Positions 1 to 64,000 of a stretch of DNA of 64,000 bases are shown here, piece after piece. The translations under genes were made by a program, and so were the position numbers. The DNA is from a virus: positions 102,759 to 166,758 of IMG/VR virus record IMGVR_UViG_3300042922_000850. One strand, given 5' to 3'. The notes under the pieces were generated by a model, which saw only the letters and a program-made list of their open reading frames with translations, searched no databases and had not been told where the DNA came from. Positions within the stretch are counted from its first letter, which is position 1. Every line of letters starts with the position of its first letter.

Positions 1-420
1 GAGATAAAAACGGAAGAATCATTCAAAACACTTATGTATGGACAACCTGTAGAATTTGACATGCAAACTACGGGGACAGCAAAGGATCGTGTTATCGCGG
101 TTAATATAAAGCCAATGCCATTTATTAACGAGAATACGAATAAGCCATTTCTATTGACAAGCTTTGTTGAATTTACAGATGAATCACCTTTAGGCTGCAC
201 CTTGCAAGAGTTTCAAACAGTTATTGGTTCCAAGGAGAAGAAGGGTATTAAACATATCTTTTCCTATCCGAGCTCCGGAATGCTCTTAGGACTTAGTCGT
301 CCTGCCTCAGATTTTAATGGTCAGGAATTGAGCCGGATAGCAGAAACTATTCTTGATAACCGGTATAGGAAGATCATAGAAACAGGAGACTGGCTTAGTT
401 ACGATATATTACAAGTATAA
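1..420 (+). CDS. Cold-shock (CSD/OB-fold) domain protein with C-terminal extension, 5'-truncated by window edge
   Basis: Frame is open from base 1: EIKTEESFKTLMYGQPVEFDMQ...AVNIKP matches the CSP C-terminal pattern FKTLxEGQxVEF...AxNV. Confidence 0.65.
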   Translation, partial: EIKTEESFKTLMYGQPVEFDMQTTGTAKDRVIAVNIKPMPFINENTNKPFLLTSFVEFTDESPLGCTLQEFQTVIGSKEKKGIKHIFSYPSSGMLLGLSRPASDFNGQELSRIAETILDNRYRKIIETGDWLSYDILQV

Positions 421-432
421 GGTGGGTGTTTT

Positions 433-867
433 ATGGACCGAAGAGAGATATTAACTAATAAGGCAATTTGCGTTTGCGTAGAAGCGCGAAAAGCTGTCGA
501 GCGGCAAACCGTTAAAATGGGATCAGCTAACGAAAAAAGACAAAAGGGCATAATAGGTTTGATTTTTGACACGGAAAGTATTTTGAAAAAATCTCATATT
601 GAAAGAAACACGACAGTTTCGCTAGAATATCTGGAAAAGGGTCTAAATAATATATGCCTAATTGATTTAAAAATGAAGGGGATGAAAAATATTTATAGCC
701 CTGTGCGCGAGATATTCCCGGAGATTGTTAAATGTACCGTCAAACTTGCCCACGACGCAGACAATGCGGGCAGCGTAGACGATGTGAACGGTATTTTCAT
801 TCCCTTCCCTTCTCCGGAACAATTTGCTAACCTTGCAAGACAGCTATTTTCAAGAGGAGGTGAGTAA
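433..867 (+). CDS. Hypothetical protein, possible degenerate receiver (REC) domain
   Basis: LIFDTE...ICLIDLKMKGM...IPFPSPEQFANLARQLF resembles REC beta1, phospho-Asp strand and KPF-helix5, but lacks the conserved Lys. Confidence 0.4.
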   Translation: MDRREILTNKAICVCVEARKAVERQTVKMGSANEKRQKGIIGLIFDTESILKKSHIERNTTVSLEYLEKGLNNICLIDLKMKGMKNIYSPVREIFPEIVKCTVKLAHDADNAGSVDDVNGIFIPFPSPEQFANLARQLFSRGGE

Positions 868-1071
868 ATGGATTATTATCAGGAAAAATACGAAACACTA
901 TTACGCGATTATAAGAAGCTACAAAGGAAATGCGACGATTTAGAGGAGAATAATCGGAAACTGTATGACCAGTTAGATAGTGCAAATTTCCGAATAAGAC
1001 AAGAATTGGAGCCCAGAATAAAACGCGAAGGAAGAAGATATGATGCGTGGGTAACTGATCCAGAAAGATAG
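868..1071 (+). CDS. Small coiled-coil hypothetical protein
   Basis: GGAGG RBS, heptad-rich sequence. Confidence 0.7.
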   Translation: MDYYQEKYETLLRDYKKLQRKCDDLEENNRKLYDQLDSANFRIRQELEPRIKREGRRYDAWVTDPER

Positions 1072-1096
1072 GAAATAAGTTTAATTTGAAAGGAGG

Positions 1097-1372
1097 ATGT
1101 TTATGTTATTAAAGCAAGTCGTTAAAGATATAGGAGTCGAGGTAGAGAGTCATTATATCAGTACACGTAGGATATTTGATATTAACTTTATCAATTCTGA
1201 TTTATATCAAATATTTAATATTAGCTTTATCAATTCTGATGGAGACAATGACGAAACTCAGTTTGAGGCACAAAACATCGATGAGTTAGATGCGCTGTAT
1301 ACCGAGTTTTGTAAAGAGAATGGGTTTAAAACTGACACAGTGTATGGTATAACCATCGTTGCGCCAGATTAA
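1097..1372 (+). CDS. Hypothetical protein (internal 10-aa duplication)
   Basis: ORF in operon orientation; IFDINFINSD/IFNISFINSD repeat; start uncertain. Confidence 0.6.
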   Translation: MFMLLKQVVKDIGVEVESHYISTRRIFDINFINSDLYQIFNISFINSDGDNDETQFEAQNIDELDALYTEFCKENGFKTDTVYGITIVAPD

Positions 1373-1391
1373 AATTAATGGAGGAAAGAAT

Positions 1392-1670
1392 ATGAAAATG
1401 AATGTTATTTTTAAATGTGGGGGAGTAATGGTAAACAAACATTCTGATGGCGGTAAACACAATGGGTGGAATAATCCATTTGGGGAAAATTTGCCGGCTG
1501 TAGGAGATTATATTGAACTTGGAGAGCACACAGAAAAATTTACTCATTTAGAATATACCCCAATGAAAAGATATATTGTAAAATCAAGGGCATTTTCTGC
1601 CATTGAAGATAGCAATAATCTTTATTCTTCGCCAACCTGTGTAATTGAATTGGAGGAAGTGTCTAAGTAA
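1392..1670 (+). CDS. Hypothetical protein
   Basis: GGAGG RBS before ATG at 1392. Confidence 0.7.
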   Translation: MKMNVIFKCGGVMVNKHSDGGKHNGWNNPFGENLPAVGDYIELGEHTEKFTHLEYTPMKRYIVKSRAFSAIEDSNNLYSSPTCVIELEEVSK

Positions 1671-1703
1671 CCATTTCTATAAACAAAGACTTCGTGAGGT
1701 AAA

Positions 1704-2081
1704 ATGATGATCAGATGTAGTAACTCGGCTCTTTTACGAACAAACTGTTGTGTGGAGTGTGCGGCTCAAAACTTAGAGGACGAACGATGTTCCTGTATTA
1801 TTGCAGAGGAGTTAGGATTTGATAAATGGAAAATTGTAAAGTACTGCAAGTATGCGGTTTTAATAAGAGGATGGAGAGCAAGTAGCGAAGTTCATTTCGG
1901 TGACAAAGAACAGAAATTCGATGATAAAGAACAGAAAGTGGGTGGCAAAATTCGTTTTAACGGCGAAGAACATGAAGTGGAAGTAGAGATAAAGGACGAC
2001 CAGTTATTTATTCACTTCTCGGAGGGTGCTAACACATCAAATTGGTATCACGCCGTATATATTGACCACAAACGCAGCTAA
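1704..2081 (+). CDS. Hypothetical Cys-rich protein
   Basis: GAGGT RBS; N-terminal Cys cluster. Confidence 0.65.
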   Translation: MMIRCSNSALLRTNCCVECAAQNLEDERCSCIIAEELGFDKWKIVKYCKYAVLIRGWRASSEVHFGDKEQKFDDKEQKVGGKIRFNGEEHEVEVEIKDDQLFIHFSEGANTSNWYHAVYIDHKRS

Positions 2082-2476
2082 TGTTAAGAAAGGATGATAG
2101 TAGCATGTCAATTGCAAAGAAGGACAGATTTATAAACACAAATTTAAGACTAGCTCTTACATTCCAAGGCAGAGAAGTTTCCTTCCCTCCAGAAGCTTTT
2201 TATTATGAAGGGAATGAATATATTATTCTCGGGAAATCAAACAAGGATGACCTAATCCCTATTAATGTGACGGACATCGAAATGCAAAAGATTGTTACGA
2301 TGGGAGAGTTAGGGCAATATATCTGCACAAACATCGCAGGAGATATATTTGATGCTTGTATATATAGAGGAGAAGATGGTGAGCACGCCTTCCTGCTTGC
2401 AATCCGAACAAGAGAGAAACCGGAGAAACAAAAGGGCGCACAAACCACAACAGGAAAGACGGAGGATGGAGAATAA
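2081..2476 (+). CDS. Hypothetical protein
   Basis: TAATG overlaps with both neighbours (translational coupling). Confidence 0.65.
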   Translation: MLRKDDSSMSIAKKDRFINTNLRLALTFQGREVSFPPEAFYYEGNEYIILGKSNKDDLIPINVTDIEMQKIVTMGELGQYICTNIAGDIFDACIYRGEDGEHAFLLAIRTREKPEKQKGAQTTTGKTEDGE

Positions 2477-3495
2477 TGAAATTAATGTATTTTACGGACC
2501 CACATGTACGTGTGAAATCTCCCCTATATCGATTAGATGATTACGGGGAACGTATTCTCAAGAAACTTAATTACGTGGCGCAATTGGGCCATGAACACAA
2601 CGTAGACGGATATATCTGTGGCGGTGATATACTTGACCGCCCGGATATACCATATTCAATGATGGCGAAACTCATATCTGTTCTAATAAAATTTGAAAAG
2701 CCAATTTATACCGTTATTGGAAATCATGAGGAATTCGGATACAACCCAAATTCACACCCACGTACAGCATTATCTATTGTGACAGCGTCAGGGTTGCTTA
2801 CAAGACTTTCAATGAACAACCCCATCATTCTTACGGACGCTCTGGGAAACAAAGTGTCTTTAACCGGATGCGACGCACATTCCGAACTTGATAAGTATGG
2901 CAGAGTATCTGATTATGTAGATATACCAGAGGTTACAAACGCAGTAAGAATTCATGTTGTGCATGGGTTCCTGGCGAAGCGCCCATGGCCTCAAGTGCCT
3001 GTCACCACAATCGACGATATTTTACACACAAAAGCACATCTTGTTCTTTCTGGCCACGAACACAGCGGTTTCGGAGTAGTCAGAAAGGGCGGGAAAGTGT
3101 TTTGTAATCCGGGTGCACTTGGTCGTGTAACTGCGTCGGTAGGTGATGTAAATTTGGATGTTAAAGTTGCTTTGATTGATACAGGAGTAGCTGTTGATAG
3201 TGACGGAATTAATATCGACCTTCTTAAATTCCCTATTGAAATTGCTCCTCCGGCAAACGAGGTTATTGATCGCGAGAAACTTGAATTGGAAAAAGAGCAT
3301 AAACAAGCGCAGGCTGCATTCGTGGCATCTGCAAAAGAAGCAATCAAGAAATTTAATTTTGAAGAGGGATTTAACCTTTATTCAATGCTTGATTTCCTTA
3401 TCCTTGAAGATGAAATTCCGGAAGAAGTACAGAAACTCATGAGATATTATATTGAGAAGGCAGAGGAAGAATTATCGAAAGGCGGCGGAGAATAA
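2476..3495 (+). CDS. sbcD: SbcD/Mre11-family metallophosphoesterase DNA repair nuclease
   Basis: Phosphoesterase motifs TDPH, GGDILD, IGNHE, VVHG, SGHEH, NPGAL; Rad50-like ATPase halves downstream. Confidence 0.88.
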   Translation: MKLMYFTDPHVRVKSPLYRLDDYGERILKKLNYVAQLGHEHNVDGYICGGDILDRPDIPYSMMAKLISVLIKFEKPIYTVIGNHEEFGYNPNSHPRTALSIVTASGLLTRLSMNNPIILTDALGNKVSLTGCDAHSELDKYGRVSDYVDIPEVTNAVRIHVVHGFLAKRPWPQVPVTTIDDILHTKAHLVLSGHEHSGFGVVRKGGKVFCNPGALGRVTASVGDVNLDVKVALIDTGVAVDSDGINIDLLKFPIEIAPPANEVIDREKLELEKEHKQAQAAFVASAKEAIKKFNFEEGFNLYSMLDFLILEDEIPEEVQKLMRYYIEKAEEELSKGGGE

Positions 3496-3501
3496 TACCT
3501 C

Positions 3502-3681
3502 ATGGATGAAAAATTAAAGCAAAAATTAAAAGACCACATCGACAGTCTTAAGCCAAAGGAAATAGCAGAAATTAAATATTCTGAGTGCGGGATTTGTTTA
3601 GACCCAAAAGAATGCGGGAAAACAACTTTGGAAAACTGCAAAAGAAAGTTAAGAAAACATCTGAAAGATGGTTTATCATAA
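3502..3681 (+). CDS. Small 59-aa Cys4 protein (not in ORF track)
   Basis: MDEKLKQK...CGICLDPKECGKTTLENCKRK...GLS*; GGAG upstream; Cx2Cx5Cx7C. Confidence 0.6.
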   Translation: MDEKLKQKLKDHIDSLKPKEIAEIKYSECGICLDPKECGKTTLENCKRKLRKHLKDGLS

Positions 3682-3704
3682 TTTGTTATCGTGCTTTATT
3701 TTGT

Positions 3705-3735
3705 TGCAGAGCTCTGCATACAGTGCGATAATAAA
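3705..3735 (+). promoter_or_regulatory. Palindrome TGCAGAGCTCTGCA followed by extended -10-like GTGCGATAATAAA
   Basis: Perfect 14-bp palindrome 3705-3718; same layout as 7356-7410 and 21560-21653. Confidence 0.45.
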
Positions 3736-3752
3736 TTAATGGAGGTGCAGAT

Positions 3753-4277
3753 ATGAAAGCAGATAAAGAATTAACATTGGAAGAGATAGGGGGAGGAATA
3801 GCTCAGCTTATAACCGACACTATTAATAAAAACCCTTCAGTTAATGTCCGTAATGATTCCGAGGGCAGGGATATTTTGAAAAATCGGATACTTGAATTTG
3901 CGGAAGAATTTATAAAAGTCGACCCTTTGCTTAAGATTGATAATGAAACACACACAATTTATATTTACGATATTTTTGACATGAATATCTTAACAAGAGC
4001 TCCTCTCACTTATCCTGAAATTAAAATGAACTGCGAGTATAAAGTTATAGCAGAAGATGATAAGGTGTTTGGGACAATAGTTTGGGAACGTGAAGAGAAG
4101 GAGTGTAGCTTTACCTTTACCACATGTTACACTCCTTCTCAGACGCTAGAGTATATTTCACTAGCAATAAATGTGAAAGGAGGTGAAGAGCAACATGATG
4201 GAGAAATATGGAACAGATATGGAGAATCTTCCATTGACGGACGATCAGTACCGTCAATTGATGAGATTAGCTTCTGA
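3753..4277 (+). CDS. Hypothetical protein
   Basis: GGAGGT RBS, 174-aa ORF. Confidence 0.7.
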   Translation: MKADKELTLEEIGGGIAQLITDTINKNPSVNVRNDSEGRDILKNRILEFAEEFIKVDPLLKIDNETHTIYIYDIFDMNILTRAPLTYPEIKMNCEYKVIAEDDKVFGTIVWEREEKECSFTFTTCYTPSQTLEYISLAINVKGGEEQHDGEIWNRYGESSIDGRSVPSIDEISF

Positions 4278-4368
4278 TAATCCGCAGGAAGAATTTAAAA
4301 TGCCTACAAATCGTAAGGCCGCAGATGAATTAATTGAAAAGTTGGCAGGTGAAGCATATGAGAGATAA
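4195..4368 (+). CDS. Small helical protein, paralogous motif to next gene
   Basis: PLTDDQYRQLMRL...TNRKAADELIEKL; AGGAGG RBS. Confidence 0.6.
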   Translation: MMEKYGTDMENLPLTDDQYRQLMRLASDNPQEEFKMPTNRKAADELIEKLAGEAYER

Positions 4369-4678
4369 GCAAGAATATAATTTAGATCAATTTAATCTTT
4401 CAGCATTTGATGAAGTGGCCAGTGAAACAAACCATTCAATAGAAGATGGATTAGATCCAATTACACATGCACAACAGATGACTGTCTACTCTCTATTTGG
4501 GCAGCTGGGACTGGATAAAACTGATTTTAAAATTGAGAAAGTAAGCAAGATGACAAAAGCTCAGGCCATGGACTTAATAGATCAGTTGATTAAAATGCAG
4601 GAAGAAAAAGAAGAAAGAGATGCTGAGGATGACTTTGAAGATTACTATGGAGAAATTGGAGAGGACTTAAAATTTTAA
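4358..4678 (+). CDS. Acidic helical protein sharing PxTxxQ...TKxxAxxLIxxL motif
   Basis: PITHAQQMTVYSLF...MTKAQAMDLIDQL; acidic C-tail. Confidence 0.65.
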   Translation: MRDKQEYNLDQFNLSAFDEVASETNHSIEDGLDPITHAQQMTVYSLFGQLGLDKTDFKIEKVSKMTKAQAMDLIDQLIKMQEEKEERDAEDDFEDYYGEIGEDLKF

Positions 4679-4699
4679 ATGACGAGGGGGGTAAGACCA

Positions 4700-5608
4700 A
4701 TGGACATCGCTACATTGTCGACTGTGAAGGAAGGGTCAAAAATTGATATCCGTGCCATGATCACAGATAAGAAGACATTATTAAAAACAAATAAAGAAAG
4801 TTATCTTTCTTTAGACATTCAGGATGCTACAGGTAAAATAAACTTTCCTATATGGGATAATATCGCTACATTGGATAGCGCATTGGAAGTCGGGACACTT
4901 GTGGATATTGCCGATGCAATCCTCGGTTCATGGAATGGCGCTATCCAGCTGAAAAATCCCAGGTTCCACGTTTTAACAGAAGAGGAGTTAGAGACGGTAG
5001 ACATCAATCAATTTATCCCATCTTATAATATTCCTCCGGAACTGATAGATTATATGGAGCAAACGATTACAAATATGGATGAACCGTATAAAACAATTGC
5101 AACCTGCGCCACAGGAGCGTTGGGCTATAATACTCAGCGATGGAAGGCATTTACTGAATGTGTTGCAGCGGAAAAGCATCACGGAAATAAGCGCGGCGGC
5201 TTATTTCTACATACTTACGGTGTTCTCATTAATTCGGAGAGCGTTATAAATGCATATGTAACAAAACCATTCTTTTGTGACGCAAAAGAAGTTATCAATC
5301 CGTCTCGCCTGCGTTTAAAAGCAATTCTCCACGATATCAAAAAAGTGGATGAATACGAGTACCAAACAAATATCCGAAGAAAACCGGGCAGACCTCTCGG
5401 ACACATTTATGATGGGGTAAGTTATCTAAGCGAAATCAATAAAGAAGCTGGATACGTTTTGTCCAAAGAAGAAGAGAATGATATTGCATGGTCAATCTTA
5501 ACACATCACGGTCAATATGGACCTGCTAATCCTGAGACTTTAGAGGAATGGATATTACACTTGTCAGATATGATAGATAGCAGGGTTGTAGGATCTGTGG
5601 AAAAATAA
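4700..5608 (+). CDS. yhaM: YhaM/Cbf1-family OB-fold + HD-domain 3'-5' exonuclease
   Basis: N-terminal OB fold (YLSLDIQDATGKINFPIWD) and HD motifs HHGNKRGGLFLHT, ILHDIKK, GHI, THHG, LSDMIDS. Confidence 0.85.
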   Translation: MDIATLSTVKEGSKIDIRAMITDKKTLLKTNKESYLSLDIQDATGKINFPIWDNIATLDSALEVGTLVDIADAILGSWNGAIQLKNPRFHVLTEEELETVDINQFIPSYNIPPELIDYMEQTITNMDEPYKTIATCATGALGYNTQRWKAFTECVAAEKHHGNKRGGLFLHTYGVLINSESVINAYVTKPFFCDAKEVINPSRLRLKAILHDIKKVDEYEYQTNIRRKPGRPLGHIYDGVSYLSEINKEAGYVLSKEEENDIAWSILTHHGQYGPANPETLEEWILHLSDMIDSRVVGSVEK

Positions 5609-5622
5609 TAATATCGTATAAG

Positions 5623-5660
5623 AAATAAAAGAGGATGAACAATATCCTCTTTTATTTTAT
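5623..5660 (+). terminator. Intrinsic terminator-like hairpin
   Basis: AAATAAAAGAGGAT-7 nt-ATCCTCTTTTATTT with T-rich tail. Confidence 0.65.
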
Positions 5661-5683
5661 TTAATTAAAAGGAGGATATAAAA

Positions 5684-6193
5684 ATGGAACGAGTTATTTT
5701 AAATAGGCTCAGGGAAGAATTAAAGAGCCTATCAGTAAAGGAAAGAGAAGAGTATGCACAGGAGTTGGGAATTATTTTGGCAGAAAGACCCGTCGCTCGG
5801 ATTGAAACATTGGCAGCGGAAGAGGAAGTAAGTAAAGAAATATCGATCTTTGAGATCAAAGAACTGTTGAGAAAGTTTGGTATGCCAACCAATATCAAGG
5901 GTTATACTTTCGTTGCAGATGCGATCAACCTCTGTCTTACTGATCCATCTTCCAGTGCAGCGTGGGTGAAGTGTATTTATATAGACGTTGCCTTAAAGAA
6001 TGACACCACGCCTTCTCGTGCAGAAAGAGCGATGCGTCATGCAATTGAAATGGTCTGTAATCGTGCTCGAAATGACGGACTATTATATGAAATATTTGAA
6101 GCGGAAATGGATTCCGAGGGCGGCAAAGTTTGCAATAGCCGTTTTGTCTCAGGTCTCGTAGAATATCTTAAAGAAAAGCACTCTATTCAATAA
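5684..6193 (+). CDS. spo0A: Spo0A C-terminal DNA-binding domain protein lacking receiver domain
   Basis: FGMPTNIKGYTFVADAI...TTPSRAERAMRHAIE...NSRFV aligns with Spo0A IGVPAHIKGYLYLREAI...TTASRVERAIRHAIE...NSEFI. Confidence 0.88.
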   Translation: MERVILNRLREELKSLSVKEREEYAQELGIILAERPVARIETLAAEEEVSKEISIFEIKELLRKFGMPTNIKGYTFVADAINLCLTDPSSSAAWVKCIYIDVALKNDTTPSRAERAMRHAIEMVCNRARNDGLLYEIFEAEMDSEGGKVCNSRFVSGLVEYLKEKHSIQ

Positions 6194-6224
6194 AAAATAA
6201 CTTTAAAATGTGGAGGTAATTTAT

Positions 6225-7340
6225 ATGAGTTTCGATGCAAGGGAAACCAACAAGAATAACGTCATAGCAAAATTATTAGGCGAAAATGGAACAAGTAGTA
6301 AACTACTACAATTCACTCAAGATAATCCGGGAGAAAGAATAGGCAATTTTAACAATTTAAGGGATATGGCGTATGATATTCATAAGAACAGCAAGGATTA
6401 TACGGTAGCCTTAAAGGATATGGTAGCTTACTCAGAGATGCGCGATGATATTGAAAATCTGTATTTGGGTGTAGACTTACCGGAGAAATATTTTGATAGT
6501 AAGTTCCTGTTTAGCAACAACGGTTTATCTGGAATTTGCGGACAATTAGATATTCCTGCTGCATACATAAGGAAATGTTTAGAAGAAAATGTTACAGAGC
6601 ATGCAGCTCACACTCTTAATTATTGGATAAGCCGCGCAAAGAACAGTGCAAAAGAGATGCTCCTTCGCACCACTTCGTCCCGTATTCATGGCGTACTATC
6701 AAGTAAATATTCTGTTTTTGATGATCATGAAGTATTTGATATAACGGAAGGTATCCTTGGTCAGCGCAACAATTACGAGGTAAAAAACTATCACCTAGAC
6801 CCTGAGTTCATGAAGCTTCGTATCGTATCTAGAGATAAAGTTAATATCAACGGCAGACCACTAAGCTTCGGTTTTGATATTAATAATTCTAGAGTGGGTA
6901 GAAGTTCGTTAGAATTGAGCGTAATTATCTTCGACCATATCTGTCGTAACGGAATGATCATGGGTGGCGGCGCAGGTTTATTTTATAATAAGAGACATGT
7001 CGGCATAAGCAGAGAGACTTTCGTTACAGAGTTTACCGACATGCTAGACAATGCCCCTGACACAGTCGCTTTTATCCAAAAGGCTATAAATTCGGCAGGC
7101 AATGAAAAATTAAACAGTGAGACAATTCAGCGTTATCTGGATAAGTTTAAGGCCGAGAATATGTCTAAGAATATCAGCGGCAGGGTAGAACAAATGTTTG
7201 CCGAAAAATACGATAACAATTTATTCGGATTTGTAGGTGCGGTAACAGAGGTTGCACAGGACTACAATTTAGAAGTCAGAGAACGAATGGAAAAATTCGC
7301 AGGCACATTAATATATCAGTCCGGTAGAAAAATCTCTTAA
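6225..7340 (+). CDS. DUF932-family phage/plasmid protein
   Basis: NSRVGRSSL...ICRNGM...RH motif typical of DUF932; GGAGGT RBS before ATG 6225. Confidence 0.7.
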   Translation: MSFDARETNKNNVIAKLLGENGTSSKLLQFTQDNPGERIGNFNNLRDMAYDIHKNSKDYTVALKDMVAYSEMRDDIENLYLGVDLPEKYFDSKFLFSNNGLSGICGQLDIPAAYIRKCLEENVTEHAAHTLNYWISRAKNSAKEMLLRTTSSRIHGVLSSKYSVFDDHEVFDITEGILGQRNNYEVKNYHLDPEFMKLRIVSRDKVNINGRPLSFGFDINNSRVGRSSLELSVIIFDHICRNGMIMGGGAGLFYNKRHVGISRETFVTEFTDMLDNAPDTVAFIQKAINSAGNEKLNSETIQRYLDKFKAENMSKNISGRVEQMFAEKYDNNLFGFVGAVTEVAQDYNLEVRERMEKFAGTLIYQSGRKIS

Positions 7341-7355
7341 AACTAAATATTATTT

Positions 7356-7410
7356 CTTCTGACGGGTAATTTTACCCGTCAGAAGTCGTCATAACCGTGC
7401 TATAATAAAA
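7356..7410 (+). promoter_or_regulatory. 14-bp inverted repeat followed by GTCATAAC and extended -10 promoter
   Basis: CTTCTGACGGGTAA-tt-TTACCCGTCAGAAG, no U-tract; GTGCTATAATAAAA at 7397-7410. Confidence 0.55.
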
Positions 7411-7441
7411 TCTCATTAAAAGTTAGGAAGGAGAAAGATTT

Positions 7442-7849
7442 ATGTCTAAATTGGTAAGCGCTAAATGCAAAAAATGCGGGAACTATCTTAATTTTGATAT
7501 TGGAAATATGGATAAAGAAGAAGCTGAGAACTCGCTTAAAGCAATCCGCAGTTGGCAATGTTCTGCCGGCAATCATGTAGAATTGATGTCACCCTTTGAT
7601 TTATACGAATTTGATTGGGATAATATCACAGAGAACGAACCCGTAACAGAAGAACAGTTTCAAGCAGATTTAAAAGAAAAGTTTAAGGAAGTATATTCTT
7701 CTGACGAATTTGGAGAAGCATATAGTATTGATAGCTTTGCTTTAGGGAAGTGCCTTTGCCACCCTCGCAATGGTGACGAGGATAGTATGATCATCTTTGA
7801 CTTTATTCACGGACCAAGCGGAAAGAGATATTATATATCCATGTTATAG
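7442..7849 (+). CDS. Hypothetical protein with putative Zn ribbon
   Basis: CKKC...CSAGNH; AAGGAG RBS. Confidence 0.65.
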   Translation: MSKLVSAKCKKCGNYLNFDIGNMDKEEAENSLKAIRSWQCSAGNHVELMSPFDLYEFDWDNITENEPVTEEQFQADLKEKFKEVYSSDEFGEAYSIDSFALGKCLCHPRNGDEDSMIIFDFIHGPSGKRYYISML

Positions 7850-7865
7850 AAAGGAAACCTCAATT

Positions 7866-9173
7866 ATGAGAAAAATTAAACTGGTAATTCTGCATAATTT
7901 TAAGTCTCATGCTCACAGCGAAATTCCATTCGATGATTTTACTGCGATAATCGGCCCATCGAATAGTGGCAAGTCAACAGTTTTTAAGGCTATTCGTCTG
8001 TGCTTATATAATGAACCATCAGGAGATCGATTCATTACGCATGGCGAAAAATTATGTTATGTAGAGGTAAGATTTGATGATAACTCCGGGATACGAAGAA
8101 CTCGTGGTAAGGATGACCAGGAGATAAACCTCTATGAAATCATTCATACAGATGGTAAAGTTGATCCCTATACAAATTTCGGGGCAGGTCCGGTTGCTCC
8201 CATTATCGCATTTCATGGTATGCCAAAAGTAAATTTATTTGGCGAAGAGGAATGTTTGAATATGGCAGACCAATTTTCTGCACCCTTTTTGCTAACCTCG
8301 ACTTCTGAAAAACGGGCAAAAATGATTGGTAAAATAGCTAAGACTGACGTCGCTGACCTTGCTCTCTCAAATCTTAATTCTGAGGTAAGAAATAGAACTG
8401 CCTTAAAGAAGAAATATACCAAGGAACTCAAAGAAAAACATGAATCACTCAAGGAACTAAAGGATTTGCCTTATGCTGAAAGCTTGATAGATTCGCTAGA
8501 CCTAAAACTTGATAAGGCGAAGAATATCGACAATAGACTAAGGCGAATTATGGTTATACAAAAAGAATTAGAAGCGCTGACGAAGAAAAAAGACAGTCTC
8601 TTTGATTTCATTCAAAAAGAAGCTGACATAAATAATCTGATCAATCAATTAGATGGGATATTGGCCTTAGACCACAGAATGACAAAGATAATAACCATCC
8701 AGAGGAATTTGATAAAGGCTATCGGAGAAAAAGATGCTACGCAAAGATTAATCGATACCGTAGATATGGATCAGCTTGGCGCTATTTGTATAGATATGGA
8801 TAAGCTTCTTTCCGTTACTGCAGATGTATTCCATATTCAAAAGATACAAGAAAAATTAGAGTCAGAGATAAAACGGAAGGGTATCGCAGAAAAAACAATT
8901 AAAGATGTTCCAGATGTTGATCTTATTGTCAGTGAATTGGAAAATTGCCGCTCAACCCTGCTAAGCTTAAACAATATTCTTTCGATTAAGTCAAAACTTG
9001 ATACAGAAAAGTTAAGGGTACCGAGAGGAAGAGAGGTTATAGCAAACCTTGAAAAACAATATACTGGTAAATTCGAAATATATAAGCAAGCTCTGATTGA
9101 TAATAAACAGTGTCCTGTCTGTCAATCAGAAATAACAGAGGAGAAAGTGGCCGCAATCACAGACTTGATGTAA
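7866..9173 (+). CDS. sbcC: SbcC/Rad50-like ATPase, N-terminal half (Walker A, coiled coil, zinc hook at C-terminus)
   Basis: HNFKSH, GPSNSGKS Walker A, Q-loop (ADQF), long coiled coil, CPVC hook ~20 aa before stop; no Walker B. Confidence 0.88.
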   Translation: MRKIKLVILHNFKSHAHSEIPFDDFTAIIGPSNSGKSTVFKAIRLCLYNEPSGDRFITHGEKLCYVEVRFDDNSGIRRTRGKDDQEINLYEIIHTDGKVDPYTNFGAGPVAPIIAFHGMPKVNLFGEEECLNMADQFSAPFLLTSTSEKRAKMIGKIAKTDVADLALSNLNSEVRNRTALKKKYTKELKEKHESLKELKDLPYAESLIDSLDLKLDKAKNIDNRLRRIMVIQKELEALTKKKDSLFDFIQKEADINNLINQLDGILALDHRMTKIITIQRNLIKAIGEKDATQRLIDTVDMDQLGAICIDMDKLLSVTADVFHIQKIQEKLESEIKRKGIAEKTIKDVPDVDLIVSELENCRSTLLSLNNILSIKSKLDTEKLRVPRGREVIANLEKQYTGKFEIYKQALIDNKQCPVCQSEITEEKVAAITDLM

Positions 9174-9185
9174 GGAGGTGGCATA

Positions 9186-12100
9186 ATGCAAGAAGAAAAA
9201 GATCGCGATAAGTTTACTCATTTGCACGTACATACCCAAGGTTCGTTAGCAGATTCTATGTTAAAAGAAATTGAACTTGCAAAAGCAATTAAAGCAAAAG
9301 GGATGCACGCAGTTGCGATTACAGATCACGGTAATATGTTCAATGTAATAAAGTTCTATAAAGCTTGTAAGCGTGAGGGTATTAAGCCAATAATCGGTAT
9401 GGAAGCTTATGTCGCCCCGAGATCTAATTTATTAAAACAACATAAAATAGATGATGCAAATTACCATTTGGTTCTACTCGCAGAAAACAATGATGGTTAT
9501 CAGAATTTAATGAGTATTGCTTCAGATTCATCAATTAACGGTATGTACTATAGGCCTAGAACAGACAAGTCGAAACTAAGAGAATGGAGCAAAGGCATAA
9601 TCGCTTTATCTGCTTGTTTAGGTGGAGAGGTTCAGCAATATATTCTCGAAAAAGATTACAATACGGCAAAGAAAGTTGCTTTAGAATATCAAGATATTTT
9701 TGGAGTTGGTAATTTCTTTTTAGAATTGCAAGACCATGGCCTGCCTGAACAAAAGATGGTAAATGAAGCTTTGCTTAAAATGAGCAAGGAGACGAATATA
9801 CCTCTGGTTTGCACAAATGACTGCCATTATCTAACCAATGGCGATTATGAGCCACACGACGTTCTCATGGCTATCCAAGCAAAGACCACAGTAGATAGCG
9901 AAAAACGAAAAAAGTATGGATCGGATCAATTCTATGTAAAAACGCAAGAAGAAATGGAACAACTATTCAGTTATATCCCAGAGGCGCTTGAAAATACAGT
10001 AAAGATTGCAGAGCGATGTAATGTGGTAATTGATTTTCACTCTAATAAATTACCGCCATTCCGGTTACCGGCTAACTTTACTGGGACTAATTTCGAATAT
10101 CTTATGATGCTTACGTATAAAGGTTTGAAGAAATTTTATGGTGAAATAACGCCAGAGATTAAAGAAAAAGCTGAATACGAAGCAAATGTTGTAAATGGTA
10201 TGGGTTATGTAAATTACTTCTTAATTGTGTGGGACTTTTTCCGGTTCTGCATTGAGGGAACTGATGAACCAGGCCAACCAAGTCCTCCAGGATGGATACC
10301 AATTTTAACAGGTCCAGGCAGAGGAAGCGGAGCAGGAAGTATTCTGTTATATGCCTTAGAAATTACTAAAATAGATCCAATAAGATATGACCTTTTGTTC
10401 GAGAGATTTTTAGACCCATCTCGTGTTTCCATGCCAGATGTGGATAGCGATTTCGAATATGAGAGAAGACAGGAGGTTATTGATTATGTAATTCGAAAAT
10501 ACGGAAGACAATCTGTGTGCCAGATTATAACGTACGGCACATTAGCAGCAAGGGCCGCTATTCGAGCAGTTGGTAAAGCGCTTGATTTGCCGTATAGTAT
10601 TTATGATGAAACGGCAAAAATGATACCGATTGAACCGGGGATTACAATTAAAGATGCTCTGGAACAAAATCCAGATTTATTTCGTAAGTACGATAATGAT
10701 GAAATCATACATCGTCTGCTTAATATTTCTATGAGACTAGAAGGACTACCGACTTATACAAGTACTCATGCTGCAGGTGTGTTAATCACGGATGATCGTG
10801 GAGTTACCGCACACGTTCCGGTTTGGGCAAATGAGGGCGCGATTGTATCTCAATATGATATGAATATACTTGAAGAGTTAGGGCTTCTGAAAATGGACTT
10901 CCTTGGGCTTCGTACACTAGGAGTAATTCGAGAAGCTATGGACATGATTAAGAAAAACCATGGGGTTACAGTTGACCTTGATCAGGTTTATCAATGTCTG
11001 GATATGGCTCCGCTACGATTACTTGAAGAAGGGAAGACAGATGGTATTTTCCAGTTAGAAGGTGGCGGTCTAACTGAGTTTGTAAGAGAGTTAAAGCCAA
11101 AGAGCATGGAAGAGTGGATTGCTGTAATTTCTCTCTATCGCCCAGGACCAATGGATTCAATTCCACAATATATGGCCAATCGAAGAAACCCGGACCTTAT
11201 CCAATATCCGTTCGAGGTATTACGAGAAGTGCTTGGGGAAACCTTTGGAGTCCTCTGCTATCAAGAGCAATGTATGAAATCTGTTATTATTGTATCAGGA
11301 TATGATAAATCCGACTCTGATGGCTTTCGTAAGGTTATTTCGAAGAAGAAGAAAGACCTAATCCCATTACATCGAAAATGGTTTATCGACGGAAGAAACC
11401 AAGTGGATTTGGACGAATACGGAAAGCAAAAGGACTATGGGCACGTTATACCAGGAGGCATTACAAAAGGGCAAGCAAGAGAAGCTTTAGAGAGGTTCTT
11501 CGATAAGATGGAGGACTTTGGTAAATATGCTTTTAACAAATCCCATGCCGCAGCGTATGCCGTTGTTGGATATGTAACTGCGTGGCTGAAGTTCTATTAT
11601 CCAGTAGAATTTATGGCGGCATTAATGAATTCTTTAGCAGGAGCTACAAAGCAAACAAAAACCGCTCGTTATATTAACCACTGCAGAAACAGTCTTGGTA
11701 TTGATATTGTTGCACCAGATATTAACACGAGTGAGGAAAGATTTGTTGCCACAGAAGATGGAAAAATCATCTTTACATTAAACGCAAAAAATGTATCAGC
11801 GACTAGCTTGCAAATCATTAAAGCGCAAAGAGCCACATCTAAATTTAGAGACTTTGATGACTTTATACGCAGAACTCTCGACGGAGTGGGAAAACAAGAT
11901 ATTACTGCGTTCGCTTCTATAGGAGCATTTGATAGCCTTGGTAGCATAAGTTCACAAATCACTGCAGGAGCCGCCGATATTGCTGACAAGATGTCCAAAA
12001 CCAAACAAGCAAGAGCCAGAGCAAGAAATTCGGGGAGAGCATTTGAAATTGAAAAATGGTTAACCCTCGATGTAGCTATACCTTATGGTATAAAAGAGTT

Positions 12101-12743
12101 TCCGAACAGAGTTCGTTGGGCTTTGGAAAAAGAATATCTGGGATTATATCTAACAGGCCACCCAATCTATGACTATCTTTATTACTCAGAACAATACTCT
12201 AATTTTAAGCTATCCGAGTTAGATTACGAGATCGATGAAGAAACCGGATTGGTAATTATGAGTACACCAATCCACGGAAGAAAAACAGTAAGGTTTGTTG
12301 GAATGTTTAGCAGCATAAAGAAAACCATTACAAGAAAGAATAAAGAAAAGATGGCTATCGCAGAAGTTGAAGACTTAACCGGTACCGCAAAGATGATGAT
12401 ATGGCCAAATAATTATCTGGCTGTGGAAGACTTATTATCTACGGATAAGGTCTACGACTTTACAGGATATATTAAAACAGATCCAGAGGAACCACCGGTC
12501 ATTGTCCTAACTTCTCTCGAACCACTTGAAATACCAAAAATCAAGAAGCTCGTTATTCGAGAAAACGACAGGTTTAAACTCAAATCCGTTGTTGATTCCA
12601 TTCGTTACAACAGACTTTTTAGAGGAGATACTCCGGTATATGTGGAGTGTGGTAATATCAGGTTGCTGCTTGATAATAAATGCTGGGTAAACTTGGACAC
12701 AATAGACTTGAGTGAGTGCGAATATCAAATTATTGACAAATAA
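9186..12743 (+). CDS. dnaE: DNA polymerase III alpha subunit (family C, DnaE type) with intact PHP domain
   Basis: HLHVHT/TDHG/TNDCH PHP motifs, GRGSGAGS, FERFL...MPDVDSDF, KMDFLGL, YAFNKSHAAAY, C-terminal OB fold. Confidence 0.97.
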   Translation: MQEEKDRDKFTHLHVHTQGSLADSMLKEIELAKAIKAKGMHAVAITDHGNMFNVIKFYKACKREGIKPIIGMEAYVAPRSNLLKQHKIDDANYHLVLLAENNDGYQNLMSIASDSSINGMYYRPRTDKSKLREWSKGIIALSACLGGEVQQYILEKDYNTAKKVALEYQDIFGVGNFFLELQDHGLPEQKMVNEALLKMSKETNIPLVCTNDCHYLTNGDYEPHDVLMAIQAKTTVDSEKRKKYGSDQFYVKTQEEMEQLFSYIPEALENTVKIAERCNVVIDFHSNKLPPFRLPANFTGTNFEYLMMLTYKGLKKFYGEITPEIKEKAEYEANVVNGMGYVNYFLIVWDFFRFCIEGTDEPGQPSPPGWIPILTGPGRGSGAGSILLYALEITKIDPIRYDLLFERFLDPSRVSMPDVDSDFEYERRQEVIDYVIRKYGRQSVCQIITYGTLAARAAIRAVGKALDLPYSIYDETAKMIPIEPGITIKDALEQNPDLFRKYDNDEIIHRLLNISMRLEGLPTYTSTHAAGVLITDDRGVTAHVPVWANEGAIVSQYDMNILEELGLLKMDFLGLRTLGVIREAMDMIKKNHGVTVDLDQVYQCLDMAPLRLLEEGKTDGIFQLEGGGLTEFVRELKPKSMEEWIAVISLYRPGPMDSIPQYMANRRNPDLIQYPFEVLREVLGETFGVLCYQEQCMKSVIIVSGYDKSDSDGFRKVISKKKKDLIPLHRKWFIDGRNQVDLDEYGKQKDYGHVIPGGITKGQAREALERFFDKMEDFGKYAFNKSHAAAYAVVGYVTAWLKFYYPVEFMAALMNSLAGATKQTKTARYINHCRNSLGIDIVAPDINTSEERFVATEDGKIIFTLNAKNVSATSLQIIKAQRATSKFRDFDDFIRRTLDGVGKQDITAFASIGAFDSLGSISSQITAGAADIADKMSKTKQARARARNSGRAFEIEKWLTLDVAIPYGIKEFPNRVRWALEKEYLGLYLTGHPIYDYLYYSEQYSNFKLSELDYEIDEETGLVIMSTPIHGRKTVRFVGMFSSIKKTITRKNKEKMAIAEVEDLTGTAKMMIWPNNYLAVEDLLSTDKVYDFTGYIKTDPEEPPVIVLTSLEPLEIPKIKKLVIRENDRFKLKSVVDSIRYNRLFRGDTPVYVECGNIRLLLDNKCWVNLDTIDLSECEYQIIDK

Positions 12744-12757
12744 AGGAGGCTATTTAT

Positions 12758-13012
12758 ATGGCGACAATTACAGAAAATGATATCTTAAAAGTAAAAAACG
12801 AGGCTCTTGCAATCAGAGACCAGGTGATTTCTGCAAAATCAACACTTGAAAACGTAACAACTAATATTAAAAATTATGAGGAAGAATTGAGACAATTAGA
12901 TGTTGACCCAGATAAGATAGATGAAAAAATTGCCGAGATGTCAGCACAGCGAGATGAGATTTACACATCTTCCTTACAAACCATAAATGATTGGAAATCA
13001 AAAATGGTTTAG
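12758..13012 (+). CDS. Small coiled-coil protein, probable third part of split SbcC/Rad50
   Basis: Entirely helical/heptad with central LDVDPD turn; lies between the two SbcC halves. Confidence 0.6.
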   Translation: MATITENDILKVKNEALAIRDQVISAKSTLENVTTNIKNYEEELRQLDVDPDKIDEKIAEMSAQRDEIYTSSLQTINDWKSKMV

Positions 13013-13023
13013 GGGGAAGATGA

Positions 13024-14004
13024 TTGCTCGGTAAACCGTGGACAGATGCAGATAAAGACTTCTTAATTAAGTCATACGCTGAAGAAAGTATCGAATACAT
13101 ATCTGATTATCTAGGCAGAAGTAAAAATGCTGTTATGGCCAAAGCCAGAGAACTTGACTTGAAAAAGATAGTCAAAAAGAATACTTGGACAGAACAAGAG
13201 ATTTCTTATTTGGTAAAGATGTACCCTAAACAAAGTGCCAAATACATCGCTAAGAAATTAGGGCGTGGGGTCGATGCGGTCTTCCGTATGGCACACAAAA
13301 TGAATTTAACAAAGAAAAGGGGCAGAAAAGCAAAACCCAGATGGACACAAGACGAAATATTCTACCTCACAAATTTATATGCAACAAAAGATATTAAAAA
13401 GATTGCGGAAAGATTAGGAAGAACGGAATCGGCTGTAATTCATAAGGCTTCACAACTTCATTTATTCAGGGAGAAGAATTACAATCGAAACGGTGTTCCT
13501 TGGGCAGACTCGGAGTTCGATTATCTGAGAAAACACTATGCAACAAAGAATACCGTAACGCTATCCATTGAGATGGATCGCCCAATAAGCACTATTCAGG
13601 AGTATGCAGCTAGGATGGGTATACACAAGAAAAGAGCCGCCGCACCTAAGCCACTTCGAAAAATAAGTCATGGCGGTATAGGGAAGTGGACGGATTGGGA
13701 ATCGCAATATCTTAGAGAGACGTATGATATATTCCATTGGAAACACATGCGTTATGATGCATTGTGTCGTTCTCCCAAGTCAATCAACAAAAGATTAAAA
13801 ACCATGGGACTATACGAACTACGTGTACGAAGAGTTCGTAGTTATACGGTAGTTTTTTATTACCGAACAGAAGAAGAACTGAGACAAAAATGGGAATATG
13901 TGAATTTTTGGAAAGAGGTGACAAACGATGCTTACCCAGGATCAAGAAAAGATGGCTACAGATTTCGAGGCAGCATTGCAGCAGTTGAAAGAGGCTGTAA
14001 GTAA
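13024..14004 (+). CDS. Protein of five tandem Myb/SANT-like (homeodomain-like HTH) repeats
   Basis: Five ~50-aa repeats W(T/A)xxExxYLxxxY...LGRSxxAVxxKAxxLxL; very basic. Confidence 0.75.
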   Translation: MLGKPWTDADKDFLIKSYAEESIEYISDYLGRSKNAVMAKARELDLKKIVKKNTWTEQEISYLVKMYPKQSAKYIAKKLGRGVDAVFRMAHKMNLTKKRGRKAKPRWTQDEIFYLTNLYATKDIKKIAERLGRTESAVIHKASQLHLFREKNYNRNGVPWADSEFDYLRKHYATKNTVTLSIEMDRPISTIQEYAARMGIHKKRAAAPKPLRKISHGGIGKWTDWESQYLRETYDIFHWKHMRYDALCRSPKSINKRLKTMGLYELRVRRVRSYTVVFYYRTEEELRQKWEYVNFWKEVTNDAYPGSRKDGYRFRGSIAAVERGCK

Positions 14005-14620
14005 AATGCGATTTAGAAAGGAAACTCTTCTAAACGACTCTGAAAAGTTACAAAAAGACATCGATGATTTAAAGATTGGTGATTATGATAAGGCAGCTAT
14101 CCTGATGAATAAATTAGCAAACAATCAACGGGCAGCGGCAAGTGAACAGTTATCTAAATTAGGGACGATGGCGTTACAGTATACTTTTGGCCCTAACTAT
14201 GAGATGCAAATTGAAATGGCAGGGACTTTGAAAAAGCCTAAAGCAGACATATGGTTTATTCAAGATGGAAAAGTCGATGAAAGAGAAGATCCGATGGAAG
14301 ACAATGGTGGTGGCGTTGTCGATATTATTGGTTCCTCCATGCGCGTAGTGATTATGGATAACTATTCTGATGCTTCAAAAGGAATTCCTTATATTGATGG
14401 ACCGATCCTATTTGATGAACCCTTCAAGATGGTTAGTAGTGAATACATACCTCAAATGAGCGAATTTATTTCTAACGTAGCGAAGGATTTTAACCGACAG
14501 GTTATTGCGGTAACCCATAACGATTATCTATCATCTATGACAGACTCAAACATTTTTATCTCATTGGATGAGAACAAAAGGAGCGTTGTCGTTATACAAA
14601 AGAACAAAAAGGAGGAATAA
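13928..14620 (+). CDS. sbcC: SbcC/Rad50-like ATPase, C-terminal half (signature, Walker B, H-loop)
   Basis: NGGGVVD signature variant, ILFDEPF Walker B/D-loop, IAVTHN H-loop; GAGGTG RBS. Confidence 0.85.
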   Translation: MLTQDQEKMATDFEAALQQLKEAVSKMRFRKETLLNDSEKLQKDIDDLKIGDYDKAAILMNKLANNQRAAASEQLSKLGTMALQYTFGPNYEMQIEMAGTLKKPKADIWFIQDGKVDEREDPMEDNGGGVVDIIGSSMRVVIMDNYSDASKGIPYIDGPILFDEPFKMVSSEYIPQMSEFISNVAKDFNRQVIAVTHNDYLSSMTDSNIFISLDENKRSVVVIQKNKKEE

Positions 14621-14902
14621 ATGCCCATGCTATTATTCGGGAAGAAAGAAAGTGTTTGTGCACCAACCCCAAAGTATCGGACCGAAATTTCCAAATTGGT
14701 TGATGAGCGAAAAGCAGTACAAAATGTAATGCGGTTTATCTGTGATCCGGATTTGTATAATGTTTACCAGGATAAGTTACAGAATATTGATGCGGAACTT
14801 GGTTTACTATATAAAAAGGCTCGCACAGAAAACGAAAGGAATGATCAGTTGTATGTTGTCACCTCAACTATTAAGCAATATCAAAAAAATCTTTATCAAT
14901 AA
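14621..14902 (+). CDS. Hypothetical helical protein
   Basis: AGGAGG RBS. Confidence 0.65.
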   Translation: MPMLLFGKKESVCAPTPKYRTEISKLVDERKAVQNVMRFICDPDLYNVYQDKLQNIDAELGLLYKKARTENERNDQLYVVTSTIKQYQKNLYQ

Positions 14903-15317
14903 AATTGAATTGATGCAACAACGCGATGAATTACGAACCTCCGTCGCAAATGGAAAAGACTTTTTTTATAAGTACGCAAAGTCTGGTGATGGCAAGCTTC
15001 TTGGCGATGGTGCTCAAAGGATGTTGGAGATAATCCAGCGGATAGCGGACATTGAGAGTGAAATAAAAAGGATGGATACTCTGATTATTTCAAACCTAGA
15101 AATGGAAATTAACCAAGTTAATTTTAAGTTTGTCATCCCGCAACACCCAAATGATGCGGGCGATATTATACAAAGCACAGAATATTTTGTAACAAATGAG
15201 GATACTTCAAGAGAAAATAGCTTGGATATTAATGATTTATGGACTATTATACTTTTGAAGGAGATGTTTGATGTTAAAAACGTTGAGCTAATTCCGAAAG
15301 AGAAAGGTGGTGAATAA
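14742..15317 (+). CDS. Hypothetical protein (true start probably ~14853)
   Basis: Coding-like composition in the 3' two thirds; overlaps previous ORF. Confidence 0.6.
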   Translation: MIRICIMFTRISYRILMRNLVYYIKRLAQKTKGMISCMLSPQLLSNIKKIFINKIELMQQRDELRTSVANGKDFFYKYAKSGDGKLLGDGAQRMLEIIQRIADIESEIKRMDTLIISNLEMEINQVNFKFVIPQHPNDAGDIIQSTEYFVTNEDTSRENSLDINDLWTIILLKEMFDVKNVELIPKEKGGE

Positions 15318-15318
15318 G

Positions 15319-15570
15319 ATGTTTATTAATTTTTACGATGAGTTAGAAATGATCGACGAGTTAAAACAGAGAGTTGGCGAACTTGTAGTTTTACACTATG
15401 AGTGTGAAGACTGCGGGACCGATCAGGTAACAGATGAGTTAGAGATAACTTCTGACATGATTGATGATTTACAAGCAGATGGATATTTTATGTGTAGTTG
15501 GCCTTGTACTGATTGCGGCGCAAACACTAAGTTTATGAGAACAGACATGATGAGGGGAATTGAGTACTAG
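15319..15570 (+). CDS. Small zinc-ribbon protein
   Basis: CEDC...CTDC pairs; acidic. Confidence 0.7.
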   Translation: MFINFYDELEMIDELKQRVGELVVLHYECEDCGTDQVTDELEITSDMIDDLQADGYFMCSWPCTDCGANTKFMRTDMMRGIEY

Positions 15571-15590
15571 GCATACGGGGGTAAAGTGGA

Positions 15591-15731
15591 ATGTGTATTT
15601 TTAAGAAGGTTGCTACTGCTATATTAAAGTTCGTGACAGTAGTTGTTGTACCAGCTACATATCTTTTAATCAAAGGGTTCGTTGATTCTATGTTCCCGTC
15701 TTCTGCACGAGAAATATTTGAAAATTCATAA
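15591..15731 (+). CDS. 46-aa hydrophobic/amphipathic peptide (not in ORF track)
   Basis: MCIFKKVATAILKFVTVVVVPATYLLIKGFVDSMFPSSAREIFENS*; GGGGG RBS-like element upstream. Confidence 0.55.
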   Translation: MCIFKKVATAILKFVTVVVVPATYLLIKGFVDSMFPSSAREIFENS

Positions 15732-15884
15732 TCTCAAATATTTCTCGTATAAGAAAGGTGAAGCGGGGCAACCCCGCCTGGAAACGATAATATACAGGCT
15801 TGTTATATAGTATGTTTGTAAGGTTAGCAAATAAAACAAATAACCATATTATCAACGAAATACAAAATATAACTATAATACTAG

Positions 15885-15916
15885 GCTCTTGGCGGTTTGC
15901 CAAGAGCTATTTATTT
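15885..15916 (+). terminator. Intrinsic terminator-like hairpin
   Basis: GCTCTTGGC-ggttt-GCCAAGAGC then TATTTATTT. Confidence 0.6.
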
Positions 15917-15942
15917 CATTAAATTTTATGGTATAAGAAAGA

Positions 15943-15973
15943 AAAGGTAGAGAAGACACGATTCTCTACCTTT
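15943..15973 (+). promoter_or_regulatory. Leader hairpin immediately after GTATAAGAAA motif
   Basis: AAAGGTAGAGAA-7 nt-TTCTCTACCTTT upstream of gene at 16005. Confidence 0.45.
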
Positions 15974-16004
15974 AAATAATTTTATTTAAAGGAGGATAAA
16001 AACT

Positions 16005-16943
16005 ATGACTCAAAATTTAGAATCAGTTTTATCATTTTTATTAAGACCGGCGGTAGAATATAACCTGCCGCAGAAAAAATATTGGGGAACAGTGGTTAAA
16101 GAAAATTCAATGTTAGTTGCTTCTGGTAGTTTCACAATTGAAATCGGGAACATTCATTTCGACAAAAAGCCAGATGGAGAGTATTTTAGTTTTCTGGAGA
16201 GCAAGTTTGCTGAGTTTGCATATCCGCTAAATCCGGCTCAGATTCAAGAAAAAGTGAGTTCTCAGTGCAGCTTTGTTGGCAAGGTGGTATTCCCATTAAC
16301 AAATATTATTAACCGGTTGTCTGATATCGATAAGCAACTCGTACCTAATGGCAAGGATTCTATATTGAAACGCTGTAGACTTATCGTGTCTCCTGGGTTT
16401 TTAGAATCTGGAGATATGACACTAAAGTTTACAGACAATGGAAACGGGTGGGAATTCAAACATGCTTCTCTACCAAAACCAGTTCGCCTACACAAAGATT
16501 CTGTAATAGGACCTGACGGAATAAGAAAAGATACTGTGTACAGGTGCGAATTAAAAGATAGCGATGATCTTCTTGTAAATGTAATTGAACCGTATGGAAA
16601 AATGAGACTTGGTATTTTATATTCTCCAAAAGGATTTGTACCGGTGAATTTAGAGGAGATTAACCGAATGAGCGGTAAAATACCACCCGACATGATAATC
16701 TGTTCAAATATAATTGAACCGAACCCAATCCCGGCTCCACCAATTCATTTAGACGCTAGTACAATGTTCGATTTATTAAATGTATTTTTAATGTGCCAGA
16801 ACACAGAAAAGATAGAAATGCACTTACCTGATGATCCCAACAAACCGGTAATGTTTACTAACGTTCCTACGAGTGATGATGATTTAAGAATAAGAGTTGT
16901 TGTGGGAACGCTCAACCCGTTCTACGGAGCACAGAGGAGGTAA
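16005..16943 (+). CDS. Divergent sliding-clamp (DnaN/beta)-like protein (tentative)
   Basis: C-terminus HLDASTMFDLL...KIEMHLPDDPNKPVMFT...RVVVGTL resembles beta-clamp domain III (FNxxYLLDxL...VxIxxxxxxxPxxI...xVIMP); N-terminal GTVVKENSMLVASGS resembles GVLxxxxxxxxVATDG. Confidence 0.4.
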   Translation: MTQNLESVLSFLLRPAVEYNLPQKKYWGTVVKENSMLVASGSFTIEIGNIHFDKKPDGEYFSFLESKFAEFAYPLNPAQIQEKVSSQCSFVGKVVFPLTNIINRLSDIDKQLVPNGKDSILKRCRLIVSPGFLESGDMTLKFTDNGNGWEFKHASLPKPVRLHKDSVIGPDGIRKDTVYRCELKDSDDLLVNVIEPYGKMRLGILYSPKGFVPVNLEEINRMSGKIPPDMIICSNIIEPNPIPAPPIHLDASTMFDLLNVFLMCQNTEKIEMHLPDDPNKPVMFTNVPTSDDDLRIRVVVGTLNPFYGAQRR

Positions 16944-16950
16944 TTAGCTA

Positions 16951-17469
16951 GTGTATAGTACTTTTCATGAAAGGTTGGAAGAAGATGCGGATATTGACCT
17001 TGAGCACTTCAGTGTCTTGAGGCATACAGGCAAGGAGTTAATAGCGCAAGGGGAGAATATCGCCTATCCAATTTTCGCATATGGATGGGACTATCTTCTT
17101 TCAAGTACGTTGATTACAATCCATAACAATGACTTCAGGAAGGAAGTTAAAACAAAGTATCAAGAGGCATTTATTGATGCGGATGACCTGGACTTCATTC
17201 CAAGTGTACTAGAAGTCGCAGATGCTATTGATGAATATAATATGATTGTTATCCATGATTTTTATAAAAATAATGGATATTCTATCGATGATATTGATGT
17301 TATCATTGGAAATTATATTCAAGAGTTCTCATGCTCCATGGAGGATTGGGTTGAAGAAGTTTTTAGAGATTTTGGATACGCTTATTATGGTTCATCCGTA
17401 AGTCGGTGCCACGATATTACGGATGAATATGCTCCACAGAATATACTTCTAGTGGAATTTTTAAGATAG
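16951..17469 (+). CDS. Acidic paralogue array member 1
   Basis: IPSVLEVADAIDEYN, EVFRDFGYAY, APQNILLVEF; GAGGAGG RBS, GTG start. Confidence 0.75.
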   Translation: MYSTFHERLEEDADIDLEHFSVLRHTGKELIAQGENIAYPIFAYGWDYLLSSTLITIHNNDFRKEVKTKYQEAFIDADDLDFIPSVLEVADAIDEYNMIVIHDFYKNNGYSIDDIDVIIGNYIQEFSCSMEDWVEEVFRDFGYAYYGSSVSRCHDITDEYAPQNILLVEFLR

Positions 17470-17482
17470 GAGGCACTAATTT

Positions 17483-18127
17483 ATGAACAACCTCGCAATA
17501 AAAGGGGACCATTCCTTAGAAACTAGTGACACCCCACGGGTATATTTCTATAACAAATATTATAATATGCCGGAAGCATACGACGCGGATACACTATGTA
17601 GTATGGTTATTAATCATCCACAGTATACAGAAGATAAGGAGGAGAACGAGAAGAGAATACTTCAAATCTATAATGATGTAATGGAACAGATGGGTGGCGA
17701 AGCTATCCCATCATTTATCGATATTACCGCTTCTGTTTCATCGTATAATGAAAATATATTTTATAATATAGCTGTTCTTCAAGTAATGGAAAATGGTTCA
17801 TATTTGGATGTGGACGATATTGAGGAGCTGCTCGAAGAGGAAACAACTTCCGTAATGGAGTGGTTTAGTTATAATTTAGAATATTGTAATTTGGATGACT
17901 CTATATTTGAACTGTTGCATAGAAATAAATTGTCCTTTTCGGTGTCTGAAGATGACTCACAATATGAAGATTTAATAAGAGTAGATGAGGTTGTTAGAAC
18001 TTTGCCAGAAGGCGGAAAAGAATATGACATTATAATTGCTGATTGCCAGAACATAATTCTCCCGTGCTTTGGAATTCGTGATTTCTTTTTACAAGACAAC
18101 CTTATCTTATATAGACCTGGGGAGTGA
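17483..18127 (+). CDS. Acidic paralogue array member 2
   Basis: IPSFIDITASVSSYN, ELLHRNKLSF, DCQNIILP. Confidence 0.8.
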   Translation: MNNLAIKGDHSLETSDTPRVYFYNKYYNMPEAYDADTLCSMVINHPQYTEDKEENEKRILQIYNDVMEQMGGEAIPSFIDITASVSSYNENIFYNIAVLQVMENGSYLDVDDIEELLEEETTSVMEWFSYNLEYCNLDDSIFELLHRNKLSFSVSEDDSQYEDLIRVDEVVRTLPEGGKEYDIIIADCQNIILPCFGIRDFFLQDNLILYRPGE

Positions 18128-18131
18128 AAAA

Positions 18132-18788
18132 ATGTTTGATTTAGATTTTGTCAACAAAAGTTTGGGTTTATGCGACGAACCATACATGTCAAACGAAGAT
18201 TTTCACAATCGGACAGAAGAAATACTAGGTTCGCTATTCTTAAGATCAAATTGCGTTACAAAAAAGGATTACCGAAAACATTGTGATTACATTTTCAAAT
18301 CATATGAGATTAACTTTAAAGCTGTGGGTGGGCCGCCAGATATTGAAGATATTATTCTTAATATTGAAACTGACAATTGGGAAAAAATGTTGGAACTTGG
18401 TAAATTAGATTTATGTTACGGACAAGGGAAACAGGGGTATTTAAAATTTATCAGCTATCAGGATTTTGAAAAAGACTTTATGGCGGAACAAGCAATTGAG
18501 AAATTGGCCGAAATGTGGTATACCGATTATCATTTTGAGGATTCTGACGATATGTTCGAATATGTTATGAAAATCTTGAATGAGCACAATTTAGCATACA
18601 CTTATCCAGAATCTAAATTGATTGAGTATCGCAAGGGTAAAAGAGAGATTGTTTGCTTCAACGACTGTCAGAATTTATTACTCCCGGAATGGCAGCTCCA
18701 TATGATTATTTCGCGAGGTGGCAGCCATGAATATACAGCGGATGAAATCAAAGCCCTGTTGAGTGTATCTATTATATCAAAAGATTAA
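18132..18788 (+). CDS. Acidic paralogue array member 3
   Basis: PPDIEDIILNIETDN, KILNEHNLAY, DCQNLLLPEW; GGGGAG RBS before ATG 18132. Confidence 0.8.
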   Translation: MFDLDFVNKSLGLCDEPYMSNEDFHNRTEEILGSLFLRSNCVTKKDYRKHCDYIFKSYEINFKAVGGPPDIEDIILNIETDNWEKMLELGKLDLCYGQGKQGYLKFISYQDFEKDFMAEQAIEKLAEMWYTDYHFEDSDDMFEYVMKILNEHNLAYTYPESKLIEYRKGKREIVCFNDCQNLLLPEWQLHMIISRGGSHEYTADEIKALLSVSIISKD

Positions 18789-18800
18789 GGAGGGAATTGT

Positions 18801-19451
18801 TTGAGCAATGAGATTTCTGTAAAAAACGATTATTCCGAGCAATTTGAAAACTTAATGAGTAAGATAGTCTCCTCTTTTGTGGACAAAGAGGAGACTCGTT
18901 ATAAAGCCCAAGAAAAAATAATCACGGATGCTTATATGGAGGTCTTAAATTATGGAGGAGATAGTGCGCCCGACTTTTCAGAAATTGTCTTGAATATAGA
19001 AGAGCGGAATTCCGATATATTGGCAGAACTAGCTGCTATGGATATGGAATGCGGAATGATGTGTCCGGAGCACTCTCATCAAGAACTGACATCATATTTT
19101 ATGGGGCCGGCAGAAGACGAAGAAGATAATTTGTACTCAGCATATTTAAGTGCATGGTATGAAGAATACTCGGCAGAATTTCGTTATGAGCTACCATATT
19201 TTATAAGCACAGTTTTGGAAGAATTGGGCTTTTGTTATTTGATTAGTGACGAGGCTGATGGGCCTAAAGATTATCAATATGGCTTATCGAATAACTTTGC
19301 CATTTATGTTAATGATGCACAAAATTTATTACTACAAGATTGGCATCTTAAAATACTTGCTGGAGACCGATTAGGTAACTACAGTTATACACAGCAAGAT
19401 ATAGAAAATTTGCTTAACATCAGATTTGATTCAAAACCAGAAAGGGGGTAA
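18801..19451 (+). CDS. Acidic paralogue array member 4
   Basis: APDFSEIVLNIEERN, TVLEELGFCY, DAQNLLLQDW. Confidence 0.8.
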   Translation: MSNEISVKNDYSEQFENLMSKIVSSFVDKEETRYKAQEKIITDAYMEVLNYGGDSAPDFSEIVLNIEERNSDILAELAAMDMECGMMCPEHSHQELTSYFMGPAEDEEDNLYSAYLSAWYEEYSAEFRYELPYFISTVLEELGFCYLISDEADGPKDYQYGLSNNFAIYVNDAQNLLLQDWHLKILAGDRLGNYSYTQQDIENLLNIRFDSKPERG

Positions 19452-19456
19452 ATAAT

Positions 19457-20086
19457 TTGTATGCTGTTGAAGAATCTAAAGAAACGCAACTATGCAGTTT
19501 CTACGAGGGGCGATTAGATGAATTGCTCGATGACATGTTTCTCGGGGAAAGCTGGATCGAGACACCTGAAGATTGGGAGCGCAAGGAAGAGAAGTTGATG
19601 GAAATCTATCAGGAGGTATGGACCAATGAGCTTGTTACAAAAACAGCCGTGCCGGAATTATCAGATATTTTAGATGCTGTTTACGATCACAATATGGAAA
19701 TACAATCAGAAATTGTGGCTCTCGATCTTGAATACGGCCAATATGGTGAACGGTCATTTTATGTAGAAGACTTTTACGACGATAAAGAAGATGCCCAAGA
19801 AGCTGTAGAAGAGGCTTGGGAAAACGACCTCAATATAGAGACTAATTATATGTACAACACAGATAGTTTGGTATTAAAAATATTGCATAAATTAAAATGC
19901 TCTTTCTTGGCAAACGAACAGACATTGCACGAATTCTTTTGTGAAGACTGGCCAGAGGGGTGTGATGCAGTAGTTGGTGATTGCCAGAATTTATTGCTTC
20001 CAGAATGGCATTTAGCGTCAATGCAAGAATATGAACACTCTGTGACAGACGAAGAAAGAATATTGGTACAATTGGTATCGAGGTGA
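19457..20086 (+). CDS. Acidic paralogue array member 5
   Basis: VPELSDILDAVYDHN, KILHKLKCSF, DCQNLLLPEW; ~25% D+E by hand count. Confidence 0.8.
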   Translation: MYAVEESKETQLCSFYEGRLDELLDDMFLGESWIETPEDWERKEEKLMEIYQEVWTNELVTKTAVPELSDILDAVYDHNMEIQSEIVALDLEYGQYGERSFYVEDFYDDKEDAQEAVEEAWENDLNIETNYMYNTDSLVLKILHKLKCSFLANEQTLHEFFCEDWPEGCDAVVGDCQNLLLPEWHLASMQEYEHSVTDEERILVQLVSR

Positions 20087-20090
20087 CGAC

Positions 20091-20456
20091 ATGAGTTATT
20101 TTTTAATACCGGACTACGGGACTCTTAATATAGGCTGTCCGTCAGGAGAAGATATATTAATCTATATGTACCGGGCTTACATGGATTGTTGCAAGCCGCA
20201 TAAGGTATTTGGTTATCTCTCCGATACAGCGCCAAGTTTATTTGAGTTTTATGATAGTCTGACAGACCAAGTGCACTCATCAGATCGCAGAACATTTTTA
20301 TTCCGAGGGATTGCATTAAACCGGGGAGAGCTAAGCGATCCATATTTTGTGGAGATGCTTTTAAAAGACTTCCTGTTTCAATATACGAGAGATGATGGGA
20401 TTGAGGGATGCGATTGCCAAAATATAATACTACAGGAGATGGTTGAAGATGAGTAG
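20091..20456 (+). CDS. Paralogue array member 6 (short)
   Basis: APSLFEFYDSL, MLLKDFLFQY, DCQNIILQE. Confidence 0.75.
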   Translation: MSYFLIPDYGTLNIGCPSGEDILIYMYRAYMDCCKPHKVFGYLSDTAPSLFEFYDSLTDQVHSSDRRTFLFRGIALNRGELSDPYFVEMLLKDFLFQYTRDDGIEGCDCQNIILQEMVEDE

Positions 20457-20760
20457 AGAAAGCAAGATAATCGAGGAGAAGATACTCTCAGAATACTTCA
20501 AGATTATAAGTGAAGGATTTGTTCCTCAAACAAAAGCTTTAAGAGAAAAGGTAAAGTACCGTATGGATGTAGAATGTTTTGATCTTATATACGGTCAAAC
20601 ATTTGAAGACGAGATAACGGAAAACGCAATACACGATGTTCTGTCGCTTTATAAGCATGTGCATTATCATGACGGAAAGCGGTTTTTCGAATGTCAAAAC
20701 CCATTATTTTTCGAGTGGTTTTCTTATCAGAAAATTCTACTGCTAACACAAAATCCTTAA
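20449..20760 (+). CDS. Paralogue array member 7 (short)
   Basis: DVLSLYKHVHY, ECQNPLFFEW. Confidence 0.7.
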   Translation: MSRESKIIEEKILSEYFKIISEGFVPQTKALREKVKYRMDVECFDLIYGQTFEDEITENAIHDVLSLYKHVHYHDGKRFFECQNPLFFEWFSYQKILLLTQNP

Positions 20761-20787
20761 TTATAAATGAGAGAGGATATATAGACT

Positions 20788-21528
20788 ATGATTAATACAA
20801 AATATCAAGCAGTAGAATGTTTTACGTTTTTGCAAAAGATTTGCTCCAGAAATGGATGTGAGGAATGTGAGGAGAAGTCATGCGGAGTTTTGTTTGTCGG
20901 CCAACACGCTTACTCTGCTACTGCCAATATTGTTGGGAGAATAGGTGTTAATGATAATCTTCCGATGGACAATCCAATTTTCTGGAGCTACGGCAGGGAG
21001 GGAGAAATTAATCGCCCAAGCCAAGATAAGTTTCTACTAAACACGAAGGGATACATTAAAAATAATCCATCCATGGGAGCATTTTTAAGCAGCGGTTTTA
21101 TAGATCGCTTTGATCATTACTTGAACAAAGCTCCTGCGAATGATTTCCGTATTCGCAGGAAAGATCTATTGGATCACTTAGACAGTCAAGGCTTAAGTTC
21201 GGCAAAACAAAACAAAATGAAAATACAAATTGGCTCAGCATTAACGGACGTGACATTTAATGCTGAGCCAATTAAATGGACAAAGGCAATGGATAGTCCA
21301 TTTTCATTTGAGTTGCCTCGCTTTGTATACCCTGGTACATATCAAAAAAGCAATATCGATAAAAACGTGGTCTGTTCTATCAATTTGCTATCTTTCTATG
21401 AAATTATTGCAAATGGGTTTACAGAGTATGAAATTATCCGTATTAAATACGACAACGCTGGCCCTGTTGTTATCGAGGGAAAAGCAAGAAATAAAAGTGA
21501 GGTTTTCTTTGCTGTATCTCAAATATGA
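20788..21528 (+). CDS. Divergent sliding-clamp (beta domains II-III)-like protein (tentative)
   Basis: CGVLFVGQHAYSATANIVG, DRFDHYLNK...FRIRRKDLLDHL and SINLLSFYEII...IRIKYDNAGPVVIEG...FFAVSQI follow the beta-clamp pattern GVL...VATDG, YPDY..VI...VDR..LL.AL, FN..YL.D.L...P..I...IMP. Confidence 0.5.
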   Translation: MINTKYQAVECFTFLQKICSRNGCEECEEKSCGVLFVGQHAYSATANIVGRIGVNDNLPMDNPIFWSYGREGEINRPSQDKFLLNTKGYIKNNPSMGAFLSSGFIDRFDHYLNKAPANDFRIRRKDLLDHLDSQGLSSAKQNKMKIQIGSALTDVTFNAEPIKWTKAMDSPFSFELPRFVYPGTYQKSNIDKNVVCSINLLSFYEIIANGFTEYEIIRIKYDNAGPVVIEGKARNKSEVFFAVSQI

Positions 21529-21628
21529 TAACATAAAATTCTATCGTATAAGTAACAAAACAGGGAGAGTATAGGATAAAGTGGGCTAAAAAATAAAGTC
21601 ACTTCCTATATTTTTACTCTTTAAAAGT

Positions 21629-21653
21629 GCCATAACAAAGTGGTATAATAAAA
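21629..21653 (+). promoter_or_regulatory. Extended -10 promoter upstream of primase
   Basis: GCCATAAC-aaa-GTGGTATAATAAAA, preceded by imperfect hairpin ~21565-21620. Confidence 0.55.
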
Positions 21654-21683
21654 ATTACTGAAAGAATAGGGGGCCAAGGTCGC

Positions 21684-24600
21684 ATGAACAAAAAGGAATG
21701 GTATGAGCAAACAATAGAATTCATCACAAACGATCTTGAGGATTTTTACCAGCATTTTTATAAAAATGATGAGAAAGGTTTTAAACTCGTTTCTATTGGG
21801 AGCGGTTACAGACTAAACCCATGTCCGGTATGTGGGCACAACGATTGCGCAACTGTAGGAGAAGCCGTGAATTGTTTTTCTTGCCATTGGTCTGGTACCC
21901 ATATTAGTGCATGGTACGAGTATGCTACAGGAGTGTTGGGTATTCCGCTAAGGGATGCTATTGCGAAACTAGACATATTTACAGGTCTTAGATTTCCAAA
22001 CTCAGCCGGTAGCAATATTGAGGACTATGCGCAGGAAATAGCTAGACAGAACATCTTAAGAGTTGCTGAAAAACACTATCATGAACAGCTGATAAAATGT
22101 ACTCAAACATTTAATGTGGGAACCCGGTGGGTAACCCCGTTAGATTATCTCCTGAAAATAAGACAGAGAAAAATGACAACTATTGAAGATATGAAAATAG
22201 GCTTCATATCGAATTATTTTGATCTGCATAAACTACTTATTTCTATGGGGTATACCAAACAACAAATCAAAGATGCAAAAGCATGGGCTCCAGAAGGATT
22301 ATTTATCTATTACTACAAAGATCCTCTTACAAAAGATATCACGAGGATTAATACGAAAAACCCATTTCAAGCCAAGATACAGAAAAAAGATGATAGTGGC
22401 AGCACCATCGAGGGCGATGTTATTCAAGGATACTCAGTTGGTGATAAAGTGCCAATGTTTACCCCGCGGTTTTCTTTTAAGAAACCTTTTGTGGCGGTCG
22501 AAGGGGAAAATGACCTCGGTGCAATTTACGAAAACGGAGCTACTAATTCAAGTTGTATCGGTGGTAACCTTTCCGATGAACAATTTGAAGCTGCCTTCGA
22601 AAATGCTGAAAATATCATATATGTAATGTTCGACAATGATGAAAAGGGCAATGAATATGTTGATAGGATGAACAGGCTTCTTCCTGATAAAGATATAAGA
22701 AAGATTGAATATCCCTTGAATTTCAATGACCCAGATGATTATTACCGAAGCCCCGAGGCTAAGCATATAGACATCTTGATAAAGGACGCGAAGAGACTTG
22801 AAACGGAAGGATATAAAATATCTCATATTGGCAATGCATGGACAATTGCGAACCGCCACAGAAAAGTTGAATTTATTATCGATATGCACAGTTCCGACAA
22901 AGGTCAAATGGTCGGAACTGTGAATCTCTTTAGCGATGGAATATTAATTGATAGGGAAGTCGATAAGGACTTAACTAAATGCAAAGCTAATAAGAAGCCA
23001 TTCAATTTTTATCTACATGATAAGATTAATGAGCACTTTAATTCCGGATTAGGTGAAAAATCTGCTGATGAGCTAGCGGACATTTATTGGTGTTCTGCAA
23101 AGAAACAGGAAATTGTAAGGCGATTAGCTAAAATCTTATTTGATTCAAATAATGATGATAAGATTGTTAATATGCTGAAGATAAAACTAAAGACTTCGGA
23201 CGGAAGAGAGGATGTCATTGACGCTATTTTAAAAGAAGCTAATGATGTTCAGAATAAGCTTGTCGGGGCGTACGTCGGAAGCAATATTCCAAAAATCAAA
23301 GTATCACAATATTTTAATATTGGTAATAACGACGGTTATTTTTATTTCATGAACTACAAGCAAGATGGTGATTCTCTAAGAAGATTGCCTTTCTTATTGA
23401 GAAATGATAAAACTTTAATCCGTCTAGATTTACTAAAAAGAAAGGATCCACAATGTCTGCTTCTTGTGGATAATAAATATGAGCTGCCAGTTGAAATTAA
23501 TGAAGCTATTATGGATTCCGATGAGTGCTCCCTTACTCAGGCAAATGTATATAAGTACATAGACGGGCAAATACCATTAGAGGAGCTAGACCCCAAGAAT
23601 TTAGCAGATGTTTTAACTGAGTATTTTGAGAAGTTTTATTACTCCACGGATAGCTCGGTATATAAAATACTATCTTTGTACACCATTCTTACTTACTACT
23701 ATGAATTATTTGATAGTATCCCTTATCTTTATATTAATGGTCAGAAGGGATCAGGAAAGTCTGTAATCGGTTCTGGACTTCACCTGTTCTGCTTTAATGC
23801 AAAGATGGCAACGGATATTTCAGATGCATCATTATTTCGTATGACTAGTTTAGAGGGCGGTACTTTAATTCTTGATGAAATGGAGCAATTAACTTCAAGA
23901 AAGAAGGGTTCAGAAAGCACTATGGGTATTGTTTTAAAAGGTGGGTATAAACGGGCAAGTAATGTTTATCGCGCGGATGTGGAGACCACCTTAAAGACAA
24001 ATCGATATGATAGCTACGGTCCTAAAGTAATCATCAATATCTTCGGACTTGATGATGTTATTAAAGATAGGTGTATTCAAATCAATACATTCAGGTACAA
24101 ATTAACCAGAGAAACAAAGAGAGAAGACCCGAAAAGTTATTTAAATAGGCTGGGGGGTATCCGTGATTTAACCAGTAAGTTATGCTTATCTGCTTTGGAA
24201 CATTTTCAGGAGGTAAACAAAATTAAACAAAGTTGCTTCTTTGAAACCAACAATGACAAGGCTAGACTGTCCGAGATTCTAACCCCAATTCTCGTTATGG
24301 CAAAGTTTGTAGATGCCAAAGAGCGCAAAGCTATGACTGAGAAAGATCTTTCATTAACTAATGGAGACTGTATTGGGTCTTATGAAAAAGCGGTTCAAGA
24401 TTTCTACATAAATGTCATAAAGGGTGACAAGGAGGACACTGACCGCAATACGCCAGAGGGTATTATTACAGCGTGTATTCCTCAAATTGCAAAAGAACTT
24501 TATGGAATTATCCCAGATCCAGAGAAAGTCTATACCATTCCAACCTCTCATAAATACACAGAACCAATTAAATACAGTGTAGAAGAGGGGTGGTTTGATG

Positions 24601-24896
24601 TTAACGTAATTCATTTAAAGTGTTTTGTGGAAGAGCATCAGCCAGGAGAAACCGCTCATACCAAAATTGTAGTGAGATGGTTAAAGACGTGTTTTGATAT
24701 TCCTTACAAGGATATTAAGAGATCTATTGCAAATATTGAAAACGAAGACTTGATCAGAGAATTCAAGGGGAATGCAAAGCCAAAGATAAACACGTACCGA
24801 TTTTATTTCAGAGACTTTATCGATTCTATAGGCGAACAATTTTTAGATAAAACACCTAGATCAAAAGCACCTGAAAAGAAAGTTACATTATTCTAA
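21684..24896 (+). CDS. DnaG-type primase (Zn finger + TOPRIM) fused to C-terminal P-loop ATPase/helicase-like domain
   Basis: CPVCGHNDC...CFSCH, VEGEND, MFDND, NDPDDY; GQKGSGKS Walker A, LILDEME Walker B. Confidence 0.88.
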   Translation: MNKKEWYEQTIEFITNDLEDFYQHFYKNDEKGFKLVSIGSGYRLNPCPVCGHNDCATVGEAVNCFSCHWSGTHISAWYEYATGVLGIPLRDAIAKLDIFTGLRFPNSAGSNIEDYAQEIARQNILRVAEKHYHEQLIKCTQTFNVGTRWVTPLDYLLKIRQRKMTTIEDMKIGFISNYFDLHKLLISMGYTKQQIKDAKAWAPEGLFIYYYKDPLTKDITRINTKNPFQAKIQKKDDSGSTIEGDVIQGYSVGDKVPMFTPRFSFKKPFVAVEGENDLGAIYENGATNSSCIGGNLSDEQFEAAFENAENIIYVMFDNDEKGNEYVDRMNRLLPDKDIRKIEYPLNFNDPDDYYRSPEAKHIDILIKDAKRLETEGYKISHIGNAWTIANRHRKVEFIIDMHSSDKGQMVGTVNLFSDGILIDREVDKDLTKCKANKKPFNFYLHDKINEHFNSGLGEKSADELADIYWCSAKKQEIVRRLAKILFDSNNDDKIVNMLKIKLKTSDGREDVIDAILKEANDVQNKLVGAYVGSNIPKIKVSQYFNIGNNDGYFYFMNYKQDGDSLRRLPFLLRNDKTLIRLDLLKRKDPQCLLLVDNKYELPVEINEAIMDSDECSLTQANVYKYIDGQIPLEELDPKNLADVLTEYFEKFYYSTDSSVYKILSLYTILTYYYELFDSIPYLYINGQKGSGKSVIGSGLHLFCFNAKMATDISDASLFRMTSLEGGTLILDEMEQLTSRKKGSESTMGIVLKGGYKRASNVYRADVETTLKTNRYDSYGPKVIINIFGLDDVIKDRCIQINTFRYKLTRETKREDPKSYLNRLGGIRDLTSKLCLSALEHFQEVNKIKQSCFFETNNDKARLSEILTPILVMAKFVDAKERKAMTEKDLSLTNGDCIGSYEKAVQDFYINVIKGDKEDTDRNTPEGIITACIPQIAKELYGIIPDPEKVYTIPTSHKYTEPIKYSVEEGWFDVNVIHLKCFVEEHQPGETAHTKIVVRWLKTCFDIPYKDIKRSIANIENEDLIREFKGNAKPKINTYRFYFRDFIDSIGEQFLDKTPRSKAPEKKVTLF

Positions 24897-24899
24897 TTG

Positions 24900-24930
24900 T
24901 TAGCCGGATTTATTTGTCCGGCTAATTTTT
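24900..24930 (+). terminator. Intrinsic terminator after primase
   Basis: TTAGCCGGA-8 nt-TCCGGCTAA-TTTTT. Confidence 0.75.
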
Positions 24931-24952
24931 ATTTAAATCTAAGGAGGAAGAT

Positions 24953-25192
24953 ATGATGAATAGTAAGTTTCCAGATGAATACCGAAGAGATTTATTCGGG
25001 AAGTTCTCTATTTTCACTAATGAGGACGGGGAGCTTGAAATTGCAGACAATGAAAAGGAAATTGTGATGCAAAATAGAGAGACCGGCGTTTATCACAAAG
25101 TAAATTTAGAGATGTTTGTCGGATTAATTAAAAAGGTGTTTCCTTCAAAAGAGGAACAAAAGGAATTATTAATATCAATGTTTAGAGATTAA
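24953..25192 (+). CDS. Hypothetical protein
   Basis: AAGGAGG RBS. Confidence 0.7.
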   Translation: MMNSKFPDEYRRDLFGKFSIFTNEDGELEIADNEKEIVMQNRETGVYHKVNLEMFVGLIKKVFPSKEEQKELLISMFRD

Positions 25193-25267
25193 AAAATAAA
25201 GGGTACGAGGAATGTGGCGCGATATTAGCATTTAAACTAATAAAATTCACGTTTTAAAAAGAAAAGG

Positions 25268-25603
25268 ATGTTTATCATGAGAGAGAGAAGCACAGTTAAT
25301 TTAGGCAAAGCAGAAGGCCTCGAATTCGTTCAATATAATTCTATAGTTGGTAAGAATGATTCCTCAGTAGAATTAAATGGAAAGGTATATGATGGTTTTT
25401 ATGTCAGTAACAATAACTATGACCGAGCTATCTATGGTGACGTAACAACTGCCTTAGTACTTGGGCAAATGCAAAAGTTTTATATTTTGACTGGAAATCA
25501 TTGTGAACAATACAAGGAACTTATTAACCAAGGTTTTTCCAAGTGTTTTGAGTACTTTAAAGCGAATATTAATCAAGCGCATAAATTTAGTGATGAAATA
25601 TAA
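25268..25603 (+). CDS. Hypothetical phage protein
   Basis: ORF in block orientation; AAAGG RBS. Confidence 0.7.
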   Translation: MFIMRERSTVNLGKAEGLEFVQYNSIVGKNDSSVELNGKVYDGFYVSNNNYDRAIYGDVTTALVLGQMQKFYILTGNHCEQYKELINQGFSKCFEYFKANINQAHKFSDEI

Positions 25604-25669
25604 TTCGAATAAAGCTAATAAGTCCACATACCCAAAATAAACTATATCAATCAGGAGGATAACTCAGCT

Positions 25670-25894
25670 ATGGGGATAGTAAACATTTCAAAAGAAGCTT
25701 TAATTTTAGGGGGAGCCGCAACAGTAGGAATTTTCGGAGGACTTCTTGTTATAAACAGAAAGAAGCTGGCGGAAGAGAAGAAGGACCACGCCCACTGCGA
25801 ATGCGATGATACTGATGAAATTTGTTTTGACGATTTAAACGAAAATATCATTGATAGCAGTTTTGTCGATGACGATGATATTAACATCGGCTAG
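25670..25894 (+). CDS. Small single-TM protein with acidic tail
   Basis: ALILGGAATVGIFGGLLVI followed by NRKK; AGGAGG RBS. Confidence 0.7.
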   Translation: MGIVNISKEALILGGAATVGIFGGLLVINRKKLAEEKKDHAHCECDDTDEICFDDLNENIIDSSFVDDDDINIG

Positions 25895-25907
25895 TGGGAG
25901 GCTCGGC

Positions 25908-26219
25908 ATGACATTACAAGAGGCTTATGCATCATGTGATGCGGGAAACTTTGTTTCGCATCTTAATTTTAGTAGCAACGAGAGTATGCACAAATATGAT
26001 GGCGGTTTATATTACGAAGACGGTGCAAATCTGACCACGTCAGATTTTGATCTATCGCAAGAAGAATGGGCACAAGATAACTGGTATATTAAGTTTACAC
26101 AGGAAAAAGTAGATGCTGAAAAACTTCGTAAAATGCATGAGGATAGTAGAGGTTACATGCTTCAATGCGTTTCTTACGAAGATTGTATTATTAAAACTGG
26201 TGAGGAGGAACTAAAATGA
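25908..26219 (+). CDS. Hypothetical phage protein
   Basis: GGGAGG RBS before ATG 25908. Confidence 0.7.
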   Translation: MTLQEAYASCDAGNFVSHLNFSSNESMHKYDGGLYYEDGANLTTSDFDLSQEEWAQDNWYIKFTQEKVDAEKLRKMHEDSRGYMLQCVSYEDCIIKTGEEELK

Positions 26220-26560
26220 GCGAAACGTGCAGACATATGATTGGGCAGATTATGGAATTAAACAAAGAGATAATTTGTACAAGTGAATTGACGGGAGAGG
26301 CAGTAAAGACATACCCAAAAGGTACTAAGTTCACAGTGTCATCGAACGGGAGTTTCGTATTTCCGGATGGCAAGATAGTAGTCCCTTCAGAAAAGGTTGA
26401 AGTAAAAGGATATGATACAGAAGCTATAGCTCTTCGGATCATGAAATACTTAAAGCACGATACGCCTATTAACGAAATTATCGATGAAGACGATGATTAC
26501 TATAACGAAAAAACTTTTAAAGAAGCAATTGAAGAAGCTTTGATGGACATTCTTCTCTAG
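26216..26560 (+). CDS. Hypothetical phage protein
   Basis: ATGA overlap, GAGGAGG RBS. Confidence 0.7.
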   Translation: MSETCRHMIGQIMELNKEIICTSELTGEAVKTYPKGTKFTVSSNGSFVFPDGKIVVPSEKVEVKGYDTEAIALRIMKYLKHDTPINEIIDEDDDYYNEKTFKEAIEEALMDILL

Positions 26561-26608
26561 GCGGCGATAGTTGTCAAAAGCAAGATTTCAAAGGTATAGT
26601 TTAGTTAG

Positions 26609-26850
26609 CTGAATTAAAGATTTAGTGGAGGACTCTTATGAAATCACAAGTAGTAAATGGAACCATGTTTCATGTTAAAATCATATACAAAGATGGAGGT
26701 CACAAGTATGCCAATATCTTTTCTGAAAAAGACTATTATCTGGGTATAAGTCTTGGGACAATTGTCGGGTACAAAGAAATGAATTGTATTGAAAGATTTA
26801 TTTTTAGGAACTGTTTATAGAGTTGAACTGAATTAAAGATTTAGTGGAGG
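26609..26850 (+). repeat. 23-bp direct repeat flanking ORF 26638-26820
   Basis: CTGAATTAAAGATTTAGTGGAGG exact at 26609-26631 and 26828-26850, each ending in the RBS of the next gene. Confidence 0.85.
26638..26820 (+). CDS. Small hypothetical protein between direct repeats
   Basis: GGAGG RBS from repeat. Confidence 0.65.
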   Translation: MKSQVVNGTMFHVKIIYKDGGHKYANIFSEKDYYLGISLGTIVGYKEMNCIERFIFRNCL

Positions 26851-26857
26851 TAATAAT

Positions 26858-27124
26858 ATGGCAAAGTTTAGCGCAGAGTATAAAAACCGTGTACCCAAGT
26901 ACATATTAACATTCAGAGGTAAAGAGTTTGATTTTTCAATGAATCAAAAATTAGAATACGGCACAAGCTCAGATAAACCATGCTTCTCAAAACAACTATC
27001 AGATGCGTTTGAAGATTTAAACGAAGATGAGCTTGAAGAAACCGATATCGATCAACTTGATAGCATATTACATGACGAAGAAGAGTTGTTCGAAATACTA
27101 GAGCGGGTGGAAGAACTTGAGTAG
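26858..27124 (+). CDS. Hypothetical protein with very acidic C-terminus
   Basis: GGAGG RBS from repeat. Confidence 0.7.
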   Translation: MAKFSAEYKNRVPKYILTFRGKEFDFSMNQKLEYGTSSDKPCFSKQLSDAFEDLNEDELEETDIDQLDSILHDEEELFEILERVEELE

Positions 27125-27476
27125 AAGTATTCGTTTCACTTTAAAAGAATTAATGGAGAGAGAGATCTATAAGCGAGCGAAACATATTAAATATGTGGAT
27201 AATGAAGGGTTGGATTTAAACATGGAGAAACCTATTCCGTCTGCGCCCGTGTTGTACTTCGAAGAATTAAAAGATGGCACGCTACTGGTAAAATTATGGG
27301 TCTGTAACAAAATGCCCGATGGATGGAGATTAAAATTTGGGGCATTAACAGCACCAAATGGTTTTCACTGGATATGTAACGGTAGAAGCAGATTTGATGT
27401 AGCGTACCGTGTAGCTTTATTGAGAGCCTATAATCAAACGTCTGAAACAACGCCGAATTTATGGTATAAGAAATAA
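27117..27476 (+). CDS. Hypothetical protein
   Basis: Overlaps previous stop; coding-like. Confidence 0.6.
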   Translation: MSRSIRFTLKELMEREIYKRAKHIKYVDNEGLDLNMEKPIPSAPVLYFEELKDGTLLVKLWVCNKMPDGWRLKFGALTAPNGFHWICNGRSRFDVAYRVALLRAYNQTSETTPNLWYKK

Positions 27477-27501
27477 AACAAAAGCGAAAGGAGCAACAAT
27501 T

Positions 27502-27687
27502 ATGATCACATCAAATGGACAAAGACTAGCGAAGGCATTAGTAAAGGTAAGTAAAAATGTAGTTATCGTAGCAGGTAGCGCAATAATAACGGGGGTTCTT
27601 ACAAAGAAAACCAGAGACGCAGTAGGCGAGATAGGAGAAGGAGCAAAACACATTTACAATGTAGTTGTAAATATAATTCAAAAATAA
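27502..27687 (+). CDS. Small amphipathic/hydrophobic protein, paralogue A
   Basis: AAAGGAG RBS; aligns with 27808-28011. Confidence 0.75.
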   Translation: MITSNGQRLAKALVKVSKNVVIVAGSAIITGVLTKKTRDAVGEIGEGAKHIYNVVVNIIQK

Positions 27688-27720
27688 TGAATTACAATTA
27701 AAATAAAGGGGTTGGGTACC

Positions 27721-27755
27721 GGGCAGGAATTATCCTGCCCTTTATTTTTGTTTTT
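27721..27755 (+). terminator. Intrinsic terminator
   Basis: GGGCAGGA-atta-TCCTGCCC-TTTATTTTTGTTTTT. Confidence 0.75.
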
Positions 27756-27807
27756 CATTATAGTCATAAAAAGAATTATAAATAAAAATTAAAAGGAGAA
27801 TATTATT

Positions 27808-28011
27808 ATGCCAAGTTCAAGTAAACAAAAATTAGGAAAAGCTACTGCTCAGGTGGCTAAAAATTTAGCTGTTGTTATCGTTGGCTCAGTAATAACCGGT
27901 ATATTAGCAACTAAGTCTAGGAATGCAATAATGGAAATCGCAGATGGGTGTAAGCAAGTGTATAACATCGGCGTGAATGTGTATTACGAAATTAAGGAGA
28001 ACAGAGAGTAA
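27808..28011 (+). CDS. Small amphipathic/hydrophobic protein, paralogue B
   Basis: AAAGGAG RBS; QKLGKA..QVAKN...GSVITGIL..KSRNA matches paralogue A. Confidence 0.75.
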   Translation: MPSSSKQKLGKATAQVAKNLAVVIVGSVITGILATKSRNAIMEIADGCKQVYNIGVNVYYEIKENRE

Positions 28012-28045
28012 ATCTGTTCTAAATATTTTGGGGAGAGGTGACAAT

Positions 28046-28894
28046 TTGGATGCACTATTAATGATGTTTAGTAAGGACTTGAAGCGATTGCCCTTTGATA
28101 ATATTATTCCGTATAATGAGAACGATTTGCTACTAATTGCAAACCCGTATTTGGCATTTCGGTTAACAAATATTGTGGATGATAATAATTCCTATTTCAG
28201 TATAAAGTCTGTTATGACAGAGCACACAGACCCTTTTGCTTGTGCGGATTTTAATCGGACTTGTACGGACTTTGCTGAAATAATGGAGGCGAGAATTGAA
28301 AGGTACTTTGTTACAAAAAAGGTAACATATTTATTCTTTGATGAAGAAGAACAGAATTTTCTAAAGACAATGTTTAGAAACAACACATTAACATCTTCCG
28401 TAATTCTGTATATGCGGACAAATGTGAGAGAGACATTTAAAGAAATCGATTACACGGATCTTGTGCGTAAAGAATACCTGGAAGTATCCAAGTATTTAAG
28501 ACGATTAAGAATTATGACGGTTGTAAGGCCAGATCAGTATTATTCAATGTATGTTTCTAGCAAAAAAGAATCAAAAGAGCGGTTTGAAAATCTGCGAAGG
28601 AACAAAGATAAGGAATTTATGAAGAAAATGTTTGATAGATATCCCAAACTAAAAGACATTAAAACAAAGTCACAATTCCGGACATATTATCTTGGGCTTT
28701 CAAAGAAATATCATCCAGATGCATCCCAAGGTAGCCATGAGATGTTTGCGGAGATCAGTGTTAACTTTGAATTGCTAAAAGAAACTTATTGGTATCGTTC
28801 CCTTACTGATGATGCGGAAGATACAACACAACAACAACAAGCAAGACCAAAAGAGTTTAATATCTTGCTGCAATCAAAAGAAGAGAAGAGGTGA
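28046..28894 (+). CDS. Protein with C-terminal J-domain (DnaJ-like co-chaperone)
   Basis: FRTYYLGLSKKYHPDASQGSHEMFAEISVNFELL: helix II-HPD-helix III; GGAGAGGTG RBS before TTG 28046. Confidence 0.75.
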   Translation: MDALLMMFSKDLKRLPFDNIIPYNENDLLLIANPYLAFRLTNIVDDNNSYFSIKSVMTEHTDPFACADFNRTCTDFAEIMEARIERYFVTKKVTYLFFDEEEQNFLKTMFRNNTLTSSVILYMRTNVRETFKEIDYTDLVRKEYLEVSKYLRRLRIMTVVRPDQYYSMYVSSKKESKERFENLRRNKDKEFMKKMFDRYPKLKDIKTKSQFRTYYLGLSKKYHPDASQGSHEMFAEISVNFELLKETYWYRSLTDDAEDTTQQQQARPKEFNILLQSKEEKR

Positions 28895-29511
28895 CCGCTG
28901 TGAATTTAGACATTATTAATGAAATCAATCAGGCGGTTGCTGAGGAAACAAAAGAAGTAAAGTCTGAGGAGCTCCAAGGCAAAGAAAAAATACTGGAGAA
29001 GAATGCTCAGACGGTTCATAAAATTGAGCAGGAGAAAATAACCTTATCTTCAAACCCTACAGATAAAGGTAAGTATGGGCTTAATCAATCGAAGCCTAAA
29101 GAAGAGAGTATCTTTAAGAAATCTTCCGGAGGCTCGCTAGATGATTTCTTTAAAGATAAAGAGACCGATAAGAAATCATCTAGCGGGTATAGCTCTTATG
29201 GGTATTCGGGATACAATCAGCCGAAGAAAGAAGAAACGAAGCAAGAAAAGGCCAGAGAGTTTGCCGGTGCATTCTCTAAGCGGGCAATGGAACATGCCCA
29301 CAAGGAGTGGCAGCACGAAGAAGAGGTTCAGAAGAATTCATGGAACATTTTTGAGCTGCAAGAGAAAGTAGAAGAAGAGCGCAGGAAAACTAGGTCATTA
29401 ACAAAAGAGGCTATAAAGAAATTACAGAACAAAGATATGTTGAAGAAGAGCTTCTTAAAAGGGCTTGCTAGCGCAGGTAAGGGAATTATCGAATATCTGT
29501 ATAACAAATAA
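28891..29511 (+). CDS. Highly charged low-complexity protein with C-terminal amphipathic helix
   Basis: K/E/S-rich; ends FLKGLASAGKGIIEYLYNK; GTGA overlap with J-protein. Confidence 0.7.
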   Translation: MTAVNLDIINEINQAVAEETKEVKSEELQGKEKILEKNAQTVHKIEQEKITLSSNPTDKGKYGLNQSKPKEESIFKKSSGGSLDDFFKDKETDKKSSSGYSSYGYSGYNQPKKEETKQEKAREFAGAFSKRAMEHAHKEWQHEEEVQKNSWNIFELQEKVEEERRKTRSLTKEAIKKLQNKDMLKKSFLKGLASAGKGIIEYLYNK

Positions 29512-29535
29512 CTTATTTAATTGGAGGAAAATACA

Positions 29536-29727
29536 ATGCCAAAAGGACTTGAATATTGGAAACAGGAACTTATAGGAGCAGCAAAGAAATTGGTTATAGA
29601 CACGGTGATTTATACTGTGAAGAATATCATCGCTAGTTTTGTAGAAGAACATCTTATCAAACGCCCGATGAAGAAGATTTTCACCATCAATAAAAGATGG
29701 GGATGGGACGACGATTTTGCTTTATAA
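29536..29727 (+). CDS. Small amphipathic protein
   Basis: GGAGG RBS before ATG 29536. Confidence 0.7.
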   Translation: MPKGLEYWKQELIGAAKKLVIDTVIYTVKNIIASFVEEHLIKRPMKKIFTINKRWGWDDDFAL

Positions 29728-29739
29728 GAAATAAACTTT

Positions 29740-29821
29740 CTCATATATATCACAAACATATTTTATATATATGAGGGGTCGCCCTCATATATATAAATCG
29801 TTTGACTTTTATATATATGAG
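29740..29821. repeat. Four alternating-orientation copies of CTCATATATAT including a perfect 16-bp inverted repeat
   Basis: Copies at 29740, 29765 (rc), 29784, 29811 (rc); TTTATATATATGAGGG-gtcg-CCCTCATATATATAAA at 29762-29797. Confidence 0.85.
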
Positions 29822-29831
29822 GTGATATAAT
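29802..29831 (+). promoter_or_regulatory. Sigma-A type promoter overlapping the repeat array
   Basis: TTGACT-18 bp-TATAAT with TG extended -10. Confidence 0.65.
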
Positions 29832-29861
29832 ATTCTCAAAAGAACAGTGGAGGGTATTATT

Positions 29862-30047
29862 ATGGAAAATGGAAATGTAACTGAAGTATTAACAAAAGAA
29901 AACGAGCAGTTATTAAAGGATGTAAAGAATGTTCTTCTCTCTGTGTCTGTTGGTGCGGCTGGATATTTTTTAATAGAACTTGGAAAAGGAATAATTAATG
30001 CTGTTGTAAAAAACGGATTAAATGTTCCTGAGTTACCCAAAAAATAA
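29862..30047 (+). CDS. Small hydrophobic/amphipathic protein
   Basis: VLLSVSVGAAGYFLIELGKGIINAVV; GGAGG RBS. Confidence 0.7.
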   Translation: MENGNVTEVLTKENEQLLKDVKNVLLSVSVGAAGYFLIELGKGIINAVVKNGLNVPELPKK

Positions 30048-30059
30048 GGGGGCAATGAA

Positions 30060-31952
30060 TTGATTATAGTTGGTTTTGATTTCAAAAAGAACATGATCGT
30101 CATGGTTACACAAACACAAGAAGATTACGATGTACTACGTGCACAACGTGAACTCAGTAATATTGGCTGTTGCGAAATGCAGAAGTCGGTATTCGAGGTA
30201 CCGGTAAAAAGTGTCTATTCTCTCAATACTATTCTGGGCGCAATAAAAGACAGAATTACTGTTGATAATAGCTTTAATATCTGGAAACAGAAGCAAAAAG
30301 TCGTCGCACCGGTTTTAATTCGGTGCGGCGTAATTTATAGTCGGGTTTATCCAGGGCAACTCCAATTACCGATAAAAGAAATTGAAGAAGCAACAAGGTT
30401 TTTCCTCAAAGCGGCTGTGAATATGAAAAAGTACAAAGAGGGGAAATGGGACGGATACGTTAATTTATACGATAGAAGAGAAAGAAAATTCCCGACCGGG
30501 TTGTTACCAAAAATACAGGAAGTACTTGATAAAAAGGAGATTCCGTATAATATAGAGATCGTTTATGAAGAGGCGCCAAAACCTGAGTTTAATTGGAGAG
30601 TGGAAGATGGCCTTACACCTGACCCCGATCAATACGATGCTATCGATGCAGGTATTAAAGGCAGGAGAGGCATTATTAAAGCTCCGACTGGATTTGGTAA
30701 AACGGCAATCCTGGCAAAGAGATTGACTGCTAATTTCAGTGTGCCAACTTTATTTGTTGCGAATAAAAAGACATTGCTTGATGATGCTGCCGAAGAGTTT
30801 AGGGATGGTATCAAGGGGCTGAAGAAGACTGATGTTATTCAGATTAAAGATGGTTGGTTTGGGAGTATTAAAATCGACGGTAACACAAAGGCGGAGGACA
30901 TTAAGCCGTTAACCGCTCCGATTATCGTTGCAACGATACAATCGTTGCATGCAAGATTTATTGACCCTAGAACAAAACCATATTTACTTCATTGGTTACA
31001 TAATGTCTGTAAGTTTGTTATGGTTGATGAAACACAGGCTGTCGGCACTCCGATATGGGATGAAGTACTTTCAGAATGCTATGCTCCGTATAGAATATTC
31101 TTATCTGCGACACCTAGAAGAACTGATGGAGCTACTATAAAAATAGAGGCTTATTCTGGATGTTGGTTATATTCCACTACTGCGGCAGAACAGATAGAAA
31201 AGGGTCGCTTATGTGAATTGGATATCCTCTATCAAACTTACGACCACCATCTATACAATGATGACGACGCTGACCTTGTGTACGCAGATATGTATCGCAT
31301 GTGTATTGTGGAAAATGATGAGCGCAACAAAGAGTGTGTTGTTAAGCCTACGCTAGAAATGCTCGCTGAAGGCCGCCACGTCCTCGTACTCATTCAATCT
31401 ATAGACCATGGCACAATTCTTCAAAGATTGTTTTACGAGGCTGGATTAGATGCAGAAGACGTTCGTTTTATATGGGGAGAAACTCCGGATAAAATTAGAA
31501 CAGCAGCAATTAAAGAATTTCGTAAGGGTGAATTTAAAGTTATGATTGGCAGTACTATCTTTGACGCGGGTGTAAATATCCCTGTTATTTCTGGGGTGGT
31601 CCTTGCCGGTGCAGGTAATTCTGATATCACACTAATTCAGCGTATTGGTAGGGGTGCGAGAAATTCTGATTATGAAGAAATTCTTGGATACCTGCCAGAG
31701 TTTATGAAAAAGAACGACGGGAAAAAGATTACAAAGGTATACGACATTATTGACATGAATAGTAAGTTCTTTCACAAACAGAGTAAGAACCGGTATTACA
31801 ACGCGCGTGAGGAATTTGGCGCAGACCGTGTGCACGTCGCGGGTGGAGACAACTCGGCTCTTCGGAAGACACCTAAACGAACTGTGGAAGTGCGGAAAGC
31901 AGTCGATCAATTTTCTGCCCAACTTGATATGTTGGACCAATTTGCAAGATAA
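30060..31952 (+). CDS. Superfamily 2 helicase (UvsW/Rad25-like, DExx)
   Basis: APTGFGKT, VMVDETQ, LSATP, IFDAGVNIP, QRIGRGAR. Confidence 0.92.
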   Translation: MIIVGFDFKKNMIVMVTQTQEDYDVLRAQRELSNIGCCEMQKSVFEVPVKSVYSLNTILGAIKDRITVDNSFNIWKQKQKVVAPVLIRCGVIYSRVYPGQLQLPIKEIEEATRFFLKAAVNMKKYKEGKWDGYVNLYDRRERKFPTGLLPKIQEVLDKKEIPYNIEIVYEEAPKPEFNWRVEDGLTPDPDQYDAIDAGIKGRRGIIKAPTGFGKTAILAKRLTANFSVPTLFVANKKTLLDDAAEEFRDGIKGLKKTDVIQIKDGWFGSIKIDGNTKAEDIKPLTAPIIVATIQSLHARFIDPRTKPYLLHWLHNVCKFVMVDETQAVGTPIWDEVLSECYAPYRIFLSATPRRTDGATIKIEAYSGCWLYSTTAAEQIEKGRLCELDILYQTYDHHLYNDDDADLVYADMYRMCIVENDERNKECVVKPTLEMLAEGRHVLVLIQSIDHGTILQRLFYEAGLDAEDVRFIWGETPDKIRTAAIKEFRKGEFKVMIGSTIFDAGVNIPVISGVVLAGAGNSDITLIQRIGRGARNSDYEEILGYLPEFMKKNDGKKITKVYDIIDMNSKFFHKQSKNRYYNAREEFGADRVHVAGGDNSALRKTPKRTVEVRKAVDQFSAQLDMLDQFAR

Positions 31953-31965
31953 ACTAATTTAGAAG

Positions 31966-32160
31966 GTGGCGGTTGAAATGAATAGGAACAGACCCATTGT
32001 ATCAAACGAAGAGTTACAGGATAGCTATGACTTGCTTAAAAGACAATTCGAGTATCTGCATGAGAGGTTAGTCTATTTAGAAAGGCGCAGGTGGTGGCAG
32101 TTCTGGAAACCAAAGACAGCATATGAGTACAGAAAAGAAGACGGTTATTATGGAAAATAA
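31966..32160 (+). CDS. Small hypothetical protein
   Basis: Coiled coil then RRRWWQFW. Confidence 0.6.
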   Translation: MAVEMNRNRPIVSNEELQDSYDLLKRQFEYLHERLVYLERRRWWQFWKPKTAYEYRKEDGYYGK

Positions 32161-32314
32161 AAATTATTGCATTGTCGGGGATATGCTTTGCAGGTGTTTT
32201 GGAAGGTGCGAGTATTGTAAGAAGGACCCTGGATGCCCTAGCCGTAGAGGAAGTCATAGAAATTGCTTCGAATGTATATGCCAAGACAAAGAAACAAAAC
32301 GTTGTGTAATTTGA
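32150..32314 (+). CDS. Small Cys-rich protein (10 Cys in 54 aa)
   Basis: MENKNYCIVGDMLCRCFGRCEYCKKDPGC...CFECICQDKETKRCVI. Confidence 0.55.
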   Translation: MENKNYCIVGDMLCRCFGRCEYCKKDPGCPSRRGSHRNCFECICQDKETKRCVI

Positions 32315-32328
32315 AAGGAGATGGTCGT

Positions 32329-32793
32329 GTGAAAGAAATCTTAGGTGGAAAGTTAGATAATGCACTTCCCTTTTTAAAGATTAATGCTAATAAGACGTAT
32401 CAATCAAAAGACAATGGATATCAGGTTTGGGAGTTGGCCGATGAAGAGTACGAAAAACTGTGCCAGGTTACTTATGAACAGTGGGGTGACCAAGAAGGTT
32501 GGTGGCGCTGTGCCGAAAGTTCTAATATGGGCGATGTATGTCGAAGATACAACGCAAATCATCACTACTTACTAGCTTGGGACGGCTATGGGCGAAAGGA
32601 TAGAGAAGAAGAGAATAAAAGTTTGTCGCCTGACGATAGATATTCTGTGCCAAGAAAGTACTGCAATTTAACCGAATACTTTTCCGAAGAAATAGGAGTA
32701 TGCATGGAGAAAAACATATGCGCTCTATCCATTGATTTGGCAAAACAAAATGGTATTACATTGAGTGAATTGTTTCGTAAGTATCAAGGATAA
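32329..32793 (+). CDS. Hypothetical phage protein
   Basis: AAAGGAG RBS before GTG 32329. Confidence 0.7.
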   Translation: MKEILGGKLDNALPFLKINANKTYQSKDNGYQVWELADEEYEKLCQVTYEQWGDQEGWWRCAESSNMGDVCRRYNANHHYLLAWDGYGRKDREEENKSLSPDDRYSVPRKYCNLTEYFSEEIGVCMEKNICALSIDLAKQNGITLSELFRKYQG

Positions 32794-32805
32794 GGAGATT
32801 TAACT

Positions 32806-32994
32806 ATGGAATTAATAATGAGCTATGAGTTAAATAACAAGCATCCGGATTTAAATACAATAATAGTTGGTGTATTGGATGACGACGGAACTATCTCTAT
32901 TTTAAATTGCATGCAAGATAAGAAAGATAGTATCAACCTAAGCAAATTTCTTAATCTACATGGATATGAAATTGAAATCCGAAAAAGAGATTAG
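32806..32994 (+). CDS. Small hypothetical protein
   Basis: AAGGAG RBS. Confidence 0.65.
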   Translation: MELIMSYELNNKHPDLNTIIVGVLDDDGTISILNCMQDKKDSINLSKFLNLHGYEIEIRKRD

Positions 32995-32995
32995 A

Positions 32996-33019
32996 AAAGA
33001 GGGCCTTCGGGCCCTCTTT
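32996..33019. terminator. Bidirectional terminator at convergence of the two genome arms
   Basis: AAAGAGGGCC-TTCG-GGCCCTCTTT (cUUCGg tetraloop) between convergent stops. Confidence 0.85.
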
Positions 33020-33021
33020 AT

Positions 33022-33711
33022 TTATATCGTTATTCCTCTAAAAACCATGCCCCTCAGATCACCATTGATTTCGCTAATCGTCTTCTCAGCATCGCTGATC
33101 ATATCTGCGATTGTGCCGAGATACATATCAAAGATTACAGCTTGGCGTGTATAGCAATCCGCATAAAAACGTGATCCACAAATTAACGGGATTGTTTCCT
33201 CTAACCGTTTAATACGAGGTTCATACCACTTATTAAACTTTGCCATAACGGTGTCTAAAACCCTCTGTTCGTCTGCGGTATAATCACTTGTTTTATAGTA
33301 CCGGTTAAGAGCCTCAACACCATTACGCAAACACTCTAAGTTTCGATTATAGAGTTTATTGCATTCATCTTCCCCTTCAACTAAACAATGCGACATGCAT
33401 TGTTCAATTTCTTCTGCAAGCTCCATTAAAAGGTCATGCCGGATCTGAATTTCGTTTAGTAAAAGATTGCGAAACACTTCCTGTTTTCCTTTATTTTCTA
33501 AGAAAAATCCAGTCTTAATATAACTTTGATAGGCTTTTAATCTAGCGAACACCGGATGATGTTTTAATTTAACATGACTAGTTGCTAGTGCCTCTTCCTT
33601 CTTTTTCTTCTTTTTTTCTGAAAACCGGTACGTCAGGATAATTGGTAAAATAACAACTAAAACTGCAAATACCCCGGTAACAATCTCTTTTCCAATTTCA
33701 ACATTTCCCAC
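33022..33711 (-). CDS. Single-TM membrane protein downstream of endolysin (possible lysis accessory)
   Basis: N-terminal TM (IVTGVFAVLVVILPIILTY) followed by poly-Lys; function inferred only from position. Confidence 0.6.
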   Translation of the reverse strand: MGNVEIGKEIVTGVFAVLVVILPIILTYRFSEKKKKKKEEALATSHVKLKHHPVFARLKAYQSYIKTGFFLENKGKQEVFRNLLLNEIQIRHDLLMELAEEIEQCMSHCLVEGEDECNKLYNRNLECLRNGVEALNRYYKTSDYTADEQRVLDTVMAKFNKWYEPRIKRLEETIPLICGSRFYADCYTRQAVIFDMYLGTIADMISDAEKTISEINGDLRGMVFRGITI

Positions 33712-33846
33712 ACCTCATTCCATCCCTTCTGTCAATTTATTAGCAATACAAGTATCGTTGAGCTTACAGTCATTGTGCTCTACATACACATTATAACTAA
33801 AATTAATTTGTATTTCTACTAAATGAATGCGATTAGGGAAAATTAT

Positions 33847-33880
33847 GAAAAAAATGGAGCCATCTTACTGGCTCCATTTT
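33847..33880 (-). terminator. Terminator after endolysin
   Basis: AAAATGGAGCCA-6 nt-TGGCTCCATTTT with A-run giving U-tract on - strand. Confidence 0.7.
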
Positions 33881-33882
33881 AA

Positions 33883-34668
33883 TTATTGTTCACTAGAATT
33901 AATATTTGCTTCCGGGAAACCTGCAGCTTTAACTTTCTTTAACAGGTTTTCTGCATAAGCATAATTTTCAAATGCCCCAACCTGTACGCGGTGAACCGTT
34001 TTTGTAGCCGGTTTCTCCGAGGTGTAATCTACTTTAAGGTACTCACAAACGCCCTTTGCAATTTCAATAGCGCATTCTCTCCAAAACAGCACATTGCCGA
34101 CCATGTTGGTGGCTTCTGCCAGATTGGTCATGAAAGCAAGTTCGACAAGAATGGCTGCTTTTACTTGAAGCTTAGGGCAATTAACCATTGCAAGACCATC
34201 CGGTGTTACACCGCGATTTGTCTGCTTAGTCCCCTGAGCCAAATGTTTCATAACCATATCACCGAGTTTTTTAGAATCTCCGGCATACTGATCATGGATG
34301 TATATGCCAATGCCCTTGGCTGTGTTAAAGGTCTTTCCATCGCCAAATGCATTGAAGTGTACGCTAACAACTAAATCACAGTCTGCCTTCGCTATGGCAC
34401 TCTGGCGAGCCGAGAGAGCGGTGTCTGCATCGTCGTCAGAGTCAGCGTCGTTCCATCCTGTCTTGAAGGTCTTTATGCCACAACGTTGTAGCTCTTCATT
34501 TAAGAATAATGCTACTCCTACGTTTGCGGTATGCTCTTTGATTGGTTGCCCCTTTTTAATATCAGTTTTTCCATTTTTGTCAAAATCGATATTGGTGGGC
34601 ATTGGTGGTGTTCTTTTGCCGGCTGTATTGCTACCGTGACCGGCATCAATTGCAACTCTAAAACTCAT
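33883..34668 (-). CDS. Endolysin: N-acetylmuramoyl-L-alanine amidase (Amidase_3) + SPOR domain
   Basis: IDAGHG, KEH, SVHFNA, LVELAFMTN; C-terminal HRVQVGAF...AGF SPOR. Confidence 0.93.
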   Translation of the reverse strand: MSFRVAIDAGHGSNTAGKRTPPMPTNIDFDKNGKTDIKKGQPIKEHTANVGVALFLNEELQRCGIKTFKTGWNDADSDDDADTALSARQSAIAKADCDLVVSVHFNAFGDGKTFNTAKGIGIYIHDQYAGDSKKLGDMVMKHLAQGTKQTNRGVTPDGLAMVNCPKLQVKAAILVELAFMTNLAEATNMVGNVLFWRECAIEIAKGVCEYLKVDYTSEKPATKTVHRVQVGAFENYAYAENLLKKVKAAGFPEANINSSEQ

Positions 34669-34680
34669 AGGTATCCCTCC

Positions 34681-34998
34681 TTATTTCTTAAACCGCTTCC
34701 ACAATTCATTAAAAGTATCCCAACCATGAGTTGTAATGTATGATATTGCAAGGCTTGCAACAAAGACAGCAAAAATATGGTACCATTCTATTGCGATTTT
34801 GGCATATGTCGCATAAGCAAAATACGCCGGGATGCAAAGAACGATAGAAACAATCATTGTCCACGTTTTCGTCGGGATCTTTTTAATAAGCCATACCTCT
34901 TTGGTTAGCTCTACAATAAAAGAAACAATGAAAGCAGCGATACCAAAAACTGTTGCGATAGCGGGTAGCAAGTTCGATAGTTCGTTTAACTGGTTCAT
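34681..34998 (-). CDS. Holin (3 TM)
   Basis: Three hydrophobic segments, basic C-terminus, directly upstream of endolysin. Confidence 0.8.
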   Translation of the reverse strand: MNQLNELSNLLPAIATVFGIAAFIVSFIVELTKEVWLIKKIPTKTWTMIVSIVLCIPAYFAYATYAKIAIEWYHIFAVFVASLAISYITTHGWDTFNELWKRFKK

Positions 34999-35069
34999 AA
35001 ATAAATCCTCCTTTTATAATTATTATAGTCTACAGAATATAGACTGTATCCAACGTAATTAAGTAGTGA

Positions 35070-35100
35070 TACCCCATATGAGAGGTTCTCATATGGGGTA
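35070..35100 (-). terminator. Hairpin between tail-accessory genes and holin
   Basis: TACCCCATATGAGA-ggt-TCTCATATGGGGTA; weak U-tract. Confidence 0.5.
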
Positions 35101-35105
35101 AATTA

Positions 35106-35306
35106 TTACTGTTGCTGTAACGGATCTCCGTTACCGTCAAGTCCCATAGCTGTAAGATCTGCTAACACTGCTGTTCTTAAGTGTGCTGGAACCTGTTCGA
35201 TGGTTCTTCTCTTATTCATGATAAGAGTTACGTAAACATCAATAATCGCCATAATATCTCCTCCTTTCAGTAAAGCTATAATAAGCTTTAATTTTAGCAA
35301 AAACAT
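35106..35306 (-). CDS. CD1375-like small phage protein (internal second start at 35252)
   Basis: MAIIDVYVTLIMNKRRTIEQVPAHLRTAV; AAAGGAGG precedes the internal ATG. Confidence 0.7.
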   Translation of the reverse strand: MFLLKLKLIIALLKGGDIMAIIDVYVTLIMNKRRTIEQVPAHLRTAVLADLTAMGLDGNGDPLQQQ

Positions 35307-35322
35307 TAAACATCAACCTCCT

Positions 35323-35463
35323 TTAATTGGTAGGCTGTGTATTTGCTGCCACATCTGCATCTATCAACGCCTGTACATCAGCCCTTAAATTACTCGGCAC
35401 CTGGTCGATTGTTCTACTCCCGGCCTTAACAAGTTCGTAGTATACTGTTGTTATTGCACTCAT
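35323..35463 (-). CDS. CD1375-like small phage protein, paralogue (not in ORF track)
   Basis: MSAITTVYYELVKAGSRTIDQVPSNLRADVQALIDAD...; GGGAGG RBS. Confidence 0.7.
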   Translation of the reverse strand: MSAITTVYYELVKAGSRTIDQVPSNLRADVQALIDADVAANTQPTN

Positions 35464-35479
35464 AATTTATTATCCTCCC

Positions 35480-35878
35480 TTATGGTTGAACTGGCAGCAA
35501 CTCATATATCTCCGCTATTGCCTCAAATGCTGTTAAGTTACTAAGTTGTGCATCTGCTAGCTGAGCATTTAATTCTATGTTTTTAGCCTCCAACAAAACA
35601 ACTTTTTCGTCAACTGTCGGAGTCCTTGGAACTAACTCCTCTTCATGAAGTACACCTTGTTCATCTGTGTAAGATGCAATGTAGAAAACTCCTCCTCTGT
35701 AGATATTCCCTATTGATAATGGGTACTGAGTGGTGTCTACAGCAAAGGCAAATTCGCCATAATTAAATTTAGCTATTTGATTAGCTACTTCATAATTATC
35801 ACAAACAATGATATTTTGCACTACATTATCTGTCTCGCTAACAGGTGTAATTAAACTAAATATTTGATTTACCCACAT
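35480..35878 (-). CDS. Tail-fibre-associated protein with C-terminal coiled coil
   Basis: Position after adhesin; VVQNIIVC...AIAEIYE. Confidence 0.6.
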   Translation of the reverse strand: MWVNQIFSLITPVSETDNVVQNIIVCDNYEVANQIAKFNYGEFAFAVDTTQYPLSIGNIYRGGVFYIASYTDEQGVLHEEELVPRTPTVDEKVVLLEAKNIELNAQLADAQLSNLTAFEAIAEIYELLPVQP

Positions 35879-35893
35879 AGTTATATCTCCTTT

Positions 35894-36838
35894 CTATTGT
35901 GCTGACCATCTAACGATAACGATACCAGAACCACCGGCACCGCCATTAGCGCTTTGGTTAGAACTCGAATATCTTCTAGATGCACCACCGCCACCGCCAC
36001 CGCCTGTATTGGGCAAACCGTTAGTCCCTACTACAGGATAAGTAGCTGAATCTGTGTAACCACCAGCGCCACCGCCCCCTGCTCCACCAGAACCGCCAGT
36101 CCAAGTATACGGCGTAGCGGCCGAGTATGCCCAACCTGCACCGCCACCACCAGAATATAAGGTGTTTCCCGCTTCACCGAACGCTCTTGTGCTTGAACCC
36201 TGACCAATACCTGCCTGCCAATTACCACTGTACAGCGTACTAGCCAAACCAAATCCATTACCACCATCAGAACCACCATTAGCTTTTCCACTTGACTCTG
36301 TTATTGTTCCACAAGAGCCGCCAGAGCCACCGCTGCCACCAGTCATTGGTATTCCCATGTTATTTGTTCGCCCAGGACCACCTGACGCTGTCAATAGTGA
36401 TCCAAATGAAGATGCCGTTCCTGCAGAAACAGATGCATAATTCCCGGCGCTTATTGTGGAGCCGCCAGCACCTATGGTGACGGAGTGTTGTGAACCTGGG
36501 GTAACTGTAACGCCCAGAGCTTTACTGGTATATCCTCCACCGCCTCCTGCGCCACCATAAGCGGTGCCGTACCCAGCCTGCGAGAACCCCGGTAGGCCGC
36601 CGCCACCACCGCCAACGCAAAATATATCGACTTTAGTCACGCCCTCAGGGACAGTCCATATTTGGGACGAGGTAAAGACAACTTGACCTGGCTCGACACT
36701 GGTCCAAACGAGTTTAGGCACCCCGTTAACACCAACATAAACCTTGGTTACTCTCCTCGGTACTCCATTAACTCCCACAAAAACCTTTACTACTCTTCTT
36801 GGCGTACCATTTACTCCTACATATATTCCTTTTGCCAT
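35894..36838 (-). CDS. Glycine-rich tail adhesin/receptor-binding protein
   Basis: Three N-terminal (Y/F)VGVNG repeats; WTVPEGVT...VGGGGGG...GGSGIVIVRW glycine-rich domain. Confidence 0.75.
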   Translation of the reverse strand: MAKGIYVGVNGTPRRVVKVFVGVNGVPRRVTKVYVGVNGVPKLVWTSVEPGQVVFTSSQIWTVPEGVTKVDIFCVGGGGGGLPGFSQAGYGTAYGGAGGGGGYTSKALGVTVTPGSQHSVTIGAGGSTISAGNYASVSAGTASSFGSLLTASGGPGRTNNMGIPMTGGSGGSGGSCGTITESSGKANGGSDGGNGFGLASTLYSGNWQAGIGQGSSTRAFGEAGNTLYSGGGGAGWAYSAATPYTWTGGSGGAGGGGAGGYTDSATYPVVGTNGLPNTGGGGGGGASRRYSSSNQSANGGAGGSGIVIVRWSAQ

Positions 36839-36850
36839 TATCTACTCCTC

Positions 36851-38908
36851 CTATTCATACATCAACCATACCGCATTGTTTGCCAGTGTGGTGGGAGCAA
36901 CTATATCTTTGTTTAATGTGTAGCCACCGACAGTGCCAGACATTGTAGCATAATCAGCATTGCCTCCATTGGCCGGAAGGGATGTGGGTGTGCCAGTAAT
37001 CATACTGTAAGGGTGTGTGCCAGGATGAGTATAGACAGTATCCTGAGCGGGTATGCCCAACGCTGTAATGTCCGCCTTAGTGATAGCACCTGTTTTCCCA
37101 TTGATGGTCGTAATGGTATCATTGTCCGTTCCCCAAACAGCAGTTCCATCAGCACTATATTTTAATACTTGACCGGATGCTCCACCGGAGGGGATATGCT
37201 TATTCCCTGAAGTAGTTGGATGAGCATAGTTATTCGCATTGGCTGCTACGCCATCTAATTTGGATTTGTCTGCTGCTGTCATAAAACCATTTACAGATGT
37301 AGTTACAACTCCGTGCGCAGTTCCAGTTGATCCAACATGAGAGGAAGGAGTCGCATCAGTAATTCCATACTCAGATAAAGTAGTAGGATTGGTCCCCGCT
37401 GTTACGTGTCCATTGGTGTTTACTGTTACACTCTTATAAGTTCCTGGAGTAGCTACTCCAGTTGGATGGGAATAGTTATTCGCATTGGCGGCTACGCCAT
37501 CTAATTTAGATTTGTCTGTAGCTGTCATAAAACCGTTTACAGAAGAAGTTGCAACTCCATGCGCTGTTCCGGTTGATCCAACATGAGAGGAAGGAGCAAG
37601 TTCACTAACGGTTTTACCTCCAACATAGTTGGCATTTAAATTTGACACCATTGTACTTGACGCAATTTCGAACGGGGAAACTCCCGTCTCTAAGGAAGAT
37701 TTTATCACATTATTGGTAAAAATACCATCGGTAAATGTTATTTCGTAATTAGAATATCCTGTTGGTATACTTCCTGTTGTTCCCGGTACGATCAAAGACC
37801 AACCAAGTAAATTAAGACCGCGAACAGTCACGGTAAGTGCCGCCGCACTTTTGTTATAAACTTCTAGGTAAGCGTAGTTTCCCGAAGCTGTTGTGTGATA
37901 AACTAACCGGGCTTTCGTCAATCCATTTGCATCATAATGAATATAATGCTCCTGATCTAAGGTCGGATCAGCACCATACATAATTCCTGCATTTAAACTA
38001 ATTGCCCCGTAGTTATCCAAAAGGGTCCAATCAATATCAAATTGACCGACACACCGTAAAATTCCGGCTGTAGAGGTGGCAATTCTATACCACCCGATTG
38101 TTGCAGGTAAAGTCGCGCTTACAGTTAACATTGAGGCAGCGTCAGTAATTCCATATCCTGATAAAGTAGTAGGATTAGTCCCTGCTGTTACGTGTCCATT
38201 GGTGTTTACTGTCACACTCTTATAAGTTCCTGGAGTAGCTACTCCAGTTGGATGGGAATAGTTATTCGCATTGGCTGCTACGCCATCTAATTTAGATTTG
38301 TCTGCCGCTGTCATAAAACCATTTACAGAAGAAGTTGCAACTCCATGTGCAGCCCCAGTTGATCCAACATGAGAAGAAGGAGCCGCATCAGTAATTCCAT
38401 ACTCAGATAGAGTAGTAGGATTAGCCCCTGCCGTTACGTGTCCATTGGTATTTACTGTCACACTCTTATAAGTCCCCGGGGTTACTAACCCTGTAGGGTG
38501 AGCATAATTATTCGCATTGGCTGCTACGCCATCTAATTTGGATTTGTCTGCTGCTGTCATAAAACCATTTACAGAAGAAGTTGCAACTCCATGCGCTGTT
38601 CCAGTTGATCCAACATGAGAAGAAGGAGCCGCATCAGTAATTCCATATCCTAATAAAGTAGTGGGATTGGTCCCCGATGTTACGTGCCCATTAGTATTTA
38701 CTGTTAAACTCCTATAAGTCCCCGGAGTTACTAACCCGGTAGGATGAGCGTAATTATTCGCATTAGCCGCTACGCCATCTAATTTAGATTTGTCTGCAGC
38801 TGTCATAAACTTCTTATCTGTCTCTTCAAGAACAACACTTGCCGTTGTCTCAGGCCACACAACATCAGTGTAGCCTGGTGGCACCATTTGCATTTTTATT
38901 CCGGCCAT
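36851..38908 (-). CDS. Tail fibre protein with ~82-aa tandem repeats
   Basis: FMTAADKSKLDGVAANANNY x5, 246-bp period; PTTLxxYGITDA fibre motif. Confidence 0.85.
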   Translation of the reverse strand: MAGIKMQMVPPGYTDVVWPETTASVVLEETDKKFMTAADKSKLDGVAANANNYAHPTGLVTPGTYRSLTVNTNGHVTSGTNPTTLLGYGITDAAPSSHVGSTGTAHGVATSSVNGFMTAADKSKLDGVAANANNYAHPTGLVTPGTYKSVTVNTNGHVTAGANPTTLSEYGITDAAPSSHVGSTGAAHGVATSSVNGFMTAADKSKLDGVAANANNYSHPTGVATPGTYKSVTVNTNGHVTAGTNPTTLSGYGITDAASMLTVSATLPATIGWYRIATSTAGILRCVGQFDIDWTLLDNYGAISLNAGIMYGADPTLDQEHYIHYDANGLTKARLVYHTTASGNYAYLEVYNKSAAALTVTVRGLNLLGWSLIVPGTTGSIPTGYSNYEITFTDGIFTNNVIKSSLETGVSPFEIASSTMVSNLNANYVGGKTVSELAPSSHVGSTGTAHGVATSSVNGFMTATDKSKLDGVAANANNYSHPTGVATPGTYKSVTVNTNGHVTAGTNPTTLSEYGITDATPSSHVGSTGTAHGVVTTSVNGFMTAADKSKLDGVAANANNYAHPTTSGNKHIPSGGASGQVLKYSADGTAVWGTDNDTITTINGKTGAITKADITALGIPAQDTVYTHPGTHPYSMITGTPTSLPANGGNADYATMSGTVGGYTLNKDIVAPTTLANNAVWLMYE
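37230..38815 (-). repeat. 246-bp intragenic repeats in tail fibre
   Basis: GTCATAAA anchor recurs at ~37278, 37524, 38310, 38556, 38802. Confidence 0.8.
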
Positions 38909-38967
38909 CTTAACAACCCCCTTAATTCTATATTATCGTCCATAAACTAATTATAAGATTATTTTTG

Positions 38968-41900
38968 TTATTCGTAAACATAGCATACCACGCCATTTGC
39001 TAAAGATGTAGGTATTGTTGTTTGTATTTGTTTTGCCCCTACTAGAGGGCTAAGTGCTTCGCCAGAGATAGTTCCCAAAGTAGGTGTAATCCCTACTGCC
39101 CAACCACTTTCCCAAGTTGCTAACGAACTAACATTAAAACCTAATAGCGCATCTTTTACTATTATCTGTGGATACGCCCAAGATGAGTCTGCATAACCAA
39201 TGTATATTGCACATTTTGTGCCATCGTGACCAAATCTAACTGGAAGATTTGATGCTATTTCATTACTAATTATACTTGCATTGCAATTTGTCCAAACACC
39301 ACCGGTATAATTGTAGCCACTCACTATGGCAGTAAAGTTCTTATTGAGAGCATAGTTAAATACATCAATAGTAATTTTCATCATTGTATCTGTCCAACTG
39401 ACTGGTAATGTTATTTTTATATAACCAGTTTCTGGACTTGTATGGGAAGTACGATTACCGCCTGTTGGCGCAACAACATATGCACATGCCTCCCAATTTC
39501 CTATTCTACTTGCTCTTTCTGAATATACAGATGTGTCAGCTTTTCTAGCGCTATCTACTCTTAAGCCATAAGTCGCGCTGCCATTCCACCCCATCAATGA
39601 TGGATATGTAGGTTCCCATGCTAATGCAGAGTCTTTGTTGTTTACTGCAACCCCAGTTGGTGATGTGCTATTAGATGCATCAAATATTGTGTGACCATTA
39701 CCATAGTGCTTCCACCCTAATTGACCTATGACTGCATCAATAGAATTAAGTGTCTTCCAAATAGTTCTGTCACCAAAATGATACCCATCAACTGAATCCG
39801 CATTATTAGCTATTACATCCCCCCAAGCAGCAGTTCCATCAGCACTATATTTTAATACTTGATTAACTGCTCCTCCAGAGGGGATATGCTTATTTCCTGA
39901 AGTGGTTGGATGAGTGTAAACGGTATCTTGAGCTGGTATGCCTAATGCTGTAATGTCTGCTTTAGCAATCGCGCCTGTTTTTCCATTGATGGTTGTAACT
40001 GTATCATTATCCGTTCCCCAAACAGCAGTTCCATCAGCACTATATTTTAATACTTGGCCAGATGCTCCACCGGAAGGAATATGTTTATTCCCGGAAGTAG
40101 TTGGATGAGTATAGACGGTATCCGTAAACACTGCAGTACTGGGCACGCTTTTCCCCACCGTAAACCCGCTTACCATACTAGCATTTAAGTTCGGCACCAC
40201 AGTTGTTGATGAAACCACTAGTGGAGCTGTACCCGTGGCTACCTTAGACACCAATTGTCTATTGGCTGTAACGTCTTCCATAGAAACCATTCCAGTATCA
40301 AACACAAGAGATTCATTTGTATATCCAGCAGGAACAGATCCCGCAGTTGATGGCGTAACTAATGTCCAACCAGTAGAATCTATCAAATCAACAGTATAGG
40401 TAATAGCCAGGGCTGTCGGGTTGTATACTTCAACATAAGCATAATTTGCGGTAGCTGTAGTATGGTAAACCACTCTCGCTTGCGTTAACCCTAATGTTCC
40501 ATTTGTTGTCGTAAAGCCAAGTTGATTGATTGCAGACCCCGCCGCCACGCCATCATGACAACTCGCTATAAACAAACATCTGCCCTTTACACCCGCACCA
40601 CTAAATTCGACTTTAAACAAACCACTGTTCGCCCCAATATTTACTGCAGACGTTGCAATACGATACCACTGCGCTGTTGCTGGGGTAGCTGCTGAAAGCG
40701 TAGCGAATGGAGCTTTTGCATTAAGTGTGTTCTGTAGATTATCTATATTTGAAATAACGTGATTATGACTATCGTCAACGACACTCACATTGCCACTTGC
40801 GTCAACAGTGATATCTGTTCCACTCTTCACACCACCAAGTGCTCCGGATGTTGCTACCGGAAGGGTGTAAGTAAAATAGTTCGCATTTGTTGCTCCCGTG
40901 TAACCAAGGTTTGCAAGTGTTAGTGTCCGTTTTGACGCGCTTAAAGATGTGATGTGTCCAAGTGCATCTGAAGCAATCGCTAGAACATCAATTACTTCAG
41001 CTCCACTTGCATCTAAGCTGACACTTTGAACTGTGTGAGCCGGGTGAGTATAGACAGTATCATTATCCGTTCCCCAAACAGCGGTTCCGTCGGCGCTATA
41101 TTTTAATACTTGATTAGCGGCTCCTCCAGAGGGAATGTGCTTATTTCCCGGAGTAGTTGGATGAGTATAAACAGTATCGGTAAACACAGCATTGCTGGGT
41201 ACACTTTTCCCAACTGTAAACCCGCTTACCATACTAGCATTTAAATTAGGTACTACAGTTGTAGATGAAACTACCAACGGCGCTGTGCCGGTTGCCACTT
41301 TGGAAATTAGTTGCCGATTAGCTGTAACATCCTCCATAGAGACCATGCCGGTATCAAGAACCAAGGATTCATTTGTGTAGCCTGTAGGAATAGAACCTAA
41401 TGTTGATGGCACTGTTAATGCCCAGCCGGTAGAATCTATTAAATCAACAGTATAGGTAATAGCCAGGGCTGTTGGGTTATACACTTCAACATAGGCGTAG
41501 TTTGCGGTCGCGGTAGTATGATAAACCACCCTAATCTGTGTTAAGCCCAGTGTTCCAGACGTTGTTGTAAAACCTAGTTGGTTGATTGCAGACCCAGCAG
41601 CAACTCCATCGTGACAGCTTGCTACAAATAAACACCTACCCTTTACGCCAGTGCCACTAAACTCTACTTTAAATAGACCGCTGTTTGCCCCGATGTTCAC
41701 AGCAGACGCAGCGATACGATACCACTGTGCTGTTGCTGGGGTAGTTGCTGAAAGCGTGGAGAAGGGGGTTTTTGCATCGAGCGCACTTTGCAGATTATCT
41801 ATATTTGAAATAACATGATTGTGGCTGTCATCTGCGACAGTAGCGGATATACTTACATTGGAACTACCATCAAAATTTACATTGCCCGAAACGTCTCCAG

Positions 41901-42936
41901 ATAATGCTATGTTTCTTGGGGTGATTAATTTTGTGGAAGTTAAAGCATTTCCGCTTAGTGCTGCACTTATTGTTCCGGCGCTAAAGTTTCCACTTGAGTC
42001 TCTTTGAACTACAGTATTACCAGTGTTTGTTATACTCGGCTCCATTCCTTCAAGCTTATCTGCGTTAAGGTTAGGAATTTTAGCACTGTCACCTATGGTC
42101 AAGGTATTAAAGTAACCATTTGACCATAGGTGAGAAGAGTCGCCCAGTGAATAAGCATTGTTGGTATGCGGGTATAAATTGCCATAAATGGAAGAGCCTC
42201 CTCTGGATATAAAAGTTTCTTTCAACCCCTCTGACCCATAGTTAATGACCCCGATTTGAGCAATTCTAAATATGGTTGCCGTTGCCCAACCACTAAATGT
42301 AAGCCTAATTTTATTGAATCCGGTTCCACCGTTATGACTAAATGTCAGGAAATATTCGCCTAATGAATTACTTGAGACAGTCGATTTATTTGTCCATTCT
42401 GTCTCGCCATTATTAGTATTCATTGCGTCAAAAATTATATTTGTTGACCTCCAACCAGCCGCCCCAAAAGCAACGTATAACGTATTAGTCCAACCGAATG
42501 TCTTATGCAATGTCAATTCAATAGATATTTCTGTCACGCCACTAGGATTGATTGCCCAGTAGGATGGAGAGCCATCGAATACATTACTTATATCTAAGCT
42601 TTGAAGAACACCATCATAGTATATTGATGCACTGCCGCCTTTTTTTAATAGAAATGCAATATCATTATTGATAAATGGTATGATTGTTCCCGCATTTTCT
42701 GGATGGGTATCAATATAAAATTTACTCTTCGTGTACCCACTTCCAATATAACCGGGATCAATGTTTGTTATAGGAATTGTAATATTACTAGAACCATCGA
42801 AAGAGGTTGCCGTTCCCGTAGCTCCACCGCTTAGCGCTATTGTTCTTGGAGTTTTAAGTTTGGTGGCTGTGTCAGAGTTGCCAGTAACATTACCAGTAAC
42901 TCCGGCCGGCGCATTGATATTGCCTAAATGCTTCAT
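38968..42936 (-). CDS. Long tail fibre protein with internal ~260-aa duplication
   Basis: ATKLxTPRxIALSG...FDGSSN motifs, DDSHNH, duplicated WYRIA...YAYVEVYN domain. Confidence 0.85.
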   Translation of the reverse strand: MKHLGNINAPAGVTGNVTGNSDTATKLKTPRTIALSGGATGTATSFDGSSNITIPITNIDPGYIGSGYTKSKFYIDTHPENAGTIIPFINNDIAFLLKKGGSASIYYDGVLQSLDISNVFDGSPSYWAINPSGVTEISIELTLHKTFGWTNTLYVAFGAAGWRSTNIIFDAMNTNNGETEWTNKSTVSSNSLGEYFLTFSHNGGTGFNKIRLTFSGWATATIFRIAQIGVINYGSEGLKETFISRGGSSIYGNLYPHTNNAYSLGDSSHLWSNGYFNTLTIGDSAKIPNLNADKLEGMEPSITNTGNTVVQRDSSGNFSAGTISAALSGNALTSTKLITPRNIALSGDVSGNVNFDGSSNVSISATVADDSHNHVISNIDNLQSALDAKTPFSTLSATTPATAQWYRIAASAVNIGANSGLFKVEFSGTGVKGRCLFVASCHDGVAAGSAINQLGFTTTSGTLGLTQIRVVYHTTATANYAYVEVYNPTALAITYTVDLIDSTGWALTVPSTLGSIPTGYTNESLVLDTGMVSMEDVTANRQLISKVATGTAPLVVSSTTVVPNLNASMVSGFTVGKSVPSNAVFTDTVYTHPTTPGNKHIPSGGAANQVLKYSADGTAVWGTDNDTVYTHPAHTVQSVSLDASGAEVIDVLAIASDALGHITSLSASKRTLTLANLGYTGATNANYFTYTLPVATSGALGGVKSGTDITVDASGNVSVVDDSHNHVISNIDNLQNTLNAKAPFATLSAATPATAQWYRIATSAVNIGANSGLFKVEFSGAGVKGRCLFIASCHDGVAAGSAINQLGFTTTNGTLGLTQARVVYHTTATANYAYVEVYNPTALAITYTVDLIDSTGWTLVTPSTAGSVPAGYTNESLVFDTGMVSMEDVTANRQLVSKVATGTAPLVVSSTTVVPNLNASMVSGFTVGKSVPSTAVFTDTVYTHPTTSGNKHIPSGGASGQVLKYSADGTAVWGTDNDTVTTINGKTGAIAKADITALGIPAQDTVYTHPTTSGNKHIPSGGAVNQVLKYSADGTAAWGDVIANNADSVDGYHFGDRTIWKTLNSIDAVIGQLGWKHYGNGHTIFDASNSTSPTGVAVNNKDSALAWEPTYPSLMGWNGSATYGLRVDSARKADTSVYSERASRIGNWEACAYVVAPTGGNRTSHTSPETGYIKITLPVSWTDTMMKITIDVFNYALNKNFTAIVSGYNYTGGVWTNCNASIISNEIASNLPVRFGHDGTKCAIYIGYADSSWAYPQIIVKDALLGFNVSSLATWESGWAVGITPTLGTISGEALSPLVGAKQIQTTIPTSLANGVVCYVYE

Positions 42937-42946
42937 AACATCCCTC

Positions 42947-44449
42947 CTATCCCACGATTGTTATGGTGTATTGACCAGCCGCAGGAGCAACAGCAAATTT
43001 TACTGTAATTGTATCCACGCTAGTCATTTCAACATCTGTGAATACAACCGCATATGGTGCATCCGTTTCTCTAAGTGTCACACTCAAATCTCTTGTGTTA
43101 AGATTATGGGTAAGGACGAATGATGTGGCTGTTCCGTCCCCAACAACCGAAGTTAGCTTATTTGCAACAATAGCCGTTACCATTGTTCCAGCAACGCTTC
43201 CTTGTGTACTCTTCCATCGATTTGCGCTTTCGCTATAACCTATCTTCGCATCAGCTCTTGTTACATTGTCAGCTTTTAATCTCTTGATTGTAAGCCCACC
43301 ATCGGAATTTTGTGCAGAAGTAGCCACATCACTATTTAATTCAAGTTCACTATCCCCGATATTTACGGTATTTGAATCAATTTGAGTGGTGTCGCCCTCA
43401 ATGTAAAGGTTTCTAACACGGATATCCGCGTAATCACTGTCAGCATTGTTTCTAACCTGTAATTCGGTACCGGCAGCATTTTTAATCTTCACGCCAGAAG
43501 AGCCAACGGTAAATGTTGCACTTGATGTTCCTGTATCTGTATTTTGACTATGCTTTTTGGTAACTGCATCTGCTATATTCGCATTTGTTTGGGTATAAGT
43601 ATCGAGAAGTGCTTTGTTGGCATGGTCATGTTTCTTTGCCACAGCATCAGCTAAGTTCGCTTCTGTCTGAGTGTAGGTATCAAGAAGTGCTTTGTTGGCG
43701 TGAGAATGCATTGCCGTTACAGCTGCATCGATATTTGCGACCGTACTTGACGGTTTGCCTGAGATGTTCGCCCAAGCAACTGTGGGAGTTGCCCAGCTTA
43801 AGGATCCTGCAGTTCCACCCGCTGTTAAGACTTTGCCACTGTTCGTTGTTCCTGTAGCAGGAACATGCAAATTGCCATCTCCTGTGGGATGGCTATAATT
43901 ATTATAGAGTGTATCCGTGTATGCTTTGAGAGCAACTTTTACATTTGCCCAAGTAACTTGACTTAGTACATTAGCTGCGGCGCTATTGATTATTGCAATG
44001 GTGTCTGTGTCAATAAACGATGTTTTCGCCGCTGACCCAGAAATTGAAGAACCAACGTTTGCTGCATCAGTAACATTCGCACCTGCTTCTATACCATCTA
44101 ACTTAGTCTCGTCAGCGGTAGTAAAACTAGCTGTCGTTGCATTAAGAACCGCACTATTTGAATGTGAGTGCCTCTTTGCCACGGCATCGTTTACTGCTGC
44201 TGATAAATTATCATCATCTATCAGACCAGCCGATGAATTAATTGCGGCTACTATATTTACCCCGGTCATAGTAGCATCACCGGCATCAGAATTTACCCAC
44301 ACCGTTCCGTTAAAATACTTTTCCCGGTGCTGAACTGTATTGTAATACTTTTGGCCTTCTACTGCGTTTGCTGGGTCAGAAGCTAGGTGCTGTATAACCA
44401 CATTTAAGAGCTGATTTTTATTTAAATCCAAGTTCGTTAAATACTTCAT
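42947..44449 (-). CDS. Tail fibre/structural protein
   Basis: HxHANKALLD repeats, KLDGIEAGAN, C-terminal THNL domain. Confidence 0.7.
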   Translation of the reverse strand: MKYLTNLDLNKNQLLNVVIQHLASDPANAVEGQKYYNTVQHREKYFNGTVWVNSDAGDATMTGVNIVAAINSSAGLIDDDNLSAAVNDAVAKRHSHSNSAVLNATTASFTTADETKLDGIEAGANVTDAANVGSSISGSAAKTSFIDTDTIAIINSAAANVLSQVTWANVKVALKAYTDTLYNNYSHPTGDGNLHVPATGTTNSGKVLTAGGTAGSLSWATPTVAWANISGKPSSTVANIDAAVTAMHSHANKALLDTYTQTEANLADAVAKKHDHANKALLDTYTQTNANIADAVTKKHSQNTDTGTSSATFTVGSSGVKIKNAAGTELQVRNNADSDYADIRVRNLYIEGDTTQIDSNTVNIGDSELELNSDVATSAQNSDGGLTIKRLKADNVTRADAKIGYSESANRWKSTQGSVAGTMVTAIVANKLTSVVGDGTATSFVLTHNLNTRDLSVTLRETDAPYAVVFTDVEMTSVDTITVKFAVAPAAGQYTITIVG

Positions 44450-44463
44450 TTATTTTCTCCTTT

Positions 44464-45042
44464 CTAATTTAAATATGCTTTCCCTGAAAACTGTGCAGAG
44501 AAAGTTATAATCAGCTGACTGTCTGATAAGTATTCTACATCCCCAATAACTAAATTATCGCCAGAATCTACAACGGTGACGGAGGGATATTTTTTAAGTG
44601 TGTGCGTTACCGCCCAGCGCTTAGACGAAGCAATCTGATCATGAATATACCCAGATAACCTTAACTTATCAGCCAGTGATATAAATTGTTTTTCGCTAGT
44701 TTCATCTATTATCTCTGTAGAATGTTTAGCAGGATGAACATAGTTTATATTAGAGTTTAAGAAATCCTCTTCCGTTCCAGTGTGCCCTGCGGATAACCAG
44801 ATTTCGTAAGCACTAAGACCCCTAGCTCCTCTTGGACCTTCACCTAAGATGGTAACATCAATGGCAGCCTTATTGTCAGATACGCTGATACTAACCTCGC
44901 TAACACCGTTGCCATTGATAATCTCTGCGCCAGGGAGTTCTAAGGTGTTTGAATTTTCAACCACCGGTTGCGTTTCACCGAGAGTGCTACTATCAATAAC
45001 AACTGCATCCAAAGACTCCACGCTGAAGAAATTATCACTCAT
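44464..45042 (-). CDS. Tail fibre-associated protein
   Basis: GPRGARGLSAYEIW...GTEEDFL collagen-adjacent motif, C-terminal WAVTHTLKKYPSVTVVD. Confidence 0.65.
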   Translation of the reverse strand: MSDNFFSVESLDAVVIDSSTLGETQPVVENSNTLELPGAEIINGNGVSEVSISVSDNKAAIDVTILGEGPRGARGLSAYEIWLSAGHTGTEEDFLNSNINYVHPAKHSTEIIDETSEKQFISLADKLRLSGYIHDQIASSKRWAVTHTLKKYPSVTVVDSGDNLVIGDVEYLSDSQLIITFSAQFSGKAYLN

Positions 45043-45376
45043 ATGTTACCTCCCCGCAAATTACAAAATCAGAAGGGGTGATAAGTGTTGTGACGTTACC
45101 TGAACTTTTGGTAAGCTGAACATCATACACATATTTCCCATAAGGAAGGTTCTTCGTGTCGATAGGATCAATCTGCACAATCGCTTTCCCGTCTATAAAG
45201 GTTGTTATTATTTTTTGCAATTTCTTTTCAGTGTCCAAAATACTCTTTTTTACGGTAAAATATATCGTATCACCAGTAACTAAAGGAATATGATTGCCAT
45301 CTGAATCTCTAAACATCACTGCGATGCTTTCTGAATCGCCCCTAGACATATGCATATTGGTTCCGACAATTTTCAT
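45035..45376 (-). CDS. BppU-like baseplate/fibre adaptor
   Basis: RGDSESI...FTVKK...DTKNL..GKYVYDVQL. Confidence 0.6.
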   Translation of the reverse strand: MKIVGTNMHMSRGDSESIAVMFRDSDGNHIPLVTGDTIYFTVKKSILDTEKKLQKIITTFIDGKAIVQIDPIDTKNLPYGKYVYDVQLTKSSGNVTTLITPSDFVICGEVTYE

Positions 45377-45396
45377 ACCGACACACCTCCCCTTTA

Positions 45397-45933
45397 TTAA
45401 TCAATTCGTTTGAACCACCATCCACTTTCTGGCTGAACCGTTCCAAACGCAATTCCATTACCTTCAAATTGCTCGATCATATTTGCTATTTGTACAGATA
45501 CTTCTGCCATAGGCTTAAATATAGGCGCGAGCGTAATATTGCCGGCTACGACAACCTGTGTTTGATATGGCCTAAAAACCGTTGCCAGAACAAGTGTATT
45601 GTCCGCAAGTGCAACACTCTCCAGGGCAGATTTTAAAGTACATTGTGCCGCAACTCCTTCAGAACCGTGAGCATACTCTAAGTACACTGCATAAGTTGAT
45701 CCGCCGACAACATTACTAGTTGGCAAAGTGATTGATCTAGTCTCTGTCTCTTCAACAATAAGGCATCCTTTTATGATGGCAGAACCAACTGACATAGTTA
45801 CTGCGCCGCTCGTGCCGGGAGTTATCTGAAATCCAGACAAAAGTACATTCCCGCCTAACATCATGTGCACCTTATCGTTTAAATCTTTACTTTCGATTTT
45901 TCCTTTGTAACCTACATTGTATTTAAACGCCAT
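45397..45933 (-). CDS. Baseplate/tail fibre proximal protein
   Basis: Beta-rich; ends GTVQP...WWFK; position. Confidence 0.55.
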   Translation of the reverse strand: MAFKYNVGYKGKIESKDLNDKVHMMLGGNVLLSGFQITPGTSGAVTMSVGSAIIKGCLIVEETETRSITLPTSNVVGGSTYAVYLEYAHGSEGVAAQCTLKSALESVALADNTLVLATVFRPYQTQVVVAGNITLAPIFKPMAEVSVQIANMIEQFEGNGIAFGTVQPESGWWFKRID

Positions 45934-45951
45934 TTTGCATCACCCTCTTCT

Positions 45952-46503
45952 TTAAAATTCTATAGTCCAAGTAATTTGCAGAGCAAAATCGGTTCCGGTT
46001 TCTAGAGGGACGGTCTTAAATGTGTGTCTTGCAAAAATGGTTGCGTTATCGTCGAACAAAAGGCCACATTCGTTAACGAGTGAATTAATGACGTCACAGT
46101 CAAATAATGCGACAAAAGTTACTTTAGGATTGGTTACAGCAGTATCCACTGTTGTTGACGAAATTGCAACTATGCCCATCTGTGCATATAACCCAGCATC
46201 ACTGTCTACTGGAGCTACCGGAGAAAATGGCGATGTGGCTAAGTTTGCGCCGCCTTTTCCGATTGCCATTTTGGTCACACCTTTGGTACTCTGTTTTGCA
46301 AGAAGTTTAACCAGTTCCGAACGTCCGACCTTTACGATAAGATTATGATCTGTGTAGTCACCAATAACCTCTCCGTCGGATTTGCGTAATAAGCAAACAT
46401 TTACTGTGCCTTTTCCTCTTAATCCATCAGTAAACTTACTGCTGAATTTATTCTTTAAACTATCCCCTACTTTTTTTATAAGGCTATCTTTAAATCTAGG
46501 CAT
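45952..46503 (-). CDS. Tail-collar/baseplate fibre attachment protein
   Basis: HNLIVKVGR...MAIGKG...NECGL...FARHTF...ITWTIEF. Confidence 0.7.
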   Translation of the reverse strand: MPRFKDSLIKKVGDSLKNKFSSKFTDGLRGKGTVNVCLLRKSDGEVIGDYTDHNLIVKVGRSELVKLLAKQSTKGVTKMAIGKGGANLATSPFSPVAPVDSDAGLYAQMGIVAISSTTVDTAVTNPKVTFVALFDCDVINSLVNECGLLFDDNATIFARHTFKTVPLETGTDFALQITWTIEF

Positions 46504-46524
46504 AATCAAAATCCTCCTTTTATT

Positions 46525-47988
46525 TTATAATGCTGATTTCCGTATCAATGATACCACGACATTATCGTGGTATGAGCCATCATCAATGTCCACTTGAATT
46601 CCATCAAAATAAATAACATCTGTGTTTGAATCGCATACGTGGCCATCATCGTAAAAATATAAATTTCCGATATTGTGTCTGTTATCCGAAAATTCTGTTT
46701 TGACACTTTTCTTTGCCTTCTCGTTTATGTTTATTTTATCAAATTTTTGAGAAGCATTCAATACACCTAAGCTAACTATGGATTTTCTTTTGGATGAAGC
46801 TGTAATTTTATCTTTTACTTTCTTCGAATTTTTCAAAGCAATGTCGTCCAGATGCTTTAAAACATCCCTAACCAATGGACTTTCCCCATATTCAGGAGGG
46901 TATTTTGCGCCTGGCCAAATTTTTTCATTTGCAATTCTTAATTTTTGAAAGAATTTTCTTTTCTCTGTAGCATTTAGCTTCTCACCGTGAGTACCTTTTA
47001 CAAAGTGGTCATATGAGTGAGGAAGTTGATTTACTCTGTACCTCTCAATCAAATCAAGATAAGGGGAGATAAAGAAATCTGTGTATGCAAGCTTAATCAT
47101 CTTGAGGTAGTTTGTTACCATATCTAACACATTGGTATCATTTGTAATGTCTGGAGGAGCCATGATTAAAAAATCAAAGCGACTAAGTGCTTTATCTCCA
47201 CGTATCGTTTCATCCCAAAACGTTTTATAGTGCCCTCTTGCAGAAGGGTAATCGATTACTTTAAATTGCCCAAAACCAACAAGGGTGTTCAACGTCTCAT
47301 TTAGATTTTTTAAAGTAGGGCCGCCGAGACCTATATATAAAAGCGTTTGGACGATATCTCGGTATTCGTTTTTCGTGATAGTGTCTACGTAAGGGGTAAA
47401 TACCCTGTTGCCAATAATTTTTTCTGGTGCTTTGTAATCGATTGCTATGTCCTTCGCAATTAATTTGCTGCCTTCTTTATAATAGCTAGCTAGATTTTTT
47501 ACCAGATAAATTTTATTATCTTTGTAGGCATAATCTACGTTTTTAATTAAGCTTTCACCGGATATTGTTTGTAGTATAAAGTCAACGATTTCATAATTCC
47601 TTTGATCCGGATTGCCTTCTCGGATTGTTGTTAAGTAGATATATTTTTTCTTACTGTCTAAGATATCTACTTTATCGGTAATCGGCATTACGTTATTCCA
47701 ATGATTAATTCTATCGAGTAGTGTCATATTGGCTAATCCGTATGTGTCAACCACCGCTTTTTCAATTAATAGGCTACTGACATCATAGACTGCTTCAGCA
47801 ACCGGAATAATTTGCATTGGAATATAATGATAGACGCCCACGCTCGGCACTGTCATATTATCGATTATTTGGTCTGCGTTCTGATACATTATTTCGAATA
47901 AGCCCTCATAAAAATCCATGAGGAATTCAAACTTATCAGAACCATAAGAAAATTCCTGATAAAAATTACTGAGATCGCTTGTCGCCAT
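46525..47988 (-). CDS. Baseplate wedge-associated protein
   Basis: Directly downstream of baseplate J-like gene; YRDIVQ...GPTLKNL. Confidence 0.55.
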   Translation of the reverse strand: MATSDLSNFYQEFSYGSDKFEFLMDFYEGLFEIMYQNADQIIDNMTVPSVGVYHYIPMQIIPVAEAVYDVSSLLIEKAVVDTYGLANMTLLDRINHWNNVMPITDKVDILDSKKKYIYLTTIREGNPDQRNYEIVDFILQTISGESLIKNVDYAYKDNKIYLVKNLASYYKEGSKLIAKDIAIDYKAPEKIIGNRVFTPYVDTITKNEYRDIVQTLLYIGLGGPTLKNLNETLNTLVGFGQFKVIDYPSARGHYKTFWDETIRGDKALSRFDFLIMAPPDITNDTNVLDMVTNYLKMIKLAYTDFFISPYLDLIERYRVNQLPHSYDHFVKGTHGEKLNATEKRKFFQKLRIANEKIWPGAKYPPEYGESPLVRDVLKHLDDIALKNSKKVKDKITASSKRKSIVSLGVLNASQKFDKININEKAKKSVKTEFSDNRHNIGNLYFYDDGHVCDSNTDVIYFDGIQVDIDDGSYHDNVVVSLIRKSAL

Positions 47989-48004
47989 AAGACACCACCT
48001 TGCT

Positions 48005-49759
48005 TTATATTTGTGAAATATTAACCTTGTTTAATACTGGGTAGGATATTTCCGGTATTGCTAAACTTGTTGAGGATCGTGTTGTTGTCATCGGGTCACT
48101 GGCATTTGCCGGTATATAAAAACTATCTAATGGGAGTGCGATGTATTCTATATAGTCTTTAATATCGTCATCTGCAGACAACCATGTAGCGATGTCAGAT
48201 TCGTCAATACTTTCGCCCATTCCCTTGGATGCAAAGAAAGCAACGAGAGAAGATTGAATCTTTGCGAGCTTAATTTTATCCAAGGTGTATCCCGCCTTGG
48301 CCTTTATTTTCAACGCAATGTTTATATAGGCTATAGTTGCTTCTCTTGCAAGAATATCCGCTGTAACTAATCGATACTCTTCTTTATCTAAAACAGCTCC
48401 TATGCTTTTGAGTGTAAAATTAACTACGTATTTTACAGTAATAACAGACCCGTTTGGCCGATCATCAAAGTTAATTAGTTTGATTTGGCAGACTTCTTGA
48501 GTAGTTCCAACAACACCTGTTTTAATTAATTGATAATGGGTAGCCGGATCTGCAATAGCTACTCCTGCACTATCATCTAGGGATATAATTTCTTTAACAG
48601 GGATACCCAGTTCTGCGATTGTATCCCCAACAATAAAACTATCAACTTGATTTTGAGTTACCCCGTTTGCATCGGTATAATCGTAGGCGATATATATTTT
48701 GCTATCTGACCCCGGAGTAAAACTTTGATTTCCTGTGTTGTTTAGGATTACAGCCATCTTTTGCTGGCCATTAAGAGTGTACGCTGTTTTTGATAATATT
48801 ACTGGTGTTTTAGTCGAATCTGTATCGTTGATTGCTGACACACTCGCAGAAATTATTGATGCGTAACTCTGGCCAAGTAAAAAGAAATTGGTTAACAAAG
48901 GGATTTCTGCGGTTTCTGTGGTGTAAGTATACCCTTTAACATAGATATCAACCATGCCACCTATGTGCTTGTCGACATACAATCCCGTTATTTGGTTATA
49001 CACCTGAATAATATCTCTTGTCATAAATTTATTTTTATATCCAGCGATGTAAGCATCTTCCGTTTCTTCGAAATTTTCCAGAATAAATGCCTTGTATCCT
49101 GGCTCAGTGCCTAGTTGCCTTGATATATAGAAATCTCCGATATACTTTGCATATTCGGCATTCGTTTGCTTGTCGGTTCCATTATTAACTTCAGCTTCAT
49201 TTGTAACATTCGCCAGATTTGTGTTAAACAATACTGTGCTGGCTACAATCGTATTTACCCCAACGTTATAACCAGATCCGATCTCCGTAGCTTCTACTGA
49301 GACCGGAAGATCATAATTTGAAGTGGACGAATTATAAAAAGGCAACAGCTCTTCGTACGCAAAAGTTGTACGTGTCACGGTTTGAAATTGTAAGCCCTCA
49401 TCTGTTTTGAATGTGATCCCGGCAGGTATAATAATAGTTTCTCCTTCTAAAACGTTTGCAAAGGAAAGGGTCAACGATGTCGTTGCTTTGACTCCTTGCT
49501 TTCTTTTTATGAAGTAGTTACCTTCGCCAATTCTGTCGAGTTCTTCTTCCGTCATATATTCTGCGTTTTCTAAATTCTGCATCATTTCCGCTGTGTTGAA
49601 TTTTTCAACAAATGGGATAAAAAGTTCAATTACTGGTTTTAAAAATACATCGTCAAACGAAGAATCCTCTGTTATATCGAGATTGGGATATTTCTGTTGT
49701 ATCCGGCTTATTGCATATGCTCTTACTAAACCGCTAATATCTGTTACGTTTACCGCCAT
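48005..49759 (-). CDS. Baseplate J/gp6-like wedge protein
   Basis: EELDRIG...KRKQG.KAT...IPAG..F...VEATEIGSGYNV...NGTDKQTNAEY. Confidence 0.85.
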   Translation of the reverse strand: MAVNVTDISGLVRAYAISRIQQKYPNLDITEDSSFDDVFLKPVIELFIPFVEKFNTAEMMQNLENAEYMTEEELDRIGEGNYFIKRKQGVKATTSLTLSFANVLEGETIIIPAGITFKTDEGLQFQTVTRTTFAYEELLPFYNSSTSNYDLPVSVEATEIGSGYNVGVNTIVASTVLFNTNLANVTNEAEVNNGTDKQTNAEYAKYIGDFYISRQLGTEPGYKAFILENFEETEDAYIAGYKNKFMTRDIIQVYNQITGLYVDKHIGGMVDIYVKGYTYTTETAEIPLLTNFFLLGQSYASIISASVSAINDTDSTKTPVILSKTAYTLNGQQKMAVILNNTGNQSFTPGSDSKIYIAYDYTDANGVTQNQVDSFIVGDTIAELGIPVKEIISLDDSAGVAIADPATHYQLIKTGVVGTTQEVCQIKLINFDDRPNGSVITVKYVVNFTLKSIGAVLDKEEYRLVTADILAREATIAYINIALKIKAKAGYTLDKIKLAKIQSSLVAFFASKGMGESIDESDIATWLSADDDIKDYIEYIALPLDSFYIPANASDPMTTTRSSTSLAIPEISYPVLNKVNISQI

Positions 49760-49782
49760 TATCGGTCACGCTCCTATTCTAT

Positions 49783-50529
49783 CTAGATTCCTATACCTAC
49801 TTCACTCTCTAAGCCACTTCTACTGCGAAGAGAAACTTCCGCATAAATACTTCCTGTGCCTTCGTCATATTCGATAGAGTTGATGATTATGCTTTCTAAT
49901 ATTTCGTCATCCGTTAGTTGATTTCCATCTAGTATGGATGACATTTGAAGTTCTTTGTAATAATTCGCAGCGACATAGAAAATTGACGCAACCTCGGAAC
50001 AGGTTTGATTTATGTCGTATACTGCTTTGCCCGCATAATCAGAAATCTTAGTGCCATAAGAACTACCTTCAACCTGATAAGTAAAGATCATTTTTATAAA
50101 ATCTTGCACTATCTTATTTGATCCAGTTATTGTCGTTATGTTCGTTTCCGATTGAGGCATTAGATCTACATACCATCCATTCCCAAGACACCGGGGACAA
50201 TCGTCCGATTCATATTCTGCAATATCCGGCTGAATGTAGTAGCACTCCACACAATAAGTTGTTCCCGGTACCGGTTTATTCGTTCCTGTCCACCGAATAT
50301 ATTTTGAATTAATAACATTATAGTCTGCGTCCTTATAATAAAAATGATAATTCAGGGCATCTTCATCGATGATAGTGTAAACGCTATAGATTTGTTGTAG
50401 CGTTGCCCCTGACAGGATCTCGTCATCGCTTGAAGTTGTATTCCTTGTAATCTCTAAAACACTCATGTTCTTTTTATAAGTTTCTATGATATGGTCGCAA
50501 ACATGAACAATTTGTGGTGCTAGTGACAA
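49783..50529 (-). CDS. Baseplate protein with gp25/W-like C-terminal region and CxxC
   Basis: CPRCLGNG; KIVQDFIKMIFT...YGT; upstream of J. Confidence 0.6.
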   Translation of the reverse strand: MSLAPQIVHVCDHIIETYKKNMSVLEITRNTTSSDDEILSGATLQQIYSVYTIIDEDALNYHFYYKDADYNVINSKYIRWTGTNKPVPGTTYCVECYYIQPDIAEYESDDCPRCLGNGWYVDLMPQSETNITTITGSNKIVQDFIKMIFTYQVEGSSYGTKISDYAGKAVYDINQTCSEVASIFYVAANYYKELQMSSILDGNQLTDDEILESIIINSIEYDEGTGSIYAEVSLRSRSGLESEVGIGI

Positions 50530-50534
50530 TGGGT

Positions 50535-51281
50535 TTACCCCCTTTCAACTAATAGTTGATGCATCTCATTTTCAATATCTTTCGACTGGTTACTTAATAA
50601 ATCTAAGAATTGTGCTTCGTTACAGTCACAATATTCTCTCCATGTTAATAAAACAATAGCCATTACATCCATTAAAAAATCAGTAGCTTGTAGCATACTT
50701 TTTAGCTTCATCGCTTCATTTATCATATGTTGCAATGTAAATTCATATTTATCAATGAATGTAATACCGGATGATTTTGTAAGTTCTGCCACGTGGCTAT
50801 GATTTTTAGTGACACCGGAAAAAACTTCTGTGAAGCTTGAGTTAATATGCTCCTCATAATTATATAGTGAGATTTCTTGGACCAATTCTTTTGATTTTTG
50901 TCCGCTTGTTTTAAAATTCTCCCCATATTTACTTGAGAGTATTAATTTAAGTTCTTGCATCTTCTCATTGCTTTCTCCAAAAGTACATTGAGCATTTGTA
51001 AAAATATCATCATTGATGATACTGCTTGCTTGACCGCCTCTTTGGGATAGCATATAAACAAAGGTGTTTAGTCCCACACTGGACGATAGGTGTAGTGCCG
51101 TTTCCATTTCGTCTGTTATGCGCGACAGATTAAAAAGTGTTTCCTTACACACACTATCGAGAAAATCTGCCATATTTTCAGCGTCAGCTATATCAATTAA
51201 ATATAACATTGCAACTGCATGTGAAACGCATTTTTTTGTGTAGCTTTTTCCCTGACTTTTTATGTCCTTAATAGACCCCAT
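50535..51281 (-). CDS. Hypothetical helical protein
   Basis: 248-aa ORF in block orientation with RBS. Confidence 0.65.
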   Translation of the reverse strand: MGSIKDIKSQGKSYTKKCVSHAVAMLYLIDIADAENMADFLDSVCKETLFNLSRITDEMETALHLSSSVGLNTFVYMLSQRGGQASSIINDDIFTNAQCTFGESNEKMQELKLILSSKYGENFKTSGQKSKELVQEISLYNYEEHINSSFTEVFSGVTKNHSHVAELTKSSGITFIDKYEFTLQHMINEAMKLKSMLQATDFLMDVMAIVLLTWREYCDCNEAQFLDLLSNQSKDIENEMHQLLVERG

Positions 51282-51296
51282 TTACTGCACCACCCA

Positions 51297-52187
51297 TCAC
51301 ATAAGATTTGCATCTTTCCGCATTTGATTAAATTTATCGATAACTTTTCCTGCCTCGTAATAAGTTATTCCGTTGTCGATAGAAGCACTATATAAACTAG
51401 CCGCTTTTTTTCCTTTAAATTCGCCTAGGCCATAGTAGCTACGAATAAATCTCCTCTCTTGCTTTGGTAATTTATTAATGATCTCTTCTAACTGTTGGTT
51501 TCGGAGTCCTATCTCATATGCCTCTTCCGGAGTTTCGTCATTTACATTTGTAATATCTTGCCATGTGATGAAGTCAGCGCCACTAGTATTATCTGTTCCG
51601 CCAACCTGGACATTTCCACTGAGCTCTTTTCGATCTAATACATCTATTCGCTTAATTTTCTCAGGAGTTAAAGACTTTCCTGTTCCTAACTGTGTCTTTA
51701 CAAAATTATCGATCTCATCAATAGTGGGCTGTCTACCATACTCTTTTACAAGGAAGTTCCTTGCTGTTGCTACAACCTCAGAGTGCATTGATAACTCTTC
51801 GGACTTCCTTGCCACAAAGTCTCTATTGTTATACTTGATTTTTCTTAAGACATTTGGCAATGTATCGAAGATATAAGTGCTCGGCTGAACCGGTTTTGTA
51901 AGATCAAAGTTCTTCGTGATCAATTCTTTAAAGGCTCTATTTGATTCCTGTAAAGCAGTATTATAGTCCATGACTGAAGTAAGTCCAGATTTACTGATAG
52001 AAGAGTTGATTATGTTACGGTATTTCATTTGAAGTTCTTTGAACGCCATAAAGTCGTTGTTCTGCTGCACTTTACGGATTAATTCTCGCTCTTGGATTGC
52101 TTCTGGCTTCATTCCGTTTTCCATGTTACCGAAATCACTTTTCTTTCTGGCTGCATACTTTTGTAAAATTTCTTCTGCAAAGAGCAT
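51297..52187 (-). CDS. Sigma-70 family sigma factor, SigF/SigG/SigB-like, divergent
   Basis: NFDLTKPVQPSTY (cf. KFDLTYDVRFSTY), LVKEYGRQPTIDEI (cf. LSKTLGRVPTVQEI), region 4 INKLPKQERRFIRSYYGL. Confidence 0.8.
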   Translation of the reverse strand: MLFAEEILQKYAARKKSDFGNMENGMKPEAIQERELIRKVQQNNDFMAFKELQMKYRNIINSSISKSGLTSVMDYNTALQESNRAFKELITKNFDLTKPVQPSTYIFDTLPNVLRKIKYNNRDFVARKSEELSMHSEVVATARNFLVKEYGRQPTIDEIDNFVKTQLGTGKSLTPEKIKRIDVLDRKELSGNVQVGGTDNTSGADFITWQDITNVNDETPEEAYEIGLRNQQLEEIINKLPKQERRFIRSYYGLGEFKGKKAASLYSASIDNGITYYEAGKVIDKFNQMRKDANLM

Positions 52188-52262
52188 AATTACACCTCAC
52201 TCCATAATTTATTTTAAAGTTCATTCATTGCTATTTATTATACAGTAAAAAAAGTCATTCTT

Positions 52263-53528
52263 CTACTGCTTTGCCATAATCTGTTTTACCATTTCTTCCA
52301 GCTTCTTAGGAGAACTACTTAACTCAGCATAAAATTTATCGTCATTTGTCATGGTTATCTCAAATGACGAACCGTTACAGGTAATAGTCTTTACAACGCC
52401 GTATTTCCGCTTCAGAGAGATCTTTACAGTATATCTATCCATATATGCCACCTCGCAATTTACAGCCTTTAAGCAAGACCTAGAGGTATCAGCTTTCATC
52501 AATGAAACTACAGGGTAGTCGTCTAAGTTATGTTTTAAAATTATTTCTTCTGACTTCTCCCAAAAATCTGTGATGCCGGATTCGGAAACGGAAAATGAAG
52601 AGGTTACGTCCCCACTCTCGTTAAAAGTTCGAACCCGGTAAATAATAGCTATTTGGTCAGAAGCATAAACAATGTTGCTTGAAGTGAGCTGTTCTAATTC
52701 GGACTGATCGATAACTTCCTTGTTTACGGCGCTTCCCTCTTCCACAATTATGCAAAGCTTTCTCTGATACCGGTAGCTTTCATGAACGCTTTTTTTAAAA
52801 AGAGCTATATTATCTTCTGAGAAATCTTCTTTTAGATTCTGAATACCTACGAGATAATCAAGTATCTTGTTGGTTGCATTCTCGTTTCTTTGGATTATTG
52901 TTGATTGTGTCTTTTTTGAAATGCTTTTCCCGTTGTACTTGGGGGTGGTGAGTTTCTGGCTGTATATCCTTTTTATTTTTATTAACCGTGAGGTTTGATC
53001 ATCCATTAAAATGGTTCCGGAGAATTCCTCGGTGTTTTTATCGTCATAATACTTCCCATTAGAATAAGATTGATTTAAGCCATCTTCTCCATATATCTCT
53101 GTAGAGCATAATCTTGATAAAAATATATGGTTCCCCAGAACATCCTGTTTATAACTGGAGTTTTTTACATATCGCTCCGCTTCGCCCGGTAGAATGTTCC
53201 GCACAATATAATTCTCAGACAGAGATAGTCCACCATAGACAAATCTGTGCCCGTCTGAAGATGATATAAACAGTGACATAGAGTTTTCTTCTGGCATAGT
53301 GATATTCCCTTGCTCTTCACTAAAACTGTCAAAAATCAGAGGAAGAGATTCCATGATGGTTGAAGTGTATGGAATATAAATATCTACCCGGAGATTATTA
53401 TATATTTTTTGAATTATGCACGGATATATCGCGACATTGCTTTTAGCACCTGACCCTGCATATTTTTGAATATTGTTATGAACTAATGACGATGGATTAA
53501 AATATGGATTCATCATATAAACAAACAC
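52263..53528 (-). CDS. Probable baseplate spike/gp45-like protein (N-terminal OB-fold-like)
   Basis: IIQKIY...RVDIY...GNITMPEENS..L; position after hub; weak. Confidence 0.45.
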   Translation of the reverse strand: MFVYMMNPYFNPSSLVHNNIQKYAGSGAKSNVAIYPCIIQKIYNNLRVDIYIPYTSTIMESLPLIFDSFSEEQGNITMPEENSMSLFISSSDGHRFVYGGLSLSENYIVRNILPGEAERYVKNSSYKQDVLGNHIFLSRLCSTEIYGEDGLNQSYSNGKYYDDKNTEEFSGTILMDDQTSRLIKIKRIYSQKLTTPKYNGKSISKKTQSTIIQRNENATNKILDYLVGIQNLKEDFSEDNIALFKKSVHESYRYQRKLCIIVEEGSAVNKEVIDQSELEQLTSSNIVYASDQIAIIYRVRTFNESGDVTSSFSVSESGITDFWEKSEEIILKHNLDDYPVVSLMKADTSRSCLKAVNCEVAYMDRYTVKISLKRKYGVVKTITCNGSSFEITMTNDDKFYAELSSSPKKLEEMVKQIMAKQ

Positions 53529-53549
53529 CCTCCTCGTGTATAAATAAAC

Positions 53550-54458
53550 TTAGGCCTTTTCTAAAGCTGCTCTTGTCTTTGGCCCAACAATACCATCTAT
53601 TTTTAATTTGTAGTCTTTCTGGAAAGCAAGCACAGCTGCCTTCGTTTTTGGTCCAAAATGGCCATCTACTCTGCCCAGCTTATATCCGAGGTCGGTTAAT
53701 AGTTTTTGCAGTTGCTCTACGTAACTTCCGTTATCTCCGTATTTTATATTTCTTGGCCAACGATCCATGTTGGGTTTTTTAACAACTTTGTTTATGGCGG
53801 CGCTCGTCTTTGTCTTTGCTGAAGGATGCGTAACTTTTGAGGAACTCTTCTTATGAACTGACGGTAGCGCTTCTGTTATATACATTTCCCTCATTTTTTC
53901 AATAGAACTATCAACCAAACTTTGTACTCTGATTGCCCTTGCTTTAATTAATGCCGGAGCTTTTTTATATGCGGTGTTTAATGTATTTTGAATTTCACTT
54001 AAGGTGTATTCTCCGGTAAACAATACTGTTTTCCCGATAGGAACAGTATCCCCTAAATCTCCGGGAGCGAATAATTCGCTCCCGGTATCGGAGCTTGTAG
54101 AAGTGTTATTTGATCCGGATGAAGATGTTTGGCTTGATGCCGGTGTACTGCTCTTTATAGTTTTTGAGGTAGTAACAACCGGATTGCTCACCTTAAACCT
54201 TGCATACTCTGTGTTCAAAATTGACATCGTAAACTGATTAACAGTACCAGTTACATTTAAATAATGTTTTGCTTGGAAAGCACGAACCGCTGAAGCAGTT
54301 TTTTCACCGTAAATACCGTCAACGGCGCCACACTTAAAACCAAGGGCATTAAGCATTGTCTGGACTAATTGGACTGTGTCGCCATCGTGACTTCCTTTTT
54401 TTAGTTCTGTATTTGTTATTCGCTTCGAAGTATTTGTTCCTTCCTCATAAACAACCAT
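53550..54458 (-). CDS. Protein with two PG_binding_1 domains, no evident catalytic domain
   Basis: LKKGS..DTVQLVQTMLNALG...DGIYG.KT..AV..FQ and a second copy at C-terminus; Ser/Thr linker. Confidence 0.8.
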   Translation of the reverse strand: MVVYEEGTNTSKRITNTELKKGSHDGDTVQLVQTMLNALGFKCGAVDGIYGEKTASAVRAFQAKHYLNVTGTVNQFTMSILNTEYARFKVSNPVVTTSKTIKSSTPASSQTSSSGSNNTSTSSDTGSELFAPGDLGDTVPIGKTVLFTGEYTLSEIQNTLNTAYKKAPALIKARAIRVQSLVDSSIEKMREMYITEALPSVHKKSSSKVTHPSAKTKTSAAINKVVKKPNMDRWPRNIKYGDNGSYVEQLQKLLTDLGYKLGRVDGHFGPKTKAAVLAFQKDYKLKIDGIVGPKTRAALEKA

Positions 54459-54473
54459 ATAAGTACATCTCCT

Positions 54474-57143
54474 TTATGACAATAATTCTGCTCTTGTTTT
54501 AGGGCCCACAATTCCATCGGCCTGAAGTTTCCGAACTTTCTGGAAATTAGTTACCGCAATTTCTGTCTTAGAATCAAATTTTCCTGTTGCTGATCCGGTA
54601 TAAAAACCTAGTTGGGTTAAAAGGCTCTGAACCTCTTTAACATATTTGCCTGTATTCCCTTTCCGCAAGATGGAAGTACATTCACTTAAGATAGAGTATT
54701 TTGCTAGTTTCTTTTGAGATAAAACAGCTTTGGTTTTTGGCCCAACTTTTCCATCCGGGGCAAGTCCATTTGCTTTCTGAAATCTAATAACTGCTGCCCT
54801 TGTTTCTAAGCCAAACTTTCCATCTGCCCCACTATCTCCGACGTCATACCCTAAATTTTTTAGTAATTGCTGAAGCTCAGACACATCATTTCCGCTACTC
54901 CCGCGCTGCAATGTTCCTGACCATTTATTAGGTTCTATTTTGGTGTCTGACGTATCCGATGTTTTAGTTGCTGTTTTTGTAACAGCCTTTTTCTTAACCA
55001 CCTTTTTACCATATAAATCTTGATAGTATTTTGAGGATGCAGAATTAATTAGTCCGGTGACCTCAGTTGTATCAACACCCATATGAAACTTTAATACTTT
55101 CGTTTCAAAATCAGTATAGTTAGACGCTTTCTTGCCAACGATTGGACCGAAGTTTCCATCAGTCACTTTATATCCATCGTGCATTTGGTTTACGAAGAGG
55201 TTCCCAGATTCCCCCGGTTTTAATGTTCCTATCTCAGACTTACCATCAATAAAGTCAGAGAGTGTTCGACCCATCGTTAACCCAAGATTCGTATACACTC
55301 CACCACTAGCTGAGCCTTGAAAAGAAATAGAAGACAGATAGTAAATTCTATTGATCCCCAGAGGATCCACCCATATATTAAATCCTACACGAAGCCAAGG
55401 CATCGCAATGGTCTGTAGTGTTGCAATATTCACAGTGGAATTTAAATATGACAGCATAAACTTTGCATAGTTTTTAAGCATATCATACATTGATTGCCGA
55501 TTTGTTGTTGTCGTAGAAGCAGTCGAAAATTTAATCATTGGCTGATCCACATTAAATATAGCTGGACCGAATTTTTTTTCATACTCCGTTGGCACCAACA
55601 AAGAGTCATCGCCTATTGAAATTTGATAGTTACCGAGCGATTTAGGGCTACTTGTTTCTGTTAAGTAATAAATGGGGTCGATATATCCTTTGCCACCATC
55701 TCTTACTCCGACATGTAAATGAGGACCGGTTGAATTACCAGTGTTTCCAGAATACCCCAAGAGAGCACCTTCTTCTACTGTCTGCCCAGCGGTAACTGCC
55801 CAGTTGGAAAGATGTGCATAAATTACAGTATATCCTGCGTAAGGGCCCTCAATAATTTCTATTCCAACATACCTACCAAATCCTTCATCACCTTGGTCCC
55901 CTCTCGTAACCGTACCCTTGGCTCCAATGTGATAAACCTTTGTGCCTGTGCTCATCGCCCAATCAATACCTTTGTGGATATCATTAGCGCCACGAAGCAT
56001 TCTTGGTCCGTATCCAGAGGATACGGTGTATCGGTCTAACCATGTTCCGGTATTTGCACCGGTTAAATCGCTTGGCGTCGAATATCCTACTCCTCCTCCT
56101 GCAGAGCCGGAAGCGGAAGTTGAAAAGGTTCCGTCTGTACGATAAACTGCGGTCGGAGTAATATACGACTTTGTAGATTCGCTCATATTCTCTTCATACC
56201 ATTCTAACCCGCCGGTTGCGATTACTCTGGAGTATTCGGCATCCCAATTAGTCGACTCCGTGAAATTTATAATTAGAGCTGGGTCAATAACATTGCTCTT
56301 TAAAATTGGTTCTGACCAAAATGGCGCTTTAATTCTAATCTGCCCATCGCGGTCTTGAAAGAACTCCAAAAGAACAGATTTAATTAAGTCATTCATCATC
56401 GTATAGATTGAGTTCATCATTGTAGCAGACGCGGTTACTATAAAATCTAATGCGCTTTGATCCTTGGTGTACTTAGGGTCGATGTCTGCCATATGCACAA
56501 CTCTGCCGACCGGATTATCCCATGCCGCAGCTTCCGATTGAGCGTAGAGCATATTCGCTGACATGGTGCGGTCAACAACTTCTTTCCACATCTCTTCGAT
56601 ATTTTTGCCTCTAAAATGAATGTCTCTCCACTGAGTAACAAAAGGTATTTCCTCTAAATTAATTCCCTGTGCCTTCCAGCGCATTCTGTCAGGAAAATTT
56701 AATCTACTCTCTCCTGGAATGGCGAGCGGAACTATCGTTTTATTAAACCATGTTAAGTAATCGCTAGCAGAAAAAGTGATATGCTTTTCGCCACCACTTT
56801 TTGACAGTGTTTTTGACTTGATATTCCCGTCAAAAACACTGCAGTATTTTTCAGTAAACATATTCTTTACAAAAATTCTTAGGTTGGTCATATTTTCAAG
56901 ACCATCACCAACCTCGCTAGTGTCTTGGATTGTTTGGCTCCCAACCTTTATATTCTTATTTGTGCTGTGCAAGCGGTATAAGTCTGGAAGATATATCATT
57001 TCTACAGAGGCAGATCCAATTCCACCATCCACTGCACCCTGAGTAGACCAATTGGTTACGAATTGGTCTACTCTAACGTTGTCAAAGAAAATTGCATATC
57101 CGGATGTGCCGGTTAAAGTTTTGTCGTAAATTTTCCCAGTCAT
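54474..57143 (-). CDS. Baseplate hub-like protein with M23 peptidase and two PG_binding_1 domains
   Basis: EFFQDRDGQIRIKAP hub motif; HKGID, YAHL, STGPHLH M23 motifs; two C-terminal PG-binding repeats. Confidence 0.85.
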   Translation of the reverse strand: MTGKIYDKTLTGTSGYAIFFDNVRVDQFVTNWSTQGAVDGGIGSASVEMIYLPDLYRLHSTNKNIKVGSQTIQDTSEVGDGLENMTNLRIFVKNMFTEKYCSVFDGNIKSKTLSKSGGEKHITFSASDYLTWFNKTIVPLAIPGESRLNFPDRMRWKAQGINLEEIPFVTQWRDIHFRGKNIEEMWKEVVDRTMSANMLYAQSEAAAWDNPVGRVVHMADIDPKYTKDQSALDFIVTASATMMNSIYTMMNDLIKSVLLEFFQDRDGQIRIKAPFWSEPILKSNVIDPALIINFTESTNWDAEYSRVIATGGLEWYEENMSESTKSYITPTAVYRTDGTFSTSASGSAGGGVGYSTPSDLTGANTGTWLDRYTVSSGYGPRMLRGANDIHKGIDWAMSTGTKVYHIGAKGTVTRGDQGDEGFGRYVGIEIIEGPYAGYTVIYAHLSNWAVTAGQTVEEGALLGYSGNTGNSTGPHLHVGVRDGGKGYIDPIYYLTETSSPKSLGNYQISIGDDSLLVPTEYEKKFGPAIFNVDQPMIKFSTASTTTTNRQSMYDMLKNYAKFMLSYLNSTVNIATLQTIAMPWLRVGFNIWVDPLGINRIYYLSSISFQGSASGGVYTNLGLTMGRTLSDFIDGKSEIGTLKPGESGNLFVNQMHDGYKVTDGNFGPIVGKKASNYTDFETKVLKFHMGVDTTEVTGLINSASSKYYQDLYGKKVVKKKAVTKTATKTSDTSDTKIEPNKWSGTLQRGSSGNDVSELQQLLKNLGYDVGDSGADGKFGLETRAAVIRFQKANGLAPDGKVGPKTKAVLSQKKLAKYSILSECTSILRKGNTGKYVKEVQSLLTQLGFYTGSATGKFDSKTEIAVTNFQKVRKLQADGIVGPKTRAELLS

Positions 57144-57162
57144 TATTACCCTCCCTCTTTAT

Positions 57163-58023
57163 TTACACAAGTCCTAGTAATTCGCCTGTTGTATTACCAA
57201 GTGTATTTGTAATTTCGCTGTTGTTTTCCGCAACTGAATAAGCTGGAGGAGTCATCGTCCTTTTGTTTTCTAATGCGTGCGCCGATCTATAAATGAGAAA
57301 GTCGTTTACCGAAGCATAAGTAATATTGTATTGGTATAAAAATGGCTGAATGGATGATTTTTGTATACCAAGGGATTGCACAAACCCGATATATTTTCTG
57401 CCCTCAATAATCAAACTTACAGACCACTCATTAGTGTACTCATTACTCGCATTCTTGCTATCCTCAATATACTCTTTATAGTTTTCAAGAAAATCATGCC
57501 TTTCTTGGCAATATCTTGTATCAAGCATATACCCTGTCAAATTTGTTTGCTGTATGTTTTTACCAGTCCTCATAATATACCAACCAGCCATGGTCTTATT
57601 AATCTGTTGTGAGGTGGAATAAGAATGGCCAACGCTATTCGGAGAAATCATAAAGCCGATAACTTTAATGTCTCCTGTATTTATATTTATAAATTCGAAG
57701 TATGCATTTTGATAACCCGGTAACTCTGCATTATACAGAGTATCTTCGCTATAAGGACGAAGAGAATCGTAATACCCTGCAGTTAACCCTTGTGCTTTTT
57801 TCTTTGTCTTTGACGCGCTCAAAGACTTAACAGAGGTGTCCAGTAATGCAGCATCGTCCGCAGTAATCACAAGGGATGCGTCGCTCAATAGCAACTCTAA
57901 GTCAGAATAGTACTTGACTTTCGATTTTGCGAGCGCCAACTTATTTCCTGCAACGGTAACAGCATACCCTTTATTCGTGTAGCTTATGGTTATTGTTTGA
58001 CCCGGTTTAAAGGTAGTCGCCAA
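57163..58023 (-). CDS. Tail tube initiator/baseplate-associated protein
   Basis: FMISPNSV.HSY...KTMAGWY...PFLYQYNITY; position between tape measure and hub. Confidence 0.55.
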   Translation of the reverse strand: MATTFKPGQTITISYTNKGYAVTVAGNKLALAKSKVKYYSDLELLLSDASLVITADDAALLDTSVKSLSASKTKKKAQGLTAGYYDSLRPYSEDTLYNAELPGYQNAYFEFININTGDIKVIGFMISPNSVGHSYSTSQQINKTMAGWYIMRTGKNIQQTNLTGYMLDTRYCQERHDFLENYKEYIEDSKNASNEYTNEWSVSLIIEGRKYIGFVQSLGIQKSSIQPFLYQYNITYASVNDFLIYRSAHALENKRTMTPPAYSVAENNSEITNTLGNTTGELLGLV

Positions 58024-58036
58024 AATAATCCCTCCT

Positions 58037-58690
58037 TTATAGCAAATGTTCGTTCTGTTGTAAAAGAACGCTTTGTGGTATTCCTGTCAGTTCTGACAAT
58101 TCTTTTATTGTCATTTCAGAATTTAAAGAAATAAACTCTGCTTTTTCTGAAGCCATATTTGTTGCTTCGGCTTCTCTTAAAAATGAGTTTCTTACGATAT
58201 TGATTGGATTTTTTTGCTCCAGCACATTCATTACCAGAAGTTGAATGTTATTCTTTTGCTCCTCTGCCGAAGTATCATTTAAAATGTCATATGGAAAAAA
58301 GTTAATCTCTCTTGGCCCGATAGCATATTTTTGGCACAAGAAGGAGCATACTTTAACTAAGGCATTCTTTTGATCGTCTGAATACTTTTTAAAACTACCC
58401 TCTGTATAAATAATGAGATCGTTCTCATGAGACGAAAACAAATTAACTTTTGTGCTAACAAAGTCTGCTTTTGCGGAAAACAATGCCCCATCAGAGGTTA
58501 TTACATAATGGTAGGGCAACATTTCATTATGTAATTCAACGTATCTGAAGTTTAACCATTTAACATACGATTGGCTATCATACCCTCTTGGTCTTACTTC
58601 TTCCGTATCCGTGATTAGTATTTTTCTCTTTTGAGAAGCATCAATTGGGTTGATCATGATGTTTTCTGAAGCTAAGTTTAGTTTGTACAT
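58037..58690 (-). CDS. Degenerate Amidase_2-like fold + C-terminal LysM-like helix pair
   Basis: PYHYVITSDG, DDQKNALVKVCSFLCQKYAI; MTIKELSELTGIPQSVLLQQNEHL. Confidence 0.5.
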   Translation of the reverse strand: MYKLNLASENIMINPIDASQKRKILITDTEEVRPRGYDSQSYVKWLNFRYVELHNEMLPYHYVITSDGALFSAKADFVSTKVNLFSSHENDLIIYTEGSFKKYSDDQKNALVKVCSFLCQKYAIGPREINFFPYDILNDTSAEEQKNNIQLLVMNVLEQKNPINIVRNSFLREAEATNMASEKAEFISLNSEMTIKELSELTGIPQSVLLQQNEHLL

Positions 58691-58702
58691 GAAAAACCTC
58701 CT

Positions 58703-59323
58703 TTAATTTGTGATATAGAGAGAATAATTATACTTGCGCTCGAAATCATATGTTCCGTTCGTCATATAAATATCAACACTGTAAGCACCACCATCCCCGA
58801 GACCTGGTATCTGGACAGAGAATAATTTCTCCTGTCCTAATAATATTTCGTCCGATGGAGACAGTGTGAAAATATAAGTTTCATCAAAGAAAGAATCGTT
58901 TTTTACAACATGGACTTCAAGATGCGCGTTGGTACTGTTCCATGAACTAAACCCAACATTGCGCTGTGTTACTTGCCATCCAATAGAGACATTGGGTCCC
59001 GAAGACTTGGGAATTGTATTTCTTGTAATCTCCGATCTGAATTTAACCATGTTCACATCGTCAGCGAAGTCAGCTTCTTCATATTCAATTTTTTCTGAAA
59101 TAGATGCAATGCTCGATACACACTCCTTAATTTTTTTATTAAGTATGTGGAGCGCGCGTTGTCTTGTTGTAAATTCCTTATAATTAACAAAATTACCTGT
59201 ATTGTATAAGTCGCGCTTTTCTCTAATTTCTGCGGTAATTCCATCCATCTCTACCAAATATTTATCTATGTTACTTAACAATTTTGTAACTTGATTATCA
59301 TACATTTTTGAAGTTTCATCCAT
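58703..59323 (-). CDS. Hypothetical tail protein
   Basis: N-terminal coiled coil, C-terminal beta domain. Confidence 0.6.
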   Translation of the reverse strand: MDETSKMYDNQVTKLLSNIDKYLVEMDGITAEIREKRDLYNTGNFVNYKEFTTRQRALHILNKKIKECVSSIASISEKIEYEEADFADDVNMVKFRSEITRNTIPKSSGPNVSIGWQVTQRNVGFSSWNSTNAHLEVHVVKNDSFFDETYIFTLSPSDEILLGQEKLFSVQIPGLGDGGAYSVDIYMTNGTYDFERKYNYSLYITN

Positions 59324-59345
59324 TTAAAGATACCCCCTTATTCAT

Positions 59346-59380
59346 AATAAAGCTAGGTATTTTTGGTACCTAGCTTTATT
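59346..59380 (-). terminator. Hairpin downstream of tape measure
   Basis: AATAAAGCTAGGTA-7 nt-TACCTAGCTTTATT. Confidence 0.6.
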
Positions 59381-59413
59381 TTAAAACAAATTTTAAGAAT
59401 AGACAAATATGAA

Positions 59414-62400
59414 TTAATGATTGAGGAACGGGTTGATTATTTTGATTTGCTTTACTTCGGCGGCAACTGTATCTACCTTTTCGTTAATGACCCTCATGGT
59501 ATCAGCTATTTTTGTTGCAGCATTTTCGGCTTCATCCATACCATCGTTGATTGCGCCCGTAAGGGTTTCATTCGAATCTTTGACAGCTGCACCTATTTCT
59601 TCACCGCCAAATGTTGAGCCAGAAGCAGAGATTACATTAAGTATTGCCCCCGCAATCTCTTCATAATTTTCCGTCTTAAGTGTAAAGGCTCCGTCTTCGC
59701 CCACAGATAGGTAATCTTTTAGATATGTGCTTGTAACCTCTTCGGGAATGTACTGTGCCCAGCTTTTTGAAAATGCTTCGAGGTTTGTTTTCAGTTCGTC
59801 GCTGATTGTTTCTATAACTTCGGCATAACCACTTTGAAAAGCATCCTGAACAGCCCCGACATCTTCTTTTCTAAGTTTTTCGGAGCCTTGTGACAAGAAG
59901 TCGTATCTCATATCTTCGCGGAACTCTTTGGCTTTTGATTTATCCATGCCGAGCACTCCAACAACTGCATCGCCCAAAGTTGCCAAATCACCACTCTTAT
60001 CAATCTGTTCATAAATTGCAGCAATTTGAGCATCTAAGCCACTTATATTACCTGGGTCACCTATTTTATCAGGGTTGCGTAACATATAATTTGATTGCTG
60101 ATTGATATCGTATGGATTATATCCGCTAACCTGTGATTGCATGATTTTCTTTTTCTCGGCTTTTAGCATCGTCTCGGCTTCTTCTGCGGTGCTGTTCATA
60201 ATTCCAGACATTGTTACTTTGTCCGCTATAAAATATTCGCCATCCACGGATCCATTTTTCTGAATCCATTTCTTCACATTTTCATAACCTTTTTCATAAC
60301 CATCAACTTGATAATTATAATTTCTGTCTCCGTAATAATTGCCATTATTACCTATTTTGTTCATAGTGTTAAGGTCATTCGCATTAAACGCACCGGCGTA
60401 ACCTTTTCCGGTGAGGGATAAAACATCTTTTAATTCAAGAGTTACTCCGTCTTGTGAGCCAAAAGTAGAGTTTATTAATAGGTTCATTGTCTCTAAGTTC
60501 TGGGTTTTTTCTTCCATGCTTAGACTATCCCATGTATTAACTTCACCCTTTGTGAACCGTTCAATATCCCTGTACTGAGCATCATACCAGTTTTTTGTAG
60601 CTTTGTACGCACTTACTCTCTTGTCAGGGTTTGTTAAATCGGTCACACTTGTAACATCGAGTCCAGCAGATTGAGCAAACTTAAATAAGATTTCATCTTC
60701 CATTTTAGAAGTAAGATAAGTTTTCTTTATCGCATTGGTACCGTAAGCTCCAATCCCTTTAATGCCAGGATCATCAGCTCTAAGATATGCGTCCACTTCT
60801 TTTTCGTAGTCGGTCCATGTTTTCTTACTCCCAAACCTTCCCATACTTAAAGATTCATTCTTTGTGAGTTTTGTGGCGGCGTCATATTGATTTTGTATAC
60901 TAGTTATACTGTCCAAATCAATGATTGCTTTATTTGTCTGGTCTGTCACACTAAATTTCTTAGCGAGTTCACTAGCATTTACAGAAGCGTTTGTAATAGC
61001 ATCTTTTATTTGTTTTTCTAATGTTATATCGTATTCAGTTTCAACAGCATCGACAACGGAACTTGTTGGTTTAATCTGATCATCTCGGAGATTTCTGCCG
61101 AAATTAGTATTAGCTCTTCCTTTCCCTACAACATCTGCCGCAGAAAGGCCCTTAACTGGTATCGATCCAGCATACTTAGATGACAGCGTATTAATATCGC
61201 TGTCTGTCAATTTGTTGAAATCTACGCCTTCAGCTGAAGCAGCCTTTTCTAAGAAGTCGACATATCCCTGACCGCCGTTAAATCCGGCATAGGCCAGATA
61301 TGGATTTTGACTTCCGTCATTGGTTGCATTTTTTAAATGACTGTTGTATATCTTTCCGCCAACGTACAGATTAACTTCTTCTTTTGCGAGCTCGTGTTTG
61401 AAAGCGCTCTCAGAATCCATACCATCTAAAGCGGGATCACTTCCGATGGTATACGTCTTTCCATCGTTTAAAGTAATGGTCTGGCCCTTAAACTCTTCAT
61501 AACGACTAGCATAGGGCATAATTTGCGTTAATCCGATTTCTCCAGATCCACCTACTTTAATATTTCCGTTCTTATCAAAATTATAGCCCGAACTTTCAGT
61601 TATCATAAGGGTAGCTAGTGCATTTGGAGAAAGTCCCATTTGGCTTGCAACCTGATGAACAATATCGTAATATTTATCTTCGCCTTTTTGGTTGTCTTTT
61701 GAACCGCGCAAATAATCGTATTCTGGTAAATACTGATAATCTTTGCCAAGATCCACGGGAGAGCCTTTCACATGAAAAGAGACTCCTGGATTTGACGCAT
61801 CAAATCCGTCAGCGCCCATACTACCCATTGCGCCAGAAAAGTTACTATAATTACTACTGTTAATGACCACTTGGTTTGCGTTTGCGTTGGATAGAATACC
61901 TTGGTTGCCGAGATTTCTAAGTTTATCTACATCATAACCCATCGCCTTAAGCTGATCATCCACCGTCTGTTGCCCGCCATAAAAAGCTTTCATAGCAAGG
62001 TCTTCATTGCCACCGTACAATCCGACTAGCTTTGAGATTTCTCCTGCCGCAACTTCTAATTTCTGCTCTAAGGTTGATGTTGAGCTGCCGGAGACCTTTG
62101 CTGAATTTTCACGAGATAGCTTTTCAATAATGCTAGCATCCGCCCCGAAAAGAGTTTTTGCCTCAGACCTACCAGTAAACTTAACCAGTGCTGCTAATAT
62201 TGTTTCAGATAAATCGGAATTTTCACCAACTTTCTGTATCGTGCCGTAATTCTCACCAACAATGCCACCGAGAGAACTACCGTTTGCAATAATCTCTCGC
62301 ATATATTGATATGTCTTTTGATTTGGATTTGTGACGTTAAATAAACCGATTGTGTCGTCATTGATGTCATACCCTTGCGACTTAAACTTCTTTAAATTGT

Positions 62401-64000
62401 CTTTTGTTTGAGACATTGCATCGTAGAAGTCGTTACTGTAGTATTCCATACCGGTAGTAGACCAATCAGTCTTGGTTTTAAAATCGAGTGAGGTATAGTG
62501 CTTCCCATAGAGGGCTTCATTAATACCGGTATACATATTGCTCATAGTATCACTAAAGTCCGCGCCCCATTCCCCAAGGTCTTCTTTAACACCTTCCCAA
62601 CCATACTTGATACTTCTCCACAAAGTAGGATTGTTAGCCTGCATTGAAGCATTGATATTTTGAAATGAAGCCATGTTCTTTTGTTGAAGAATTAAGCCAT
62701 CTCCTTGGGAGTTAACAGTTTCCATGTAATTAGCATACAATGCTCTTTCATCTGCGGACATATTCTGCATCATAAAGGAAAGGCCTGAACTTAAGTCATT
62801 AGGGTTTGCACCTACTTCATTACTATAAGCCATTGTTAACGACCTAGAGAAATTTGAAATTTGGCTTTCCTCTAACTCATTACCCATATAAATATGATAA
62901 TTATCTTGCCAATCCTTTATCGCCAAATCACCATATTTCTCTAAGTTAGAAACGCCTAAATCATTTAGGGCATTCAGATCGTACAATCCTTTTTCTGCCC
63001 CAGAAATTATGGTGTTGTACTTATCTTGATTAAAGCCCCAGGTATTATTGGATTTATTATAATCAAAAAATGCAGCCGCAACGTCTTTGTTTTTATCGAG
63101 GATACTGTCTTGTATCTGATTGATCATTCCCGAGACAGCTTCAACACCGCCGTTATTATTAATATAGTTTTTAGCGGCAGCTTCTTTCGCATTCAAACTG
63201 GGCTGACCTTTTAAAGCCTCATACATATAATTTGTATATGTTACAGTATCAGCTAATCTTCCAACATACTGTTCATTGCTTAATCCGGTTCCCTGTGTAA
63301 GACCACCGGCCATACCTAATAGACTTCTTGTTGTTTCGCTTCCAGATTTTCCAAGTTCGGCGCCTACTATTTTCCCCATGCTCATAATATTCGTATAACT
63401 GCCTTCGCTGATGCCCATCTTTTTCATCTCAGACATAAGACTAGTAATGCTCTGGTAAGTTTCATTTAACATCAGCGCACCGCTTTTTACATTCTTCGTA
63501 AGCTCCTTGATTTTATCTCTGAAGCCCTCCAAATCTTTTACATCCCTTAACATTCCACTTTCCGTATACTGTTGGGTTAAATTCATCATTTCCCTGTCAC
63601 TAATAAAAAAGTCTTTATTAGCACCGCGAAGGAAACTTGCTGCTTGCTGGCTCTCGTTTTGTGAAAAACCGCTATAGCCCCTGTCATTATTTGATTCTCT
63701 CGAATTAATAAATCGGTAGGATTCTCTTTGCAGGTATTTTGAATAAGCTCCTTGTATTTCTGCTTGTTCTTGGCCATTATTAAAATATGCTCCAACAATA
63801 GGTGCGCCAACCATACCAAGTGCTGTGCCCCCAATAAGACCAAGCCCAGCAGCATATCCACCAAAACTAAGCCCTGCGCTTGCTACTGTGCCCATTCCAG
63901 AAATTGCTGCGTTTGTCATTCTTCCTGCATGGTCCTGAAGCATCATATTTTTAGTTTCGGGGGAAATATTTGAGCTTGGGAAAAAGGTATCCATAAACCC
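59414..64000 (-). CDS. Tape measure protein with lytic transglycosylase (SLT) domain(s); probably 5'-truncated by window edge
   Basis: Long helical Gly/Ala-rich protein; LMITESSG...GLTQIMP...NLYVGG...AYAGFNGG SLT motifs; frame stays open to base 64000. Confidence 0.85.
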   Translation of the reverse strand, partial: GFMDTFFPSSNISPETKNMMLQDHAGRMTNAAISGMGTVASAGLSFGGYAAGLGLIGGTALGMVGAPIVGAYFNNGQEQAEIQGAYSKYLQRESYRFINSRESNNDRGYSGFSQNESQQAASFLRGANKDFFISDREMMNLTQQYTESGMLRDVKDLEGFRDKIKELTKNVKSGALMLNETYQSITSLMSEMKKMGISEGSYTNIMSMGKIVGAELGKSGSETTRSLLGMAGGLTQGTGLSNEQYVGRLADTVTYTNYMYEALKGQPSLNAKEAAAKNYINNNGGVEAVSGMINQIQDSILDKNKDVAAAFFDYNKSNNTWGFNQDKYNTIISGAEKGLYDLNALNDLGVSNLEKYGDLAIKDWQDNYHIYMGNELEESQISNFSRSLTMAYSNEVGANPNDLSSGLSFMMQNMSADERALYANYMETVNSQGDGLILQQKNMASFQNINASMQANNPTLWRSIKYGWEGVKEDLGEWGADFSDTMSNMYTGINEALYGKHYTSLDFKTKTDWSTTGMEYYSNDFYDAMSQTKDNLKKFKSQGYDINDDTIGLFNVTNPNQKTYQYMREIIANGSSLGGIVGENYGTIQKVGENSDLSETILAALVKFTGRSEAKTLFGADASIIEKLSRENSAKVSGSSTSTLEQKLEVAAGEISKLVGLYGGNEDLAMKAFYGGQQTVDDQLKAMGYDVDKLRNLGNQGILSNANANQVVINSSNYSNFSGAMGSMGADGFDASNPGVSFHVKGSPVDLGKDYQYLPEYDYLRGSKDNQKGEDKYYDIVHQVASQMGLSPNALATLMITESSGYNFDKNGNIKVGGSGEIGLTQIMPYASRYEEFKGQTITLNDGKTYTIGSDPALDGMDSESAFKHELAKEEVNLYVGGKIYNSHLKNATNDGSQNPYLAYAGFNGGQGYVDFLEKAASAEGVDFNKLTDSDINTLSSKYAGSIPVKGLSAADVVGKGRANTNFGRNLRDDQIKPTSSVVDAVETEYDITLEKQIKDAITNASVNASELAKKFSVTDQTNKAIIDLDSITSIQNQYDAATKLTKNESLSMGRFGSKKTWTDYEKEVDAYLRADDPGIKGIGAYGTNAIKKTYLTSKMEDEILFKFAQSAGLDVTSVTDLTNPDKRVSAYKATKNWYDAQYRDIERFTKGEVNTWDSLSMEEKTQNLETMNLLINSTFGSQDGVTLELKDVLSLTGKGYAGAFNANDLNTMNKIGNNGNYYGDRNYNYQVDGYEKGYENVKKWIQKNGSVDGEYFIADKVTMSGIMNSTAEEAETMLKAEKKKIMQSQVSGYNPYDINQQSNYMLRNPDKIGDPGNISGLDAQIAAIYEQIDKSGDLATLGDAVVGVLGMDKSKAKEFREDMRYDFLSQGSEKLRKEDVGAVQDAFQSGYAEVIETISDELKTNLEAFSKSWAQYIPEEVTSTYLKDYLSVGEDGAFTLKTENYEEIAGAILNVISASGSTFGGEEIGAAVKDSNETLTGAINDGMDEAENAATKIADTMRVINEKVDTVAAEVKQIKIINPFLNH

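Follow-up and report, generated by a model that had tools for sequence, protein, structure and literature searches.

Why would a phage place seven consecutive, mostly acidic proteins sharing a short peptide between two genes that resemble sliding clamps? The locus lies in a window of 64,000 nucleotides, the whole stretch of DNA that was analysed, from an uncultivated tailed phage whose complete genome (166.8 kb) harbors replication and transcription genes of its own, including a DnaE polymerase, a primase, helicases and a 2301-aa fused beta-beta' RNA polymerase. All nine ORFs claimed by the first-pass annotation, namely a 312-aa protein (clampL), seven array members (m1 to m7) and a 246-aa protein (clampR), were present on the + strand where it had placed them (Table 1); judging from the sequence, member 3 most likely starts at ATG 18132 and not at the overlapping TTG 18069 of the ORF list, because the former has a ribosome-binding site (GGGGAG), lies 4 nt past the stop of member 2 and agrees with the length of the orthologues. 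The genes of the block are tightly spaced, and the promoter-like motif GTATAAGAAAGAAAA occurs 60 nt upstream of the clampL gene and likewise upstream of its orthologue in two related phages (L004 and L007), with no copy inside the array. The next such motif, in a slot between clampR and primase that also holds one in L001, L002, L004 and L007, marks the downstream limit of the unit. Since the motif brackets the block, positions 15931-21545 of the window look like a single operon.

Table 1. Features of the clamp-array block and its borders, with positions in the window.
Feature	Position	Strand	Basis or remark
Terminator-like hairpin closing the upstream unit	15884..15908	+	11-bp stem, 6 G-C pairs, then T-rich tail
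Phage promoter-like motif GTATAAGAAAGAAAA	15931..15945	+	exact match to GTATAAGWRAKAAAA
clampL, 312 aa, two-domain sliding-clamp fold, predicted receptor of the array motif	16005..16943	+	structure model
Member 1, 172 aa, pI 4.2, motif QNILLVEF two residues before the C-terminus	16951..17469	+	
Member 2, 214 aa, pI 4.05, motif QNIILPCF	17483..18127	+	BLASTP, HMM match, orthologues
Member 3, 218 aa, motif QNLLLPEW	18132..18788	+	BLASTP; start reassigned
Member 4, 216 aa, pI 4.1, motif QNLLLQDW	18801..19451	+	
Member 5, 209 aa, motif QNLLLPEW at residues 177-184	19457..20086	+	chain in complex model
Member 6, 121 aa, pI 4.3, motif QNIILQEM four residues before the C-terminus	20091..20456	+	
Member 7, 105 aa, pI 5.8, motif QNPLFFEW	20443..20760	+	
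clampR, 246 aa, two-domain sliding-clamp fold	20788..21528	+	structure model
Next promoter-like motif, one mismatch	21546..21560	+	between clampR stop and primase gene

Pfam and PHROGs returned no match for any of the nine ORFs, nor did the array members match PDB by sequence. ClampL and clampR showed no sequence similarity to each other, neither matched the profiles PF00712, PF02767, PF02768 or PF00705 (Pfam, E <= 1), PF02768 was not found across the phage genome, and a PDB profile search with clampR gave PCNA alone, at E 0.31. The forecast of a clamp fold for both flanking proteins was borne out by structure models, which place them in the sliding-clamp superfamily (DnaN/PCNA/gp45) as evidenced by: 1) for clampL (pLDDT 75, pTM 0.72), top Foldseek hits in PDB that were all DnaN, PCNA or 9-1-1, clamps as structural neighbours in Atlas and BFVD, and alignment to domains II-III of bacterial DnaN (DnaN 131-366) with VIA Z 14.8 and rmsd 3.7-4.4 over 190-200 residues; 2) for clampR (pLDDT 80, pTM 0.81), at least 500 Foldseek hits in PDB, all clamps among the matches listed (best E 3e-8, TM 0.55), and alignment to the same DnaN domains with VIA Z 15.6 and rmsd 3.3 over 193 residues. 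The C-terminal G-x-Q-R-R of clampL was invariant across seven genomes. DnaN has three domains whereas clampL and clampR have two, without a Pfam DnaN signal; the subunits of T4 gp45 and PCNA are likewise two-domain, and to close a six-domain ring, such subunits would have to assemble as a trimer or a mixed trimer. Among viral structures, clampL came closest to short PolIII-beta-like processivity factors from Bacillus phages (for example vB_BcM_Sam46 gp53; PMC8190038) and to ~240-aa viral clamp-like clusters, two-domain beta-type phage clamps to which it shows no detectable sequence similarity.

The phage DnaE harbors no peptide resembling the array motif, which casts doubt on clampL as the replicative processivity factor. 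A search of the complete genome for an AAA+ clamp loader (PF13177) found nothing, and the P-loop ORFs encode thymidylate kinase, helicases, an SbcC-like protein and the C-terminal domain of primase, none of them loader-like. This lack of a match, together with operon signals for co-transcription of array and clamps, would suit an array that replaces the clamp loader or unloader, its acidic DNA-like bodies keeping clamps off DNA or open until delivery. However, ATPase motifs are missing from every array member, many paralogues of differing size would be needless for this task, and a host loader, or loader-independent clamps such as herpesvirus UL42/UL44, would be simpler; a divergent loader may also serve. 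We hold a loading role for the array to be extremely unlikely.

The seven ORFs were confirmed as paralogues, forming one superfamily beyond chance by BLASTP and profile-profile comparison. BLASTP (database size 1e8) linked m2-m5 at E 1e-5 to 3e-7 (m3 to m4, 3e-7; m3 to m5, 1e-6), with m2 to m5 listed at 5e-5, and hhalign joined m1 to the m2-m5 profile (probability 97%, E 1.3e-10), m6 by its C-terminal 38 columns only (E 2.3e-7) and m7 over 89 columns (E 6e-7). The hand count of 53 D/E vs. 13 K/R for member 5 was exact, and the acidity ascribed to the array held for members 1-6 (pI 4.05-4.72), member 7 being only mildly acidic (pI 5.8). An exhaustive profile search extended the family to at least 179 clusters (representatives, E <= 1e-3), with a median pI of 4.25 across the 150 listed. 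The order clamp, five to seven array genes, clamp and primase was kept in seven loci (six other phages), so that the synteny with variable copy number that had been predicted for relatives was found. Orthologues of members 1 (1:1), 2, 6 and 7 are present in related phages; m1, m6 and m7 are evolutionarily stable and m2-m5 fast-evolving. An eighth paralogue at 57516-58190 of the genome, outside the window, adjoins a phage RNase H gene; this one, although in the same genome as the array, is not linked to clamp genes.

The members share the motif, with the family consensus hhh-N-D-[C/A]-Q-N-h-L-[F/L]-P-E-[F/W]. The seven ten-residue strings quoted in the first-pass annotation were exact, as was its claim of synonymous codon variation (Q as CAG/CAA, N as AAT/AAC, C as TGC/TGT, Leu by five codons); mean nucleotide identity across the 30-nt motif was 0.61, and apart from the motif the array held no DNA repeats. 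Gln occupies position 1 in 150 of 150 aligned family members and in all 44 motifs from the seven genomes. Asn takes position 2 (+1) in 101/151, followed at position 3 by L, I or V. Of 151 sequences, 114 have L, 19 have I and 14 have M at position 4 (+3), and at position 5 (+4) 67 have F and 40 have L. Position 7 holds an acidic residue (E or D) and position 8, for the most part, F or W. One genome, L017, is an exception to Phe/Leu at position 5, with Asn in all six members. A genome-wide regular-expression scan confined the motif to the array family. Its distance from the C-terminus is 1-13 residues for nearly all m1-, m6- and m7-type members, those of L018 departing with a more internal motif, and 9-51 residues for the ~210-aa members.

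Beta-clamp motifs are described as QL[S/D]LF and Qx[D/E][L/M]F (PMC12867686). Compared with the beta-type QL[S/D]LF / Qxx[L/M]F and with the pentapeptides of bacterial DnaN clients, the array motif shares Gln at position 1, Leu/Met at 4 and Phe/Leu at 5. Positions 2 and 3 differ, being hydrophobic and then small or acidic in the beta-type motif but mostly Asn and then L/I/V in the array, with the result that hydrophobic residues fall at 3-5 instead of 2, 4 and 5; the array motif also adds a conserved P-E-aromatic extension. The PCNA PIP box, Qxx[L/I/M]xx[F/Y][F/Y], shares Gln 1, Leu/Ile/Met 4 and the aromatic at 8 with the array motif, which differs from it elsewhere: position 7 is Glu/Asp in place of the first residue of the aromatic pair at 7-8, and position 5, unlike that of the PIP box, is hydrophobic and co-evolving.

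The docking of QNLLL in a clamp pocket, as forecast, was predicted by modelling for member 5 on clampL only. A three-chain model placed the peptide in the cleft between the two clampL domains beside the C-terminal strand, and not on clampR, a predicted site resembling the C-terminal strand and interdomain cleft that form the DnaN docking site. Three runs scored 0.75, 0.70 and 0.02 (median 0.70 vs. 0.00 for the best of three controls), the 0.70 mark being one that 58/80 solved complexes and 2/110 mismatched pairs reached; the score fell to 0.00 when the clampL chain was replaced. The runs shared at least 33% of contacts, with partner pLDDT of at least 68. Residues 174-185 of member 5 made the tightest contacts in the model, with Q177/N178 touching clampL 279-281 and 301-304, and L179-L181/W184 touching 39-42, 75, 80 and 83-84; all predicted contact stretches of clampL were 39-44, 74-87, 279-281 and 299-305. 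This predicted interface was better conserved than the rest of clampL (mean 0.78 vs. 0.62, p 3e-5) and richer in invariant residues (12/43 vs. 30/269, p 0.006). The docking score may partly be model memory of solved DnaN-peptide complexes.

Such memory, by which likeness to solved clamp-peptide complexes can let these models pass, is one reason to consider that the motif is structural in the array domain and the clamps are unused, the members being free acidic DNA mimics or host-takeover proteins that happen to sit in a replication operon. Indeed, in m2-m5 the motif may be partly structural because a conserved strand-like hhh-N-D, a hydrophobic stretch followed by N-D, directly precedes it and 18-35 residues come after, making it internal; the one run at 0.02 and the extreme acidity of the family also fit. 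A purely structural motif, however, should track each orthologous group, whereas here the paralogues of one genome change jointly: 1) five genomes have Asn at +1 in every member, L007 and L018 in none; 2) +3 is M in 5/6 members of L004 and I in 6/6 members of L017; 3) +4 is N in 6/6 members of L017. Permutation within orthologous groups, in a sample of seven genomes that share ancestry, gave p <= 5e-5 for genome-wise concerted change at +1, +3 and +4, with +2, +6 and +7 not significant. Gene conversion as the source of this concerted change was ruled out because codons differ among the paralogues. On the clamp side, clampL residues 279, 302, 304 and 305 change exactly in L007 and L018, the two genomes without +1 Asn. 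From these sequences, the array motif and one clamp seem to co-evolve, and the concerted variation is new, independent support for the members as clamp clients. As the predicted receptor surface is also the most conserved part of clampL, clamps flank the array in all contexts examined and the controls of the complex model scored 0.00, we consider a purely structural motif unlikely.

The same observations bear on whether the phage clamp or the host clamp is the target. Staphylococcus phages Twort and G1 make proteins that bind host DnaN, and the array might similarly comprise high-affinity decoys that block host replication and repair, with the phage relying on its own clamps. Q-x-x-L-F agrees with the loose beta-clamp motif, the phage is replication-autonomous, and fast evolution of m2-m5 would suit a host-directed role. 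Nevertheless, the model docks the motif on the phage clamp and scores nothing with that clamp replaced, the contact residues of the phage clamp co-vary with the motif, and the +4 Asn of all six L017 members sits badly with the strongly conserved hydrophobic pocket of the beta clamp. We find the host clamp as the true target quite improbable, although the two targets are not mutually exclusive.

Phage precedents exist for clamps that act as platforms for small non-polymerase proteins through a short, mostly C-terminal hydrophobic peptide, namely T4 gp45 (with gp33/gp55, gp43 and ligase) and the beta clamp with Mu MuC (PMC7892883, PMC12867686), and our reading of the array is alike. T4 gp33 and gp55 are docked on gp45 by C-terminal clamp-binding motifs (PMC7892883), and motifs of this kind link Mor/MuC factors to the beta clamp (PMC12867686). 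These cases, the fused beta-beta' RNA polymerase of the phage and the small size, acidity and evolutionary stability of m1, m6 and m7 raise the prospect that some members are transcription co-activators tying phage RNA polymerase to the DNA-loaded clamp, so that late transcription would be coupled to replication. Pfam and PHROGs, however, showed no likeness to gp33, gp55, sigma factors or Mor/MuC, and five to eight paralogues exceed what this would need, which leaves us with a very low expectation of such a function. The array also differs from the T4/Mu systems in bearing no sequence relation to them, in having as clients five to eight very acidic paralogues instead of unrelated single proteins, and in having two different clamp-fold genes, with no gp44/62-type loader found.

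Taken together, the locus looks like a private phage clamp-and-client system at the replication fork, and we favor, as the probable though far from assured reading of the whole, a family of clients tethered to clampL with a peptide-pocket pair that drifts jointly in each phage lineage. The operon encodes two highly divergent two-domain clamp-fold proteins and seven acidic paralogues, and Q-x-h-[L/I/M]-[F/L]-P-[E/D]-aromatic, which each paralogue carries at or near the C-terminus, would serve as the clamp-binding motif. According to the model, Gln and the next residue would pack on the C-terminal strand of clampL and the hydrophobic residues would reach into its interdomain cleft. Unlike those of DnaN, the clients proposed here make up a single expanded family of paralogues whose genes lie between those of the clamps, and both peptide and pocket drift with the phage lineage, one lineage having Asn at position 5. 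The acidic bodies are most likely adaptors or competitors acting on clamp-loaded phage DNA, where the stable m1, m6 and m7 may have fixed roles, and the fast-evolving ~210-aa members, subject to birth and death, may target partners that vary, possibly DNA-binding proteins of the host.

Ocr, ArdA and Ugi share very low pI and phage origin with the array, which shows no sequence match to these DNA mimics. They act free in the cytoplasm and are not known to carry a clamp-docking peptide. We speculate, as a bolder and on the whole doubtful extension of the clampL-tethered reading, that clampL is not the replicative processivity factor but a dedicated DNA-tracking platform with a lineage-specific orthogonal peptide code, bearing a changing set of acidic DNA-mimic decoys along replicating phage DNA, while clampR or the host clamp serves DnaE and helicase via a canonical QLDML-type tail. 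If true, decoys carried on clampL would ward off nucleases, defence systems or nucleoid proteins of the host.

Searches of Pfam and PHROGs returned nothing above noise for any of the nine operon proteins, and PDB sequence-profile searches gave no significant match for either flanking protein, the 312-residue left clamp or the 246-residue right clamp; the right clamp's profile matches to an OSCP chain (E 4.5e-4) and PCNA (E 0.31) were both treated as noise. Small alignments of metagenomic orthologues served as input for AlphaFold2 models of the two, which had pLDDT 75 and pTM 0.72 for the left clamp and pLDDT 80 and pTM 0.81 for the right; their leading Foldseek matches were all sliding clamps (DnaN, PCNA or 9-1-1). 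With VIA-align against DnaN domains II-III, the left clamp yielded a Z of 14.8 (rmsd about 4, 190-200 residues) and the right clamp a Z of 15.6 (rmsd 3.3, 193 residues). These structural matches, in keeping with the clamp-like features that the first-pass annotation had ascribed to both flanking genes, argue that the two are two-domain clamp-fold proteins as modelled; the nearest viral models were the short PolIII-beta-like processivity factors of Bacillus phages (PMC8190038) and unnamed viral clusters of ~240 aa. Since hhalign found no sequence similarity between the 312-aa and 246-aa families, the two clamps are not recent duplicates.

All nine ORFs described in the first pass were found at their positions, the quoted motif strings were exact, and the hand count for m5, the fifth of the seven array proteins m1 to m7, was confirmed at 53 D/E and 13 K/R; members 1-6 have a pI of 4.05-4.72. 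The start of member 3 lies more likely at 18132. The proposal that the seven are paralogues held, with m2-m5 connected by BLASTP and profile-profile comparison adding m1 (E 1.3e-10), m7 (E 6e-7) and m6 (E 2e-7), the last through its C-terminal 38 columns only. Synonymous codon variation of the motif was likewise seen, without DNA repeats beyond it. At E <= 1e-3 an exhaustive profile search gathered 179 cluster representatives, of which 105 also pass E <= 1e-10; almost all are about 200 aa long, and the median pI among the 150 listed is 4.25. The consensus of 151 aligned sequences reads hhh-N-D-[C/A]-Q-N-[L/I/V]-L-[F/L]-P-[E/D]-[F/W], and the Q is present in 150/150 family sequences. The family had no match in Pfam, PHROG, PDB or Atlas, Pfam on 99 members and ESM Atlas feature searches with two array proteins included. 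A genome-wide scan saw no full motif beyond the array family, which has an eighth acidic member outside the window (table).

The operon is compact, with gene gaps of -14 to 27 nt and a Shine-Dalgarno sequence for each gene. It is bracketed by promoter-like motifs, an arrangement retained in relatives, with zero copies inside the array. The same motif, GTATAAGWRAKAAAA, also recurs just upstream of + strand gene blocks at 5616-5630 and 27464-27478, and is very dense at 75-105 kb of the genome (15 and 12 copies in the two pieces L013 and L014). The first-pass annotation had proposed a test for clamp-array-clamp synteny with variable copy number; in all seven loci examined, which come from six other phages (L001, L002/L003, L004/L005, L007, L017 and L018), the left clamp gene is followed by 5, 6 or 7 array genes, then by the right clamp and primase genes. 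For the distant ones of these loci, the left clamps were recovered at HMM E-values between 7e-75 and 4.5e-44. Array members are 1:1 orthologues between phages; distant phages have fewer members of ~210 aa, and one related locus (L004) carries a lineage-specific duplicate pair (37% identity). L017 alone, a distant relative, has an insertion immediately before its left clamp gene: a radical SAM gene (L017:7057-7782). Outside these loci, blastn and tblastn found no relatives of the module among GenBank phages, the best DnaE matches there (about 45% identity) being unannotated human-gut contigs without the module; IMG/VR scans with clamp and array profiles gave nothing, and the array profile, run through a word-indexed search, brought up just three proteins, all close.

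Features of the clamp operon and its genome setting, with identity of orthologues between the window and the related locus L001
Feature	Position	Strand or half	Remark	Identity
Promoter-like motif, exact	15931-15945		3' of terminator-like hairpin, 60 nt before left clamp gene	
Left clamp	16005-16943	+		63%
m1				51%
m2-m5				37-46%
m6				63%
m7				56%
Right clamp	20788-21528	+		55%
Promoter-like motif	21546-21560		between right clamp and primase	
Toprim primase, 1070 aa		+ half	P-loop C-terminal part	77%
DnaE-type Pol III alpha, full, 1185 aa		+ half	PHP, alpha, finger, HhH, OB domains	71%
HD-domain protein		+ half	replication module	
SbcC-like ATPase		+ half	replication module	
UvsW-like helicase	30060-31952	+ half		
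Fused beta-beta' multisubunit-type RNA polymerase, 2301 aa	genome 25094-31999 (L010:5094-11999)	minus	Rpb2 + Rpb1 domains in single ORF	
RNase H	L012:1947-2498		away from clamp operon, upstream neighbour of eighth acidic member	
Eighth acidic member, 224 aa	genome 57516-58190 (L012:2516-3190)	outside window	directly downstream of RNase H gene; motif NDCQNLLLPSWH	

The first-pass annotation expected the motif to sit in a clamp pocket. We modelled m5 together with both clamps as three chains, each with its own alignment. The motif was indeed placed at the left clamp in the predicted complex: the runs scored 0.75, 0.70 and 0.02 (median 0.70) vs. 0.00 in 3/3 controls, including the control with the left clamp replaced. 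In that control m5 scored 0.00 against the remaining right clamp, which is neither support for nor evidence against right-clamp binding. The mark used is reached by 58/80 solved complexes and 2/110 mismatched pairs. The three-chain job is unlike those on which the tool was calibrated, and likeness to solved clamp-peptide complexes can account for a pass. Runs shared at least 33% of contacts with a partner pLDDT of at least 68, and the modelled interface has the motif, m5 residues 174-185, at its centre, with 1) Q177 and N178 placed against left clamp residues 279-281 and 301-304, and 2) L179-L181 and W184 against residues 39-42, 75, 80 and 83-84. By a linear correspondence from the VIA alignment (left clamp 1-305 to DnaN 131-366), an approximate and inferred mapping, segments 39-44 and 299-305 would lie roughly at the position of the DnaN peptide cleft. 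Conservation of the left clamp is 0.78 at the predicted interface vs. 0.62 in the rest (p 3e-5). The basic C-terminal tail of the left clamp, G-x-Q-R-R (16916-16943), is invariant in 7/7 genomes; it has low model confidence and, in the predicted complex, touches the acidic partner.

As the paralogues are old, each motif would be expected to evolve inside its own orthologous group. Counting from the Q, positions +1, +3 and +4 track the genome rather than the orthologous group: 1) five genomes have Asn at +1 in all members, the related loci L007 and L018 in none; 2) +3 is Met in 5/6 L004 members and Ile in 6/6 L017 members; 3) +4 is Asn in 6/6 L017 members vs. Phe or Leu in the other phages. Permutation inside orthologous groups gave p <= 5e-5 for +1, +3 and +4 and p = 0.01 for +5, with +2, +6 and +7 not significant. 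Gene conversion as the cause of this concerted change is disfavoured because the motif codons differ among paralogues. From these sequence comparisons, all paralogues of one phage appear to track a single, phage-specific receptor, a role which the left clamp fits: residues 279, 302, 304 and 305, which the +1 Asn is predicted to contact, are N, T/S, N and P in the +1-Asn genomes (T at 279 in L017), A, G, R and Q in L007, and K, P, D and W in L018. This co-variation is the strongest independent argument for the clamp as receptor, and, with a sample of seven related genomes, it is suggestive rather than conclusive. A motif that is structural, in array proteins that make no use of a clamp, was ranked second among five readings.

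The virus record is complete (166,758 bp, direct terminal repeats present); the window spans its bases 102759-166758 and has tail, baseplate and lysis genes in its - strand half. The phage's own replication module (HD-domain protein, SbcC-like ATPase, DnaE, primase and UvsW-like helicase) and RNA polymerase suggest that the phage is largely autonomous for replication and transcription. In this complete 166.8-kb genome carrying its own DnaE, Pfam matched neither canonical DnaN (PF02768) nor a delta'/gamma-type clamp loader (PF13177), the P-loop ORFs being thymidylate kinase, helicases, the SbcC-like protein and primase; the notion that the array proteins substitute for a loader was ranked fifth. 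The phage DnaE was scanned for a Q-type motif at its C-terminus and in the part following the HhH domain, with nothing convincing in either place. The window DnaE is intact, vs. interrupted versions in L004 (two DnaE parts separated by a LAGLIDADG endonuclease gene, L004:1-4162) and L018 (three pieces plus an HNH_repeat protein, L018:1037-6077). An SbcC/Rad50-like ATPase seems split, in a layout identical in relatives: its N-terminal Walker A half (AAA_23/AAA_15; 7797-9173) precedes DnaE, and a 230-aa 'ATPase' (phrog_15167; 13928-14620) follows both DnaE and a helix-turn-helix gene. The UvsW-like helicase ends in S-A-Q-L-D-M-L-D-Q-F-A-R (31920-31949), a putative, near-canonical beta-type clamp-binding tail kept in L007 as S-A-Q-L-D-M-L-N-G-F and recognisable in L018 as A-Q-Y-G-V-M-N-E-F; this A-Q-L-D-M-L-x-x-F tail may represent a second, distinct class of clamp peptide in the same phage.

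Non-polymerase clients of phage clamps have precedents in T4 gp33 and gp55 on gp45 (PMC7892883) and in MuC of phage Mu on the beta clamp (PMC12867686). We rank first, of the five readings, that the acidic bodies serve as adaptors or competitors tethered to the clamp; host factors are possible targets of the fast-evolving array members. Decoys for the host clamp came third and a coupling to transcription fourth.

Clamps and short docking peptides are a universal scheme for organising work on DNA. Here a phage encodes two predicted clamps, unrecognisable by sequence, together with its own expanded client family, and the pairing of peptide and pocket seems to be drifting like a private code. Should this be borne out, these phages would provide a natural collection of orthogonal clamp-peptide pairs, a new and rather large family of proteins, with at least 179 clusters, would gain its first functional handle, and parallel change across up to seven paralogues would point to a binding partner. 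Replication-autonomous DnaE phages can have clamps overlooked by sequence annotation, and the module, if confirmed, may be a new way for phages to control or protect replication forks.
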